A stretch of 64,000 nucleotides of DNA from the NCBI GenBank assembly GCA_963820825.1, contig CAWGBN010000008.1:32001-96000 (forward strand), given 5' to 3'. The notes under the pieces were generated by a model. It ran no database searches, was not told where the DNA came from, and saw nothing but the letters and a program-made list of their open reading frames with translations. This document shows positions 1 through 64,000 of this stretch, one piece after another. The translations under genes were made by a program, and so were the position numbers. Every line of letters starts with the position of its first letter. Within the stretch, counting starts at the first letter, position 1. This DNA comes from Vulcanimicrobiota bacterium (GTDB lineage: Bacteria > Vulcanimicrobiota > Vulcanimicrobiia > Vulcanimicrobiales > Vulcanimicrobiaceae).

Positions 1-2
1 TG

Positions 3-1019
3 AAGGCAAAGCTTCCGTGGTACGTTCCGGCCGTCGGCATTCTAACGGCCGGCGAAGAACGCGACGTTCGGCGCGCTCTCTCATTTGGCGAGCATGCGTT
101 CTGGGGCATTACCTGGAACAGTCGCGGTACCGACGAGACATTCGACTACGGCGCGCCATGGGGCACCTATTGCGCCGACGTTCATTCCTACAAGCGGCCG
201 CAGCCGGATGGGGGGTGCGCGCTGCTCGCCTTTGAGTGGACGGCGCGCGATCTGACGCGCGCGTACCTTAGCGGGCGTGAAGCGGCCTTCTCTACCGACC
301 CCGACGATCTGTTGCGGCGCGGTGGATTCTCTCCGAAGAGCGCTGCCGCGTATTCGCGAAGAATTGTCGATGCATATGCTGCGGCCGGTCAGTCCCAGCC
401 GATCGTCATGATCGTGCAGCAGGAGGCAAGTGACGGCTCCATTGCGGCCGACGCGGCGGTCTTGAGTGCGTTGTTCGACGAGGCCGTGCGTGACGGAATG
501 AAACTCGAAACGCTAAGTCAGGCGTCTCGAGACGCTCGCACGTTCTCTGCCGCGCCGCGTGCGGTAGCGTTTCCGTACATATTTGGAGGTAGAGAAGTTA
601 AGTCAGACGTGCTTCACGGCGGCACGCTCTATCCGGCGACGATCGACTATCACGACTCCCGCGTCAGCATGACATTTCTTTCGGGGCACACGTTGCCGAC
701 CCGGGTGTTCCGATACGCGGACTATCCGGTCTCGCGTTTCAATCGCCCGCTACCCGAAGTGCCGGTTCGGGAGATGCCGTTGCTTCTGCGCGCGAGCGTT
801 AAGGACGGATGGCTGACGTTCGCGTTCGCAGCGCCCCGAGCACTGCGTTTCGGAGTGGCAATCTGGAGCGATCCGTCGCAACTGAAGATTACCGGTCCTG
901 GGGAGATCCGCGCGGGGCGCGCGGCTACGGTCTTGGTCTTTGACCTCAAGGCCGGCACGAGCAACGTGCGCTATCGCTGTAGGGGCTGTCGCAGCTCGAC
1001 GTTTACCTATTCGCTGTAG
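3..1019 (+). CDS. Hypothetical protein, 5'-truncated by the window edge
   Basis: Frame 3 is open from position 3 (KAKLPWYVPAVG...FWGITWNS...GAPWGTYC...) through the 312..1019 ORF. No family recognised with confidence. Confidence 0.75.
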   Translation, partial: KAKLPWYVPAVGILTAGEERDVRRALSFGEHAFWGITWNSRGTDETFDYGAPWGTYCADVHSYKRPQPDGGCALLAFEWTARDLTRAYLSGREAAFSTDPDDLLRRGGFSPKSAAAYSRRIVDAYAAAGQSQPIVMIVQQEASDGSIAADAAVLSALFDEAVRDGMKLETLSQASRDARTFSAAPRAVAFPYIFGGREVKSDVLHGGTLYPATIDYHDSRVSMTFLSGHTLPTRVFRYADYPVSRFNRPLPEVPVREMPLLLRASVKDGWLTFAFAAPRALRFGVAIWSDPSQLKITGPGEIRAGRAATVLVFDLKAGTSNVRYRCRGCRSSTFTYSL

Positions 1020-1031
1020 GCAAGACCACCC

Positions 1032-1056
1032 CGCCCGCGAGCCCGCACCGCGCTAG
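1032..1056 (+). repeat. 25-bp direct repeat, copy 1 (partner at 10161-10185)
   Basis: cgcccgcgagcccgcaccgcgctag vs cgcccgcgaggccgcatcgcgctag, 23/25 identical. Confidence 0.7.
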
Positions 1057-1154
1057 AAGGTCTTTAATCACTGATCTAAAACTGAGTCCAGCGCTACCCC
1101 GCGGTGCCGTGTCAGCATCCAATTATTGAACGAAATGTTGGAGAAGCACTAACA

Positions 1155-1390
1155 TTGCGAACGTCGGAAAACGCCTTCGCCGTGCGCGCTTCACCCCGTA
1201 TATTTCGTGCGGTCGGCGCGCTCGCTGTCCTTTGGGTACCCAGCCTTGCGGCATCGGCGCAGTCGGCGACGCCCAGCCCTGCGCCGTCTTCGACGCCGGC
1301 ATCGGTCTGGCAACAATCCGCCGAACACGCACTTCGCGATCTTTGATCCCTGCGGCGGCCCCAAGGAACTGCTTAATAAGTTTGGCCCCA
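1155..1390 (+). pseudogene. Fragment of a secreted-protein gene (signal peptide plus P/S/T linker), frameshifted and truncated
   Basis: AVGALAVLWVPSLAASAQSATPSPAPSSTPAS in one frame continues as GNNPPNTHFAIFDPCGGPKELLNKFGP in another frame near 1305, then loses coding character. Confidence 0.4.
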
Positions 1391-1580
1391 GGCGCTCCGC
1401 TACGCGATCGGCGTGGGCCTCGTGCCAAACACCCTAAAGGTATCCGCGGAAACGAATCGCTCGGATCGATCTCAGCAACCCGCTCACCGCGCTGATCGCA
1501 ACCGCGCTGTCCTGGAGCGGCCTTACGATCTGGACATTAAGCTGGTTCGTATCCATGCCTCTGCTCGGCTTTCTACTCGC

Positions 1581-1610
1581 ACGCTTGCGGCCTGTTCGCG
1601 GAATCGCGGG
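1581..1610 (+). repeat. Degenerate HTH-tail remnant, copy A (TLAACSRNR)
   Basis: 21/27 nt identical to 2848-2874, with mostly third-position differences. Confidence 0.45.
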
Positions 1611-1733
1611 GAATCACTTTTCCGGAAATGCCTAGTTTTGCAAGGAAAACCACGGCTTTCTATGTACTCTGAGCATTCGGATCAAGCATGATTAGCGATG
1701 AAATAGGTGCGAGACACAAATAGGAGGGCTCCA

Positions 1734-2822
1734 ATGAAATCCTCGAGATTGGCATCCGGCGTCTTGGGCGCCATCGCCGCCGTCGCGCTTTTGGCCGGAT
1801 GCGGCAGCGGGCTACACTCCTCGTCCTTTGCGTCGGCCGGACAAGGCTTGGCGTCCGGGGGACGCGGGCTCGGACCGATCGGGCACCACTACCTGGCGAA
1901 CTACACCTCGGTACGCGCGCCCCAAGTCAAGCCCGACCATCACAAATCGTGGGTCTCGCCGGACGTCAAGAGAGCGCCTCGTTTACTCTTCGTCTCGGAC
2001 GACTCCTCCAACGACGTGTACATCTTCACGATGCCGGCGATGCAACTCAAGGGTACGCTGACGGGCTTTAACGGGCCGCAGGGTATGTGCTCGGACAAGC
2101 AAGGCAATATCTGGGTTGTCAATACCGGCACCAAACAGGGCCTCAAGTACTCGCGCACCGGCCAATTGCTGGGCTCGGTGAGCGATCCGTCCGGAACTCC
2201 GGTGGGTTGCGCGGTCAATCCGGCCAACGGCGACCTGGCCCTCAGCGAAACCCAAGGCTCCAGCGGCGCGGGCGCCATCGAAGTCTACCACAATGGCTCG
2301 GGAAGCCCCACCAGATATAGCAACCCGTCACAGTACGAGTACTTCTTCCCGGCGTACGACACCGATGGCAATCTTTACGCCGACGGCTTCAACTACCCGA
2401 CCTTTGCCGTCATGATTTCGGAGCTGCCGTCGGGGAGCAGTGCGATGCATACCGTCAACTACAGCGGCGGAACGATTCAATTTCCGGGTGGCGTGAACTG
2501 GGATAGAGTGAAGGGCCAGCTGGTCATCAACGATCAGGAGTGCCAGGGAGTCTACGCTTCGTGCGCGTACCAGCTGACGGTATCGGGTTCGAGCGCGACG
2601 ATTGTCGGATCCACTCCGCTGAACAACTTCGACGGCACCGCCTGCGACGTCGATCAAGGCACGATCGCTCCGTTTGGCAAGTACTTCGCGGGCCCGTGCA
2701 TCACCTTCGCATACAGCGTGAGCTCAGTGGATCGTTGGGCGTATCCGTCGGGCGGTACGCCGGGTCACTACAACAACTCGTTGGTCATCGAACCGATCGG
2801 TTCGGCAATCAGCAATAAGTAG
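1734..2822 (+). CDS. Lipoprotein with NHL/SMP-30-like beta-propeller
   Basis: RBS AGGAGG before ATG 1734, lipobox LLAGC, repeated PxG-x-D-xx-GN-(I/L)(W/Y)V propeller motifs. Confidence 0.8.
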   Translation: MKSSRLASGVLGAIAAVALLAGCGSGLHSSSFASAGQGLASGGRGLGPIGHHYLANYTSVRAPQVKPDHHKSWVSPDVKRAPRLLFVSDDSSNDVYIFTMPAMQLKGTLTGFNGPQGMCSDKQGNIWVVNTGTKQGLKYSRTGQLLGSVSDPSGTPVGCAVNPANGDLALSETQGSSGAGAIEVYHNGSGSPTRYSNPSQYEYFFPAYDTDGNLYADGFNYPTFAVMISELPSGSSAMHTVNYSGGTIQFPGGVNWDRVKGQLVINDQECQGVYASCAYQLTVSGSSATIVGSTPLNNFDGTACDVDQGTIAPFGKYFAGPCITFAYSVSSVDRWAYPSGGTPGHYNNSLVIEPIGSAISNK

Positions 2823-2844
2823 CCGCGATTGTTCGAACGCCACC

Positions 2845-2937
2845 CTATCGCTCGCGGCTTGTTCGCGCATTCGGGCCGGGGCGCAGGTGCCGCATCCGCG
2901 GCATTGGGACGCGCTTCTCCAACATGCGCACTCGTAA
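2845..2937 (+). pseudogene. HTH-tail remnant, copy B (LSLAACSRIRAGAQVPHPRHWDALLQHAHS*), putative 3' end of a stand-alone cas1-like gene
   Basis: 51/60 nt and 18/20 aa identical to 5804-5863, keeps a stop codon, has no start. The Cas1 assignment is from recall only. Confidence 0.6.
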
Positions 2938-3019
2938 GCGCTCGCTCGGCTGGGGTAGCGCTGCGGCGTATCGAATGTAATTAGTCGTCGAACTGTCGAG
3001 GCCTCGGGGAGCAAATCAA

Positions 3020-4270
3020 ATGAGGATTTTTTCTTTCAACTGCTACGCGCTAAGTGTCAGCGTCGCGGCAGTATTGGTTACCGGGTGCGCGGGATCGCAG
3101 CCAATCGGCGCGCCAAGCGCGGCGCTGCAAAGCGGCATCAGGCCTGGATCGTCATCCTACAAGGTGCTCTACGCATTCGATGGCTTTCCGAACGGGGAAC
3201 AGCCGATCGGTGGGCTACTCGACGTCGGCGGCACGCTCTACGGCGCCGCCTCCAACGGCGGCCAAAGAAACTGCCGCCCGCGGGCAAGCGGCGGCTGTGG
3301 AACCGTTTTCAGCATTACGCCGAAGGGTGCGGAAAAACTGCTCTACACCTTCACGACAAAAACCGGAGTATACCCGGAGTCGGGTTTGATCGACGTCGAC
3401 GGCACCTTGTACGGCACGACGTATGAGGGTGGTCCAACCGGCGGCGGAACCGTTTACAGCGTCAGCACGACCGGATCTGAGGCAGTACTTTATAGTTTCA
3501 AAGGTACCACGGACGGCACGTATCCTCACGCAGGCGTGATCTCCGTAAAGCATATCCTCTACGGGACCAACACGTACGGCGGCGGTCGCCACCGCGACGG
3601 AGGAACCGTTTACAGCCTCACCCTGTCAGGCGTGCATACGGTCCTGCACAGCTTCAGAGCGACGACGGACGGGCACGACCCCGAGGGCGGTTTGATCGAC
3701 GTCCACGGCATACTGTACGGAACGACGGTTTTCGTTAGCCGTGCAGCAACCTGCTGCGGAATCGTTTATAGCATGACAACGACCGGCCAGGAGACGGTGC
3801 TGTATCGTTTTGCGGGTGGCTCCGATGGGCGCGGCCCGACGGGCGATTTGCTGAACGTCAACGGCACGCTCTACGGCACGACCAGTAGCGGCGGCGGCAC
3901 GGGATGCGGAGGCAACGGCTGCGGAACAGTCTACACCATAACGCCGAGCGGCACGGAGAACGTGCTCTACAAGTTCTTAGGCGGCTCCGACGGCGCGAAT
4001 CCAGAAGCCGGTTTGATCGATGTAAACGGCACGCTTTACGGCACGACGGCCGGCGGCGGCGCGGCCTCGTGCTCCTGCGGCACCGTCTACAGCATCAGCA
4101 CCAGCGGCACGGAGACCGTGCTCCATGCGTTCACCGGCGGCACCGACGGTAAGGACCCGCGGGCGCCATTGACCGCCGTCAAGGGCACACTCTACGGCAC
4201 CACTGCATACGGCAGCGATGGATGCAAGTCCCAAGAAGGTTGTGGAACGGTCTTCGCGTTGACTCCTTAA
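3020..4270 (+). CDS. GloVer (TIGR03803-like) repeat lipoprotein, 7 repeats
   Basis: Lipobox VTGC, seven xGxLYGTT...GG...GTV(F/Y)S repeats, ends GTVFALTP. Confidence 0.85.
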   Translation: MRIFSFNCYALSVSVAAVLVTGCAGSQPIGAPSAALQSGIRPGSSSYKVLYAFDGFPNGEQPIGGLLDVGGTLYGAASNGGQRNCRPRASGGCGTVFSITPKGAEKLLYTFTTKTGVYPESGLIDVDGTLYGTTYEGGPTGGGTVYSVSTTGSEAVLYSFKGTTDGTYPHAGVISVKHILYGTNTYGGGRHRDGGTVYSLTLSGVHTVLHSFRATTDGHDPEGGLIDVHGILYGTTVFVSRAATCCGIVYSMTTTGQETVLYRFAGGSDGRGPTGDLLNVNGTLYGTTSSGGGTGCGGNGCGTVYTITPSGTENVLYKFLGGSDGANPEAGLIDVNGTLYGTTAGGGAASCSCGTVYSISTSGTETVLHAFTGGTDGKDPRAPLTAVKGTLYGTTAYGSDGCKSQEGCGTVFALTP

Positions 4271-4343
4271 ATCGCGCAAGGCGCATTTGGAATTACGGCT
4301 AACCCGTTCGCGACTGCACAGCCGGTAAAAAGGAGCAAAGCTT

Positions 4344-5609
4344 GTGACACACTGGAATCTTAATCGCTACGCGTTGAGATGCGGCGTCGTCGCTGCATTG
4401 CTTGCTGGCTGCGGGGGATCGCAGCCCCCGATCGACGCGCCTGGTCTAATGGCTCAAGGTCCAGCGCTCGCGGCACGCACCAGTAGCTCGAACTACAAGG
4501 TCGTGTATAGCTTTGGCGCACCCCCGGATGGAGGCTGCCCCCTCGCCGGTCTGATCGACGTGGGCGGCACGCTCTACGGAACGACGAGCGGAGGCGGGGC
4601 ATACACTATCGATAGCAACTGCTTTTATCACACGGGTCTATTCGGAACGGTCTTCAGTATTACAACGGGCGGCAAGGAGAACGTGCTGCACAGCTTCGGC
4701 AACTATCCAGACGGGAGCGAACCTGTTGCCGGCCTAATCGACGTGCACGGCACGCTCTACGGCACGACGAGGGGAGGCGGCAGCACCGCTGGGGGCGGCG
4801 GAACCGTCTTTAGCATCACCACGAGCGGCACCGAGCACGTTCTGCACAGCTTCCTTGGCAGAAAACCTGATGGCGATAATCCCAACGCATCTCTGATCGA
4901 GCTAAAGGGTAAGCTCTACGGCACGACGAGCAATGGCGGCAAGCACGTGAACAGCGGCGGAACGTTCTTCAGCCTTACGGCGGACGGCACGGAGAAAGTG
5001 CTCCACTTTTTCGGAGGAAGCCACGGCAGGAATGTCGAGGCGGGCCTAATCGATGCCGGCGGCGCGCTCTACGGCACGGCTTATTCGGGGGGCGCTTACC
5101 ACAAGGGCGTGGTCTTTAGAATCACTCCAAGCGGCAGGGAGAAGGTGCTCCACAGCTTCGGCAACGGAACCGATGGCGCTTATCCCACCGCATCCTTGAT
5201 CGAGGTAAACGGCACGCTCTACGGCACGACAGAATTCGGTGGCGCGTACAAAGGTGGCACGGTTTTTAGCATCAGCACGAGCGGCACGGAAGAAGTGCTG
5301 CACAGCTTCGGCTACGGGACCGATGGCGCTGATCCCGCGGCATCCCTAATCGAGGTAAACGGCACGCTCTACGGCACGACCAGCGAAGGCGGGTCGTACA
5401 GGTGCGGCCGCACCACTAAGTATTTCAACTGTGGAACTGTGTTCAGCATAACGCCAAGCGGCACGGAAGAGGTGCTCCACAGCTTCAGCAAAGGAACCGA
5501 CGGCACTCATCCGGTCGCGCCCCTGATCGACTTGAAGGGCACACTGTACGGCACGACGGAATATGGCGGCGCCAACCAAAACGGAACGGTCTTCGCGTTG
5601 ACTCCATAA
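4344..5609 (+). CDS. GloVer (TIGR03803-like) repeat lipoprotein, 7 repeats
   Basis: RBS AGGAG, lipobox LLAGC, seven LYGTT repeats, ends GTVFALTP. Confidence 0.85.
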   Translation: MTHWNLNRYALRCGVVAALLAGCGGSQPPIDAPGLMAQGPALAARTSSSNYKVVYSFGAPPDGGCPLAGLIDVGGTLYGTTSGGGAYTIDSNCFYHTGLFGTVFSITTGGKENVLHSFGNYPDGSEPVAGLIDVHGTLYGTTRGGGSTAGGGGTVFSITTSGTEHVLHSFLGRKPDGDNPNASLIELKGKLYGTTSNGGKHVNSGGTFFSLTADGTEKVLHFFGGSHGRNVEAGLIDAGGALYGTAYSGGAYHKGVVFRITPSGREKVLHSFGNGTDGAYPTASLIEVNGTLYGTTEFGGAYKGGTVFSISTSGTEEVLHSFGYGTDGADPAASLIEVNGTLYGTTSEGGSYRCGRTTKYFNCGTVFSITPSGTEEVLHSFSKGTDGTHPVAPLIDLKGTLYGTTEYGGANQNGTVFALTP

Positions 5610-5714
5610 CGCGTATTCGCAATCAGGTGGGAGCCTGTACTTGATCCGCGCCGCGTCGACAACAGGAGCAAAGCATTGACTCTTAGTCGCGCCGCAACGC
5701 TGCCGTCAACCACC

Positions 5715-5890
5715 GCGCGAGGCGAGGCGATCAGCGAAGAGTATCGCCGCAATCGCGGCTGGGCGCGTTCTCGCTTAAGGAGATCGCCAAGGTTACAGGG
5801 TTGTCGCTCGCGGCCTGCTCGCGCGTCCGTGCCGGTGCGAGGGTGCCGCATCCGCGGCACTGGCTCGCCTTGCGCGAGCTCGTACAAGGA
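5715..5890 (+). pseudogene. HTH-tail remnant, copy C (ARGEAISEEYRRNRGW / RLGAFSLKEIAKVTGLSLAACSRVRAGARVPHPRHWLALRELV)
   Basis: The frame of 5801 extends upstream to an HTH-like SLKEIAKVTGLSLAACSR, homologous to copy B. The upstream helical segment lies in another frame. Confidence 0.65.
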
Positions 5891-6001
5891 GGAGAGCTTG
5901 GACGTAATCATGGATTCAGGTTAAACCGTGCCTCTCCCAGTTTTTCGCGACTATCGTCCAGCCGGCGACGTAATAGCGCGCTTCCCAACCAAAGGATACG
6001 C

Positions 6002-6433
6002 ATGCGAAACATTTTGATCGTCTTGGTGGCCCTCGTTGTCAGCTTGGTACCCCAAGTCGGCTATGTTCACGCATCGAGCACGCCTCCCACAACGGTTACG
6101 GCCATTGACATAGCCCTGGAGCCAGATGCGACGATGCTCCAGCACGCGGCGGCACTCAACGCGCGGTTGCGACAAAGCTTTCCAAAAGGATACGCACTCA
6201 ATGCGAGTCACCGCCCGCATGTGACCATGCTCCAACGGTACGTCCGCACAGCGGACCTCCCCAGAGTGTACGCAGCAGTAGAAAAAATCATGAGCGCAAA
6301 GAGTCCAGCAAGGTGGAAGCTTCAAGCATTCAAAATCGACCATGCCGTTTGGAGCGGCCTGGCTCTCACGGTCATTCTCGCCAAACCGCCGGCGTACGGC
6401 ATGGGCCGCTACACTCTTGCGCATGGAGTATGA
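6002..6433 (+). pseudogene. Truncated secreted 2H phosphoesterase (2'-5' RNA ligase superfamily) gene
   Basis: Signal peptide, then AIDIALEPDATML...PHVTMLQ with only the first HxT motif. It runs directly into the RBS of the next gene. Confidence 0.6.
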
Positions 6434-6434
6434 A

Positions 6435-7664
6435 ATGATTGCACGTTTCCGCGGCGTTGTCATGATCGCGGTGGTCGCGGCAATGCTCGCGAATTGCGAT
6501 GGATTGCAGACGTCGGTCAGACAGCCAGGCGCGATGCCCCAAAACATCACGGCGCCGGCGGCGTCGCAGCATTTGGGATCATCCGGCTACAAAATCCTCA
6601 CGAGCTTCAGCGGCCTTAATGGCGACAAGAACCCTGCTGGGGATGTAGTCGCGATGCGTGGTAAGCTATACGGCACTACCAGCGCGGGTGGTGTGCTTGG
6701 CGCAGTCTTCAGCGTAAACCCGGCTACCGGCACCGAGAGGGTGTTGCACCATTTTCAAGGCCAACCCGATGGCGCTGCCCCCCTCGCCGGTTTGACCGCC
6801 GTCGACGGCAAGCTCTACGGCACTACCGCTAGCGGGGGTGTGTATGAGGCCGGAACCGTATTCAGCGTGACCCGAGGCGGTAAAGAAACCGTGTTGTACA
6901 GCTTCGGCGGCTACGGCTCTGATGGCGAGTTGCCTCAGGCACCCTTGATATACGTGAATAGCGAGCTGTACGGTACGACATATAATGGCACCGGTTCTGC
7001 GGGCTCTGGTACAGTCTTCAGCGTTACTTTGAATGGCCAAGAGACAGTGCTGCATCGCTTTACGAATTATCCTAGTGACGGCGCGTGGCCCTTGGCTGGG
7101 CTCACCTATGTAAACGGGCTCCTATATGGCACTACGACTGCCGGCGGAACGACGCACGGGACTCATGGCGCGGGGACCGTCTTTAGCATCACGTCAGACG
7201 GTAGAGAGAACCTAGTTTTCAGTTTTCTTGGAGACACGAATGGCTCCGACCCAATGGCAGGCTTGATCAGCGCCAACGGCGCCCTCTACGGCACGACCAC
7301 GCAAGGCGGCAAGTACCGCTGTGGTACGGTTTTCCGCATCAGCAAGAGTGGGAGTGAAAAGGTCGTCCACAACTTTCGAAATGTTCCCGATGGCTGCTTC
7401 CCATATGCTGGATTGATCGATGTAAAGGGTACGCTTTACGGGACGACCGGCCACGGCGGATCATACTACCAAGGACGCGATGGTGGCGGAACCGTGTTCA
7501 GCATCGCGCCAACCGGCAAAGAAACGGTGCTGCATAGCTTTGGCTCGGGCACAGACGGGTCTGACCCGCTAGCCGGACTCACGAACCTGCACGGCACACT
7601 TTACGGAACGACAAGTCGAGGCGGCGCTCACGGTTACGGAACAGTCTTTGCATTGACCCCATAG
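6435..7664 (+). CDS. GloVer (TIGR03803-like) repeat protein, 7 repeats, probable lipoprotein
   Basis: GGAG RBS before ATG 6435, atypical lipobox LANC, seven LYGTT repeats, ends GTVFALTP. Confidence 0.85.
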   Translation: MIARFRGVVMIAVVAAMLANCDGLQTSVRQPGAMPQNITAPAASQHLGSSGYKILTSFSGLNGDKNPAGDVVAMRGKLYGTTSAGGVLGAVFSVNPATGTERVLHHFQGQPDGAAPLAGLTAVDGKLYGTTASGGVYEAGTVFSVTRGGKETVLYSFGGYGSDGELPQAPLIYVNSELYGTTYNGTGSAGSGTVFSVTLNGQETVLHRFTNYPSDGAWPLAGLTYVNGLLYGTTTAGGTTHGTHGAGTVFSITSDGRENLVFSFLGDTNGSDPMAGLISANGALYGTTTQGGKYRCGTVFRISKSGSEKVVHNFRNVPDGCFPYAGLIDVKGTLYGTTGHGGSYYQGRDGGGTVFSIAPTGKETVLHSFGSGTDGSDPLAGLTNLHGTLYGTTSRGGAHGYGTVFALTP

Positions 7665-7858
7665 CGGACGGCTCCCCGTACGCGAAATGGGTGCTTAGCG
7701 GAGGAGAGACGCACATCGATGCATCGGCGATCACATTCCATCCCCGTGCAGCGCCAAAAGCGTTACGCCATATAGCCTTTTCGCGACGCCGCGCGATTTG
7801 CAAACGGCGCTGCAAACTTTGCACGCGGCGCGGGCGATCGAGCGCGCTACCAAAAAGC

Positions 7859-8422
7859 CTGATATGTTACCGAACGGGCCGCGTTGAACGGTTCCCTTAA
7901 CCCGAAAGGGCGGGTCGGCACATCCTAAAACGCCTTGGGCTTCGAGCTCGGAAATAAGATCGATGGCCGACCCGATGACTGCTATCCTAGGAGATCGGAC
8001 CGTATCTTAGGCCGCGTACGTCGCGAAGCCTGTATGCATCAGGGTGATCGTTCGGGATAGCTTGCCGGCGAGTGAGGTGAGCGTGGAGATCCTAGGCATC
8101 GACGTCGGAAAGCACGAGATGCACGCAGTTCTGCTGCAGGACGATCGTTCGACATCGAAAAGCGTCGCCAATTCGGCAGCCGGTTTTAAGCAGTTACAGA
8201 GCTGGCTGCGCAATCGCAAAGCCGAGAGGGTGCACGCGTGCCTCGAGGCCACCGGCGGTTGGAGCGAAGATCTGGCGCTCGCGCTGCACGAGGCCGGCCA
8301 TGTCGTCAGCCTGGTCAACCCCATGCGCATCAAAGCATTCGCCAAGAGCGAGATGCTGCGGACAAAAACCGACCGCATCGATGCAGCACTCATTGCACGG
8401 TTCTGTCGTACGCATGTGCCAG
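7859..8422 (+). mobile_element. IS110-family (IS621-like) element: left end plus 5' part of the recombinase gene; right part missing
   Basis: CT core at 7859-7860 predicted from the guide loops, about 220-nt structured non-coding left end, DEDD RuvC-like domain ORF. Confidence 0.85.
7875..8061 (+). ncRNA. IS110 bridge RNA (target-binding and donor-binding loops); 5' end approximate
   Basis: Stem cgggtcggc/gccgacccg (7911-7974) has an internal loop with aaaacgcct and aaataag. Stem gctatcc/ggatagc (7981-8061) has accgtatct and gcatcag. The layout parallels the IS621 bridge RNA and the guides match the left junction. Confidence 0.8.
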
Positions 8423-8430
8423 GGGGCTGA
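8083..8430 (+). pseudogene. IS110 recombinase N-terminal DEDD domain, interrupted by an IS3-family element
   Basis: LGIDVGK...CLEATG...VNP..IKAFA...KTDRIDA motifs. The C-terminal serine (Tnp) domain is absent. Confidence 0.9.
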
Positions 8431-8925
8431 GCCCCGGAATCTAGTCCAATGGGAATTGTGGGTTTCCGGCCAAGATGGCCTGCAAAGGAGACCCGCATGC
8501 GCAAGCGACGCTACACCGAAGCGCAGATCGTCGCGATCCTTCAAGAGCTCGACGCCGGCCGATCCGCAGCTGAGCTCGCTCGCAAACACGGCGTTCACGT
8601 CAACACGCTGCGACTGTGGCGAAGCAAATACGCCGGGCTCGACATCAGCGATCTCACCCGTCTGAAAGAGCTCGAATCCGAAAACTCGCAGATGGAGCGC
8701 ATTGTCGCGCGTCAAGCCCTCGAGATCCGCGCGATGTCCGAGGTGATTCGAAAAAACGGGTGGGGCCCTCAGCGCGCAAGGAAGCGGTGAGGGCGTTAGA
8801 GGACGAGGGGATGAGCCAGCGGCAAGCGTGCCGCCTCGCGACCTGCCCCCGACCGACCGTACGATACAAACCACGCAAACGCCCCGGCGACGAGCACGTC
8901 CGCGATCGGTTGCGTTGCATGGCGT
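8423..8925 (+). mobile_element. IS3-family element fragment (left end, orfA, start of orfB)
   Basis: IRL-like ggggctgagccccggaatctagtcca, HTH orfA, AAAAAAC slippery site at 8751-8757, orfB start in the -1 frame (MSQRQACRL) with no DDE domain. Confidence 0.85.
8497..8790 (+). CDS. IS3-family transposase OrfA
   Basis: MRKRRYTEAQIVAIL...ELARKHGV...WRSKYAG...RLKELESEN, AAGGAG RBS. Confidence 0.9.
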   Translation: MRKRRYTEAQIVAILQELDAGRSAAELARKHGVHVNTLRLWRSKYAGLDISDLTRLKELESENSQMERIVARQALEIRAMSEVIRKNGWGPQRARKR

Positions 8926-9123
8926 TTAACGAAAGTGGAGATCCCTTGATTTGGATAGACGAATAGTCCTTAAACCTGCGTGCCGCATGAACCAGACCGC
9001 GGTGCGTCATTTGGTGCCTATCGGGAGTCGAATCAGTTAAATGTGCGTTCAAGTGGTCTAAGCTGGTGCGATAATATAGTAGGTTTATTTGTCCGTTCAC
9101 TCAGCGAAAGGAAATCGTGATCT

Positions 9124-10137
9124 GTGCAGGCTGTTGTAACCTTGGAAGCCCGTTATATATTTGTCGACATAGTCGGTTATACGTTAAAGCGCAGTATCGA
9201 AGCTCAAGTTGATTTAATAAAGGCTCTAAATGAAATCATCATTCAGGCCTTTGAGCGAGAGGGAGTCCCACGAGAGCGCTTGATGTTTTTTCCGGTCGGT
9301 GACGGCGTGTGTTCAGCCATTCTAGGAAACGCGCCGGATCGAGCTGCTGACGATTATGATGCTCACGTCCGAGTAGCTTTGCGAATGCTGGAATTGTTGC
9401 ATGAATACAACGCGCGCACGGAAGACGCGATGCGACGTTTCTCTATTCGAGTTGGGCTAAATGATAACATAGATAATGCCGTAACTGATATTAACGGAAA
9501 CGATAATCTTGCAGGCTCGGGAATTAACGGGGCACAAAGAGTAATGAGCGCGGCCGAGGCGAGTCAGCTATTTGTAAGCAGAGCCGTTTATGATAGATTG
9601 CGTGACCGCGAGTTCTATATGAATGCATTTCGAGAGGTATCAAGCTACACGAAACACGGGGAACGGCTCACTGTTTACCAAGTCATTCTTAACGATCGCC
9701 CTGGGCTTGATGTATCGCTTCCGAGGTCTCTGCAGGCTGCGGCTGAGCCTAGGCTGCCGCGCCTCTTAGGGTACTACATGCGCGCCGCTTTACAGCACCA
9801 GGAAGAGTTGCTCGGGATGCCTGAACTTCCGGGAAACTCGTTGTGGGAAGACGCGGCGCGCATCATGTATTATATGATGGCATTAGATGAGGAGGCGCAA
9901 GAACGTAAAGGTCCATACGATCCACCAACGTTGATGCTTAGTCCTCGGGGCGACGTGACGTTTAGAGAGCGCCTAGCGTACTATCACTCGCAGGATGTGT
10001 GGATCATTCATCTGCTTGCGCGCAAGATTGAGGCGCTGACGACGTTTACGAACTGCTTTGACGGACCGCGCTTTGTATACGTGAATGAGTGTGGTAGGGA
10101 GAAGCTTCGTATGGATCACCCGGACCTAGCTCCATAG
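9124..10137 (+). CDS. Class III nucleotide (adenylate/guanylate-type) cyclase domain protein with an unknown C-terminal domain
   Basis: FVDIVGYT, GDG, RVGLN and GINGAQRV (N-x3-R) catalytic motifs; AT-richer than the flanks. Confidence 0.85.
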   Translation: MQAVVTLEARYIFVDIVGYTLKRSIEAQVDLIKALNEIIIQAFEREGVPRERLMFFPVGDGVCSAILGNAPDRAADDYDAHVRVALRMLELLHEYNARTEDAMRRFSIRVGLNDNIDNAVTDINGNDNLAGSGINGAQRVMSAAEASQLFVSRAVYDRLRDREFYMNAFREVSSYTKHGERLTVYQVILNDRPGLDVSLPRSLQAAAEPRLPRLLGYYMRAALQHQEELLGMPELPGNSLWEDAARIMYYMMALDEEAQERKGPYDPPTLMLSPRGDVTFRERLAYYHSQDVWIIHLLARKIEALTTFTNCFDGPRFVYVNECGREKLRMDHPDLAP

Positions 10138-10160
10138 CCGCGAGCAGCACAACCCGCCCA

Positions 10161-10185
10161 CGCCCGCGAGGCCGCATCGCGCTAG
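10161..10185 (+). repeat. 25-bp direct repeat, copy 2
   Basis: 23/25 identity with 1032-1056. Confidence 0.7.
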
Positions 10186-10362
10186 GCGCTTAGCGTAGCC
10201 TCGCCGCTGCGCAGCACGGCGCCGATCGCGTGCGCAATTGCGCCTCGCAGTGCCTCGCAGTCTCGCAGCTTAGGTTATCGATACTTGGCGCTTAGATCGC
10301 GCCGCAGCTTAGCCGGCCCAGCGCAGGGGGCCTCGTTTTGAAGTGGTCTAACTCCTATCCCG

Positions 10363-13023
10363 CTATGCTGCCGTGCCGTGGCACTTCTTGTATTTTTTTC
10401 CGCTGCCGCAGGGGCACATTTCGTTGCGGCCGACCTTCGGCTGTTCACGCTGCATCGGTTTGGTGGGTGACTCGTCGTCTTTGTTCGTGTGGAACTGTTG
10501 GACGCGCCGGCCGGCGCCGGGCATTGGGCCGAGGAGCTGTTCGACTTGTTGCGCCGGTAATGCGTTGCCGGCGGCAACCGGTTGCGGCACAAGTTCGCCC
10601 GAGGGAATCGGCTCGAACTGCGGCGGGGGCGGGCCACCCGGCGAGTACGGCGTGAGCTGTTGCGGCGGCGGACCGTGCTCGATGACGACGCGAAAGACGC
10701 CTTTGATCGCTTCGTCGGCGATGTTGTTCTTCAGCGACTCGAAGATCTCGAAGGCTTCCTTCTCATACTCGACGCGCGGGTCTTTTTGACCGTAGCCGCG
10801 CAGGCCGATGCCGGTCTTCAAGTGATCCATTACGTAGAGATGGTCGACCCACTGGCGATCGATGATCGGCAGCAAGAGATAGCGCTGCTCGACCACGCGC
10901 AAGATCTCCGGCGTTACTTCCTTCTCCTTGGCTTCGTATGCTTCGCGCGCTTTCTGCTGCAGCACGCGGCGAATCTCTTCGCGGTCCTTGCCGGTTAGTT
11001 CGTCGACGAAGAGGCTGCGCTTCGCGGGAAAGACCAGATCGAGCGCGTTGAGCATCTCGGGGAGGTCCCACTCCTGCGGATGGACGTTCTCGGGCGCGTT
11101 CTCCTCGAGCGCTTCGTTGACTTTTGCCTCGAGCGTCTGCGTCATGAACGTCCGCGAATCGAACGTTCCTTCGAGAATCGCACGGCGGTCGGCGTAGATG
11201 ATCGTGCGCTGTTTGTTCATCACGTCGTCGTATTCGAGCACGTGCTTGCGAATCTCGTAGTTGTGATTCTCGACCTTGCCCTGCGCGCGCTGAATCGACT
11301 TAGTCACCAAGCCCGATTCGATCGGCTGCTCGTCGGTAAAGCCGACGCGCTCCATGATGTTCGTCATCCGGTCGCCGCCGAAGAGGCGCATTACCTCGTC
11401 TTCAAGCGAAACATAGAAGCGCGACGAGCCGGGGTCGCCTTGGCGCCCCGAGCGTCCGCGTAGCTGGTTGTCGATCCGCCGCGACTCGTGGCGTTCGGTG
11501 CCGATAATGTGCAGGCCGCCGTTCTTCGCGACGCCTTCGCCGAGCTTGATGTCGGTGCCGCGCCCGGCCATGTTGGTGGCGATCGTCACCTGGGCTTCTT
11601 GGCCCGCGTCCTTGATGATCTCGGCTTCTTGTTCGTGATACTTCGCGTTGAGCACGTTGCACTCGACGCCCTTGCGCCGCAGCATCGTCGCGAGCAGCTC
11701 GCTCTTCTCGATCGAACGCGTGCCGACGAGCACCGGCCGGCCCTTTTTGTGCTCGTCGATGATCTCGTCGACCACCGCATCGAACTTCGCCTTCTCGCTC
11801 TTGTAGACGATGTCGGAGTTGTCTTTGCGGACCATCGGCATGTTCGTCGGTACGACGACGACGTCGAGGCCGTAGATGTCGCGGAACTCTCGCTCCTCGG
11901 TCTTCGCCGTACCGGTCATGCCGGCGAGATGATCGTAGAGCCGGAAGAGATTCTGAAAGGTAATCGTCGCCAGCGTCTGGTCCTCACCGCGGACCTTGAT
12001 ACCTTCCTTCGCTTCAATTGCCTGGTGGATGCCGTCGGAGTAGCGCCGACCGTACATCAGGCGCCCGGTGAACTCATCGACGATGATCACCTCGCCATCC
12101 TTGACGATATACTGCTGGTCGCGATGGAAGAGGTTCCAGGCCTTGAGCGCCGCGTTGAGCTGATGCGTCAGCTCGATGTTGCGCTGCTCGTAAAGATTCT
12201 GGATGCCGAGCATCTTCTCGACGTGGGCGACGCCGGTTTCGGTGATTGGAACCGCGTGCGCCTTCTCGTCGACGGTGTAATCCTCGCCCTTCTTTAGCCG
12301 CGGCAGAATCTGCGCGAACTTGTCGTAGAGCTCGCCCGACTCTTGCGAGGGTCCGCTGATGATCAGCGGCGTGCGCGCCTCGTCGACCAGAATCGAGTCG
12401 ACTTCGTCGACGAGCGCGAAGTAGAGCTCGCGTTGGACGAGGTCTTCGACTTGCCAGGCCATGTTGTCGCGCAGATAGTCGAAGCCCACCTCGTTGTTCG
12501 TAACGTAGGTCACGTCGGCGTTGTAGGCGTCGCGGCGCTGCGCCGAATCGAGTCCGTGCTGAATGATGCCGACCTTCAAACCGAGGAACTCATAGATCGG
12601 GCCCATCCACTCGGCGTCGCGGCGGGCGAGGTAATCGTTCACCGTAACGACGTGAACGCCGCGTCTTTCGAGCGCGCGCGCGTAAACGGGAAGCGTCGCG
12701 ACGAGGGTCTTGCCTTCGCCGGTCTTCATCTCGGCGATGCGCCCCTCGTAAAGCACTTGACCGCCCATGATCTGGACGTCGAAATGACGCATCCCGACGG
12801 TGCGCACGCCGGCTTCGCGGACGACCGCAAAGACCTCGGGCAGCATATCGTCGAGCGCCTCGCCCTGCTCGAGCCGGCCGCGAAACTCGGCGGTCTTCGC
12901 TTGCAGCTCGGCGTCGGAGAGCGCCTTGATCGATGCTTCGAATTCGTTGACGGCCCGCGCAGTGCGCCGCAGACGTGCGACTTCCCGCTCGTTACCGTCG
13001 ATGATGCTTTTAATGAACGACAT
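10363..13023 (-). CDS. secA: Preprotein translocase subunit SecA
   Basis: [40 protein letters not shown]-terminal SEC-C motif [13 protein letters not shown]. Confidence 0.99.
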
Positions 13024-13029
13024 GGACCC

Positions 13030-14235
13030 TTACGGCACGAGGCCGATTCCCGTTACCGCTCCTGGAGACGTGTAGAACGACGTCGGAGGCTGGTTGCCGC
13101 TTACCGTCGTCGCGTAGACGAGGATCACGCCGCCGCCACCCGCGGTGGAGTCGGCAACGTAGATAATCCCGTTGGCGTTGACCTTGATGTCGGTCGGCGC
13201 GTTGAGCATCGTCTTGCATCCGCGGATCGTGCGAATCGGCTTGGTGAATGGAATCTTCTTATTATACGGCGGGAAGACGAGTATCGCGGGGCCGCTGGTC
13301 GAGCCGCAGCTCGCCTTCGAGCGTCCCTGATCTACGATGTAAATGTACCCCAGCGTGTCGACCGCGACGCTGAATGGCGAGACGACGCCGTTCTTGGCCG
13401 TAATCGCAAAGCGGGGATAGATGTTAATCGGCGTCGGCGTCGGCGACGGCGTCGGCGAGGGACTCGGCGATCCGCTTGGCGTGGCCGATGGGGTCGGCGT
13501 CGGCGAGGGCGTTGCGGTTGGCTTCGGCGTCGGCGACGGCGTCGGCAGAAGGAACTGTTCGACCGTCGCGCCGGCGATGTTCGCAACGTAGATGTGGCCC
13601 TGCTTGTCGACGCTCACGCCGCCGGGTACCTTCAGATCCGTCTTCGGTCCGGCGATCGACTGAAACGACGTCGTGCTGCCCGAGGCAAAGAGCAGGATTT
13701 GGTTGGGATAGACGGCGGTCGGGATATTATCCGCGACCACCATGATCCGCGGAACCGGAGTCGACGAACTCGAGGGACGCGGTGAGGGTCCTTTCGGGGT
13801 GAAGGCGATACCGCGCGGGCGCCCCGATATGGCCGCCGAGGTCAGCGGTATGACGTTACCGGTGGCCAGCGCTTCATACTCGATGAGCAACGCCCGACCG
13901 GTGCTCGGGTTGTAGTTGGTCACCCAGAGGTTCTGCACCCGATCGAAGGCGAGGTACTGCGGACCGTCGAGGCCGGTATTCGAGCCGCCGATATTATAGG
14001 AAGGCCCGCCGCTCTTGACGTTCGAGTAGATGCTGATCGCGTTCTGGTTACTATTGGTCGCATAGAGCGTCTTCGACGGGAAGTTCGGCCCGACGTCGAC
14101 CCCCGACGTTTGTCCGAGGCTGCTGCAGGCAACGATCGCGCTGGTCATGACCAGCGCGAGGAAGATAACGCTGCCCTTGCGCCTCGCGCAGGCGCTCAGG
14201 AATTCTCTCACCCTCAAGCTATCAAACAATGGCAC
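13030..14235 (-). CDS. NHL-type beta-propeller lipoprotein with an internal Pro/Thr/Ser linker (start uncertain)
   Basis: IVAC lipobox-like motif, P-x-x-(L/V)A(F/V)D-xx-G-xIYV repeats, (PT/PS)n tract. Confidence 0.7.
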
Positions 14236-14408
14236 TGCGAAGCGGTTCCCCCAGTCGCCCGAGTTTCCTGGCCGACCGCACGGTGAGCAAGGAACCAGAT
14301 GGCGGCTGCGATCAGCAGGAAGATTACCACCGAGACCACGATCCGCCGCGTGCGGCGGCGCTCGTAGGCAGGGCGGCTCGACTCGGTATCGATGATCTGA
14401 CGCGGCAT
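14214..14408 (-). CDS. Small single-pass membrane protein
   Basis: 64 aa with a basic patch followed by a hydrophobic helix; fills the gap in a co-directional operon. Confidence 0.55.
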
Positions 14409-14422
14409 ATTCTAAGGAACCT

Positions 14423-15244
14423 CTAAACCGCCCGGCGCAGCGGATGGTTGAGCTCGCCGGTCTGTACGAGCTTGAGCAGTTCGCCGACGGTGACGAACCG
14501 GTACCCGGCGGCTCGGAAACGCGCCACCACGTGGGGCAGGGCCTCGATCGTCGCCAGCTTCCCGCTATGCAGCAGCACGATCTCCGGCGCCGTCGCGTGC
14601 TCGAGCAGGTGATTCTCGAGCTGCGGAACGGTGACCGTTCTCCAATCGCCGCTGTCGTCGGTCCACAGCACCACGGAGTAACCGAGACTCTGCGCTACCT
14701 CCAGCGTGCGCTCCGTGTAGCGTCCGTGCGGCGGCCGCATGAGCGTGTGCACCGCGGGATCGTGGGTCAGTGGCCAGAGCGCTTCGGCGCCTTCGAGAAT
14801 CTCCCGGCGCACTGCGGCGTTCGTCTCTTCGTCGAGGTTCGGATGCGTGTAGGTGTGATCGGCAATCTCATTGCCGTCGCGTTCGATGCGCTGCGTGAGC
14901 TCGGGCCACTCCTGCGCGTCCTTCCCGATCAAGAAGAACGTCGCCGGCACTTGGAGATCGTGCAGCATGTCGAGCAGCATCGGCGTGAAGACCGGATAGG
15001 GACCGTCATCGAAGGTGAGCGCGATCAGCCGCGGCCGGTTCGAACGGTCTCCGGTTGAGAACTCGTGCGTCAGCCGATAGATCCGGGGAGCCGGTGCGCC
15101 GGAGAATTCCAAATGTACGTTTGTCTGCGGCGTAACGATCGCCGGCGTGAGATTGCTCTGACGCTCGAATTCGTGCCAGCCCCCGTAGATCGCACCGGCG
15201 AGCACGATCGCAACCACGAGCTTCACGTTACGATTTCTTTGCAA
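14423..15244 (-). CDS. Polysaccharide deacetylase (NodB/CE4)
   Basis: [18 protein letters not shown] and LLH motifs; N-terminal anchor. Confidence 0.93.
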
Positions 15245-16563
15245 AATCGCTGCCGACGATGACCGTCACGTCGCTGGCCGGCGTTGCGGTTGCAACCGGT
15301 GAGGCACTCGAGGCCGTATCCGGCACGACGGTCACGTCGTGCAATCCCGCCGGCAGGGCCTCGCGGACGCGCGCACCCGCGAACGTTACGTTCGAGTGCT
15401 CGTGGATCTCGGTTGCGGTGTAGTCGGAACGCTCCGCATCGCCGACTTGCCCGATCGTGAATCCCGCATGGGCGAGCCGATCCGCGAGCCGGCGCGCAGC
15501 CCCCGTCACGCCGCTGCCGTTCTCAACGTCGACGCGCAGCGTCGATGGCGGGATCGCCGCGAGCGCCAAAGCGTCGGGCGATGAAAGTTGCGTGGGCTGC
15601 GGCGTCAGCATCGTCGCCACGAGATGCGCGCGCGCGCCGGTATCGGGTACGAGCGAGTCGCCGTAGCCGGGAAGATCGATATCGCCGGTGTAGGGGACTT
15701 GGTTGCTCACGATCGCGGCGGGGGTGATTCCTTGAAAGAACGTGGCCAGCGAGAGCAGCTCCGAATCGGAAAAGTCGGTCTGCACGTTCCGGCGGAATAC
15801 TGCCAGCAGGTCGCCCAGATGCAGGAGCGTGTTGATCCGGTCGCCTTTGAGCTTGTCGGCGAGCGCGCGCAGCACTTGCTGCTGGCGCTTGATCCGGCAT
15901 GGATCGCTGCACCAGTCGTGGCGAAAACGCATGTACGCGACGGCCTCCTCTCCGCTGAGATGCTGCATGCCTTCCTTCAGATGGATGTGCAGGTGCCCCC
16001 AGGTGTCGTCGTAATCGAGCTCGCCGCCCTTGCAGCCGGTCTTGAAATTGCAGGCAATCCGAGGTCTTGACGTCGACGTTCACGCCGCCGATTGCAGCGA
16101 TGAACTCCTTGGTTGCGTCGATGCGCAGGATGACGTACTTGTCGAAACCGGGAATTCCGAGAAACTCGGCGATGACGTTCTTTGCCTCCGCCACGCCGCC
16201 GTCGGCTTGAGCCTGATTGATCTTCGCTTGCGCGCCGTTGGGCATCGTTGCGATCATGTCGCGCGGAATCGAGAGTTGGTAGATCCGCTTGTTCGCAAAG
16301 TCGAGATTGACCGCCCAGATCACGTCGCTGCGCGAGTTCTTCGAATACTCTTCGTCGCTGGCGGTATAGTCGTAATCGAGTCCCTCGACAAGCACGAGCA
16401 AGTTCGCTTTACCGAAGACCTGCTGCGGCGTCGGGACGAATACTTGGGCGATCTGGCCGATCGCGCTCACGGGATTGCGCCGCTCGATAATCGCGTAGCC
16501 CGCAGCCGCCGCCGCGACGCCGAGCACGATGACCGCGGCGACCAGCGCGATGCGCTTACTCAT
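15228..16563 (-). CDS. LCP (LytR-CpsA-Psr) family protein with LytR_C domain; one frameshift near 16045
   Basis: RSD, LSIPRD, KIN, RFRHD..SD..RIKRQQ and VENGSGVTGAA motifs split over two frames. Confidence 0.85.
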
Positions 16564-17933
16564 ACGATGCAAGGCTCCAGCGAAACGGCTCGGCCGAAGA
16601 AATCGAATGGCCCATGGCCGTCGAGCCGCACGTCAGAAAACTCGCCCACGCGCGCTACACCGGTGAAGTACACGCCCCCATCGACCCCCGGCGCTTCCCC
16701 TTCGGAACGTCCGAACCATGCCCGCGTTGCGCCTAGGGCACGGCGCAGCGGGTCGCGCTCGCCGAGCCGTCGCGATTCCTCAACGAGGACGCGCACCGTG
16801 TGGCCGCAACGGCGGGCGCGCGCCGTCTCCGAGGCTACGCGCTGCGCTTCGCGCAGGCGAATCAGCCGCTCGCGCCGGCGGCGCACGCTTACGCGCTCCG
16901 GGAGTTCGGCGGCGGGCGTGCCCTCCTCGGCGCTGTATTCGAAGAAACCGACCCGATCGAGCTGCGCGCGACCGATCCAATCCTCCAAATATGCGACATG
17001 CTCGTCTCGCTCGCCCGGAAATCCGACGATGAAGGTCGAGCGCATCGTGATGCCGGGAACGCGCGAGCGGAACTCGTCGATGATTTCGAGATAGCGCTCG
17101 CCGTTGCCGGGGCGGCGCATCGCGCGCAAGACTTCGGGGTGCGCGTGCTGCAGGGGCATGTCCATGTACTTGCAGACTTTCGGAAGCCGCGCGATCGTTT
17201 CGACGAGTTCCCGGTCGACCGTCGCGGGATATAGGTAGAGCAGCCGAATCCATTCGAGCTCCTCGACCTCATGCAGCTGCTCGAGCAACTGCGCGAGACC
17301 GCCGCGCCGTATGCCCCGGTCGCGTCCCCACATCGACGTATCCTGCGCGATCAGAATCAGCTCTTTGGCGCCGCCGGCGACAAGCGCGCGCGCTTCGGCG
17401 AGAATCGATTCGCTGCCGCGGCTGCGAAACGGCCCGCGCAGCGCCGGAATGATGCAGAACGTGCACGGATGATCGCAGCCTTCGGCTACTTTGAGATAGG
17501 CCGTCGCCCGCGGCGTGGTAACGAGCCGCGGCAAGAAGTCGTGCTCCGGCTCCGCTTCAAAATCGAGGCGTACCGGCCGGCGTCCGGCCTCGACCTCGTC
17601 GAGCAGCTCGGCGATTCCGGCGTACGCACCGGTTCCGACGATGCCGTCGATCTCCGGCACGAGGCTCTGGAGCTGCTCGCCGTATCGCTGCGCCAAGCAG
17701 CCGGCGACGACGAGCTGCTGGCCGCGCCGCTTCTGCGCGGCGTGCTCGAGGATGACGTGCGTCGACTCTTCTTTAGCGGGATCGATGAACGCGCACGTGT
17801 TGATCACGACGGTGTCGGCGCTGGCCGCATCGCTCTCGAGCCGCCAACCGGCGGCGCCGAGCTTGGCGATCATCACTTCGGTATCGACCAGATTCTTCGC
17901 GCAGCCGAGGCTGACGAACGCGACGCTTCGCAC
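16560..17933 (-). CDS. rimO: Ribosomal protein S12 methylthiotransferase
   Basis: SLGCAKNLVD, NTCAFI, EGCDHPCTFC radical SAM motif, TRAM domain. Confidence 0.96.
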   Translation of the reverse strand: MRSVAFVSLGCAKNLVDTEVMIAKLGAAGWRLESDAASADTVVINTCAFIDPAKEESTHVILEHAAQKRRGQQLVVAGCLAQRYGEQLQSLVPEIDGIVGTGAYAGIAELLDEVEAGRRPVRLDFEAEPEHDFLPRLVTTPRATAYLKVAEGCDHPCTFCIIPALRGPFRSRGSESILAEARALVAGGAKELILIAQDTSMWGRDRGIRRGGLAQLLEQLHEVEELEWIRLLYLYPATVDRELVETIARLPKVCKYMDMPLQHAHPEVLRAMRRPGNGERYLEIIDEFRSRVPGITMRSTFIVGFPGERDEHVAYLEDWIGRAQLDRVGFFEYSAEEGTPAAELPERVSVRRRRERLIRLREAQRVASETARARRCGHTVRVLVEESRRLGERDPLRRALGATRAWFGRSEGEAPGVDGGVYFTGVARVGEFSDVRLDGHGPFDFFGRAVSLEPCIV

Positions 17934-17943
17934 GATTCCTTCG

Positions 17944-18435
17944 CTAACGATAGTTGACGAACTGCAGCGGCAGTTCGAACTCCATCGAGCGCAGCGCGTT
18001 GATGACCTTCTGCAAGTCGTCCTTGTTCTTGCCGGAGACGCGGAGTTGCTCGTCTTGATACTGCGCGGTGACCTTGAGCTTGAGCTCCTTGATGCGCGCC
18101 TGCAAGGCTTTGCTCTGATCTTTGCCGATGCCACTGCGAAGCGTGATGACCTGCCGCACGGTGCTGCCGGCGGCCGGCTCGACCTCGCCGAACTGGAAGG
18201 CCTTGATGTCGATCCCGCGCCGCACGGCTTTGCTCTGCAGGATGTCGACGACGTTGCGCATCTTGAGCTCGTCGTCGGAGATCAGCGTGATCTTCTTCCC
18301 GTCGGACTCGATGTTCGTCTTACTATGTTTGAAATCGAAACGGTTCTCGATCTCTTTGCGCGCCTGATTGAGCGCATTGTCGAGTTCTTGCTGATCGACG
18401 CGCGAAACGACGTCGAACGAGGATTCGCTCGCCAC
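17944..18435 (-). CDS. yajQ: YajQ family nucleotide/c-di-GMP-binding protein
   Basis: SFDVVS..D.QE.DNA, RFDFK, C-terminal PLQFVNYR. Confidence 0.96.
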   Translation of the reverse strand: MASESSFDVVSRVDQQELDNALNQARKEIENRFDFKHSKTNIESDGKKITLISDDELKMRNVVDILQSKAVRRGIDIKAFQFGEVEPAAGSTVRQVITLRSGIGKDQSKALQARIKELKLKVTAQYQDEQLRVSGKNKDDLQKVINALRSMEFELPLQFVNYR

Positions 18436-18456
18436 TAGACTCTTACCGTGCTCCTC

Positions 18457-19185
18457 TCAAAGGGTGAAGGCGTGCTCGACGACGTCGCCTGCCTTACCGA
18501 GCTTTCCGACGTCTTTGCCGTCGACGTAGATCTCCACCCCGCCGGCATTGCCGATGCGCACCAACGCGTTCTTTCCGTGAAACGTCTTCGACGTTCCGGC
18601 CGGGAACGTACCCTCCATGCTAACATTGCCGTCAACGGTGACCCTGAGCCACGACGGTGCCGAGAGTACCAGGGCAAGAGACCTCGGGCCGCCCGGCCCG
18701 ACCGGGGTCGGCGTCGGTGCAGCCGGAGACGGGGTCGCGCTCGCCGAGGCCGCGCTCGGGGGCGACGAGGCGGCGCTCGCGGTGACCGCCGGGCGGCGCA
18801 TCGTCAGCTCGTTGTAGACGACGAACGCGATCAGGAGCACTGCAACGACCGCCGCGACCCAAATTAGCACCGGACCGCGCCGGCCGCCTTCCTCGGCGCG
18901 CGAGGCATCGTCGCGGGCCGGAAGCGCCTGCGCCGAACCGGCGGGCTGCGTCCGATTGAATGCCGCGACCGCCTCTTCGGGATCGAGCCCGACGAAGCGT
19001 GCATACGTACGAATGAAGCCGCGGATATAGACCGGCGCGCCGACCGTGCTCCAATTCTCTTCCTCGATGGCCGCCAGATAGACCGACCGAATCCGAATCT
19101 GCTCCGCCACGTCCGATATGGCGAGCCCGCGGGCCTCGCGGGCGGCGCGAAACCGCTCACCCAACGCATCAGAGGCTCCCGGCAT
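18457..19185 (-). CDS. rodZ: RodZ-like protein (HTH, TM helix, DUF4115)
   Basis: YLAAIEE...VYIRGFIRTYA HTH, a TM helix, GNAGGV C-terminal domain. Confidence 0.85.
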   Translation of the reverse strand: MPGASDALGERFRAAREARGLAISDVAEQIRIRSVYLAAIEEENWSTVGAPVYIRGFIRTYARFVGLDPEEAVAAFNRTQPAGSAQALPARDDASRAEEGGRRGPVLIWVAAVVAVLLIAFVVYNELTMRRPAVTASAASSPPSAASASATPSPAAPTPTPVGPGGPRSLALVLSAPSWLRVTVDGNVSMEGTFPAGTSKTFHGKNALVRIGNAGGVEIYVDGKDVGKLGKAGDVVEHAFTL

Positions 19186-19235
19186 TTGGACTTTGAGTTA
19201 GCCCCGCCCTAGTGTTATCCTGTTCTTTAAGTCCG

Positions 19236-20315
19236 ATGCGAAAAGAGCGTGTAATCGCCGCAATGAGCGGCGGCGTGGATTCTGCGGTTGCGGCCGGTCT
19301 CTTGGTGGAGAGCGGCTACGACGTCGTCGGCATCACGATGAAAATGTACGCGCCCTCGCGGCCCGCGCATGCCAAGAGCTGCTGCGGCAGCGACGACTTC
19401 GACGACGCGCGTGGGACCGCAGCGGCGCTGGGAATTCCGCATTACGTGCTCGATTTCGAGCAGACGTTCCGCCGCAACGTCATCGATCGCTTCGTCAGCG
19501 AGTACGCGAGCGGCCGGACGCCGAACCCGTGCGTCGCGTGCAACAACTTCGTCAAGCTCGGAACGCTCGCGCAGTACGCCGACCGGCTAGGGGCGCGCTG
19601 CGTGGCGACCGGCCACTATGCGCGCATCGAGCGGCGCGACGACGGCCCCCATCTCTTCCGCAACGAATACGCCAAAGACCAAGCCTACGCGCTCGCGCAG
19701 CTGACGCCGGACCAGCTCGAACGGCTCTTGCTGCCGTTGGGTGAGTTCGACAAGACGGCGACGCGGGCGCACGCGCGACGCATGGCGCTTCCCGTTCACG
19801 ATAAAACCGAATCGCAAGACATTTGCTTCGTCGAAGGCGGCGATTACCGGACGGTGCTCGGACGCCTGCGTCCTGAGATCAACGCCGCGGGCGATGTCGT
19901 CGCGTCGAGCGGCGAGAAGATCGGCGAGCACGCGGGCATCGCCAACTACACCGTCGGCCAGCGAGCGCGCCTTCCCGCAAGCAGCGACGGCGCACGTTAC
20001 GTCACCCGCATCGACGCAACGACGAACACGATCGTCATCGGACGCGAAGACGAGCTGCTCTGCCGCGAACTCGAAGCCGACGAGATCAACCTCATTCGCC
20101 CCGAGCGTTTTTCCGGCGAAGCGACGCCGGTACGCGCGATGGTACGTTACCGTTCCGCCCCCGCTTTGGCGCTCGCTACGGTGCTCGGCGGCGGCCTGCT
20201 TCGTTTACGCTTTGAAGAGCCCCAGCGCGCCGTCACGCCGGGTCAGCTCGTCGCTCTGCTCGATCCGATCGGCGAAGAGGTCCTCGGCGCCGCCACAATC
20301 GCTAACGCCCGTTAG
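19236..20315 (+). CDS. mnmA: tRNA 2-thiouridylase
   Basis: [39 protein letters not shown]. Confidence 0.97.
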
Positions 20316-21400
20316 CCGGCGGTGGCGAGGGCCATTTCGGGGCGCAGATTCCAATACGTGTCGCGAATGACGGGCTTGAATCCGGCGCCGATGATGATGT
20401 TCTCGATATCGCGGCGCGTCGCTTCGTTGGTACTTCCGGCGTCGTGAACGACCTGTTCTTCGATGATCGTGCCGCCCATGTCGTCGCAGCCGTAGAAGAG
20501 GGCGAGCTGCCCCATCTTCAGCCCGGGCGTGAGCCACGATGCCTGCAGGTGCGGGAAGTTGTCGAGATAGAGCCGCGAGATCGCGAGCACCCGAAGATAC
20601 TCTAAGCCAGTCGACTCTTTGCCGCGCAGCGGCGTCTTGAACGGAACGTAGTACCACGGAATAAAGGCCGTGAAGCCGCCGGTCTCGTCTTGCAGTTCGC
20701 GCAGCACGTGCAGGTGCTCGATGCGCTCGGCCGGCGTCTCGATCGATCCGAACATCATCGTCGCGGTCGTCGGCATCCCGAGCAACTGCGCCTCGCGCAT
20801 GACGCCGAGCCATTCGTGCGGTTTGACCTTGCGCGCCGAGATGCGCTTGCGCACTCGCTCGACCAGAATCTCCGCGCCCGCGCCGGGCAACGATTTCATC
20901 CCGGCATCCTTCAGCCGCGCGAGCACGTCGCGGGTCGAGATGCCTTCCACGTGGGCGAGGCCGACGATCTCCGAAACGGAGAGCGAGTGTATGTCGGCCT
21001 GAGGATACTCGCTGCCGACTCGCTGGAAGAGCGTTTCGAACCAATCGATCCCGAGCTCCGGGTTCACGCCGCCTTGAATCATGATCTGCGTCGCACCCTG
21101 GTCGACCGCGTAGCGCACGCGCTCGAGCACCCGGTCGTGCGACATCGTATAGCCTTCTTTGTGCTGCTCGGGCCGGAAGAACGCGCAGAACGTGCAGTGG
21201 ACGTTGCAGACGTTGGTATAGTTGATCGTCGTATCGATGACGTAGGTGACGACGTCGCGCGGGTGCATTGCCAAGCGGCGCGCGTGCGCCGCCGCGCCCA
21301 GGTCGTGGATGTCGGCTTCGTTGTAGAGCCGCACGCCCTCGTCGAAATCGAGGCGGCCGCCCGTAGCGGCGCGGTCGAGCAGATCAGCTAGCGACGGCAC
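20312..21400 (-). CDS. mqnC: Cyclic dehypoxanthinyl futalosine synthase
   Basis: [16 protein letters not shown] radical SAM motif, [18 protein letters not shown]; clustered with mqnA and mqnE. Confidence 0.9.
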
Positions 21401-22217
21401 CGACGCTCTCCGGAAATGCGGGCAGCTCCGCAATCGCGCCGATCGCGAGCAGCTCGCGGCAGAAGCTCTCGAGCCCGTTCTGGGCGGCAACGTGAAGCAT
21501 GAAGTTCAACTTGCCGTAGTAAGTTTCGTAGAATCCCGGCGGCCGCGCAATTACTCGCTGCGCGAGCGCGACGACCTCGGCGCCATGCGAGCGCGACCAG
21601 GTGTACGCATCGGTCAGCGCGTGCATGCAATCGCGCACCTCACGCGGGTGTCGCTCGTAGGCTTCGCGACGCGCTGCCCACACGGCAAAGACCGTCTGCT
21701 CTCCGGTCCATTCGTGCCAGAGGCGTCCGAGATCGTAGACGTTCTCGGCCGGAAAGCGCTCGATTGCGTCGATCGCGGAGTCGCCGATGAGCAGCGTCGG
21801 ATCGCCGTTCGACGCGCGCTCGAACGGGTGCGCCTCGTCGATATACTTAGGGCGGATACCGTAGCGCCGTTCGAGGATGACGCGCAGCAAGTTGCGCCCG
21901 CTCGCCGATTCTTCGGTGACGAAGATCGAGCGGCCGTCGAGAAGCGACGGCGCGACGTCCGAGACGAGCACGACCGATACCACTTCGTCGCGCGCGCCGA
22001 TGCAGAGATCCGGCAGCAGAACGAGCTCGCGCGCGTTCGCCGCCCACGTGAAGGCACTGATCGGGCTCAAATCGAGCTCGCCGCACAGCAGCATCGCGTT
22101 GAGCCGCGCCGGCGTGTCGGCGTGGAGGGTGCCCGGATACGCGATCGCACCGGCATCGAACGCAGCGTAGATCGGCAAGTCGTTGGTGTACTTGATCCTT
22201 CCGCAACGCAAGGTCAT
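21384..22217 (-). CDS. mqnA: Chorismate dehydratase (futalosine pathway)
   Basis: GRIKYTNDLP, PARLN, LLIGD.A, YDLG..W...TG...VFAVW. Confidence 0.9.
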   Translation of the reverse strand: MTLRCGRIKYTNDLPIYAAFDAGAIAYPGTLHADTPARLNAMLLCGELDLSPISAFTWAANARELVLLPDLCIGARDEVVSVVLVSDVAPSLLDGRSIFVTEESASGRNLLRVILERRYGIRPKYIDEAHPFERASNGDPTLLIGDSAIDAIERFPAENVYDLGRLWHEWTGEQTVFAVWAARREAYERHPREVRDCMHALTDAYTWSRSHGAEVVALAQRVIARPPGFYETYYGKLNFMLHVAAQNGLESFCRELLAIGAIAELPAFPESVGAVAS

Positions 22218-22229
22218 TGGCGAGTCACT

Positions 22230-22252
22230 CTTCGACACGCTCAGGATGACAC
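22230..22252. repeat. REP-like dispersed repeat (CTTCGAC-N-GCTCAGGATGACAC)
   Basis: Shares a consensus with 31035-31102, 34748-34782 and 41490-41533. Confidence 0.65.
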
Positions 22253-23404
22253 AGAGGCGAACGCCGGCTCCGCCTTGGCTGAGGGTGGCGGCGTCCAGTC
22301 GTAGGGGAATTCGTCGTAGGTCGAGTTGCGGCGGACGGGCACGTAGCCGGCCTCTTCGATCAAGCGCCGAAACTCGCGATCGTCGACGTACTGCCCGGAC
22401 TGCGTTCCCGCCGAATGGTAGATCATCTCTTCGTCGGTCGAGCCGTGCGTGCCGTCCATGTCGTCGGCCCCGAAGTGGAGCGCAACTTGGCAGACTTTCA
22501 GCCCTTGGATCATCCAGTAGGCTTTGACGTGGTCGAAGTTGTTGCAGCATCAAGCGCGCGACGGCGAAGGTTCGCAGGTCGTCGAGTCCGGTCGTCCAGC
22601 CGCAGTACGAGAGCTCGTTGCCGTCGGGATGAAACGCGAGCGGAATGAACGCGTTGAATCCGGGCGAGCGCTCCTGCGATTCGCGCAGCCGGATCAGGTG
22701 GTCGACGCGATCTTCGAGCGACTCGATGTGCCCGTAGAGCATCGTGGCGTTGCTGGCGACGCCTTGGCGGTGCAGCTCCTCGTGAATCGCCAGCCAGTTA
22801 TCGCGCTCGAGACCTTGTTCGGGCAGATCTTCGCGCGCGTGTCCTCGGCGAAGAATCTCGGCCGCGCCGCCGTTGACGTTGTCGAGCCCGGCTTCGCTAA
22901 GCGCAGTGACGATCTCCGGAAACGACAGCCGGTGACGCTTGGCCATATACTCGATCTCGGCCGCGGTGAAGAGCGAGAGCTGCACGTGCGGCAAGCGCTT
23001 CCTTGAAGCGGCGCATCAGCGGCAGCCAATAGTCGAGCGAAAGCTGACGTGGGTCGTGGCCGCCGACGATGTGGATCTGATTGAAGTTCGTCCCGGTCTC
23101 GACGGCCTTGGCGAAGACCTGATCGGCCGTCATCCGAAAGACGCGCTGCGGCTCCTTGAACTCGTCGGCTGCGAACGAGCAGAACGTGCAGCCCGCAAAG
23201 CATACGTTGGTCGAGTTGATGTAGCGATTGAGAACGTAGAAGACTTTTGGCCGCTCTTGCGTTCCTTGACTCGTTGCGCGCCATGCGCCCGAGCCCGTGG
23301 ATGTCGGGGTGCGGTAGAGCGTCAGACCGTCGTCGAACGAAAGCGGAATGCCGCGATCGAGTCTTTCGCTCGATTTCGAGGAGCGCCGGGTCGGCATAGG
23401 TCAT
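22241..23404 (-). CDS. mqnE: Aminofutalosine synthase (radical SAM), multiple frameshifts
   Basis: INSTNVCFAGCTFCSF, NATMLYGHIE, FIPLAFHP and FGADDMDGT spread over at least three frames. Confidence 0.82.
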
Positions 23405-23409
23405 GTCGC

Positions 23410-24082
23410 CCTATTCTACGCGCGTCGCCGCGGCCGCCGCAAAGACCCTGAACCGGCAGGACGACGGCGACAGAAATCAGCCGCGACGAGCGCGGCCGAG
23501 CAGCGCGCCGCCGACGAGGTCGGTCAGAATAGTGCGCGCCGAGCGCTAGGCGCGACCAGCAGATCGCGACCGCGAAGACCACGAGCAGCAACGCCCCGCG
23601 GCGATCGTCCGCAGCGCGCTGCGGCAACTCCGAGGCGTAGAGCAGTCGCGGCCCAGAGGCCGTAGAAGCCCGACCGCGATCGCTGCGTGCGAGCTCGGAT
23701 ACGAAAATGTGAGCTTCGTGCTTGACGACCCAATCGAGCCGGACGCGGCCGTGCAGAAATAGTGTTGGAAGAAGTCGGCTCCGCGCCAGCAGATCAAGCA
23801 GCATGACGATGCTCAACAGATGCGCACGCGCCACGCCCGCAGGACGCGCCACGCAACCACGAGCAGCACGACGGCAGATCGGCAGCAAGACACGTCGGAT
23901 AGCACGATCCACGTCAGCCACCACGCAATCGGCGCGCCTGATTGACCCAGTAGCGCTGCTCCCAACGCGAGCGAACGCGGCAGGCTCGCCGCTGCCGCGT
24001 CACCATCCTAGCCCAGCGCGAAGAAGAGACGCGAACGCGATCGTCCGGCGCAACCAGGCTCGCGATCGACGATCCGCGTCAC
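23410..24082 (-). CDS. PAP2-family membrane phosphatase, heavily frameshifted (limits approximate)
   Basis: FSYPSSHA and [10 protein letters not shown] motifs in different frames; hydrophobic segments. Confidence 0.6.
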
Positions 24083-26311
24083 GTACTCGCCGCTCGCGAA
24101 AAGGTCTTGCTGCGCGCCCTCGATCCTTACCCAGGCGCGAGCGCCATCATCTCGAGCTCCGCCGAGCCCGACGACGATCTTGCGCGGCTTCGTTCCTTCG
24201 TGCGGTCCCACGACCTTGAACTCTTCGAGCTGCTTCATCAAGCGCACCGCGCGCGGATGGCCGATCGAGAACTGCGACTGCAGCTGCGCGGTCGATGCGT
24301 AGTTCGTTTCGATGATGAACTTCGCGGCATCGTAGCAGAGCGGATCGACGCGTCTTGCCCGTCTCGTCGTCGTCGATCGGCACGACCTCGACGTCGAGCA
24401 GGTTGTCCGGACGCGCCTGGCGCGCCCAGAACTCGACGAGCCGGCCGACCTCCGACGCCGGTAATCAGCGCGCCTTGGGCGCGCACCGGCTTCGGCGCGT
24501 CGATGGGGAGATAGAGCATGTCGCCGCGCCCGAGCAGACGCTCGGCGCCGTTCATGTCGAGCATCACCCGCGAATCGGCCTGCGAGCTCACCGCAAACGC
24601 AATGCGCGAGGGCATGTTCGCTTTGATCAAGCCCGGTGATGACGTCGACCGACGGCCGCTGCGTCGCGACGACCAGGTGAATGCCGGTCGCGCGCGCGAG
24701 CTGCGCCAGGCGCATGATCGTCGTTTCGACCTTCGCCGGCGCGACCAGCATGAGGTCGGCGAGCTCGTCGATGACGATCACGACGTAGGGTAGACGCTTC
24801 GTCGGGATACTTCGCGTTGTACTCTTCGATCTTGCGCACGCCGGCTTTCGCAAAGCGCTCGTAGCGCGCATCCATCTCCTTGGTCATCTCGAAGAGCGCG
24901 CCGGCGGCGAGCCGCGGATCGGTGATCACCTCTTTGATGAGGTGCGGGATGCCGTTGAAGACGGTCAGCTCGACGCGCTTGGGATCGATCATCAGCATCT
25001 GCACTTGATCGGGCGTCGCGCGTCACGAGCAGCGACGCGATGATCGTGTTGAGGCAGACCGATTTGCCGGCGCCGGTCGCGCCGGCGACCAGCAGGTGCG
25101 GCATCTTGCAGAGGTCGCCGAAGACCGGCCGGCCGGTGATGTCTTTGCCGAGCGCCATCCACAGCGGCGGTATCTGACCGCGGTTGGGAATCGCGTCGAG
25201 GATTTCGCGAATCGCGACGACCGCGACGGTTGGGTTCGGAATCTCGATGCCGACCGCGGACTTTCCGGGAATCGGCGCTTCGATGCGCACGCTGGTCGCG
25301 GCCAGCGCCAGCGCGAGGTCGTCGGCCAGCGAGGCGATCTCGCGAAATCTTGACGCCGCGCTCGGGACTGAAGCTCGTAGCGCGTGATCGACGGACCGCG
25401 CTCGATGTGCACGACCTTCGCGCCGACGCCGAAACTCGCGAGCGTATCTTCGAGCACGTGCGCGCGATTCGATTCGTCGACCGACCTGCGCCGGCGGCGG
25501 GTCGAAAATCGAAAGATCGGGCAGCCGATAGGGCGCGTGCCGACGTCGTCTTCGGTTCGGTTCGCACTTCCGGCGTAACGCGCGACCGGTTCGCGCCGCG
25601 GAGCGACCGGCATCAGCGCACTTCGATCCGGAAACGGCGCAGGCGGCGTGCTCGAGTTCGACCTCGATCTTCGACGCCTCGATCGTCTCGACGGCGGTCC
25701 GGCCGGAGCGATCGGCTTCATCCGGCAGCGCAAAGGCTTCGCGCAGCGAGCCGTGGCCTTCCGGCAAGCTCAACGCGTCAGTGCGGCATCTTCGGCATGC
25801 GCAGCGGCCGCGATCCTCGAAGAAAACGATCGACGCGTCCGATGAGCTGCTTCAGACTCGCGTTGGTCAGCCAGAGCGTGAGCGAGAGCGGCGCGACCGA
25901 CGAGCACGATCCAGGCGCCGACGATTGCCGACCAGCGCGTGCAAGCGCCCACCAAATGGTGCGCGCCGACGGCGCCGCCGCGCGCCGAGCGCCGCCCGCG
26001 CCGAACATCGCGTGACGATCAGAAAAGTAGGCGACCGCGGTGCTTCCGAGCCCGCGATCATGCGCGGCACGTTGACTTCAAGAAGACGATCGCGCCGAGC
26101 AGGCGCGACGAGCACCGGGAAAAGCGGCGCCATGCCTCCAAAGAGATGGCGCAGCTCTGCCAGCGGTCCAGCGCGCCGACGGCTACCGGCGATGATGCGG
26201 AATCGCAAGCGAGACGCCGCTACAGAAGACGGCGAGTGCCAACGCGGCGATCCCGACGATCTCGAGGTTGATCCTGTTCTCGCCGTCGCCCTGCCGGCGT
26301 GCGCGTGCCAT
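24080..26311 (-). CDS. ftsK: DNA translocase FtsK/SpoIIIE, multiple frameshifts
   Basis: [62 protein letters not shown], gamma domain STAQLQ...GHPRAVRLM. Confidence 0.92.
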
Positions 26312-26348
26312 GGAATCTACCGCTTCGTCGTCACTACGGGAGTTCATT

Positions 26349-27433
26349 TTGACGTACGCCGACCCTCGTCGTCCTCGAGGGCGATCAGACCGGACAGGAG
26401 TTGCTGCTCGAAGCGCTGCGCGTGCTCGACCGTTCGGTGATCGACTTCGAGCTCGACGTTCGAGCAGCTACGACCTTTCGCTTGCGAATCGCCGCGCGAA
26501 ACGCAAAACCACGTCGTGCTCGACGCCGCCGAAGCGATCACGCCAGCACGGCATCGGCCTCAAAGCCGCAACGATCACGCCCGAAGCGAAAGGACGACGT
26601 CGGCTCGCCCAACCGCATTCTTCGCGAACGCGATCGACGCGAAGCGTCATCGTGCGAACCGGCCGCAGGCTGCCGCGCGTGCGTCCCGTCGCCGGCATCC
26701 ACGCTCCGATCTCGGTCGTGCGCATGGCCGTCGGCGATGCGTACGGCGCCAAGGAATGGCGCGAGGGCGAAGGCGTCGACGAAGTCGCGCTACCGCACCG
26801 AAACGATCTCGCGCGGCGTCTGCCGCGACGTCGCCGAGTACGCGTTCGCCCATGCCAAGAAAAGGCGGCGCGATCGTCTTCGGCGGCCCGAAGTATACGG
26901 TGAGCCCGGTGTACGAAGGCATGCTCAAGGAAGAGATGGATGCCGCCGCCGCGCGCCATCCTGACGTCGACTACGATCCGCAGCTCATCGATGCGACCTA
27001 CGCCCTGCTGCTCTCGGCCGCCGGGCGACAACGCCGCTGGTGATTCCCGCGCTCAATCGCGACGGCGACTGCCTCTCCGACTTGGTCATGCAGCTCTTCG
27101 GCTCGGTCGCCGGCGCCGAATCGATCGTCCTTGCCTTCACGGCGACAACTCGGGACGCGGTGGAGAGTTTGACGCCGATCGTCGGTCATGGCCGAGGCGC
27201 CGCACGGCACCGCCCCGCGCCTCGCCGGCAAGAACGTCGCCAATCCGCTGGCGATGATCCTTGCCGCCGCTGCCGTTCTTTCGTACATCGACGATCCGCG
27301 CGCCGCCAACGCTTCGCGCGCTATCTACGAAGCGGCCATCGAGGCGATTCAAGATGGCATCGCCACCGCCGATCTCGGCGGCCACGCACGACCACGGAGT
27401 TCACCGACGCGGTCATCGAAAGCGTTCGGCTAG
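26349..27433 (+). CDS. Isocitrate/isopropylmalate dehydrogenase family protein, multiple frameshifts
   Basis: EGDQTGQELL, GLKAATITP, GSPNRILR, NRDGDCLSDL and EAPHGTAP..AGKNVANPLAMILA across frames. Confidence 0.85.
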
Positions 27434-27536
27434 GGCAGTCCGCCGTCTGTAGCTCCAACCCGCCGACGCGTTCTTCAAGCCGATCGAAACGATAGCCGAC
27501 TTGCTGGAATCTGTCTTCGACGCGGTGTCGGCGCCA

Positions 27537-29238
27537 TTAGACTTCCATGACGACGGGGATGACGATCGGGCGGCGTTTCGTCCGCGCGTAGACGGCACTG
27601 GCTAGGCCGCTGCGAATGTGTTCCTTGACGGTGTTGACGTCGCGCAGCCCGTCGACCGAGATTTCTTGGATCGTCTACGCAACTCGGCGCGCAGTTCGTC
27701 GAGCACGCCGTCGGCTTCGGGAAGTAGAAGACGCCCTTGAGATGAGATCGGGACCGGCGGTGACGCGCGCCTCTTCGCTGTCGATCGCGACGACGACCAC
27801 CATGATGCCGTCGTTCGAAAGCGCCTTGCGATCGCGCAGCACCGCCTCGCCGACGTCGCCGACGCCGGAGCCGTCGACGAAGACGTGGCCGCCGTACGTC
27901 TTGCCGATCTTGTCGCCGATACTCGGCCGTAAACTGCAGCACGTCGCCGTTCTCCAAGACGAAGACGTTGCCGCTCTCGACGCCGGTCTCGCACGGCGAG
28001 TCGCCCGTGCTGCGTCGAGCATCCGGTACTCTCCGTGAACCGGCACGAAGAACTCCGGACGCATCGAGTTGAGCATCAGCAGCAGCTCCTCTTGCGACCC
28101 GTGTCCGGAGACGTGCGATCGTCCGTCGGTACCGTGAATGACGGTCGCGCCGAGCTTCGCGAGGTTGTTGACGGTCTTGTACACGCTCTTCTCGTTGCCG
28201 GGAATCGGCGTCGCGCTGATGACGACCGTATCTCCGGGAACGATGCGAAACTTCGCATGGTCGCGCACCGACATGCGCGCGAGTCCGCTCATCGGCTCGC
28301 CTTGCGATCCGGTCGTCACCACGAGCGATCTGCTCGGGCGGATAGTTGTCGATGTCTTCGATCTTCACTACGGTCTCCGGCGGAATGCGCAGATGCTCCA
28401 GCTCGCTGGCGAAGTGGACGACGTTGCGCATCGAGCGGCCCAGGAACGCGATCTTGCGGCCGAAGCGCACGGCGTGGTCGACGGCCTGCTGAATGCGCGG
28501 AACGTTCGAGGCAAACGACGCGATGACGATCCGGCCTTTGGCGTGAGAGAAAGATCGAGGTGAAGGCTTCGCCCACGATGCGCTCCGAGAGCGTGTGGCC
28601 GGGCGCGCTCGGCGTTGGTCGAGTCCGAGAGCATGCAGAGCACGCCCTCGTCGCCGATCCGCGCGATGCCGCGCGAAGTCGGCCGGGCGTCCGTCGATCG
28701 GCGTCTGATCGAACTTGAAGTCGCCGGTGTGAAAGATCGTACCGACCGGCGTGCGCAGAGCCAGCGCGCAGGCACCCGCCACCGAGTGGTTGACGTGTAC
28801 GAACTCGGCCTCGATCGCTGCCGTAGCGCACGCGGTTGCCCGGCTGCACCTGCGTGAACTCAGTCTCGCCGAGACGCTGATCGCGCGATTTCGCCTTGAT
28901 GAGCGCGAGCGACAGCGGCGTGCCGACGATCGGTGTCTGCGGAAACTCGCGCAGGAAGTAGGGAATGCCTCCGATGTGATCCTCGTGACCGTGCGTTACG
29001 AGTAGAGCTCGCAGCTTTGGCGGCACGTTCGCGGACGTAGGTGAAATCGTTGATGACGATGTCGACGCCGTACATCTCGTCGTCGGGAAACATGAGCCCG
29101 CAGTCGACGACGACCATGTCCTCGTTGGTCTCGATCACGGTCATGTTGCGACCGATCTCGCCGCAGCCGCCGAGCGGGACGACGCGAACGTAGGGTACCT
29201 CGGGCGGAGGCCGGGACGGTCAGGGTGTCGGTGCTCAC
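27537..29238 (-). CDS. rnj: Ribonuclease J, multiple frameshifts (start approximate)
   Basis: PLGG.GEIG.NM, THGHEDHIG, HTGDFKFD, DSTNAE, TTGSQGEP, HVSGH, PVHGEYR. Confidence 0.92.
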
Positions 29239-29309
29239 GACCGGGTCCTTTTGCCCAATGCCCTTGCTCCCCCGCGCCTTCGTCGTGAATTGCATCGCGG
29301 AGGTTGCCT

Positions 29310-29630
29310 ATGACAATCGTCGCCTTACTCTCGCTGCTGCTCGTTGCAGCCCCGGCCGGGACTCCTGCGGCGGCCTCGAGCCGGCTGGCTCCCACCGCAT
29401 CGCCGGCGCTCTCGCCCGACGAGCTCTTCTCCCGGCGCGCGCTGCGCCGCGCCCGACTCCTCATTCAGATGCGCGTCTTCCAGCTGCGCGACGAGCAGCT
29501 CGAGTGCATCCGGGAGGCGCTGCGGCGACGGCTGCCCGATGCGCTCTGGCGCGAGCTGCCCTCACCCTCCCGAGGAACGCCGAACCTGGCCGCGGCGGTC
29601 TCCCGGTGCACGGAGATCTTGCAACTCTAG
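29310..29630 (+). CDS. Hypothetical secreted protein
   Basis: GGAGG RBS, signal-peptide-like N-terminus, two Cys. Confidence 0.5.
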   Translation: MTIVALLSLLLVAAPAGTPAAASSRLAPTASPALSPDELFSRRALRRARLLIQMRVFQLRDEQLECIREALRRRLPDALWRELPSPSRGTPNLAAAVSRCTEILQL

Positions 29631-29767
29631 CTCAAGCAAGCGCCCTGACGGGCCGCTCGCGGTTCCCGGGCGACCAAAAAATGACAAGTTCGTGAGCACC
29701 TGCGACTTTTTGCCGTTCATCAAGTAGATGACTGGCAGAGAACACTCTGCGCCTACGGAATAACTTG

Positions 29768-31030
29768 ATGGTGAAGAATCGCATATTGCCTACGCTTATT
29801 GTCGGCCTCGTCGGGGCCGTCGTTGGAAGCTTTCTCATGATGCTCTACGCGACCGGTCACTTCGGCGGAGCGACCGGACCCGATCGCACGCCGCCGGCGC
29901 TCGCTGCCGTGCCGCTCAGCGGCGTCAGCGACCAAGATCGCATCGTGAGCGCGGTCAAGCGGACCAAGTCGTCCGTCGTCGCGATCACGGAGCAGGTGAA
30001 CGGACAGCAGGTCATCCCCGCCGATCCGTTCTTTCAACAATTTTTCGGCGGTCAAGGCCCAGGCATCGTTCAGCCGTATCGAGGCGAGGCCTCGGGCTCG
30101 GGTTTCGTGATCGACGGCCAAGGCGACATCGTCACGAACGCGCACGTTCTCCAGCCGCCCTCCGGCGGTAAGGTGACGAAGCTGACGGTCGTCTTTGCCA
30201 ACGGCGATCACGTGCCGGCGCACGTTGTCGCGTACAATCTCGCGGCCGACGTCGGTTTGCTGCGCGTCGACCACTACTCGAAGCTGCCGCCGCCGCTCGA
30301 GCTCGCCGATTCGAACAAACTCGAGCAGGGGCAGTGGGCGATCGCAATCGGCGAACCGCTTCAGCTCCAGCAGACCGTTACCGTCGGCGTCGTCTCGGCA
30401 TTCAATCGCTCCGAGCCGATTCCAACCGAGAACGGCGGCGAAATCGACTTCAAGGGTCTGCTGCAAACCTCGGCGCCGATCAATCCCGGCAACTCGGGTG
30501 GTCCGTTGCTCGACATCGACGGCCAGGTGATCGGGATGAACCAATCGACCGTCAAGTCGGCGTACGCGCAAGGCATCGGATTCGCGATCCCGTCGAACAC
30601 GGTTCGCAACGTCGTCGCCTCGCTGCAGCGTAACCCCGGCGCGCACCAGGGAACCGATACCGGCTTCCTCGGCATTTACATGGCGAACCTTACGGCCGGC
30701 GTCAAGAACCAGATCGGCTACAACGGCAGCTCCGGCGTCGCGGTCCAGCAGGTCTTCTCCGGCTCCCCGGCCGACCAGGCCGGCATCGCGCCGGGTGACG
30801 TCATCCTGCAGGCCGACGGCAAGGACTTCGGTAGCATCAAGGACCTCCACGACTACATCGCCTCGAAGAAGCCGGGCGACACGATCCGGCTCAACGTCTG
30901 GTCGGGAGGCATGAAGAAGTTCGTCGCCATCAAACTCGGCGAGACCCCGGCCGAACAGCCCGTCTCGGCCGAGCAGCAGCCGCAGCAGGGCCAGCAGCAG
31001 CAGCCGCCCGACGACCAACAGCAACCCTAG
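29768..31030 (+). CDS. HtrA/DegP-like S1C serine protease with one PDZ domain
   Basis: GSGF, TNAHV, INPGNSGGPL, PDZ (GSPADQAGIAPGDVI). Confidence 0.96.
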   Translation: MVKNRILPTLIVGLVGAVVGSFLMMLYATGHFGGATGPDRTPPALAAVPLSGVSDQDRIVSAVKRTKSSVVAITEQVNGQQVIPADPFFQQFFGGQGPGIVQPYRGEASGSGFVIDGQGDIVTNAHVLQPPSGGKVTKLTVVFANGDHVPAHVVAYNLAADVGLLRVDHYSKLPPPLELADSNKLEQGQWAIAIGEPLQLQQTVTVGVVSAFNRSEPIPTENGGEIDFKGLLQTSAPINPGNSGGPLLDIDGQVIGMNQSTVKSAYAQGIGFAIPSNTVRNVVASLQRNPGAHQGTDTGFLGIYMANLTAGVKNQIGYNGSSGVAVQQVFSGSPADQAGIAPGDVILQADGKDFGSIKDLHDYIASKKPGDTIRLNVWSGGMKKFVAIKLGETPAEQPVSAEQQPQQGQQQQPPDDQQQP

Positions 31031-31034
31031 TCGT

Positions 31035-31102
31035 CCTTCGACTTCGCCGCTGCGCGGCTTCGCTCAGGATGACACGTCGAGATGACACGCCGAGGATGAC
31101 AC
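31035..31102. repeat. REP-like dispersed repeat with a triplicated GATGACAC end
   Basis: ccttcgac...cgctcaggatgacac followed by gatgacac at 31081 and 31095. Confidence 0.7.
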
Positions 31103-31334
31103 AACGAGAGGGTCCACCTGCAACCATGGGGACCCTTTCCTTGTTGTAAATAGCGAAACAACTGTTGCCGCGTATCGAGTATGATGATGCGGTATCCCCT
31201 ATCCGATTTGCCGTAAGCGGCAAGGCGTCGCCGGAGGTCCGGCGCTCGGGCTTTCACCTCGGCCCGGCGCGCCCCCGGCACTAGCTGGTCCAGTGCAGGT
31301 CGGAAAATCTTAAAGAGAACGAGGTACAAGTTTC

Positions 31335-33182
31335 ATGGCTAAAACGGTCGGAATCGACCTCGGCACGACCAACTCCGTCGTCGCCGTTATGGAGGGCACG
31401 CAGCCCGTCGTTATCCCGAATGCCGAAGGCTCGCGTACGACGCCTTCGGTCGTCGCGTTTACGAAGACCGGCGAACGTCTCGTCGGCCAACTCGCAAAAC
31501 GTCAAGCGATCACCAATCCGGATCGCACCATCAGCTCGATCAAGCGTCACATGGGTGAGGCCGATTATCACGTCAAGATCGACGGCAAGGATTACACGCC
31601 GCAAGAAATCTCGGCGATGATCCTCCAAAAGCTCGTGAACGACGCGAGCAACTATCTCGGCGAGCGGGTGACCAAAGCGGTCATCACGGTGCCCGCCTAT
31701 TTCAACGATTCACAGCGCCAAGCGACGAAGGATGCCGGTAAGATCGCCGGTCTCGACGTGCTGCGCATCATCAACGAGCCGACGGCCGCGGCGCTCGCAT
31801 ACGGTCTCGAAAAGAAGGGGAACGAAACGATCCTCGTCTGGGACCTCGGCGGCGGCACGTACGACGTCTCGATCCTCGAAGTCGGCGACGGCGTCTTCGA
31901 AGTCAAAGCGACCAACGGCGACACGCGCCTCGGCGGCGACGATTACGATCATCGCATCGTCGAGTGGCTCGTCGACCAGTTCCGGCGCGACCAAGGCATC
32001 GACCTCAGTAAAGACAAGCAGGCGATGCAGCGGCTGACCGAAGCCGCCGAGAAGGCCAAGATCGAGCTCTCCTCGGTCGTTCAGACGAGCATCAATCTGC
32101 CCTTCATCACCGCCGATCAAGAGGGACCGAAACACCTCGACTACACGCTCACGCGAGCGAAGTTCGAGGAGCTGACGAGTGATCTCACCGATCGCTGCGT
32201 GGGCCCGTTCCGCAATGCGATCGCCGACGCCAAGCTCGACGTCTCCAAGATCGACGAGGTCATCATGGTCGGCGGTGCGACGCGCATGCCGGTCATTCAA
32301 GAACTCGTGCGTAAGCTCACCGGCAAGGAGCCGAACTTCACCGTCAATCCCGACGAAGTCGTCGCGGTTGGCGCCGCGATTCAAGCCGGCGTGCTCGCCG
32401 GCGAAGTTCGCGACGTCGTTCTGCTCGACGTCACGCCGCTCTCGCTCGGTCTCGAAACGCTCGGCGGCGTCATGACGAAGCTGATCGATCGCAACACGAC
32501 GATCCCGACGAAGAAGTCGCAGATCTTCACGACCGCCGAAGACGGTCAGACGTCGGTCGACATTCACGTGCTCCAGGGTGAGCGTCAGATGGCGGGCGAT
32601 AATAAGACGCTCGGACGCTTCCGGCTCGAAGGGATTCCCCCGGCGCCGCGCGGCGTGCCGCAGATCGAAGTTACCTTCAACATCGACGCTAACGGCATCG
32701 TCAATGTCAACGCCAAGGATCTCGGCACCGGCAAGGAGCAGGCGATTACCATCACCGCTTCGACCAATCTCAGCAAGGATGAGGTCGAGCGCATGGTGCG
32801 CGACGCCGAGCTGCAGGCCGAGGCCGACAAGAACAGGCGCGACGAGGCCGAAGTGCGCAACAACGCCTCGAGCTTGATCTACTCGACCGAGAAGTCTCTC
32901 AAGGAGGTTGGCGACAAGCTCGACACCGGCGCACGCGGCGAGGTCGAAACGGCGCTGAGCGAACTCAAACGTGTCAGCGAGAACGGCACCGTCGCCGAGA
33001 TCAAACCGGCGATCGACGTGCTGCAACAGGCAAGCTACAAGATGGCGGAGCTTCTGTACAAAGCGGCGGGACCGCAGGGCGAACAAGCGCCCTCGGGTGA
33101 CGGATCGTCGAGCGGCAACGGCGCCGCCGGGGCCGGCGCGGGCGAAGACGTCATCGACGCCGAGTTCAAAGAAGCCAAGTAG
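31335..33182 (+). CDS. dnaK: Chaperone DnaK
   Basis: [47 protein letters not shown]. Confidence 0.99.
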
Positions 33183-33191
33183 CTTCGAGCG

Positions 33192-33734
33192 TTGACGCAT
33201 TCGATGTTCGACGATCAATCCGTCCTAAAGACGGAGGCCGGAGAGGCCACCATCGATGAAGCCGCGGCGGCTCCCTCGCTCGAGGAGCAGCTCGCCGCGG
33301 CCAACGCGCGTGCCGACGAGAATTACGGCAAGTTCTTACTGGCCGTCGCGGATTTCGACAACTACAGGAAACGAATCCAGCGCGACATGGACTCGATCGT
33401 ATCGTCGCGCCGGCGCATGATGCTCGAGCGTCTGCTTCCGGTCCTCGACAATCTTCAACGCGCCTTGCACTCCAATGCCGGCGGCGATACGTTGCGGGGC
33501 GGACTCGAGCAGACGTTGCGCGGTTTCGAAGCGGTTTTGGCAAGCGAAGGCGTCGCGCCAATCGAGGTGAAGGGCGCGCCGTTCGATCCGCGCATCGCCG
33601 AAGCCGTAGGCACCGCACCATCCGACGACGTCGCCGAAGATACCGTCGTCGAAGTTACCGAGAAGGGATACAAGCTCGGCGAAGATCTGCTTCGCCCCGC
33701 GAAGGTTATCGTAGCGAAGCGCTCTGACGCATGA
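33192..33734 (+). CDS. grpE: Nucleotide exchange factor GrpE
   Basis: [28 protein letters not shown]....LRPA.V.V. Confidence 0.96.
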
Positions 33735-34735
33735 ACTTTAAGGACTACTATGCCGTCTTGGGCGTTCCGAAGAGCGCGGCCGAGAAAGACATCAAGTCCG
33801 CCTATCGCAAGCTCGCGCGCAAGTGGCATCCCGACGCAAATCTCAAGAACCCCAAAGAGGCCGAGGAGAAGTTCAAGGAGATCTCCGAGGCCTACGAGGT
33901 TTTAGGCGATCCCGAGAAGCGTAAGAAATACGACGTCCTCGGACCGAACTGGCAGCAGGCCGCGCAACAGGCCGAGCAACAGCGCCGCTATCGCACCAAC
34001 GTCGGCGGCGAGGAGTTCGAGTTCGATCTCGGTAGTGCCGGTGGTCCGAGCGGATTCTCCGATTTCTTCGACGTCTTCTTCTCCGGCGTTGGGCGCCGCC
34101 AGACTGCGCAGGGCCCCGGCTTCGCGCGCCGCGGCCAAGATCTCGAGACGACGATCGAACTGAACTTGCGCGACGTTTATGCGGGGGGAACGAAAGCCGT
34201 CTCGCTGCAGATCGAAGACCTCTGTCCGCGCTGCCACGGAGCCGGCACCGAGGCGCGCCACCTCTGCCCCCAATGCCACGGCACCGGACGCGTTCTTATC
34301 AACAAGCGATTCGAAGTTACGATCCCCAAAGGCATCGGCGACGGACAGCGGATTCGCCTTGCCGGTCAAGGCGGCGCCGGAACCAACGGCGGACCGAACG
34401 GCGACCTTCATCTCATCGTCAAGCTCGACGAGGATCCGACGTACAAGCGGAAGGGCGACGATCTCTACGTCGACCTGCCGGTAAGCATCTACGATCTCAT
34501 CCTCGGCGGCGAAGTCAACGTCCCGACGCTCAGCGGCGAGGTCGCGATGATGATCCCAGCCGGTACGCAGAACAACCGCCTGCTGCGCCTCACCGGGCGC
34601 GGCATGCCGCGCGTACGAACCGGCGGCAGCGGCGACGAATACGTCCGCCTCATCGGCCAGCTTCCACAGAATCTCTCCGAGAAAGAGAAGAAGCTCTTCA
34701 AAGAGCTCGCCGCGCTCCGCAACGGCAAAGCCTAA
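33731..34735 (+). CDS. dnaJ: DnaJ-class co-chaperone (J domain, half zinc finger, C-terminal domain)
   Basis: KDYY..LGV, HPD, FSDFF, two CxxCxGxG motifs. Confidence 0.88.
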
Positions 34736-34747
34736 CCGTACGCTTCG

Positions 34748-34782
34748 CCCTTCGACCGCTCGCTGCGCTCGCGCTCGGTGAC
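34748..34782. repeat. REP-like dispersed repeat (degenerate)
   Basis: cccttcgac...gctcggtgac just downstream of the dnaJ stop. Confidence 0.55.
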
Positions 34783-34860
34783 GCAGGCAACCTGGGGTGG
34801 CCGGCCCGGGTTTAGCGAAGCACCCAGGCCCTTTGATTTGCTCAAAATGAGGAGAGGTTC

Positions 34861-35229
34861 GTGATCAAAGAAATTGCGTTCACCGCGTATCCGGCCAAAG
34901 ACGTCGCCGGGCTGCGCAAGTGGTACGAAGATAAACTCGGGTTGAAATTCAGCGGTCCGTACGAAGAGGACGGCGTCGAGAAATACAACGAAGCCAACGT
35001 CGGCGGCGGCTTCTTCAGCGTTCTTACCACCGAATGGGCCGATCGCGCGCCCGGCAGCGCATCCGGTGTCGTCTTCGAAGTCGACGACATCGACCAGACC
35101 GTCGCCGATCTGCGAGGCAAAGGCATCGAAGTGGAAGATCCGTACGCCACGCCGGTCTGCAAGATTACGTCGTTCAACGACATGGAGGGCAATAAAGTCT
35201 CGCTCCATCAGGTTACGGTACCGCACTAG
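34861..35229 (+). CDS. VOC/glyoxalase family protein
   Basis: WYEDKLGL, VVFEVDDID...L..KG, F.D.EGN; AGGAGAGG RBS. Confidence 0.9.
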   Translation: MIKEIAFTAYPAKDVAGLRKWYEDKLGLKFSGPYEEDGVEKYNEANVGGGFFSVLTTEWADRAPGSASGVVFEVDDIDQTVADLRGKGIEVEDPYATPVCKITSFNDMEGNKVSLHQVTVPH

Positions 35230-35248
35230 CCTTGAGCTCTGTCAAACG

Positions 35249-37054
35249 ATGATGGCCGGCCACGGGCTGATGTGGTCGAACATCTATCAGCCCGAAAAAC
35301 CGAAGGTGAAGCGGCGCGTCGAGTGGCGACGGCTCGGCGCGCTCTTCGCGCCGTATTGGCGCCAGCAAACGACCGTGCTGGCCTGCATCGTCGCGGTTTC
35401 GGCCTTGGGTCTGGCGCCCGGTTTCGTCGTTGCGCACATCATTGACGAGACGATCCCACATCGGAATCTGGCCGAGCTGGCGATCGACGTCGGCATCATT
35501 CTCGCGTCGGCACTCTTGGCGGCCGGCATCGGCGTTCTTCAGGGGTATCTGAACTCGGTCGTCGGCGAGGGGATCATGCGCGACATTCGCACGAGCCTCG
35601 TCGCGCATCTCCACCGCATGCCGCTGGACTTCTTCACCGGCACTAAGACCGGCGAGATCATGAACCGCGTGAGCAACGACGTGGACAACGTCGACAACGT
35701 CGTTACCGGCACGCTCACCACGATCGTCACCAACATCGTGGTCATTGTGACGACGCTCGTCGCGATGTTCCTATGGAACTGGCGGCTCGCTCTGATCAGC
35801 GTCGCTATCGTCCCGCTGATGGTCTTCCCGCTCGGCCCGGTCGGGCGCCGGATGTATCAGATTCGCAAAAAGACCCGTGAGAAACGCGACGAGATCGAGT
35901 CGATCACGCAGGAGACGCTCTCGATCTCGGGCATCACGCTGATCAAATCGTTTGCGCGCGAAGCCTACGAACGCTCGCGATTTTACGACGTCGGCACGCG
36001 GCTTATGCAACTCGAGATCGATCTCGCCATGGTCGGCCGCTGGTTCATCGCCTCGGTGACCGCGATGGTGGTCGTTGGGCCGGCGCTGGTCTGGTTCGGC
36101 GGTGGATGGCTGGCCGTCTCTTCCCAACTCAAGGTCGGCGTCATCGTCGCCTTCGTCTCGTTCATTCAAGGACGCTTGTACGGCCCCGCCGCCGCGCTCG
36201 CCGGAATCCAAGTTCAGATCGTCAGCGCCCTCGCCGTCTTCGAGCGAATCTTCGATTACCTCGACATGACGCCCGAGGAGTACGATCCGCCGGGGGCGAT
36301 CGCGCTTCCGAGCATCGCCGGCGATATCGCATTCGAGAACGTCGTCTTCGCGTACGAGAGCGGGCGCGACATTCTGCGCGACGTCTCCTTTCACGTGCGG
36401 CCCGGCGAGGTCGCCGCATTCGTCGGCCCGTCGGGAGCGGGAAAGACGACGATTACGCAACTCGTGCCGCGCTTCTACGACCCGCAGGGCGGACGCGTGC
36501 TCGTCGACGGTCACGACCTGCGCGAGATCACGCTCGAGTCGCTGCGCCGCGATATCGGCATCGTCACACAGGAGACCTATCTCTTTCACGACACCGTCGC
36601 CAACAATCTTCGGTACGGCAATCCGAATGCGACCGATGCCGAGCTCGAAGCCGCGGCGCGCGCGGCGAACATTGCCGACTTCATCGCCTCGCTTCCCAAG
36701 GGCTACGAAACCGTCGTCGGCGAGCGCGGCCATAAGCTTTCGGGCGGCGAGCGCCAACGGCTCGCAATCGCCCGCGTGCTGCTCAAGGATCCGCGGATTC
36801 TCATCCTCGACGAAGCGACGAGCTCGCTCGACTACGAAAACGAGGCCGCGATTCAGCGAGCGCTGGAAGTGGTGATGCGCGGCCGCACCAGTCTCGTGAT
36901 CGCGCATCGTCTCTCGACCGTCTTGGCCGCCGACGTGATCTTCGTGGTCGACGAAGGCCAGATCGTCGAGTCGGGCCGCCACGCGACCTTGCTCGCGCGC
37001 GGCGGCCTCTATTCACGACTCTATCGAACGCAGTTTGTAGACCGCTCCGCCTAG
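35249..37054 (+). CDS. ABC exporter, fused permease/ATPase
   Basis: Six-TM domain, GPSGAGKT, LSGGERQR, ILDEATS, IAHRLST. Confidence 0.96.
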   Translation: MMAGHGLMWSNIYQPEKPKVKRRVEWRRLGALFAPYWRQQTTVLACIVAVSALGLAPGFVVAHIIDETIPHRNLAELAIDVGIILASALLAAGIGVLQGYLNSVVGEGIMRDIRTSLVAHLHRMPLDFFTGTKTGEIMNRVSNDVDNVDNVVTGTLTTIVTNIVVIVTTLVAMFLWNWRLALISVAIVPLMVFPLGPVGRRMYQIRKKTREKRDEIESITQETLSISGITLIKSFAREAYERSRFYDVGTRLMQLEIDLAMVGRWFIASVTAMVVVGPALVWFGGGWLAVSSQLKVGVIVAFVSFIQGRLYGPAAALAGIQVQIVSALAVFERIFDYLDMTPEEYDPPGAIALPSIAGDIAFENVVFAYESGRDILRDVSFHVRPGEVAAFVGPSGAGKTTITQLVPRFYDPQGGRVLVDGHDLREITLESLRRDIGIVTQETYLFHDTVANNLRYGNPNATDAELEAAARAANIADFIASLPKGYETVVGERGHKLSGGERQRLAIARVLLKDPRILILDEATSSLDYENEAAIQRALEVVMRGRTSLVIAHRLSTVLAADVIFVVDEGQIVESGRHATLLARGGLYSRLYRTQFVDRSA

Positions 37055-37090
37055 CGCGAGAGCATCGGAGACGGCGGCGCGAGGACGCCG

Positions 37091-37336
37091 CTACTGGGCG
37101 TATTCGATGCCGAGATTAACCTCGTGAATGGCGCTCTTGACGTAGTTGATCGCGTTGACGCGATGGCCGCCCTTATCGGCCTGCGCCTGATTCAGCTCGT
37201 TGAGCGCCGAATCGAGGTCGGTCCGCGCGTTCTCCATATGGGTTTGAACCGCGAGCGCGACGCCGGCGCCAATCGCTGCGAAGAAGAGCGCGAATACCAA
37301 TGCGAGCCCGATTGAACGAAGCTTGAGCTTGAACAT
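37091..37336 (-). CDS. Small secreted helical protein
   Basis: GGAGG RBS, signal peptide, QTHM..A...L...DKGGHR..A motif. Confidence 0.75.
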   Translation of the reverse strand: MFKLKLRSIGLALVFALFFAAIGAGVALAVQTHMENARTDLDSALNELNQAQADKGGHRVNAINYVKSAIHEVNLGIEYAQ

Positions 37337-37395
37337 GGATCCTCCTTGAGAGAGACGCGAGCTATGCTGCGAAGCTCGTTCGCAGGGGATGGAAT

Positions 37396-38064
37396 CTATC
37401 CCTCGCCTCTTACGTCCATGACCATCGGCTCGACCGGGACGTGCAGTTCCGGTTCGGTCGCCGCGCGTACTTCGTCGAGCGTTACGCCCGGCGCGAGCTC
37501 GCGCAAGACCAGTCCATCCGGCGTGATGTCGATCGTCGCCATGTCGGTGATGATGCGCTGGACGACCCGTTTTCCGGTTAACGGGAGCGAACAGTTGCGC
37601 AGAATCTTGTGCGCGTTCCCCTTCGCGACGTGCTCCATCATCACGATGACGCGCTTTGCTCCGTGCACCAGATCCATCGCGCCGCCCATTCCCTTTACCA
37701 TCTTGCCGGGGATCATCCAGTTCGCGAGGTCGCCCTGTTCGGAGACTTGCATCGCGCCGAGCACGGCGAGATCGATGTGGCCGCCGCGGATCATCCCAAA
37801 CGAGAGCGACGAGTCGAAGAACGACGCGCCGGGAAGCACGGTCACCGTCTCCTTACCGGCATTGATCAGATCGGCATCCTCCTCGCCTTCGAACGGATAC
37901 GGCCCCATGCCGAGGATGCCGTTTTCGCTCTGCAGCGTGACGGTCACATCCGATGCGACGTAGTTCGGCACGAGCGTCGGCAGGCCGATCCCGAGATTGA
38001 CGTACTGGCCGTCGCGCAACTCCTGCGCCACGCGCGCCGCGAGTTGAGTTCGTGTGAGAGCCAC
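37396..38064 (-). CDS. scoB: 3-oxoacid CoA-transferase subunit B
   Basis: [24 protein letters not shown]. Confidence 0.92.
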
Positions 38065-38819
38065 TATGCGGGTCGCTTTCTCGTGGTGACGCGTTCGATG
38101 CGTTTGCCTTGCGCGCCGACGTGCACGATTCGCTGCACGAAGACGCCGGGCAAGTGGACCTGCTCCGGATCGATCGTGCCCGGTTCGACGAGCTCCTCGA
38201 CCTCGGCGATCGTGATCTTCCCAGCCATCGCGCAGAGCGGATTGAAGTTACGCGTGGCTTTGTGAAAGATCAGGTTGCCGGCCCGGTCGCCGATCGATGC
38301 GCGAACGAGCGCGAAATCGCAGACGATCCCGGCTTCGAGCACGTACTCGCGATTGTTGAAGACGCGCGTCTCTTTTTTCGGTGAAGCGATCGCGACGCTG
38401 CCGTCGGATTTGTAACGCCAGGGCAAGCCCCCGTCCGCTACGAGCGTTCCATCGCCCGCCGGCGTGTAGAAGGCGGGAATGCCGCATCCGCCGGCCCGCA
38501 GCCGTTCGGCGAGCGTTCCCTGCGGAACGAGCTCGACTTCGAGCTCGCCGCTGAGATACTGCCGCTCGAACTCGCGGTTCTCGCCGACATAGGAGCCGGT
38601 CGTGCGCCGGATGCGCTTGTTGTCGAGCAAGACGCCGAGCCCCCAGCCGTCAACGCCGCAGTTGTTCGAGACGGTAACTAGCTCCGAGGCGCCCTGTTCG
38701 AGGAGCGCCTCGATGAGATTGTGCGGAATGCCGCTGAGCCCGAAGCCCCCGACCGCGATCGAGGCGCCGCTCGGGATGTCGGCGACGGCCTCGGCGCTGG
38801 AGGCATAGACCTTCTCCAT
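38064..38819 (-). CDS. scoA: 3-oxoacid CoA-transferase subunit A
   Basis: [33 protein letters not shown]. Confidence 0.92.
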
Positions 38820-38920
38820 GAGGGCCTAAATGCGCCGACGGAAACGAAGTCGCCTTCGTGGAACCTCTGCACGTATGACTACGGCACCGGACTTCAATTG
38901 CAAGCAGCGACGAAGAGGCG

Positions 38921-40039
38921 ATGATCCTCGCGATGGTTCGCGAGCTCGTCGTCGAAAAAGTCGCGCCGCGCGCCGCTGAGATCGACGCGACCGGCGAGTT
39001 CCCATGGGACGTCAAGGAGCTCTTCGCGCAGAACGACCTGTTCGGCATCCCGATTCCCGCCGAGTACGGCGGTCTGGGCGGAACGTTCCTCACCTACGTG
39101 AAGGTGGTCGAAGAGATTGCTAAGGCCTGCGCCTCGAGCGCACTCATCGTCGCGGTTCAGGAACTGGGGATGCTGCCGATCGTCATCGGCGGCAGCGACG
39201 AACAGAAACGTCGCTTCTTGCCGAAGATCGCATCGGGCGAGCACCTCGTCGCCTACGCGCTCACCGAAGTCTCGAGCGGATCGGACGCGCTGGGCTCCAT
39301 GCGCACGCGCGCCGAGAAGCGCGGCGACGCCTACGTGCTCAACGGCCAAAAGATTTGGATCACGAACGGAAGCGTCGCCGACGTCGTCTGCGTCTTCGCG
39401 GTTACCGATCCTGCTGCCGGCTCACGCGGCGTTACCGCATTCGTCGTCGAGAAGGGAACGCCCGGATTCTCCGTCGGCAAGACCGAGAAGAAAATGGGCA
39501 TTCGCGGCTCGCCGACGGTCGAGCTCGTCTTTGCGGATTGCGAAGTTCCGGCAGCAAACCGGCTCGGCGAAGAAGGCCAGGGCTTCAAGATCGCGATGAA
39601 GGTGCTCGACAAGTCGCGGCCCGGCATCGCGGCGCAGGCGCTCGGCATCGCGGCCGGCGCGCTCGACTATGCGACCGGCTACGCCAAAGAGCGCGTCGCG
39701 TTCGGCAAACCGATCGGCCAGCATCAAGGCGTCGGGTTCATGCTCGCCGACATGAAGACCGAGGTCGAGTCGGCGCGACTGCTTCTTTACGAAGCGGCAC
39801 GACGGTGCGACGAAGGCGCATCCGACGTGACGCTCTGGGCCGCGATGGCGAAGCTTAAATGTGGCGACGTTGCGATGTCGGTTACGACCGACGCCGTACA
39901 GGTGCTCGGCGGTTTCGGCTACTCGGCCGAGTATCCGGTCGAGCGCATGATGCGCGACGCCAAGATCACGCAGATTTACGAGGGAACGCAGCAGATCCAG
40001 CGGTTGGTCATCTCGCGCAATCTCGTCGGAAGAGCCTAA
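38921..40039 (+). CDS. Acyl-CoA dehydrogenase
   Basis: YALTE..SGSD, NGQKIWITNG, KMGIRGS, GG.GY..EYPVER..RDAKITQIYEGT. Confidence 0.96.
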   Translation: MILAMVRELVVEKVAPRAAEIDATGEFPWDVKELFAQNDLFGIPIPAEYGGLGGTFLTYVKVVEEIAKACASSALIVAVQELGMLPIVIGGSDEQKRRFLPKIASGEHLVAYALTEVSSGSDALGSMRTRAEKRGDAYVLNGQKIWITNGSVADVVCVFAVTDPAAGSRGVTAFVVEKGTPGFSVGKTEKKMGIRGSPTVELVFADCEVPAANRLGEEGQGFKIAMKVLDKSRPGIAAQALGIAAGALDYATGYAKERVAFGKPIGQHQGVGFMLADMKTEVESARLLLYEAARRCDEGASDVTLWAAMAKLKCGDVAMSVTTDAVQVLGGFGYSAEYPVERMMRDAKITQIYEGTQQIQRLVISRNLVGRA

Positions 40040-40045
40040 GCCGCG

Positions 40046-41464
40046 ATGCGAAAAAGATCGACGCCGTGCCGCTTGCTGCTCGGCCTGCTCGTCGTGGGCC
40101 TTTCCGCCTGCGCACAGCCGGTGACCGCCCGAGATTCTGCACCGGGCGCACCCGCACTCGCGGCCAAGAGCGCCGCCGCTCGCCCGGCCGGCCTTCGAAC
40201 CGGCGTTACCCGCGCGCTCCTGGGCGGCGGGAAGGTCAAGCACGTCATCATCATCGTTCAGGAGAACCGCTCTCCCGACGATCTCTTCAGCGGATTGCCG
40301 GGCGCCGACACCGTTACGTCAGGTGAAAACACTGCCGGTACGCAGACTCGCTTGCGCAAGATCTCGATAACCGCACCCTACGATCTCTCGCACTCCAACA
40401 ACGGCTTCAACGTCGAGTACGACGGCGGCCGGATGGACGGCTTCAATCTCGAGCATTCCAGCTGCGACGCCCCTAACGGCGCCAAATGCGTTCCCGACCG
40501 GCAGTTTCGCGCCTACGGCATCGTCCCGCAGAGTGAGGTGCAGCCCTACTTCACCTTGGCCGAGCAGTACGTGTTCGCAGACAAGATGTTTGCGACGCAA
40601 GAGGGACCGAGTTTTGCCGCCCATCAGTACATTCTGAGCGGAACGTCGACCATTGCGGCGAGCTCCACGTTGCGCGCCGCGGAGAATCCGCTCAATGCGG
40701 AGCAAAAGTTTACCGGCGGATGCGATTCGCCGACGGGCTCGCTGGTTATGCTCATCGATTCCAACGGCACCGAGAATCAACAGGTCTATCCGTGCTTCGA
40801 GCGACCCGCGCTGCCCGATCTCATCGAAGGCAAGGGCCTGACGTGGCACTACTACGTCTCCCATCTCGGCCCCGGACTCTGGAATGCCCCCGACGCGATC
40901 AAACATATTCGCGAAGGCTCCCGATACTCAACCGACGTCGTCGCACCGCCGTCGCAGGTGCTCACCGACGTCAGCAACGGCGACTTGGCGAACGTCGTCT
41001 GGGTTACGCCGACGGCGAAGGCGTCGGATCACGCCGGCATCACCGATGGAAGCGGTCCCGATTGGGTCGCATCGATCGTGAATGCCATCGGCACGAGCAA
41101 ATATTGGAAGAACTCCGCGATCTTCGTCACCTGGGACGATTGGGGCGGCTGGTACGATCACGTGCCGCCGATGCAATACAACTCGTTCGAGCTCGGTTTT
41201 CGCGTACCGCTCATCGCGATCGGTCCCTACGCGAAGCAGGGCTATATCTCGCACCAGCAGCACGAGTTCGGCAGCCTCTTGAAGTTTGCCGAGAAGACCT
41301 TCGGTCTCGGCTCGCTCGGAGCCACCGACGTCCGTGCCGACGACCTTTCCGATTGCTTCAACTTCTCGCAGAAGCCGCGCGCCTTCGTGCCGATTCACAC
41401 GAAGCGCAGCGCCGCCTACTTCCTACGCCAGCCGATCTCGATGGAAGCCCCCGACAACGAATAA
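40046..41464 (+). CDS. Phosphoesterase/phospholipase C family lipoprotein
   Basis: LSAC lipobox, KHVIIIVQENRS.D, TWDDWGGWYDHV.P, GFRVP. Confidence 0.9.
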   Translation: MRKRSTPCRLLLGLLVVGLSACAQPVTARDSAPGAPALAAKSAAARPAGLRTGVTRALLGGGKVKHVIIIVQENRSPDDLFSGLPGADTVTSGENTAGTQTRLRKISITAPYDLSHSNNGFNVEYDGGRMDGFNLEHSSCDAPNGAKCVPDRQFRAYGIVPQSEVQPYFTLAEQYVFADKMFATQEGPSFAAHQYILSGTSTIAASSTLRAAENPLNAEQKFTGGCDSPTGSLVMLIDSNGTENQQVYPCFERPALPDLIEGKGLTWHYYVSHLGPGLWNAPDAIKHIREGSRYSTDVVAPPSQVLTDVSNGDLANVVWVTPTAKASDHAGITDGSGPDWVASIVNAIGTSKYWKNSAIFVTWDDWGGWYDHVPPMQYNSFELGFRVPLIAIGPYAKQGYISHQQHEFGSLLKFAEKTFGLGSLGATDVRADDLSDCFNFSQKPRAFVPIHTKRSAAYFLRQPISMEAPDNE

Positions 41465-41489
41465 CGCCTGCAAGGCGTTGTCAGGCTTT

Positions 41490-41533
41490 TGTCACCCTGA
41501 GCTTGTCGAAGGGCTGACAGAGCTGTCATCCTG
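41490..41533. repeat. REP-like dispersed repeat (reverse orientation) between convergent genes
   Basis: Reverse complement cccttcgacaagctcagggtgaca plus a second tgtcatcctg. Confidence 0.7.
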
Positions 41534-41540
41534 GGCACCT

Positions 41541-42224
41541 TCAGCGGGAGACGGGCTTGAGGCGAGCGATGATGCGTGGGGTTGGGCAGAGGTGGCTCAC
41601 CGGGCAGCGGTCGCAGAGCGGGGTCGGCGCTTTGCAGACTTGACGGCCGTGCATGATCAGCCAGTGCGTCGTGTCGCCCCACTTCTTCGGCGGTACGAGC
41701 GCGGTGAGATCTTCTTCTACTTGGCGCGGCGTCGTGCCGAGGGTGATTCCAAGTCGATGCGCGACGCGAAAGACGTGCGTGTCGACGGCGAGCGCTTCGG
41801 CGTGGAAGGCTGCCGCCATAACGACGCTCGCCGTCTTGCGGCCGACGCCGGCGAGCGATTCTAACTCCTCGCGTTCGTGCGGAACTTTGCCCCCGAAGCG
41901 CTCGACGATATCGCGTGCGCAGGCGATGATGTTCTTCGCTTTCATACGGAAGAAACCGCACGATTTGATGATGCTCTCGACGTCGGGCTGGCGCGCGCGC
42001 GCGAGCTTCTCCGCAGTCGGATACTTGGCGAAGAGCGCCGGGGTCGTGGCGTTGACGCGCGCATCGGTGCATTGCGCCGAGAGAATCACCGCGATCAGCA
42101 GCTGAAACTCATTACCGTACTCGAGCGCGGTCACCGCATGCGGGTAGGTGCGCTCCAGAATCGCCAGCTGCTCGACGGCAACCTTGCGCGGAACTCTTCT
42201 CTTTGGAAATGGAATGCGCGGCAC
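41541..42224 (-). CDS. nth: Endonuclease III
   Basis: ILSAQCTD.RVN, GVGRKTA, VDTHV.R, C-x6-C-x2-C-x5-C. Confidence 0.96.
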   Translation of the reverse strand: MPRIPFPKRRVPRKVAVEQLAILERTYPHAVTALEYGNEFQLLIAVILSAQCTDARVNATTPALFAKYPTAEKLARARQPDVESIIKSCGFFRMKAKNIIACARDIVERFGGKVPHEREELESLAGVGRKTASVVMAAAFHAEALAVDTHVFRVAHRLGITLGTTPRQVEEDLTALVPPKKWGDTTHWLIMHGRQVCKAPTPLCDRCPVSHLCPTPRIIARLKPVSR

Positions 42225-42230
42225 GCTCGG

Positions 42231-43139
42231 CTATTCTTGGAGCGCGACCGAGGTTCCGTCGTGCGTCACCAGCCCATCGCGCGCCAGCGCGGCGACGAAC
42301 TCGCGAATCTCCTCCAAGCTGCGCCCCGGGATGGCCGGACCGACCGCGCGGTGCAGGTCGATCAACGAGATACGTTCGCCGGGCGGTAGCTCGCGTAGCC
42401 GGTCGACAATGCGGCCGCGCGCGTAGCGGGTGGTTTGCGGAAATGGGATGCGCTCTCGTGCTCGCGGCGCGGCGGCCGACGCACGCAGGCGTTCGAGGTG
42501 CACGGCGTCGACGGAGGACGCCGCACACTCCTCACGCAGCGGACAGAGCAGACATTTCGGGGCGCGTGCGGTGCAGATCGTCGCGCCCAGATCCATCAGC
42601 GCCGAGTTCCAGTCGTGCGCGCGGCCCGGCGGCACGAACTCGCGGGCGCGCGCATCGACGTCGCGCGCATCGGCCGCTTGCGGATACTCCAGGCCGAAGA
42701 AAACCCGGTTGACGATGCGTCGGACGTTCGTGTCGATCGGCGCGTCGTCTATGTCAAAGGCAAACGCGCGAATCGCTGCGACCGTATACGCGCCCACTCC
42801 CGGCAGCAATAGCAGCGATTCGCGGTCGGTAGGAAGTTCGCCGCCAAAGCGCTCGACGACGGCTTGGGCGAGGCGATGCAGACGCACCGCCCGCGCGTTG
42901 TATCCCAGCCCCTTCCACTGGCGCACCACGTCGGCCACCGATGCGCGCGCGAGTGCGGCGAAGCCGGGAAATCGCGCGACGAAGGCCTCGAACTTCGGAA
43001 CGACGCGGTCGACTTGCGTCTGCGCCAGCATGAACTCGCTAACCACGGTGCGATACGGATCGCGCCCGGTGCGCCACGGTAATCCGGCGCGACCGTGGCG
43101 GCGATACCAGTTCAGAAGCCGGCGCGCAACGGAGGTCAC
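42231..43139 (-). CDS. mutY: A/G-specific adenine glycosylase (MutY-like, short form)
   Basis: LPWR, SEFML.QTQV, W.GLGY..RA, LPGVG.YT, DTNVRR, FeS motif. Confidence 0.85.
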   Translation of the reverse strand: MTSVARRLLNWYRRHGRAGLPWRTGRDPYRTVVSEFMLAQTQVDRVVPKFEAFVARFPGFAALARASVADVVRQWKGLGYNARAVRLHRLAQAVVERFGGELPTDRESLLLLPGVGAYTVAAIRAFAFDIDDAPIDTNVRRIVNRVFFGLEYPQAADARDVDARAREFVPPGRAHDWNSALMDLGATICTARAPKCLLCPLREECAASSVDAVHLERLRASAAAPRARERIPFPQTTRYARGRIVDRLRELPPGERISLIDLHRAVGPAIPGRSLEEIREFVAALARDGLVTHDGTSVALQE

Positions 43140-44620
43140 GAACGCAGGGTCGAGATCGCCTCGCCGATACGGCGAATGCCTTCGGGAATTTCCTTCCGGG
43201 CAACGGCCGTGAGCGCGAGCCGAAAGTAATGATCGCCGCGCGAATTAGCAAAGAAGGCTTCGCCGAAGAGAAAGGACGCGCCGAGCCGTTCGGCGGCATC
43301 GAGCAGCGCGCGTGCGCGCAGCTCGCGCGGCGTCGAGGCCCACAAGTAGAATCCACCCGAGGGCCCGCTCACCTTGAGTCCGGCCGGCCAGTGCTGCGCG
43401 ATCGCAGCGTCGGCGACGGCTCGCCGCTCGAGCAGCTCGCTGCGCAGCTGCGTGACGTGCGCGTCGTAGCCCCGCTCGAGATAGTCGGCGATCGCCGCTT
43501 GAACGTAGAGGCTCGTCGCCATGTCGTAGGCCTGCTTGCGCAGCAAGAGGCGTTCGAGAATCGTCCGCGGCGCGGCGAGCCACCCCACGCGTAAGCTCGG
43601 CGCGATCGTCTTCGAGAAGCTTGAAATGTAGACGACGTGATCCGGCGCGAGCGCGACGAGCGGCGCACCGGGCGGCGCGAGCGGACCGTACGGGTCGTCC
43701 TCGACGATCGGAACGCCGGCGCGGCGCGCGATCGTTGCCAAGCGTTCGCGCCGGTCGGCATTCATCGTCGCATTGGTCGGGTTGTGCAGCGAAGGCATCG
43801 TGTAGATGAAGCGCGGGCGCCGGTTTCGCAGCACGGCCTCTACGTGATCGACGCGCATCCCCTCGTCGTCGACGGGCACCGAGATCGCGCGCAGACCGTT
43901 GATCTGAAAGACCTGCAGCGCACCCGGATACGACGGCGATTCGACGATGATCTCGTCGCCGGGTTCGGCGAGACTCTGCGCGACGATCGCGATGCCTTGG
44001 GTCGATCCGGTCAGCACGATGATGCTCCCCGGACGCATGCCGCCGGCGCCGCGGGCGCGCATCCGCTCGGCGATCGCGGAGCGCAACGGCTCGTACCCTT
44101 CCGAGTCGCCGTACGAAAGGACGAAGCGCGAATCGCGGGCGACGCGTCCGAACGATTTCGCGAGCTCGCCCAGCGGTGAAGGCTCGTCGGGAGCGACGCC
44201 CTGTACGAACGAGATCCGGCCCGGCTGCGGTTTGGCCGCGAGCTCGCCGAGCACGTTGGGGAACTCGCCGACCCGCCACGGCGGGAGCGTCACCCACCAC
44301 GGGACGCCCGCCGCGCGCTCTGGCTGACCGCCGCGAAGCTGTGGCACGACCCGCGAGCCCGAGCCGACGCGCTGTTCGATCAAACCGTCGCCGACGAGAT
44401 CCCGGTAGGCATGCACGATCGTGCTGCGATTGACCGCCAGCCGCTCGGCCATCGTGCGCTCGGGCGGGAGCCGGGTCGATTCGGGGAGCGTTCCAGCCAA
44501 GATCGCTTCGCGCAGGTGCTCGTAGATCTGCCGGTAGAGCGGCACGATCGAATCGCGGTCGAGCTCCGGGAGGAGTCCGGCCCATCCAATTCTGGCCATC
44601 GATCGCTCCATTTCGCTCAT
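43136..44620 (-). CDS. MocR/GabR family regulator (GntR HTH plus PLP aminotransferase-like domain)
   Basis: PLYRQI...RLPPER.MA..L.V.RSTI..AY; HNPT, EDDPY, SFSK. Confidence 0.92.
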   Translation of the reverse strand: MSEMERSMARIGWAGLLPELDRDSIVPLYRQIYEHLREAILAGTLPESTRLPPERTMAERLAVNRSTIVHAYRDLVGDGLIEQRVGSGSRVVPQLRGGQPERAAGVPWWVTLPPWRVGEFPNVLGELAAKPQPGRISFVQGVAPDEPSPLGELAKSFGRVARDSRFVLSYGDSEGYEPLRSAIAERMRARGAGGMRPGSIIVLTGSTQGIAIVAQSLAEPGDEIIVESPSYPGALQVFQINGLRAISVPVDDEGMRVDHVEAVLRNRRPRFIYTMPSLHNPTNATMNADRRERLATIARRAGVPIVEDDPYGPLAPPGAPLVALAPDHVVYISSFSKTIAPSLRVGWLAAPRTILERLLLRKQAYDMATSLYVQAAIADYLERGYDAHVTQLRSELLERRAVADAAIAQHWPAGLKVSGPSGGFYLWASTPRELRARALLDAAERLGASFLFGEAFFANSRGDHYFRLALTAVARKEIPEGIRRIGEAISTLRS

Positions 44621-44660
44621 ATCCTGGGGAACGCTCTCGCCCGGTGCGAAACGTGAGGTC

Positions 44661-46112
44661 ATGAGCACAACGGCAGAACGTCAGGTCGATACCGCGGTCA
44701 TCGGCGCCGGGCCCGGCGGGTATCACGTCGCTATTCGTCTCGCGCAGCTCGGCAAGAAGGTCGTCTGCATCGACCGCGATGAGGTCGGCGGCGTCTGCCT
44801 CAACTGGGGATGCATTCCGACCAAAGCACTCCTGCACGTCGGCGAGGTGATTCGGCACATCGAGCGCGCCGGCGCGATCGGGCTGCGCGTGCCGAAGGCC
44901 GAAGTCGAGCGCGAAGCCGTGGCAAAGTTCAAGAGCGACGTGGTCAATGCGAACGTCAACGGCGTCAAGACGCTCTTCAAAGCCAACGGCGTCGAGTCTC
45001 TCAAAGGCGAAGCGTCCTTCAAATCGCCGACCGAGATCGAGGTTAAGCTCGCCGACGGCAGCACGCAGCGAATCGTTGCGCAGAACGTCGTCATCGCGAC
45101 CGGCTCGGCGCCCGTCGACGTTAAGGCGTGGCCGCGCGACGGCGAGACGATCGTCAACTCCGACGATGCCGTTAGGCTCAATCGCATTCCCAAGCGCCTG
45201 CTCGTCATCGGCGGCGGCGTCATCGGACTCGAATTCGCGACCGTCTACGGACGCATGGGCGCCGAAGTCTTGGTCGTCGAGATGATGCCGCAGATTCTCA
45301 CCGGAACCGATGCCGAGATCGGCAAGACGCTCGGGCGAATCCTCAAGAAGCAGGGCGTCGAGATCATGCTCAACACCAAGGTCGGCGCGCTCGAAAGAGC
45401 CGGCGCGAACGTTCGCGCGACGCTCAACGGCGAAGGAACCGGCGGAAAGGAGGAGACCCGCGAGTTCGATATGGTGCTCGTGGCCGTAGGACGTCGGCCG
45501 ATTACCGATACGCTCAACCTCGCCGCCGCCGGTCTTACCGTCGACGATCGCGGCTTTATCGCCGTCGACCAGCAGCAGCGAACGAAGGTGCCCAACGTCT
45601 TCGCCATCGGCGACGTCACCGGACCGCCGATGCTCGCGCACCGCGCGATGAAACAAGGCGTCGTCGCGGCCGAAGTGATCGACGGCGACCGCTCCGCCGC
45701 CTTCGATCCGGTCGCCGTACCGAACTGCGTCTACACCGATCCCGAAGTCGCGACCGTCGGCCTCTCCGAAGAGGAGGCGAAAGCAGCCGGATACGAGGTG
45801 CGCATCGGAAAGTTCCCGCTCGCCGCGAGCGGGCGCGCGCGCACGATGAACGAGTCCGAGGGATTGATCAAACTCGTCGCCGACGCGAAGACCGATCTGC
45901 TGCTCGGCATGCATATCGTCGCACCACAAGCCGAATCGCTCATCGGTGAAGGCGTCATCGCCCTAGAGATGGGCGCGACCCTCGAGGACGTCGGCCTCTC
46001 GGTTCACCCGCATCCGACGCTTACCGAAGGGATCATGGACGCAGCCGAGGCCGCGCACGGCAAAGCGATTCACCTCATCAACCCCAAACCGAAGACGCCG
46101 GTAAACGCTTGA
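44661..46112 (+). CDS. lpdA: Dihydrolipoyl dehydrogenase
   Basis: IGAGPGGY, GGVCLNWGCIPTK, GGGVIG.E, HPHPTLTE. Confidence 0.97.
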   Translation: MSTTAERQVDTAVIGAGPGGYHVAIRLAQLGKKVVCIDRDEVGGVCLNWGCIPTKALLHVGEVIRHIERAGAIGLRVPKAEVEREAVAKFKSDVVNANVNGVKTLFKANGVESLKGEASFKSPTEIEVKLADGSTQRIVAQNVVIATGSAPVDVKAWPRDGETIVNSDDAVRLNRIPKRLLVIGGGVIGLEFATVYGRMGAEVLVVEMMPQILTGTDAEIGKTLGRILKKQGVEIMLNTKVGALERAGANVRATLNGEGTGGKEETREFDMVLVAVGRRPITDTLNLAAAGLTVDDRGFIAVDQQQRTKVPNVFAIGDVTGPPMLAHRAMKQGVVAAEVIDGDRSAAFDPVAVPNCVYTDPEVATVGLSEEEAKAAGYEVRIGKFPLAASGRARTMNESEGLIKLVADAKTDLLLGMHIVAPQAESLIGEGVIALEMGATLEDVGLSVHPHPTLTEGIMDAAEAAHGKAIHLINPKPKTPVNA

Positions 46113-46765
46113 CCCAAGCCCGGCTGCTCGACCTTGGGCGCAAACCATATCGCGAAGTGTGGGAGCTACAGCATCGTCTGCACGAAGCCGTGCGCGAAGG
46201 ACGCGAGCCCGACACGTGGATCGTCGTCGAGCATACGCCGGTCGTGACCGTCGGACGGCAAGCCAAACGCGAGCACGTCCTTCTCGCGCCGGACGAGCTG
46301 CAACGCCGCGGCATCGATCTCGTCGAGATCGAGCGCGGGGGCGACGTAACCTATCACGGTCCCGGACAGCTCGTCGTCTATCCGATTCACCGGCTCGAGC
46401 GTTTTCGCGAGGTCGTACCGCTCGTTCGCTCGCTCGAAGGCGCGGTCATCGCGGCGTGCGCCCGATTCGGCGTCGCCGGGGAGCGATGGAGCGAACACGC
46501 CGGCGTCTGGGTCGGACGCAACCAAATCTGCGCCATCGGCCTTGCAGTACGGCAAATGGTCTGCCTGCACGGCATCGCGCTCAACGTCTCGACCCGGCTC
46601 GATTACGACCGGTTCATCCTCCCCTGCGGATTGAGCGATCGCGGCGTCACCTCGATCTCGGCGGAGACCGGACGAACCGTCGGCATCGCCGAGGCGAAGC
46701 GCGCATTGCTCGACGAGCTCTCGCCGCGGTTCGGCGTCGAGTTCTACGAGTTGGTCGAGGCGTAG
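46109..46765 (+). CDS. lipB: Octanoyltransferase
   Basis: EH.PV.T.G, RGGDVTYHGPGQLV.YP, HG.ALNV, PCG. Confidence 0.96.
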   Translation: MTQARLLDLGRKPYREVWELQHRLHEAVREGREPDTWIVVEHTPVVTVGRQAKREHVLLAPDELQRRGIDLVEIERGGDVTYHGPGQLVVYPIHRLERFREVVPLVRSLEGAVIAACARFGVAGERWSEHAGVWVGRNQICAIGLAVRQMVCLHGIALNVSTRLDYDRFILPCGLSDRGVTSISAETGRTVGIAEAKRALLDELSPRFGVEFYELVEA

Positions 46766-46766
46766 C

Positions 46767-47645
46767 GTGGCGATCACTATCGACTTGACCGCGCAACGAG
46801 TCCGCAAGCCCGATTGGCTTCGCGTCTCGCTGCCGATCGGCGACGAGTACGAGCGCGTAAAGGCCAAAGTCAACTCGCTCTCGCTGCATACGGTCTGCAA
46901 AGAAGCGGCCTGCCCGAACGTGGCCGAGTGCTGGGGCGCCGGCACCGCGACGATCATGATTCTCGGCGACACGTGCACGCGCGGCTGCCGATTCTGCAAC
47001 GTCAAAACCGGTAATCCGCGCGGCGAGGTCGATTGGCTCGAACCGCTCCGCGTCGCCGACGCCGTCCACGACTTGGGCTGGAAGTATCTCGTCGTTACGG
47101 CGGTCGATCGCGACGACCTCGCCGACGGAGGCGCATTGATCTTCGCCAACACGGTTCGCGCGATTCACGAGCGCGTTCCCGGCGCGCGCGTCGAGATCTT
47201 GAGCGGCGATTACCGCGGTGACCTCCGTGCCGTCGACATCGTTATCGACGCAAAACCCGACGTCTTTGCGCATAACTTGGAGACCGTACGCCGGCTTACG
47301 CCTTCGGTCCGCGACAAACGAGCCGGCTACGATCAGTCGCTCGCAGTCCTCGCCCACGCCAAACGTCGCGCTCCGAACCGGTTCACGAAGACGTCGCTCA
47401 TGCTCGGGCTCGGCGAGACCGAGCGCGAGATCGAGAGGGCGATGGACGACGCGCGCAACGCCGGCGTCGACATCTTTACAATGGGCCAGTACCTGCAGCC
47501 CAGCAAGAAGCACTTGCCGGTCGTCGAGTTCGTTGCGCCCGGGCGCTTCGAGCGCCTCGGGAAGCTCGCCGCAACCAAGGGCTTTCATCAGGTCGTCTCG
47601 AGCCCGCTTTCGCGCAGCTCGTATCACGCCGAGCAGGCCTTTTAG
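46767..47645 (+). CDS. lipA: Lipoyl synthase
   Basis: RKPDWL, CKEAACPN..EC, CTRGCRFC, RSSY. Confidence 0.98.
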   Translation: MAITIDLTAQRVRKPDWLRVSLPIGDEYERVKAKVNSLSLHTVCKEAACPNVAECWGAGTATIMILGDTCTRGCRFCNVKTGNPRGEVDWLEPLRVADAVHDLGWKYLVVTAVDRDDLADGGALIFANTVRAIHERVPGARVEILSGDYRGDLRAVDIVIDAKPDVFAHNLETVRRLTPSVRDKRAGYDQSLAVLAHAKRRAPNRFTKTSLMLGLGETEREIERAMDDARNAGVDIFTMGQYLQPSKKHLPVVEFVAPGRFERLGKLAATKGFHQVVSSPLSRSSYHAEQAF

Positions 47646-47709
47646 CGGCCCTTCTTCCATTGGGCCGCAGCGCAACCACGGCACCTTCCCTTAGGTTCGT
47701 ATATCTGAC

Positions 47710-50700
47710 GTGACGAAGGTCTTCCTCACCCGGCCGGTGCTCGCGGCGGTCTGCTCCTTGATCATCATGATCGGCGGGCTGGTCGTGATGCCCACGCTGC
47801 CGCTGGCGCAGTATCCGCAGATCGCACCGCCGGTCGTCACGATCAGCGCTTCCTACGTCGGCGCCTCCCCGCAGGCGGTCGAAGCACAGGTCACGACTCC
47901 GCTCGAGCAAGCGGTCAATACGGTGCAGGGCCTGCGCTACATCAGTTCGCAGAGCACGCAGGGCACCTCGACGATCACCTGCACATTCACGCTCGAGACG
48001 AACCTCGACATCGCCGCGGCCGACGTCCAGAACTTGGTTCAGTCGGCGATCGGCCAGTTGCCCGCAACCGTGCAGCAAGTCGGCGTCCAGGTCAGTAAGA
48101 ACTCGGGCTCGTTCGTGATGGGCATCGCGCTCACGTCCGACAGCAAGCAGTACGACACGCTCTTCCTGAGCAACTACGCGCAGCTCAACATCGTCAACGA
48201 TCTCTCGCGCGTCTCGGGCGTCTCGCAGGTGCGCGTCTTCGGTCAGCGCCAATATGCGATGCGCATCTGGCTCAATCCGCACTCGCTCGCGCAACAAGGC
48301 CTCGACTCGGGCGACGTCGTCACGGCCCTCCAAGAGCAGAATGCCGAGGTGGCCAGCGGAAGCATCGGCTCGGCGCCGGAGTCGAAGGATCAACCCTATA
48401 CCTACACGGTCAACGCCCTGACCCAGCTCTCGAGCCCGCAACAGTTCGCCAACATCATCCTTCGGGCCAATCCCAACGGCGGCTATACCCGGCTGGGCGA
48501 CGTCGCCCGCGTCGAGCTGGGCGCCCAGGACTACAACAGCTCGCTACGCTTTAACGGCAACTCTCAGGTGGTCGGCCTCGGCGTTCTGCAGTATCCCACC
48601 GCCAACGCACTTCAGGTCTCGAAGGGCGTGCTCTCCGAGATGGACCTGCTCTCGAGGCAGTTTCCGCCGGGCGTCCATTATACGGTCGCCTTCAACACGA
48701 CCGATTTCGTCGCGGAATCCGTCCGCGAAGTCATCATCACGCTGCTGCTCTCGATCGTGCTCGTCGTCTTGGTCATCTTCGTCTTCCTCCAGAATCCGAA
48801 GTCGACGTTGATTCCGGCGGCGACGATCCCCGTCTCGTTGATCGGCGCCTTCTTCGTGATGAAGATCTTCGGTTTCACGATCAACACGATTACGCTCTTC
48901 GGCCTGACCCTCGCAACCGGACTCGTCGTAGACGATGCGATCGTCGTAATCGAGAACATCGCGCGTCACATCGAGATGAACAAAGGGCGGCAGAGCGGCA
49001 TCGCCAGCGCCGCGGCGGCCATGCGCGAGATCCAGAGCGCGGTCGTCGCTTCGTCCCTCGTCTTGCTCGCCGTCTTCATTCCGGTCGCCTTCTTCCCGGG
49101 TACGACCGGTCAGCTCTACAAGCAGTTCGCGCTGACGATTGCGGCCGCGATCACGATCTCGCTCTTCCAAGCCTTGACGCTCGCGCCGGTAATGTCGGCG
49201 CGGCTGCTCACCGGCGAAACGGAGTCGCAGCTCTTCTTCTTCCGATGGTTCAACGCCGGACTCAAGCGCTTCCGGCACTGGTACGCGAGCGAGCTTCCGC
49301 GCGCGTTCCGCTACCGGTGGTTCGTAATCGCGGCCTTCGCGCTCGCGCTCGTCGTGACGCTTGTGATGTTCGTGCGAACTCCGAGCTCGTTCATTCCAAG
49401 TGAAGACCAGGGCTACTTCATCACCTTGGTTCAGGCGCCCGAAGGCACGTCGCTCTCCGGCGAGACCGCTATTTCAAAGAAGGCCGAAGCGATCATCCGG
49501 GCGCAGCCGCAAGTGAAGTACATGTTCAACGTGGGCGGCTTCAGCTTCGCCGGCTCCGCGCCGAACCGTGGACTCATCTTCGTCTTGCTCAAACCCTGGA
49601 GCCAGCGAAAAGGCCCCGGCGACAACATCGATTCGGTGATCCAGCGCGTCAACTACGGCTTCTTCTCGCAGATTCCACAGGCGCAGATCTTTGCCGTCAA
49701 TCCGCCCGCGATCAACGGGGTCTCCAGTTTCGGCGGCTTCCAGTTCGAGCTCGAGGATCGGACGAATCTCGGCCTGCCGGCACTCATGAAGAGCGCTTAT
49801 GGGATTATGGGAGCGGCCGCAAAGGATCCGCGGCTGATGAACGTCTTCACCCAGTTCCGCATCAACTCGCCGCAGGTCGATATCAACATCGATCGCGACA
49901 AGGCTAAGGCGATCGGGATCTCGCTCAACGATATCTTCGACACGCTCGAGGTCGATCTCGCCTCGCTCTACGTCAACAATTTTACCTATCTGAATCGCTC
50001 GTGGCAGGTCGACGTGCAGGCCGACGAGCCGTTCCGCAACCGAGTCAACTCGCTCCAGGGACTCTTCGTCAGCTCCGGATCTGCCGCGAACGCAGCGATT
50101 CCCACCGGGACCAATCCGTTCCCGACGGCTCCTCCGGGCGCCGCGACGACGAGCACGAACGCAACCAGCACGGTTATGACGCCGCTCAGCGCGCTGGTAC
50201 AGATGAAGCAAGAGCTCAGCGCTCCGGTTATCACCCACTACAACCTCTACCGGAACATCGAACTCAACGGTCAGAACGCGCCGGGTCACGGTTCGGGCGA
50301 AGCGATTGAGGCGATGGCGCAGATCGCACACCAGGTGATGCCGGCCGGTATGACCTTCGAGTGGTCGGGCCTGCAGCTCGACGAGATCGCCGCGGGCAGC
50401 TTGAGCACGCTGATCTTTGCGCTCGGCCTCGTCTTCGTCTTCCTCGTGCTCTCGGCGCAATACGAGAGCTTCATCGATCCGCTAATCGTCTTGCTCGCGG
50501 TGCCCGCGGCGCTCTTCGGCGCGCTCGGATTCATGAACTTTCGTCATCTTCCGATTCCGGGACTCTTCGACCAGAGTCTCGCGCAAGATGCGTACGCGCA
50601 GGTCGGTTACGTCATGCTTATCGGGCTTGCAAGCAAGAGCGCAATTCTAATCGTCGAGTTTGCGAACCAGCAGCTTCGCGAAGGCGCGAGCGTCGTGCAA

Positions 50701-51000
50701 GCCGCATTGCGCGCGGCCCAGACGCGATTGCGCCCGATTTTGATGACTTCAATCGCTTTCGTCATCGCGGTGATTCCACTGGTCTTCGCTACCGGCGCGG
50801 GCAGTGCGGCGCGACACTCGCTCGGCACGGTCGTCTTCGGCGGTATGCTCGTCTCGACGTTCTTGAATTTGGCCATTACGCCGGTGCTCTACGTCATCAT
50901 TAAATCGTTCGAGCTGCGCGGCGATCGGGCGCATCGCGACGGCAAATCGCACGTCGCACTCGCCGAGGAAGCGGCACCTACGCCGCACGTCGGCGTGTAA
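47710..51000 (+). CDS. RND efflux transporter permease (HAE1/AcrB-like)
   Basis: QYPQIAPP, GLVVDDAIVVIEN, ILIVEFA, RLRPILMTS. Confidence 0.96.
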   Translation: MTKVFLTRPVLAAVCSLIIMIGGLVVMPTLPLAQYPQIAPPVVTISASYVGASPQAVEAQVTTPLEQAVNTVQGLRYISSQSTQGTSTITCTFTLETNLDIAAADVQNLVQSAIGQLPATVQQVGVQVSKNSGSFVMGIALTSDSKQYDTLFLSNYAQLNIVNDLSRVSGVSQVRVFGQRQYAMRIWLNPHSLAQQGLDSGDVVTALQEQNAEVASGSIGSAPESKDQPYTYTVNALTQLSSPQQFANIILRANPNGGYTRLGDVARVELGAQDYNSSLRFNGNSQVVGLGVLQYPTANALQVSKGVLSEMDLLSRQFPPGVHYTVAFNTTDFVAESVREVIITLLLSIVLVVLVIFVFLQNPKSTLIPAATIPVSLIGAFFVMKIFGFTINTITLFGLTLATGLVVDDAIVVIENIARHIEMNKGRQSGIASAAAAMREIQSAVVASSLVLLAVFIPVAFFPGTTGQLYKQFALTIAAAITISLFQALTLAPVMSARLLTGETESQLFFFRWFNAGLKRFRHWYASELPRAFRYRWFVIAAFALALVVTLVMFVRTPSSFIPSEDQGYFITLVQAPEGTSLSGETAISKKAEAIIRAQPQVKYMFNVGGFSFAGSAPNRGLIFVLLKPWSQRKGPGDNIDSVIQRVNYGFFSQIPQAQIFAVNPPAINGVSSFGGFQFELEDRTNLGLPALMKSAYGIMGAAAKDPRLMNVFTQFRINSPQVDINIDRDKAKAIGISLNDIFDTLEVDLASLYVNNFTYLNRSWQVDVQADEPFRNRVNSLQGLFVSSGSAANAAIPTGTNPFPTAPPGAATTSTNATSTVMTPLSALVQMKQELSAPVITHYNLYRNIELNGQNAPGHGSGEAIEAMAQIAHQVMPAGMTFEWSGLQLDEIAAGSLSTLIFALGLVFVFLVLSAQYESFIDPLIVLLAVPAALFGALGFMNFRHLPIPGLFDQSLAQDAYAQVGYVMLIGLASKSAILIVEFANQQLREGASVVQAALRAAQTRLRPILMTSIAFVIAVIPLVFATGAGSAARHSLGTVVFGGMLVSTFLNLAITPVLYVIIKSFELRGDRAHRDGKSHVALAEEAAPTPHVGV

Positions 51001-51059
51001 GTTCGAGAGGATTTGGAGTAGTTAAGCGCAAGTCCCCGCACTACCAAATGGGGAGTTGC

Positions 51060-52268
51060 ATGTATAAGAACCTACTTCGCACAGTCGCCGGCACGAGCGC
51101 ATTCGCAATCGGCCTCTGCGCGTTACCCGCCGTTGCCGACGGTACCGCCGACGTCTATCAGAGGTCGATCGTTCCCGGCGCAAACGATGCGATCAAGAGC
51201 GTGATGAACCAGCCCAAACCGCAGAAAAAAGACCCAACCGTCGCTCAAGCGCCGCCGGTGAGTCAACCGCCGATCGGGCACGCCATCGAGATGCCGGGCG
51301 ATCGACTCACCTACATGGTCGACTTCTCGATGGCATATCCGTACGGCAATATCGGCTCGTACGGCAAGCAAGGCTGGCTAATGGGCGGCATGGACGCGAT
51401 GCTTGGTTACAAGTTTAACTGGTCGACGCGGCTGGACGTAAGCATGTTTCAGCTGCAGCACTGGCCCTATGGATTCAACTCCGGAACTACGCCGGTCTAC
51501 CTGCAGGGCTTCGTCAATCCCGTCGGCTGCGCCGATTTGACCGGCGGCAACGCATGCGGCCCCGGCGCCGGACGGAACATCAACGTGCGCACGAAGGACA
51601 CGTTCGGCGTCTTCATGCTCCACAAGCTCTTTACCATTAAGTCCGCTAAGCTTCCGGGCCCCGGCGAAATTCCGATCGTCATCACGCCGACGTACGTCGC
51701 TCGTGGCGGCGAGATCGGGTTTGCGCCGAACAACAACGACGTCGTACCCTTTACCTACAACCTGCCCGACGGGCCGGTCGAGAACATACCGGTCCGGACC
51801 GCACAGTATTACGCACTTGCCATAACCCTACCGTTCTTGAAGACGCCGAAGATGTTCGGCACCTTCACGATAGCCCCGCAGTGGCTCGTCCACACCGCGG
51901 GGGCGAACGTCGGGAACTCGATGCAGCTTCCGCAGGTCATCTACCTCGAGTACACGCCCGTCCGCGGAACGACGATCTTCTTCGAGCCGCAGAGCGCTCG
52001 CGACTACCTCCCGACCGATCCGTATCCGGAGCATCTGGTCGCGTACTTTCTGGGTATATCGCAACGGCTTTCAAAGTACGCATTCGTGCAGGCAGTGCTC
52101 AACAGCGGGAATCCGACGAATCTCGGGCCCGACGGCGTAACCGGCATCAAGTGCCTTACCGTGCAGCAGGCAATCAATAACGCGTGCGGACTCGCAATCG
52201 GGGGTCTCAAGGCAACGCAGCTTCAATTGCAGTTTGGCATCGGTTCGCCGAACATCTTTCCGTTATAG
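51060..52268 (+). CDS. Hypothetical secreted protein, possible outer-membrane beta-barrel
   Basis: Signal peptide (ALPAVA); alternating aromatic/hydrophobic strands such as QLQLQFGIG near the C-terminus. Confidence 0.65.
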   Translation: MYKNLLRTVAGTSAFAIGLCALPAVADGTADVYQRSIVPGANDAIKSVMNQPKPQKKDPTVAQAPPVSQPPIGHAIEMPGDRLTYMVDFSMAYPYGNIGSYGKQGWLMGGMDAMLGYKFNWSTRLDVSMFQLQHWPYGFNSGTTPVYLQGFVNPVGCADLTGGNACGPGAGRNINVRTKDTFGVFMLHKLFTIKSAKLPGPGEIPIVITPTYVARGGEIGFAPNNNDVVPFTYNLPDGPVENIPVRTAQYYALAITLPFLKTPKMFGTFTIAPQWLVHTAGANVGNSMQLPQVIYLEYTPVRGTTIFFEPQSARDYLPTDPYPEHLVAYFLGISQRLSKYAFVQAVLNSGNPTNLGPDGVTGIKCLTVQQAINNACGLAIGGLKATQLQLQFGIGSPNIFPL

Positions 52269-52286
52269 CTTCAAGGGCCGCAAAAC

Positions 52287-53939
52287 ATGGAACTTTCCCT
52301 ACTCAAAAACCCAATTGCCGTCGTGACGCTGTTGGCTCTCGCCGCCTGCGGCGGAGGCGGCGCCGGCGGTTCGGCGACGCTGCTTCCGTCGCACAACGAA
52401 CGTCCGCAGAACGATTCGATACTCAGCCGGATCGTCGGCGTCGGCGATAGCCTCACCGCGGGCTACCAATCGAATGGCTTTCTCGGCGCTACGGGCGTTC
52501 CCAATCACGCCTACACCGGCGTGATTCCGCCCAACCAAGAGAACGGCTTCTATGCCGATCTCGTCGAGCAGGCCTCGGGAGACGTCCCCACCGCAATCGG
52601 GCAGATGTACGACCCGTCGGTGAGCCCGCTTCCGCTTATCAAAGGACCGGGACTCGACAATCAGCTCGTGCCGTGGGGACCGTTCGCGCCATTTACTGAG
52701 CTCAAGACGGGCGATCCGTGCACGCAGAATAATGGGTTCAACTTAGCCGGCTTCCGGCTGCATACCGCGGCGCGCACGCGCATGAACCCCGATTCGACCA
52801 CGATCCGCGATTTCGGCGTACCGGGCATCACCCTGCACGAGGCAAACGTGCTCCATCAGCCACAGACCTCGACGTGCAAAGAGCTTCCCGGCATCCCGGG
52901 ATTGCTCAGTCAAGTCGTCTCGGAAGAGAGCGGGACGTTCTGGCCCGTGCTGCTCAACTCCACCAAACTTGGCGGCCACCTTACTGAAGTCAATGCCGCG
53001 GCCGCGGTACATCCGACGCTCGCAACCGTCTGGCTCGGCGCGAACGATTGGCTCAAATACATGGGAAGCGGCGGACGCTTCGTCGGCGGCGACCGGACCG
53101 CCGCTCAGGTGGAGGCCGATCTGCGCGCGACGATCGCTACGCTGCAGCATGCCGGCGCAAAGGTCGTCGTCGCCAATCTGCCCGACATTCTCGAAACCGG
53201 CCTCTTCGAACGGGTCTCCTTCGTTCCTAAAGATTCGCCGGCGTGCCGCATTCACACGTTTGCAAACTGCTTCATGAACTCCATCGGCGGCGTGCCCTAC
53301 CAGCAGATCGCAACAATTGCCAAGACGTATAACTTGGCGACTCCGGGCGGCTGCACGCCGCTCTCGGAGACGAAGCCATGCGGCTACATCATGTTGCCGG
53401 GCGCGGCCGAGGTCGTCTCCTACTACGGGAGCAGCGGTAAGCTACCGAACTTAGATTGCGCAGTGCCCGCACCGCACTGCAAGGCCGTTCCGGGTAGCGG
53501 CTTAGGCATGCGCTACATCACGCCGGAATTCGCCGGGAAACTGCAGGCGCTCAACAATGCGATCAATCAAGGGATCGACAACGCTGCGTCGGCCTCGCAC
53601 GTGCCGCTGGTCGATATCCACGCGATCTTCCACGGTCTCGCGAGCGGCAACCCCTCGGATCCGTACTTTGCCTTGGCCTCGTCGATCAATCCGGGGTTCT
53701 GCTGCACGCTGGGCTTCTTGTGGGGTATCTCGAGCTTCGATGGCATCCATCCATCGAATACCGGATACGCGCTGGTTACTTACGCCTTTATCGATACGAT
53801 CAACAAGGCGTACGGGACGCATATCCGGCAGATCGACTTGAAAGCAGCCTACGAAGGTACGCGATGCGGATCTCAGCCGAACAAGCACTACTGCTTTCCG
53901 GATCCGTACGCACCGCCGAACGACTACCCGTATAAATAG
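52287..53939 (+). CDS. SGNH/GDSL hydrolase lipoprotein
   Basis: LAAC lipobox, GDSLTAG, GVPG, WLGAND, DGIHPS. Confidence 0.9.
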   Translation: MELSLLKNPIAVVTLLALAACGGGGAGGSATLLPSHNERPQNDSILSRIVGVGDSLTAGYQSNGFLGATGVPNHAYTGVIPPNQENGFYADLVEQASGDVPTAIGQMYDPSVSPLPLIKGPGLDNQLVPWGPFAPFTELKTGDPCTQNNGFNLAGFRLHTAARTRMNPDSTTIRDFGVPGITLHEANVLHQPQTSTCKELPGIPGLLSQVVSEESGTFWPVLLNSTKLGGHLTEVNAAAAVHPTLATVWLGANDWLKYMGSGGRFVGGDRTAAQVEADLRATIATLQHAGAKVVVANLPDILETGLFERVSFVPKDSPACRIHTFANCFMNSIGGVPYQQIATIAKTYNLATPGGCTPLSETKPCGYIMLPGAAEVVSYYGSSGKLPNLDCAVPAPHCKAVPGSGLGMRYITPEFAGKLQALNNAINQGIDNAASASHVPLVDIHAIFHGLASGNPSDPYFALASSINPGFCCTLGFLWGISSFDGIHPSNTGYALVTYAFIDTINKAYGTHIRQIDLKAAYEGTRCGSQPNKHYCFPDPYAPPNDYPYK

Positions 53940-53947
53940 CTCTGGCG

Positions 53948-54133
53948 CTAATCCGGCGGCGGCTCGTCCTCAATCTCTTCTTCGAGGATCTCGTCGCCGT
54001 GGCGATCGAGCCGTTCGGTGACCTCGGCCTTCACGTCGTCGGGAACGGCGGGGTTATCGAGAAGGCTGCGCTCTTCGCCTTCGAGTAGCGCCTCGAGCTC
54101 CTCGGGGCCGGGGTCGTTGTCGGGAGGCCGCAT
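53948..54133 (-). CDS. Small acidic hypothetical protein
   Basis: GGAAGGAAG RBS-like sequence, 61-aa E/D-rich ORF filling the intergenic gap. Confidence 0.55.
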   Translation of the reverse strand: MRPPDNDPGPEELEALLEGEERSLLDNPAVPDDVKAEVTERLDRHGDEILEEEIEDEPPPD

Positions 54134-54160
54134 GCTCTTCCTTCCTACGGTCTGGCGTCG

Positions 54161-56128
54161 TTGCTGAACTGGTTGCGGGAGCTAGCGCGAACGGCGACCA
54201 CCTTCGATCGCTCCGCGCTCGAGCCGGGGTATGCGCTTCGCTGCACCATCGGCGTGGCAATTCCCCTCCTCGTTGCCGCAGCCGCGGGCGAGGCGGCGCT
54301 CGGCGTACCTGCGGCAATCGGGGCTTTCATCACGGGTTTTACCTCTCTGCAGGGCATCTACCGCACCCGCCTTGCCGCGATGCTGGCGGCCGCGTTCGGC
54401 ATGTCGGCGACGAGCTTCGTCGGCGCGGTGTCGGCCCATTCTACGCCGGAGGTCGTCGCGGCGACCGCAATCGCCGGCTACGCATTCGGAACCATCGGTC
54501 AGCTCGGCCCGGCTGCGGCAACCGTTGCGCTCAACTCGTTCGTCGCCTTCATCCTCTTCTCGAGCCAGCCGCTGGCCCCGAGCGCGGCCGCACAAGACTC
54601 GGCGCTCGTGCTCGCAGGCGGACTCATTCAAGCGGCACTCCTCTTGCTCGCGTGGCCGACCGTGCGCGGCGCCGCCGAGCGTACCGCGCTCGCCGGCGTC
54701 TATCGCAATCTCGCGAGTTACGCACGACAAACCGCCGAGGGCATTCCCGCCGCGCCGCCGATCACGCCGTTTGCGATCGCACGGCAAGTGCTCGCCGATC
54801 CCCAACCGTTCGCGCGCTCCGCCGAGCTCGCACGCTTCAACCGCCTCCTCGAAGACTCGGAGATCATTCGGCGCCGGCTCGGTGCGCTCGCGGGTCGCAC
54901 CGGCGACGACCAGCGGCTCACGGCGGCGGCGGCACGCGCGATCGCCGAGCAGTTGGATCGAACGGCCGACGTATTGACCGGCGCGAAAAACGATCTCGCC
55001 GCGCTCGACCTCACCGCGTTCGGCGACGCGCTGCAGCTCGCGGGCGTCGCGGACCTGGCCGCGCACACGCGCGACGCAGCCGAAGCGGCGACGATGCTCG
55101 CGACCGGCCGCCTTCCGCGCTTCCCGTTGGTCTCCAAGGTGAAGCCCGCACCGTACGTTCGCAATCGCATCGATTGGTTCAGCCGCGATTCGTTCCGATT
55201 CGCGATCGTGCTCGCCATCGCGATGGTCGCCGGCCGCTACTTCGCTGCCGATCGCGGCTACTGGATTCCGCTGACCGCGGCGCTCGTTCTCAAACCCGAC
55301 TTTCAGACGACGTTCCTGCGCGGAGTCGCCCGGATCGGCGGCACGTTGGCCGGCGCGGTCGTTGCCAGCCTCGTGATCCTCGTCGCACGCGGGCACCCCG
55401 GGTTGGAGCTCGCGGGCATCATCGTGGCCGCAGCGGCCGCGTATCTCTCCTTCAATCCGAACTACGCCCTCTTTACCGTCTCGATCACCTCGTTCGTGGT
55501 GCTCGTGCTCGGCATGCGCGGCCTTCCGGGAACGACGGCCGTCGAAGTGCGGCTCTTCGATACGCTCGCCGGCGGTGCGCTGGCGATGATCGGGTATCTC
55601 GTCTTTCCGTCGTGGGAGTACGAACGCACGCGCGCGCTGCTCGCCGATCTCTTGGACGCGCAGCGCAGACTCGCCGGCGCGATTCTTCGAGCCTACGCGG
55701 ATCCGTCCGAAGCGACAAAGCGCGCAATCGGCCAACGGCGTAACGAAATCTGGCGAACGCGAACGGCGGTCGAGGCATCGATCGACCGCAGTCGCGGCGA
55801 ACCGCAACGCTCGCACTCGATTGGTACGGGGCGTGCCCTGCGCCTTCTCGCCGCGACGCAGCGGTTCGCATTGGCGAGCTTAGCGCTCGAAACGCTGCTC
55901 GAGACCGAGCGGACGACCGCGCCGCCGGGCCTGGGAACCTTCTCCGAAGCGCTCGACGCCGAGATGCACGAGCTCGCCGAGGCGCTGCGCGAATCGCGGC
56001 GAGCGCGACTCGGCCAGAACTTCTTGACAGGCCTCGACACGACCGCAAACGATCGATTGCGAGCCTTCGCCGATGCGACGGCTCGCATCGCGCGCCTAGT
56101 CGGGATAGAGAGCGCGGCGCGAGGCTAG
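54161..56128 (+). CDS. FUSC family membrane protein
   Basis: Two TM clusters, GYWIPLT..LVLKPD, RIGGT..G, R..DT..GG. Confidence 0.9.
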   Translation: MLNWLRELARTATTFDRSALEPGYALRCTIGVAIPLLVAAAAGEAALGVPAAIGAFITGFTSLQGIYRTRLAAMLAAAFGMSATSFVGAVSAHSTPEVVAATAIAGYAFGTIGQLGPAAATVALNSFVAFILFSSQPLAPSAAAQDSALVLAGGLIQAALLLLAWPTVRGAAERTALAGVYRNLASYARQTAEGIPAAPPITPFAIARQVLADPQPFARSAELARFNRLLEDSEIIRRRLGALAGRTGDDQRLTAAAARAIAEQLDRTADVLTGAKNDLAALDLTAFGDALQLAGVADLAAHTRDAAEAATMLATGRLPRFPLVSKVKPAPYVRNRIDWFSRDSFRFAIVLAIAMVAGRYFAADRGYWIPLTAALVLKPDFQTTFLRGVARIGGTLAGAVVASLVILVARGHPGLELAGIIVAAAAAYLSFNPNYALFTVSITSFVVLVLGMRGLPGTTAVEVRLFDTLAGGALAMIGYLVFPSWEYERTRALLADLLDAQRRLAGAILRAYADPSEATKRAIGQRRNEIWRTRTAVEASIDRSRGEPQRSHSIGTGRALRLLAATQRFALASLALETLLETERTTAPPGLGTFSEALDAEMHELAEALRESRRARLGQNFLTGLDTTANDRLRAFADATARIARLVGIESAARG

Positions 56129-57403
56129 TTAGGCGTAGATGCCCCGCAGCTTCGAGGCCTTCACGACGCGATCGATCGCCAGTGTGTACGCCGCCGTTCG
56201 TAGCGTTGCGTGGCGGGCGTTTGCGATCGAGCGGATCTGATGAAGGTTCGAGAGCAGGAAGTCCTCGAGCTTCTCATTGACCTCCGACTCCTTCCAAAAG
56301 TAGCCCATGCGGTCTTGCGCCCACTCGAAGTATGAGACGGTCACGCCGCCGGCATTCGCCATGATATCGGGGATGACGATGATTCCGCGCTCGCGGAAGA
56401 TGCGATCGGCCTCGGGCGTCGTGGGGCCGTTGGCGCCCTCGACGATCAGCTTCGCCTTGACTTTCGGCGCGGTCTCGGCGGTGAAGACTTTTTCGAGCGC
56501 CGCGGGAACGAGCACGTCGCATTCGCTGCCCAGCAACTCGGCGTTAGTGATCTTCTCGCCGCCGTGGAAGCCTTCGAGCGTTCCGAACTTCGCAACGTGC
56601 TCCATCGCGCCATTGACGTCGATGCCCTCGGGATTGTAGTAGGCGCCGGTAACGTCGGAGATTCCGACGATCTTGCAGCCGCGCTCCTCGAAGAGTTTGG
56701 CCGCATGCATTCCGACGTTGCCGAAGCCCTGGATCGCGATCGTCGCCTTATCCGGACGCATCTCCATCTCGGCCATCTCGTCGAGCGCGCAGATCGTGAC
56801 GCCGCGCCCCGTCGCCTCGACGCGCCCGCGCGAACCGCCGATCTCGAGCGGCTTTCCGGTGACGACGCCCGGAATGTTCTGCCGCACGTGCATCGAGTAG
56901 GTGTCCATGAACCAGGCCATCACCTGCGGCGTCGTATTGACGTCGGGTGCCGGCACGTCTTTATCGGGGCCGACCACTTCGACCAGCTCGGCGGCGTATC
57001 GCCGCGTAATCCGCTCGAGCTCGTTGGAGGAGAGCGTCGTCGGGTCGCAAGTGACGCCGCCCTTTCCTCCCCCGAAGGGAAGATCGACGACGGCGCACTT
57101 CCAGGTCATCCAAAAGGCCAGCGCGGTTACCTCGTCGAGCGTAACGCGCGGATGGAAGCGGATTCCGCCCTTCGCGGGGCCTCGTGCGAAGTTATACTGC
57201 ACGCGGTAGCCGGTGTAGACTTCGAACTCCCCCGAGTCGCGTTGAAACGGGATCGAGAAGATGATCTGGCGCGACGGGTGAGTGAGAATCCGGCGCATGC
57301 CGGCGTCGAGTTCGAGCAGGTCGGCGGCTTCGTTGAAATAGGCAATCGCGTCGCCGAAAACCGAGACGTCGCGCACCGAGGTCTCACGCAGAGCGGTGGT
57401 CAT
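56129..57403 (-). CDS. gdhA: Glu/Leu/Phe/Val dehydrogenase (glutamate dehydrogenase)
   Basis: [43 protein letters not shown]. Confidence 0.93.
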
Positions 57404-57414
57404 ATTCTTCCCTG

Positions 57415-58503
57415 TTAGACGTTGAAGCGGAAATTCACCACGTCGCCCTCTTGCATCACGTACTCGCGCCCCTCGCTGCGCACGCGACCGGCGGCTTTGA
57501 GTGCCTCCATGGTTTGAAATTCGACGTAGTCGTCGTACCCGACGATCTCGGCCCGAATGAAGCCGCGCTCGAGGTCGCTGTGGATGGTTCCGGCCGCCCG
57601 CGGCGCCTTCGTGCCCTTAGGGATCGGCCAGGCTCGGGCTTCCTTCTCGCCGGCGGTTAGGAACGTCATCAGGCCGAGCAGGTCGTACCCCGCGGCCGAG
57701 AGATCGTCGAGCCCGCTGCGCTCGAGGCCGAGTTCGTGCCGGAACTCGACCGCCTCGGCCTCCGTGAGGCCGGCCAGCTCCGCTTCCAGCTTGCCGCTCA
57801 GGACGACGGCCCGCCCCCCTTCGGCGGCGGCGACCTCCTGGACGGCGCGGATCTGCTCTTCGGCGGTCCGGGCCTCGTCGACGTTTGCGACGTAGAGCAT
57901 CGGCTTACGCGTCAGCAGAAACGAATCCGTTGCGACTTGCGCCTCCAGGGTGCCCGGCGCAAAGCTCCGGGCAGGCTGCGCCTCTTCGAGCGCCTCACTC
58001 AGGCGCGTGGCGGCCTCCAGGTACGGTCGAAGATTGGATTGACCGCGAACGTCGCGTTCGAGCTTGGCGATACGCTTGCGCATGGTCCCGAGGTCGGCAA
58101 GCGCCAATTCGATCGAGATAATCTCGCAGTCGCGCTTCGGATCGGGATGCCCCTCGACGTGCGTGACGTCATCGTTTTCGAAGCAGCGCACGACCATCGC
58201 GATCGCGTCGGTCTCCCGAATGTGACTCAGAAATGCGTTGCCGAGGCCCTCGCCCGAGCTTGCGCCGCGCGCCAATCCGGCGATGTCGACAAAGCGTACG
58301 GTCGCCGGCACGACGCGGCGTGCGTTCACGAGCCGTTGCAATACGAGCAAGCGGGGATCGGGCACAGCGACCTCGCCGACGTTCGGCTCGATCGTCGCAA
58401 ACGGATAGTTTGCCGCAAGGGCTTGGGCCGAGCGCGTGAGCGCGTTAAAGATCGTTGTCTTCCCAACATTGGGCAGGCCGACGATTCCGCAAGAGAGTGG
58501 CAT
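57415..58503 (-). CDS. ychF: Redox-regulated ATPase YchF
   Basis: GIVGLPNVGKTT, NYPFATIEPN, DIAGL, GLGN.FL, TGS domain ending FRFNV. Confidence 0.97.
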   Translation of the reverse strand: MPLSCGIVGLPNVGKTTIFNALTRSAQALAANYPFATIEPNVGEVAVPDPRLLVLQRLVNARRVVPATVRFVDIAGLARGASSGEGLGNAFLSHIRETDAIAMVVRCFENDDVTHVEGHPDPKRDCEIISIELALADLGTMRKRIAKLERDVRGQSNLRPYLEAATRLSEALEEAQPARSFAPGTLEAQVATDSFLLTRKPMLYVANVDEARTAEEQIRAVQEVAAAEGGRAVVLSGKLEAELAGLTEAEAVEFRHELGLERSGLDDLSAAGYDLLGLMTFLTAGEKEARAWPIPKGTKAPRAAGTIHSDLERGFIRAEIVGYDDYVEFQTMEALKAAGRVRSEGREYVMQEGDVVNFRFNV

Positions 58504-58567
58504 GGTCGAGCGGGGCCGTTCGAGCATCCGGCAAGAAAATCCGGCGAGCACGTCGGATAGGTCGGAT

Positions 58568-59044
58568 ATGCGCCAAATGAAGGTCGACAAGCTCGGTATC
58601 GACCTCCTCACCCATGACCCGGTGGTCATCCTCAAGGACATGGACGGCTCGCACTATCTTCCGATTCTCATCGGACCCTTTGAAGCGACCGCGATCGCGC
58701 TCGCGCTCGAAGGTGCACCGGTGCCCCGTCCGCTCTCCCACGACCTGATGCGCAGCATTCTCGAGACGCTCAGTGCGAATCTCGAGCAAGTCGTGATTCA
58801 CGATATCAAAGACTCCACGTTCTTCGCCAAGCTCATCGTCCGCACGAACGGCGAGATCCAGGAGATCGACGCGCGTCCCTCCGACGGCATCGCGCTCGCG
58901 CTGCGCGTCCCGGCACCGATCTTCGTCTCGGATAGAATCGTCCTCGAGGAAGCGACGGCCGAAAAGAAGCCGATCAACGAGACGGAGATGGCGCGATTCA
59001 AAAAGTTTCTCGACGACCTCAAGCCCTCAGACTTCAATCGCTAA
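58568..59044 (+). CDS. Bifunctional nuclease family protein (DUF151)
   Basis: LPI.IG.FEA.AI, RPLSHDL, IDARPSD.IALA. Confidence 0.93.
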   Translation: MRQMKVDKLGIDLLTHDPVVILKDMDGSHYLPILIGPFEATAIALALEGAPVPRPLSHDLMRSILETLSANLEQVVIHDIKDSTFFAKLIVRTNGEIQEIDARPSDGIALALRVPAPIFVSDRIVLEEATAEKKPINETEMARFKKFLDDLKPSDFNR

Positions 59045-59599
59045 TTTTCGTGCGAATAAGACGGCGACGTAGGCGCAAAATATTGCCAGCGCAACTACGG
59101 CAAGAACTTTGTGATAGCGCTCGTCTTCGGTGAGCACCGCCGGGAGGTTGATGGCGATCATCACGGCCTTCGTCCAGGCGTCGAGCGGATTTCCTAACGT
59201 GCCCGTCGTTAGAATGTCGGGCAAATAGCTCGCGGCAAGCGTTGCCATGATGACGCTGAAGAAAACCTGACGGCGACCGAAATACTCTTTGCGCAGGTCG
59301 ATCGGCAGCTCGGCCGGTTCTGCGACGACGAGCGCCGAGAGCACGTATGCGCCGATCGGCACCAGCAGCATTGCGATGAAGGTCGCAAACGACCAGGTCT
59401 GCAGCGTGCGCCACGAAAAGCGCGACCACCAGACCTGAACGTCGATCATAAGCAGCGTGACCATCCAGACCGCCGAGGGCCAGTACCAAATCACGCGATC
59501 GCGCCGGTGGACCAGACGCACGGCGCCGGCCAATAGCGTCGTGATCGCAAAGCCGATCACGATCGAGATCAGAACCGAGATATGCTCGAACGCCGTCAA
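59027..59599 (-). CDS. Hypothetical multi-pass membrane protein
   Basis: FEHISVLISIVIG N-terminus; five to six hydrophobic helices. Confidence 0.75.
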   Translation of the reverse strand: MTAFEHISVLISIVIGFAITTLLAGAVRLVHRRDRVIWYWPSAVWMVTLLMIDVQVWWSRFSWRTLQTWSFATFIAMLLVPIGAYVLSALVVAEPAELPIDLRKEYFGRRQVFFSVIMATLAASYLPDILTTGTLGNPLDAWTKAVMIAINLPAVLTEDERYHKVLAVVALAIFCAYVAVLFARKLAIEV

Positions 59600-59662
59600 G
59601 TCCCGATCACCGTTCTTCGCCCACAGGATTATCTCATCGCCGTAGGCTACAACGGGAATCTT

Positions 59663-60457
59663 ATGAAAGAGCTTTCGGCGGAGATCGGCGTCTTCGGAGG
59701 ATCGGGATTCTACTCGCTCATCGACGGCGCGCGCGAGCACTGGATCGAGACGCCGTACGGACCGCCGAGCGATCGCGTCGCGCTCGGTGAGATCGGGGGC
59801 CGGCGCGTCGCGTTCCTACCCCGCCACGCGAAGGATCATCGCGTTCCCCCCTCGGCGATCAACTATCGCGCCAACCTCTATGCCATGAAGTCTCTGGGAG
59901 TGCGATGGATCGTCGGACCGACCGCGGCCGGCTCGCTCGACAAGCGCGTAAAGCCCGGCTCGATGGTCGTCTGCGACCAGCTCGTCGATCGGACGAGCGG
60001 CCGAAAGGACACCTACTATGACGGACCGCTCACCACACATATCAGCTTTGCCGATCCGTACTGCCCGACGCTGCGGCCGATCGCCGTCGACGTCCTGAAA
60101 TCGCGCGGCATCGACACGCACGAGCGCGGCACCGTCGTCGTGATCCAGGGACCGCGTTTCTCCACGCGCGCCGAGTCGCGCTGGTTCCAGAGCCAGGGCT
60201 GGGAGGTCATCAACATGACGCAGTATCCCGAGGCCTATCTCGCCCGCGAGCTCGAGATGTGCTACGCAAACATCGCGCTCATCACCGATTACGACGTCGG
60301 CCTCGAAGGGATGCCCCCGGTATCGCACCACGAGGTCATCGAAGTCTTCAATCGCAACAACGAGCGGGTGCGCGGCGCGATCGGTGAGATCGTCGAACGG
60401 ATCCCGGTCGATGCCGACTGTTCGTGCCGGCATGCGCTCGAGGGCGCGCGATTCTAA
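59663..60457 (+). CDS. mtnP: S-methyl-5'-thioadenosine phosphorylase
   Basis: GGSG.Y, TPYG.PS, FLPRH, GPRFSTRAES, INMT, TDYD. Confidence 0.92.
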   Translation: MKELSAEIGVFGGSGFYSLIDGAREHWIETPYGPPSDRVALGEIGGRRVAFLPRHAKDHRVPPSAINYRANLYAMKSLGVRWIVGPTAAGSLDKRVKPGSMVVCDQLVDRTSGRKDTYYDGPLTTHISFADPYCPTLRPIAVDVLKSRGIDTHERGTVVVIQGPRFSTRAESRWFQSQGWEVINMTQYPEAYLARELEMCYANIALITDYDVGLEGMPPVSHHEVIEVFNRNNERVRGAIGEIVERIPVDADCSCRHALEGARF

Positions 60458-60461
60458 GGAC

Positions 60462-61169
60462 ATGAAAAGACTGCCCCGCGTCGACGTTCGGATGTACGCG
60501 CAAGCCGTTCCGCTGCTCCTGCGCCACCCGTCGATCTTCGTGATGCCCTTGCTCGCGGCGGTGGTCGATCTGCTGATCTCGCAGATCACGCCGTTCTTCA
60601 CCGACGCAGTCGGCGGCGCGGGGAGCTGGCTCTTTCAAATCATCGTTCAGCTCGTCTACGGCTTCTGCTTCGGCGTCGCCGTCATTGCCGCAAACAACGT
60701 CTGGCGGAGCCGGCGAGCGACCTTCGACGAGGCATGGGAGGAAGGCCGGCACAAGGCCGGCGGCATTCTAATTGCGACCTTCGGCTTCTATTTCTTGATC
60801 TACGTCGCCGGTTACATTGGCGCGTTTACCGGCAACCAGTTCGTCCAGATCGGCCTCGAGCTGGTCGTAGCATTCTTCCTCATCTACACGATCCCGGCCG
60901 CCGCGATCGGCGGAATGCCGGGAAACTTCGCAATCGGCGCGTCGTTCCGGGCCGTGCGCGAGAACGTGCTCGGCTCGGCGATTCTCGCAATCGTCTTCGT
61001 GGCGCTCTGGGTCTGGTTTCCGGAGTTTCTGCTCGGGCGTGTCGGTCTAGGCCTCGGCCCGACTGGTTACGAACTCGTGCTCGCGGCGGTCAAGGCGATC
61101 GTTCTTGCCTATCTCGCATTCCCGTTTGCGAAGCAGTACGACGACATCGCCTTCAGGGGATACTGGTAA
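60462..61169 (+). CDS. Hypothetical multi-pass membrane protein
   Basis: AAGGA RBS; about six hydrophobic helices. Confidence 0.75.
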   Translation: MKRLPRVDVRMYAQAVPLLLRHPSIFVMPLLAAVVDLLISQITPFFTDAVGGAGSWLFQIIVQLVYGFCFGVAVIAANNVWRSRRATFDEAWEEGRHKAGGILIATFGFYFLIYVAGYIGAFTGNQFVQIGLELVVAFFLIYTIPAAAIGGMPGNFAIGASFRAVRENVLGSAILAIVFVALWVWFPEFLLGRVGLGLGPTGYELVLAAVKAIVLAYLAFPFAKQYDDIAFRGYW

Positions 61170-62157
61170 GAGCCATTCGGACGAGCTCGCCGACGAGCTC
61201 CGGTCTGACGTTCGTCCGCGCCAGGCGCTGCGCGTCGTCGAGCTTACTCAACAGCGCGACGGCCGTACGCGGTTCGATCGGCTTCAAAGCCCGCAAGCGA
61301 TCCGCGTGATCGAGCGAGACGAGCGCAACGCCGTCGCCGCCGCCGGCCACGATCCAGTCTCGCACTAAGGTCTTGACCGTCTCCAGACCCTCGTCGAGCG
61401 TCTCGCGGGTTGCCCAGGAGCCTTCGGGCGATTTCCCGGCGAGGCTCTCGAAGAACCAGCGCACGACGTGCGCGCGCAACGACTCCTCTTCACCCTCGAG
61501 CGTAGCGAGCGCGCGCGAAACGCTCCCGCCGCTCAGCGAAGCGGCGAGCTCGGCCTCGCTCGCCGCGACGCGAATGCCTTCGAGTACCATTCGCACCTCG
61601 GCATTGGAGAGCGGCGAGAAGCGAATCTCGACGGTACGCGAGCGGATCGTCGGCAGCAACCGCCCCGGAGCCGGCGTCGTCAGAACCATTATGACGCCGC
61701 GCGGCGGTTCTTCGAGAAACTTCAAGAGCGCGTTGGCGGCCGCGGGCGTCGCGAAGTCGATGTCGCCGAGCAGCAAGACACGCAAACCGCCGCTGTACGA
61801 TTGCATCGAGAGCTGCCGGACCAGATCGCGCGCCGATAGCTCGTCGCCTTCGTAGAAGCCCATCGCCGCATCGGGATCGCCGATCTTGAGAACGCCGGCG
61901 TGCTCGAGAAAGTCCGGATGGCGCGCGGATTCCGCCGCGAAAAGCTTACACGACGCGCAGCTCCCGTCGTATCCAAGAACGTTCTGCTTCGGCGCGGTGC
62001 AGAGCAGCGATTGGGCCAGGCGCCGCGCGAAGGTCTTTTTGCCGACCCCTGCGGCGCCGGTGAAGAGATAAGCATGGGCGAGCCGCTCCGGGGTCAAGGC
62101 GCTGAAGTAGCGCTTGGGGCCCTCGGCGCCGACGACGTCGAAGTGCAGCTCGCTCAC
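61153..62157 (-). CDS. holB: DNA polymerase III subunit delta'
   Basis: HAYLFTG..GVGK, HPD, AANALLKFLEEPP, LLPTIRSR; follows tmk. Confidence 0.9.
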   Translation of the reverse strand: MSELHFDVVGAEGPKRYFSALTPERLAHAYLFTGAAGVGKKTFARRLAQSLLCTAPKQNVLGYDGSCASCKLFAAESARHPDFLEHAGVLKIGDPDAAMGFYEGDELSARDLVRQLSMQSYSGGLRVLLLGDIDFATPAAANALLKFLEEPPRGVIMVLTTPAPGRLLPTIRSRTVEIRFSPLSNAEVRMVLEGIRVAASEAELAASLSGGSVSRALATLEGEEESLRAHVVRWFFESLAGKSPEGSWATRETLDEGLETVKTLVRDWIVAGGGDGVALVSLDHADRLRALKPIEPRTAVALLSKLDDAQRLARTNVRPELVGELVRMALTSIP

Positions 62158-62780
62158 GAGACCCGCACGCCGAGTCGCTCGCGCACCGGCAGCAGCGCCG
62201 TCTCCAAGAGCCGCTCGGGCGGCAGCGTTCCGTCGAGCACGCGATGGCGTGCCGAGCCCTCCGCCAGCACGAGAAATCCCTCGCGAACGCGCTCGTGAAA
62301 GGCGTCGCCCTCGGCCTCGATGCGATCCGTCGCTTGCGAGCGCGCGTCGAGGCGCGCACGCGCAACGCCAACCGGGACGTCGAGCACGAGAACCAAGTCC
62401 GCCTCGAGGCCTTGGGTCGCGATGCGACAGAGCCGCCGTAATATCTCGAGATCCGATCGCCGCCCGTATCCCTGATAGGCCAGCGTCGAATCGGTGAACC
62501 GGTCGCAGAGCACGATCCGTCCCGCTGCAAGCGCCGGCCGGATAACCTCTTGAACGTGCTGCGCCCGCGCCGCGTTCACCAAGAACGCCTCGGTTACCGG
62601 CGCGATCGTCGAACCGCGATCGAGAAAAATCTCGCGGACCGCATTGCCCAACGCCGTCCCACCCGGTTCCCGCGTCGGCATTACGTCGTAACCGTCGTCG
62701 CGCAGTTGCGCGGCGAGCGCGCCTGCCAGCGTGCTCTTCCCGCTCCCTTCGATTCCTTCAACGACGACGAATGCGGACAG
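62154..62780 (-). CDS. tmk: Thymidylate kinase (probable CTG start)
   Basis: EGIEGSGKST, TREPGGT, LCDRFTDSTLAYQG. Confidence 0.95.
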   Translation of the reverse strand: MSAFVVVEGIEGSGKSTLAGALAAQLRDDGYDVMPTREPGGTALGNAVREIFLDRGSTIAPVTEAFLVNAARAQHVQEVIRPALAAGRIVLCDRFTDSTLAYQGYGRRSDLEILRRLCRIATQGLEADLVLVLDVPVGVARARLDARSQATDRIEAEGDAFHERVREGFLVLAEGSARHRVLDGTLPPERLLETALLPVRERLGVRVS

Positions 62781-62781
62781 G

Positions 62782-64000
62782 CTAGACTTCCGCGGTCTTA
62801 TAAATTCGAACGCGGCGGTTCGGTTCGAGGCCGGTGCTGCGCGACTGCAAGCGGTACCGTTCCGCGAGCTGATGCTGCATCCGGCGGATATACGAGGTCT
62901 GCGGAGAGAGTTCGATCGCCGAGTTGTTGAGCAGCACCTGATAGATCGCCTCCTCAGTCTCGCGCAGGGCGATCTCTTCGTTATCGATCGATCCGAGGTT
63001 GAATACGTCGCGAAGCGCCGCTTGGATCTGCGTCGTCGTGTTGGTCTTGATCGAGTAGATCGGTACGTTGTCCGAGGCGATCTGTTTGAGCTTCGGCTGC
63101 TCTTTGCGTTCGAGCGTCTTGAGCGTGAGAACGACGTCGGCATCGTCCCAGTTGCGCGCGATCGAGGCGTTGACGCGCAGATTCGCGATCGCGCGCTCGA
63201 TCTTGTTGCGCGAAACCCCGTAAGGGAAGATCAGGAGCGGCCGGTCGCGCTCTTCGCCGTCGCGGTCGTGATCGTACCCGTCGGAGAGCCGCGGCATCGA
63301 CTCCGTGTCGGCCTCTTGCACGACGGTGACCTCGCCGCTCGCTTCGCGCTGGCGGATCTCCGGCTGCGGCTGATAGCCGCGCAGCAAGGCATCGATTACC
63401 TCGGCGACGTTCTTGTGAATCGCGAGGCGGTCGCGATCGTGAATCTCGACGACGACGTCGAAGGTCGGAGGCGCTTTGCGCTCGAGCACGGTCTTGCGGG
63501 TGCCGCGCCGACGGGCCTCCTCGTCGGAGAGCGTGACCGCGCTCACTCCGCCGACGAGGTCGGAGAGGGTCGGGTTCATCAACAAGTTCTCGAGCGTCTG
63601 GCCGTGAGCGGTGCCGATCAGCGTGACGCCGCGCTCCGCGATCGTCCGCGCCGCCTCCGCCTCGGCCGCGGTGCCGATCTCGTCGATCACGATGACCTCG
63701 GGCATGTGGTTCTCGACCGCCTCGATCATCACGGCGTGCTGAAGCGCCGGATCGGCGACCTGCATCCGCCGCGCCAAGCCGATGCCGGGATGCGGAATAT
63801 CGCTGTCGCCCGCAATTTCATTCGACGTATCGACGATGACGACGCGCTTGCGCTCTTCGGAGAGCACGCGCGCGCACTCGCGCAGCATCGTCGTCTTTCC
63901 GACGCCCGGGCGCCCGAGCAGACAGATCGACTTGCCGCTGCGCAGCACGTCGAGCAGAATGTCGATCGTTCCGTAGACGGCTCGGCCGACGCGGCAGGTG
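62782..64000 (-). CDS. Ycf45/SpoIIIAA-like AAA ATPase with a C-terminal R3H domain; 5' end outside the window
   Basis: GRPGVGKTT, DTSNEIAGD, EAVENHMP, IDEIG, TAHG, RRMQH (R3H). Confidence 0.92.
   Translation of the reverse strand, partial: TCRVGRAVYGTIDILLDVLRSGKSICLLGRPGVGKTTMLRECARVLSEERKRVVIVDTSNEIAGDSDIPHPGIGLARRMQVADPALQHAVMIEAVENHMPEVIVIDEIGTAAEAEAARTIAERGVTLIGTAHGQTLENLLMNPTLSDLVGGVSAVTLSDEEARRRGTRKTVLERKAPPTFDVVVEIHDRDRLAIHKNVAEVIDALLRGYQPQPEIRQREASGEVTVVQEADTESMPRLSDGYDHDRDGEERDRPLLIFPYGVSRNKIERAIANLRVNASIARNWDDADVVLTLKTLERKEQPKLKQIASDNVPIYSIKTNTTTQIQAALRDVFNLGSIDNEEIALRETEEAIYQVLLNNSAIELSPQTSYIRRMQHQLAERYRLQSRSTGLEPNRRVRIYKTAEV

Follow-up and report, generated by a model that had tools for sequence, protein, structure and literature searches.

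A truncated IS621-like insertion sequence with a predicted bridge RNA at a terminator-like hairpin in a little-studied bacterial phylum

Introduction

The locus described here raises two questions: whether a short stretch of bacterial DNA, recognized from its letters alone, encodes the bridge RNA of a mobile element, and whether anything of that element still works. The bridge RNA of IS621 possesses two internal loops with target and donor guides, an arrangement that has been proven experimentally, and it also works in trans, as set out in the available portions of two reports (Durrant et al. 2024, PMC11208160; Hiraizumi et al. 2024, PMC11208158). The window, by which we mean the whole 64,000-nt stretch of DNA that was analysed (G000:C8:32001-96000), belongs to a 2.98-Mb assembly that is 85% complete. 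A preliminary description had applied the IS621 layout to one part of it, and every coordinate and string given there was located in the window at the place named.

Here, we follow the guides of this locus into related genomes. We are highly confident that the window carries the 5' part of an IS621-like insertion sequence with a bridge RNA, that this element was inserted at a terminator-like hairpin, and that it would employ an IS621-type mechanism when intact.

Materials and methods

A DNA search of 201 genomes of the same family gave matches in 20, the genome of the window (G000) included. Matches to the element proper began at query position 112-116, which is the CT core, and the first ~110 nt of the query were also matched alone in many genomes. 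A scan of genome contigs with protein alignment returned 15 loci from MAGs of Candidatus Eremiobacterota/WPS-2 (Tumulicola, Cybelea); 7 of these duplicated loci already found and were dropped. Locus L007 (G051), from an unpublished genome, was excluded from all counts and from both the RNA and the protein alignment; it is consistent with the other copies (right flank 5/5, left flank 4/7). A 28-nt match, L022 (G096), was left unused, the degenerate copy L029 was dropped before counting, and L025 and L046, each of which has only one side, were counted for the side present. The register of guides against flanks was set by the IS621 layout together with the 5/5 and 9/9 matches, and a consensus RNA structure was computed with RNAalifold on 17 copies.

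Results

The window holds the left part of an IS621-like element

Judged by its sequence, the segment 7861-8422 is the left 562 bp of an IS110-group (IS621-like) element of ~1.2 kb. Intact copies, 1187-1203 bp in length, are present in related Eremiobacterota genomes. In comparisons with seven intact or near-intact relatives, homology spans window positions 7853/7858 to 8414/8425 at 88-93% identity. Because homology to the intact copies of other genomes starts at 7853-7858, the junction at 7852-7863 (AAAAAGC at 7852-7858, core CT at 7859-7860, GAT at 7861-7863) is the true left end of the element. The features of the locus are as follows.

7756..7851, + strand: left part of a lineage-specific intergenic repeat carrying the insertion site, with palindrome TGCAAA-N-TTTGCA; common to the L002 flank (homology 7756-8422) and IS-free in many relatives
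7852..7860, + strand: left target half-site AAAAAGC and core CT (left junction); placed by the homology start and an 8/9 match to the left target guide
7861..7868, + strand: right donor half-site GATAT (7861-7865), 3-bp subterminal repeat GTT (7866-7868) and -10-like TATGTT (7863-7868); composite promoter and repeat in copies with both ends
7861..8422, + strand: truncated IS110-group (IS621-like) element, comprising the left end and the first ~113 recombinase codons; 88-93% identity to intact copies
7876..7895, + strand: small 5' hairpin of the predicted non-coding RNA; helix 1, 4 pairs, 2 with changes on both sides
7911..7974, + strand: predicted target-binding stem-loop, with left guide, inner hairpin (7936-7951) and right guide; helices 2-3 and guide-flank covariation
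7927-7935, + strand: left target guide aaaacgcct, by the IS621 layout
7952-7958, + strand: right target guide aaataag, by the IS621 layout
7982..8060, + strand: predicted donor-binding stem-loop, with left donor guide and right donor guide (8034-8042); helices 4-7, the left donor guide matching intact right ends
7999-8007, + strand: left donor guide accgtatct, by the IS621 layout
8083..8422, + strand: recombinase fragment with most of the RuvC-like domain, keeping D, E, D and D and missing the coiled coil and the Tnp domain with the catalytic Ser; PF01548 (E 2.2e-21), alignment to IS621 (8wt6) and IS621 domain limits
8428..8935 (ends approximate, by eye), + strand: IS3-family fragment interrupting the IS110 element and itself truncated (orfA and the start of orfB); orfA vs PF01527, E 1.1e-20, with a longer copy at L037 374-1168

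The open reading frame at 8044/8083-8430 encodes the N-terminal part of an IS110 DEDD transposase and stops at the start of the IS3-family orfA fragment. The motifs GIDVGK, LEATGG and KTDRIDA align with D11, E60, and D102 and D105 of IS621. The intact relative L004 (319 aa) aligns with IS621 over residues 3-316 of 319 (E 1.3e-75) and with ISCro4 at E 1.1e-73, and its D, E, D, D and ESG positions align with IS621 D11, E60, D102, D105 and S241. The C-terminal Tnp domain (PF02371) and the catalytic Ser, present in the intact relatives as a YESGS motif aligned to the S241 loop of IS621, are missing from the window copy, whose sequence is cut at ~8422; the right end and the right junction are likewise absent. 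The local recombinase had been called broken, and it is: the IS3-family fragment cuts it after ~residue 113. The window copy is a dead fossil, and nothing functional is left there.

The longer copy of the IS3-family protein is located at G000:C6. A low-GC stretch at 8950-10140 (0.44-0.50 vs ~0.6 around it) stands where the IS would continue to its 3' end and the target hairpin would have its right half; it is probably foreign DNA, and it holds a 337-aa open reading frame (9124-10137) with a weak match to adenylate/guanylate cyclase (PF00211, E 3.2e-8). Upstream of the element lie two tandem genes for secreted repeat proteins (4344-5609 and 6342-7664) with GTLYGTT-type repeats, and similar genes also flank IS copies in relatives (L005).

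Joined ends of the element form a promoter motif

When the right end is joined to the left end, the sequence motif TTGACN, 17 nt, TATGNN appears in 12/12 copies with both ends. This agrees with the preliminary description, in which the -10-like tatgtt at 7863-7868 was held to be completed on circularisation. In 9 of the 12 copies the 14-bp donor sits between the arms of a 3-bp inverted repeat (by eye), mostly AAC...GTT and, in L045, GAC...GTC, which agrees with published accounts of a short subterminal repeat in the IS110 group. The integrated window copy has GAGCGC at the -35 position (by eye), so this copy has no promoter of the joined-end type. Contigs from RNA libraries in four runs (X16-X19) cover relatives of 7859-8090 at 85-99% likeness, with DNA carry-over possible. 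Among these contigs no joint to the right end was found and one runs into an unrelated chromosomal left flank; such contigs reveal neither RNA ends nor transcription.

Copies and recombinases in the same genome

By DNA search, the genome holds two copies of the element in total, the window copy and L002, both truncated; neither this search nor a PF02371 search found an intact copy in the 85%-complete assembly. L002 is 89% identical to the window copy over 571 nt. The transposase frame of L002 spans 284 aa; likeness to intact copies breaks off 5 nt short of the stop codon, and the last ~36 codons and the right junction are gone. Because the sequence past the break rejoins the flanking repeat ~50 nt beyond the expected right junction (by eye), L002 must have lost its 3' end and right junction by deletion. 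It keeps a PF02371 match (89.2 bits) and has W in place of the conserved G that follows the catalytic Ser of intact copies. The PF02371 search marked five places, namely L002 and four of an unrelated 420-aa IS110-family recombinase; the other IS110-family recombinases of the genome are 26-30% identical to that of this element, and in pieces only. The 420-aa transposase occurs as three identical copies (G000:C2:344277, C5:233017 and C6:622882; L033-L035) and one broken copy at C6:628445.

The window copy keeps a complete RNA part, 88-93% identical to intact copies. This orphan bridge RNA might still be in use, transcribed from a promoter in the flank and taken up in trans by another recombinase, such as one of the three identical 420-aa proteins, and the published text on IS621 that we draw on describes its bridge RNA as working in trans. 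We nevertheless consider such continued use improbable, since the only cognate recombinase gene in the assembly is truncated and altered beside its catalytic Ser, the other recombinases are so distant, and the integrated copy has no -35 box.

Covariation supports a two-loop RNA

Folded as a single sequence, the RNA region forms two stem-loops with internal loops, no better than shuffled sequences (z = -1.13; 29/200 fold as well). The alignment of 17 copies gave a small 5' hairpin, a target stem-loop and a donor stem-loop with 48 pairs in all. In this aligned fold 96.2% of cells are paired, vs 27.9-41.6% in slid controls, and 12 pairs are changed on both sides, vs 2.9±1.4 in shuffles (0/500 reach 12) and 1-5 in slid alignments. 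Helices 2-3 of the target stem-loop contribute 19 pairs, 4 of them changed on both sides and 96-98% paired; in helix 6 of the donor loop 6/9 pairs are invariant, and these say nothing on the pairing state of the donor guides when the RNA is unbound. The two-loop structure is therefore supported by covariation in the alignment and not by the single-sequence fold, which is unexceptional. Rfam 15 yielded no match at gathering score on the whole window, and at E <=10 on 7700-8200 only a spurious match to the miRNA mir-7948 (E 6.9).

Guides match the ends and flanks of related copies

The donor guides were compared with the element's ends. Of the 14 distinct copies that have a right end, 13 read ACACCGTAT-CT there, the exception being L042 with ACCGTAC-CT, and the left donor guide matches the right end 9/9 in 8 copies and 8/9 in 6. 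The ends of intact copies, ACCGTAT-CT and then TAT.., are those foreseen in the preliminary description. The right donor guide, given earlier as gcatcag, was found at 8036-8042; the fuller guide at 8034-8042 is AUGCAUCAG, which pairs with CTGATAT with GC bulged out (a 2-nt bulge; by eye). The donor loop can base-pair with the junction of right and left ends.

The target guides were compared with the flanks. Right target guides match right flanks at 63/70 positions in 14 copies, vs 40.0±3.5 when guides and flanks are re-paired (0/20000 reach 63), a comparison that overstates independence because the copies are related. The right guides and right flanks covary, and five different guide sequences each occur with the predicted flank.

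AAATAAG, several copies: flank TATTT
ACATAAG, L005 and L046: flank TATGT
ACACAAG, L006: flank TGTGT
TGAAAAG, L013: flank TTTCA
GAATAAG, L044: flank TATTC

The right target guide pairs with no fewer than 5 flank bases, and with as many as 7 in L013 (by eye). Left target guides match left flanks at 85/126 positions in 18 copies, vs 60.2±5.5 on re-pairing (1/20000 reaches this value), where independence is again overstated by the relatedness of the copies. Across copies, left-side matching is clearly looser than right-side matching. The left guide of L045 matches its left flank 7/7 (9/9 with the core); the window copy, L006, L008, L042, L044 and L048 match at 6/7, L005, L041 and L049 at just 3/7, and L013 at 0/7, the left junction of L013 also being without a CT core. 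Many left flanks are A-rich and alike, which inflates the left-side matches. Each half of the insertion site can pair with the target loop, the left more loosely. For the window itself, the guide had been claimed to match the element's own left junction; the match is 8/9, or 6/7 outside the core, at an end defined by homology, and the agreement of guides with flanks exceeds chance across copies.

Could the left end be a mere 5' untranslated leader, or a regulatory RNA acting on the translation or stability of the transposase message, whose likeness to the flanks arose by chance or from A-rich targets? The unexceptional single-sequence fold and the inflated left-side matches would suit such a leader. 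It would not account for right guides and right flanks that change together in five sequences, 5/5 in each, nor for a left donor guide that equals the right end of intact copies, and the close homologue IS621 uses exactly such loops, as established by experiment in the published sections cited above. We accordingly regard a leader as very improbable and retain the bridge RNA.

Insertion at a hairpin that ends a host repeat

The element lies within a repeat of the host lineage. This repeat is at least 110 nt long (window 7717-7851, palindrome at ~7811-7823) and ends in a terminator-like hairpin; in the flank of L042 its homology extends to 7717. In G000 only two copies occur, both IS-occupied, and many occur in relatives (L009-L032). 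Ten IS-free copies of the repeat (L009, L010, L012, L014, L015, L016, L026, L027, L031 and L032) carry the hairpin AAAA..C-CT-TATTTTAC-AGGCTTTTT at the position that the IS occupies in G000. Seven of the ten read CT-TATTT exactly, and L010, L031 and L032 are one-base variants. The left half of the empty site in L031, AAAACGC-CT, equals the left guide of the window exactly, and the occupied flank of L052 also reads AAAACGC-CT. The target predicted in the preliminary description, AAAACGC-CT-TATTT, is thus borne out by the empty sites of relatives, which read AAAA..C-CT-TATTT. In L042 and L044, where both flanks of the occupied site are present, the flanks together restore the hairpin of the empty sites. 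The core CT is present at both junctions of intact copies and once in empty sites, and there are no terminal inverted repeats and no target duplication.

Several empty loci have the hairpin close to secA, ~100 nt from the 3' end of that gene and on the opposite strand (by eye, against the secA end at window position 10363), so the window copy occupies a syntenic site. Some copies lie outside the repeat, as does L024, directly after a tRNA-Gly gene. L052, with a truncated copy of the IS and the same Eremiobacterota-type repeat, lies on a contig assigned to an Acidimicrobiaceae MAG, a placement that could reflect mis-binning or transfer. A second lineage repeat, 90 nt long and 89% identical between window 10161-10249 and L002 708-797 on the other strand (GCTGCGAGGC-type units), is inverted near both IS copies and also lies near empty sites (L017, L028).

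Within its own genome the exact predicted target gave 0 sites at <=1 mismatch, and at <=2 mismatches 3 sites vs 3.2 expected, so the target is not enriched; the three include the inverted arm of the repeat next to L002. An unoccupied GTC-CT-TATTTTACAGGCTTTTT site at G000:C9 ~8533 (minus strand) lies directly after a tRNA- or tmRNA-like 3' end and agrees with the window guides 5/5 in its right half and 1/7 in its left; in other genomes, L004 and L041 occupy a comparable position.

The window copy and L002 share 96 nt upstream of the junction, as if the repeat belonged to an element that starts at ~7756 and the junction were internal, but this is hardly credible, since in G092, G175 and other genomes the likeness between copies stops at 7853-7858 and the flanks are unrelated, and the upstream repeat stands alone in many genomes with its hairpin intact at the insertion point. 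A start at ~7756 was ruled out, the boundary being placed at the CT core both by the copies of other genomes and by the IS-free repeats. The 96 nt are therefore a separate repeat and the left junction is real, because the homology of relatives starts at 7853/7858.

Discussion

We propose that the IS was inserted at the boundary between the 5' arm and the loop of the terminator-like hairpin AAAA.GC-CT-TATTTTAC-AGGCTTTTT, which ends the repeat downstream of secA. The left end of the element would encode a bridge RNA with two internal loops. In an excised circle the right end would be joined to the left, creating a sigma-70-type promoter (TTGACA, 17 nt, TATGTT) from which this RNA may be transcribed. 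AAAACGC-CT and CT-TATTT, which lie on opposite strands, would then be the partners of the target loop, and at the circle junction ACCGTAT-CT and CT-GATAT would be those of the donor loop; strand exchange at the CT core would be carried out by a recombinase tetramer. For transcription from the circle, the geometry of pairing and the catalytic steps, the proposal follows work on IS621 and would hold by analogy with it.

The near-perfect right half (63/70), the tolerant left half (85/126, several at 3/7) and the repeated landing at a hairpin loop or after tRNA genes lead to a further, tentative reading, which we think rather unlikely: the two target halves may be read unequally, with site choice driven by the right guide and by the hairpin structure of the DNA. 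The contrast between a strict right and a loose left side is explained equally well by drift of the guides after insertion. 'Half-match' and 'sequence-structure dual-match' targeting have been reported in recent preprints, according to those parts of them that we draw on, and unequal reading of the target halves, if true, would be a natural counterpart of these behaviours. The left/right asymmetry in any case offers a natural data set on mismatch tolerance, as ~15 distinct copies carry at least 8 different right guides, and the comparison can extend from guides and ends to both occupied and empty sites. Intact relatives such as L004, L005 and L048 are candidate new orthologues for work on bridge recombinases. 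More generally, raw sequence sufficed for a correct reading of bridge-RNA guides, although the copy was truncated and came from an uncultured phylum.

How does this element compare with known systems? Recombinases of the IS1111 group and of seekRNA elements belong to the same DEDD family and likewise depend on an RNA for the choice of site. In the IS1111 group, as far as the source text available to us describes it, the RNA lies in the right end and the subterminal repeats are 7-17 bp long, whereas the present element has a left-end RNA and a 3-bp repeat. A study by Tobes & Pareja from 2006 is said to deal with the insertion of ISPpu9/ISPpu10-type IS110 elements into REP sequences and intergenic hairpins. 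Insertion at one defined position of a repeated palindromic intergenic element (REP or conserved hairpins) is a trait that the present element would share with them, again within the limits of the accessible sources; the repeat family and the organism differ.

The closest likeness is to IS621, whose published description we use in part. The recombinase aligns with that of IS621 along its full length, DEDD and Ser positions included; as in IS621, the RNA precedes the gene within the left end, with left and right target and donor guides in two internal loops; the core is CT, and a 9-nt right donor guide pairs discontiguously with 7 donor bases. The short subterminal inverted repeat around the donor, the promoter rebuilt across the joined ends and the choice of repeated extragenic palindromes as targets are also shared, and the bases after the right guides (A after AAG, G after CAG) would fit the handshake positions. 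Unlike IS621, the hosts are Eremiobacterota MAGs, the guide, donor and target sequences are the element's own, the right target guide pairs with at least 5 flank bases vs the 4 bp given in the IS621 text, and the window copy is truncated and immobile. The preliminary description had spoken of a new variant from a poorly sampled lineage. The lineage is indeed a little-studied phylum (Candidatus Eremiobacterota/WPS-2); the novelty was overstated, because the recombinase aligns end to end with IS621 and the RNA layout, core, donor pattern and repeat are the same. At the level of sequence, the features that mark the IS110 group were found and the layout matches that of IS621 in every feature compared, which makes this a known kind of element, here from a candidate phylum.
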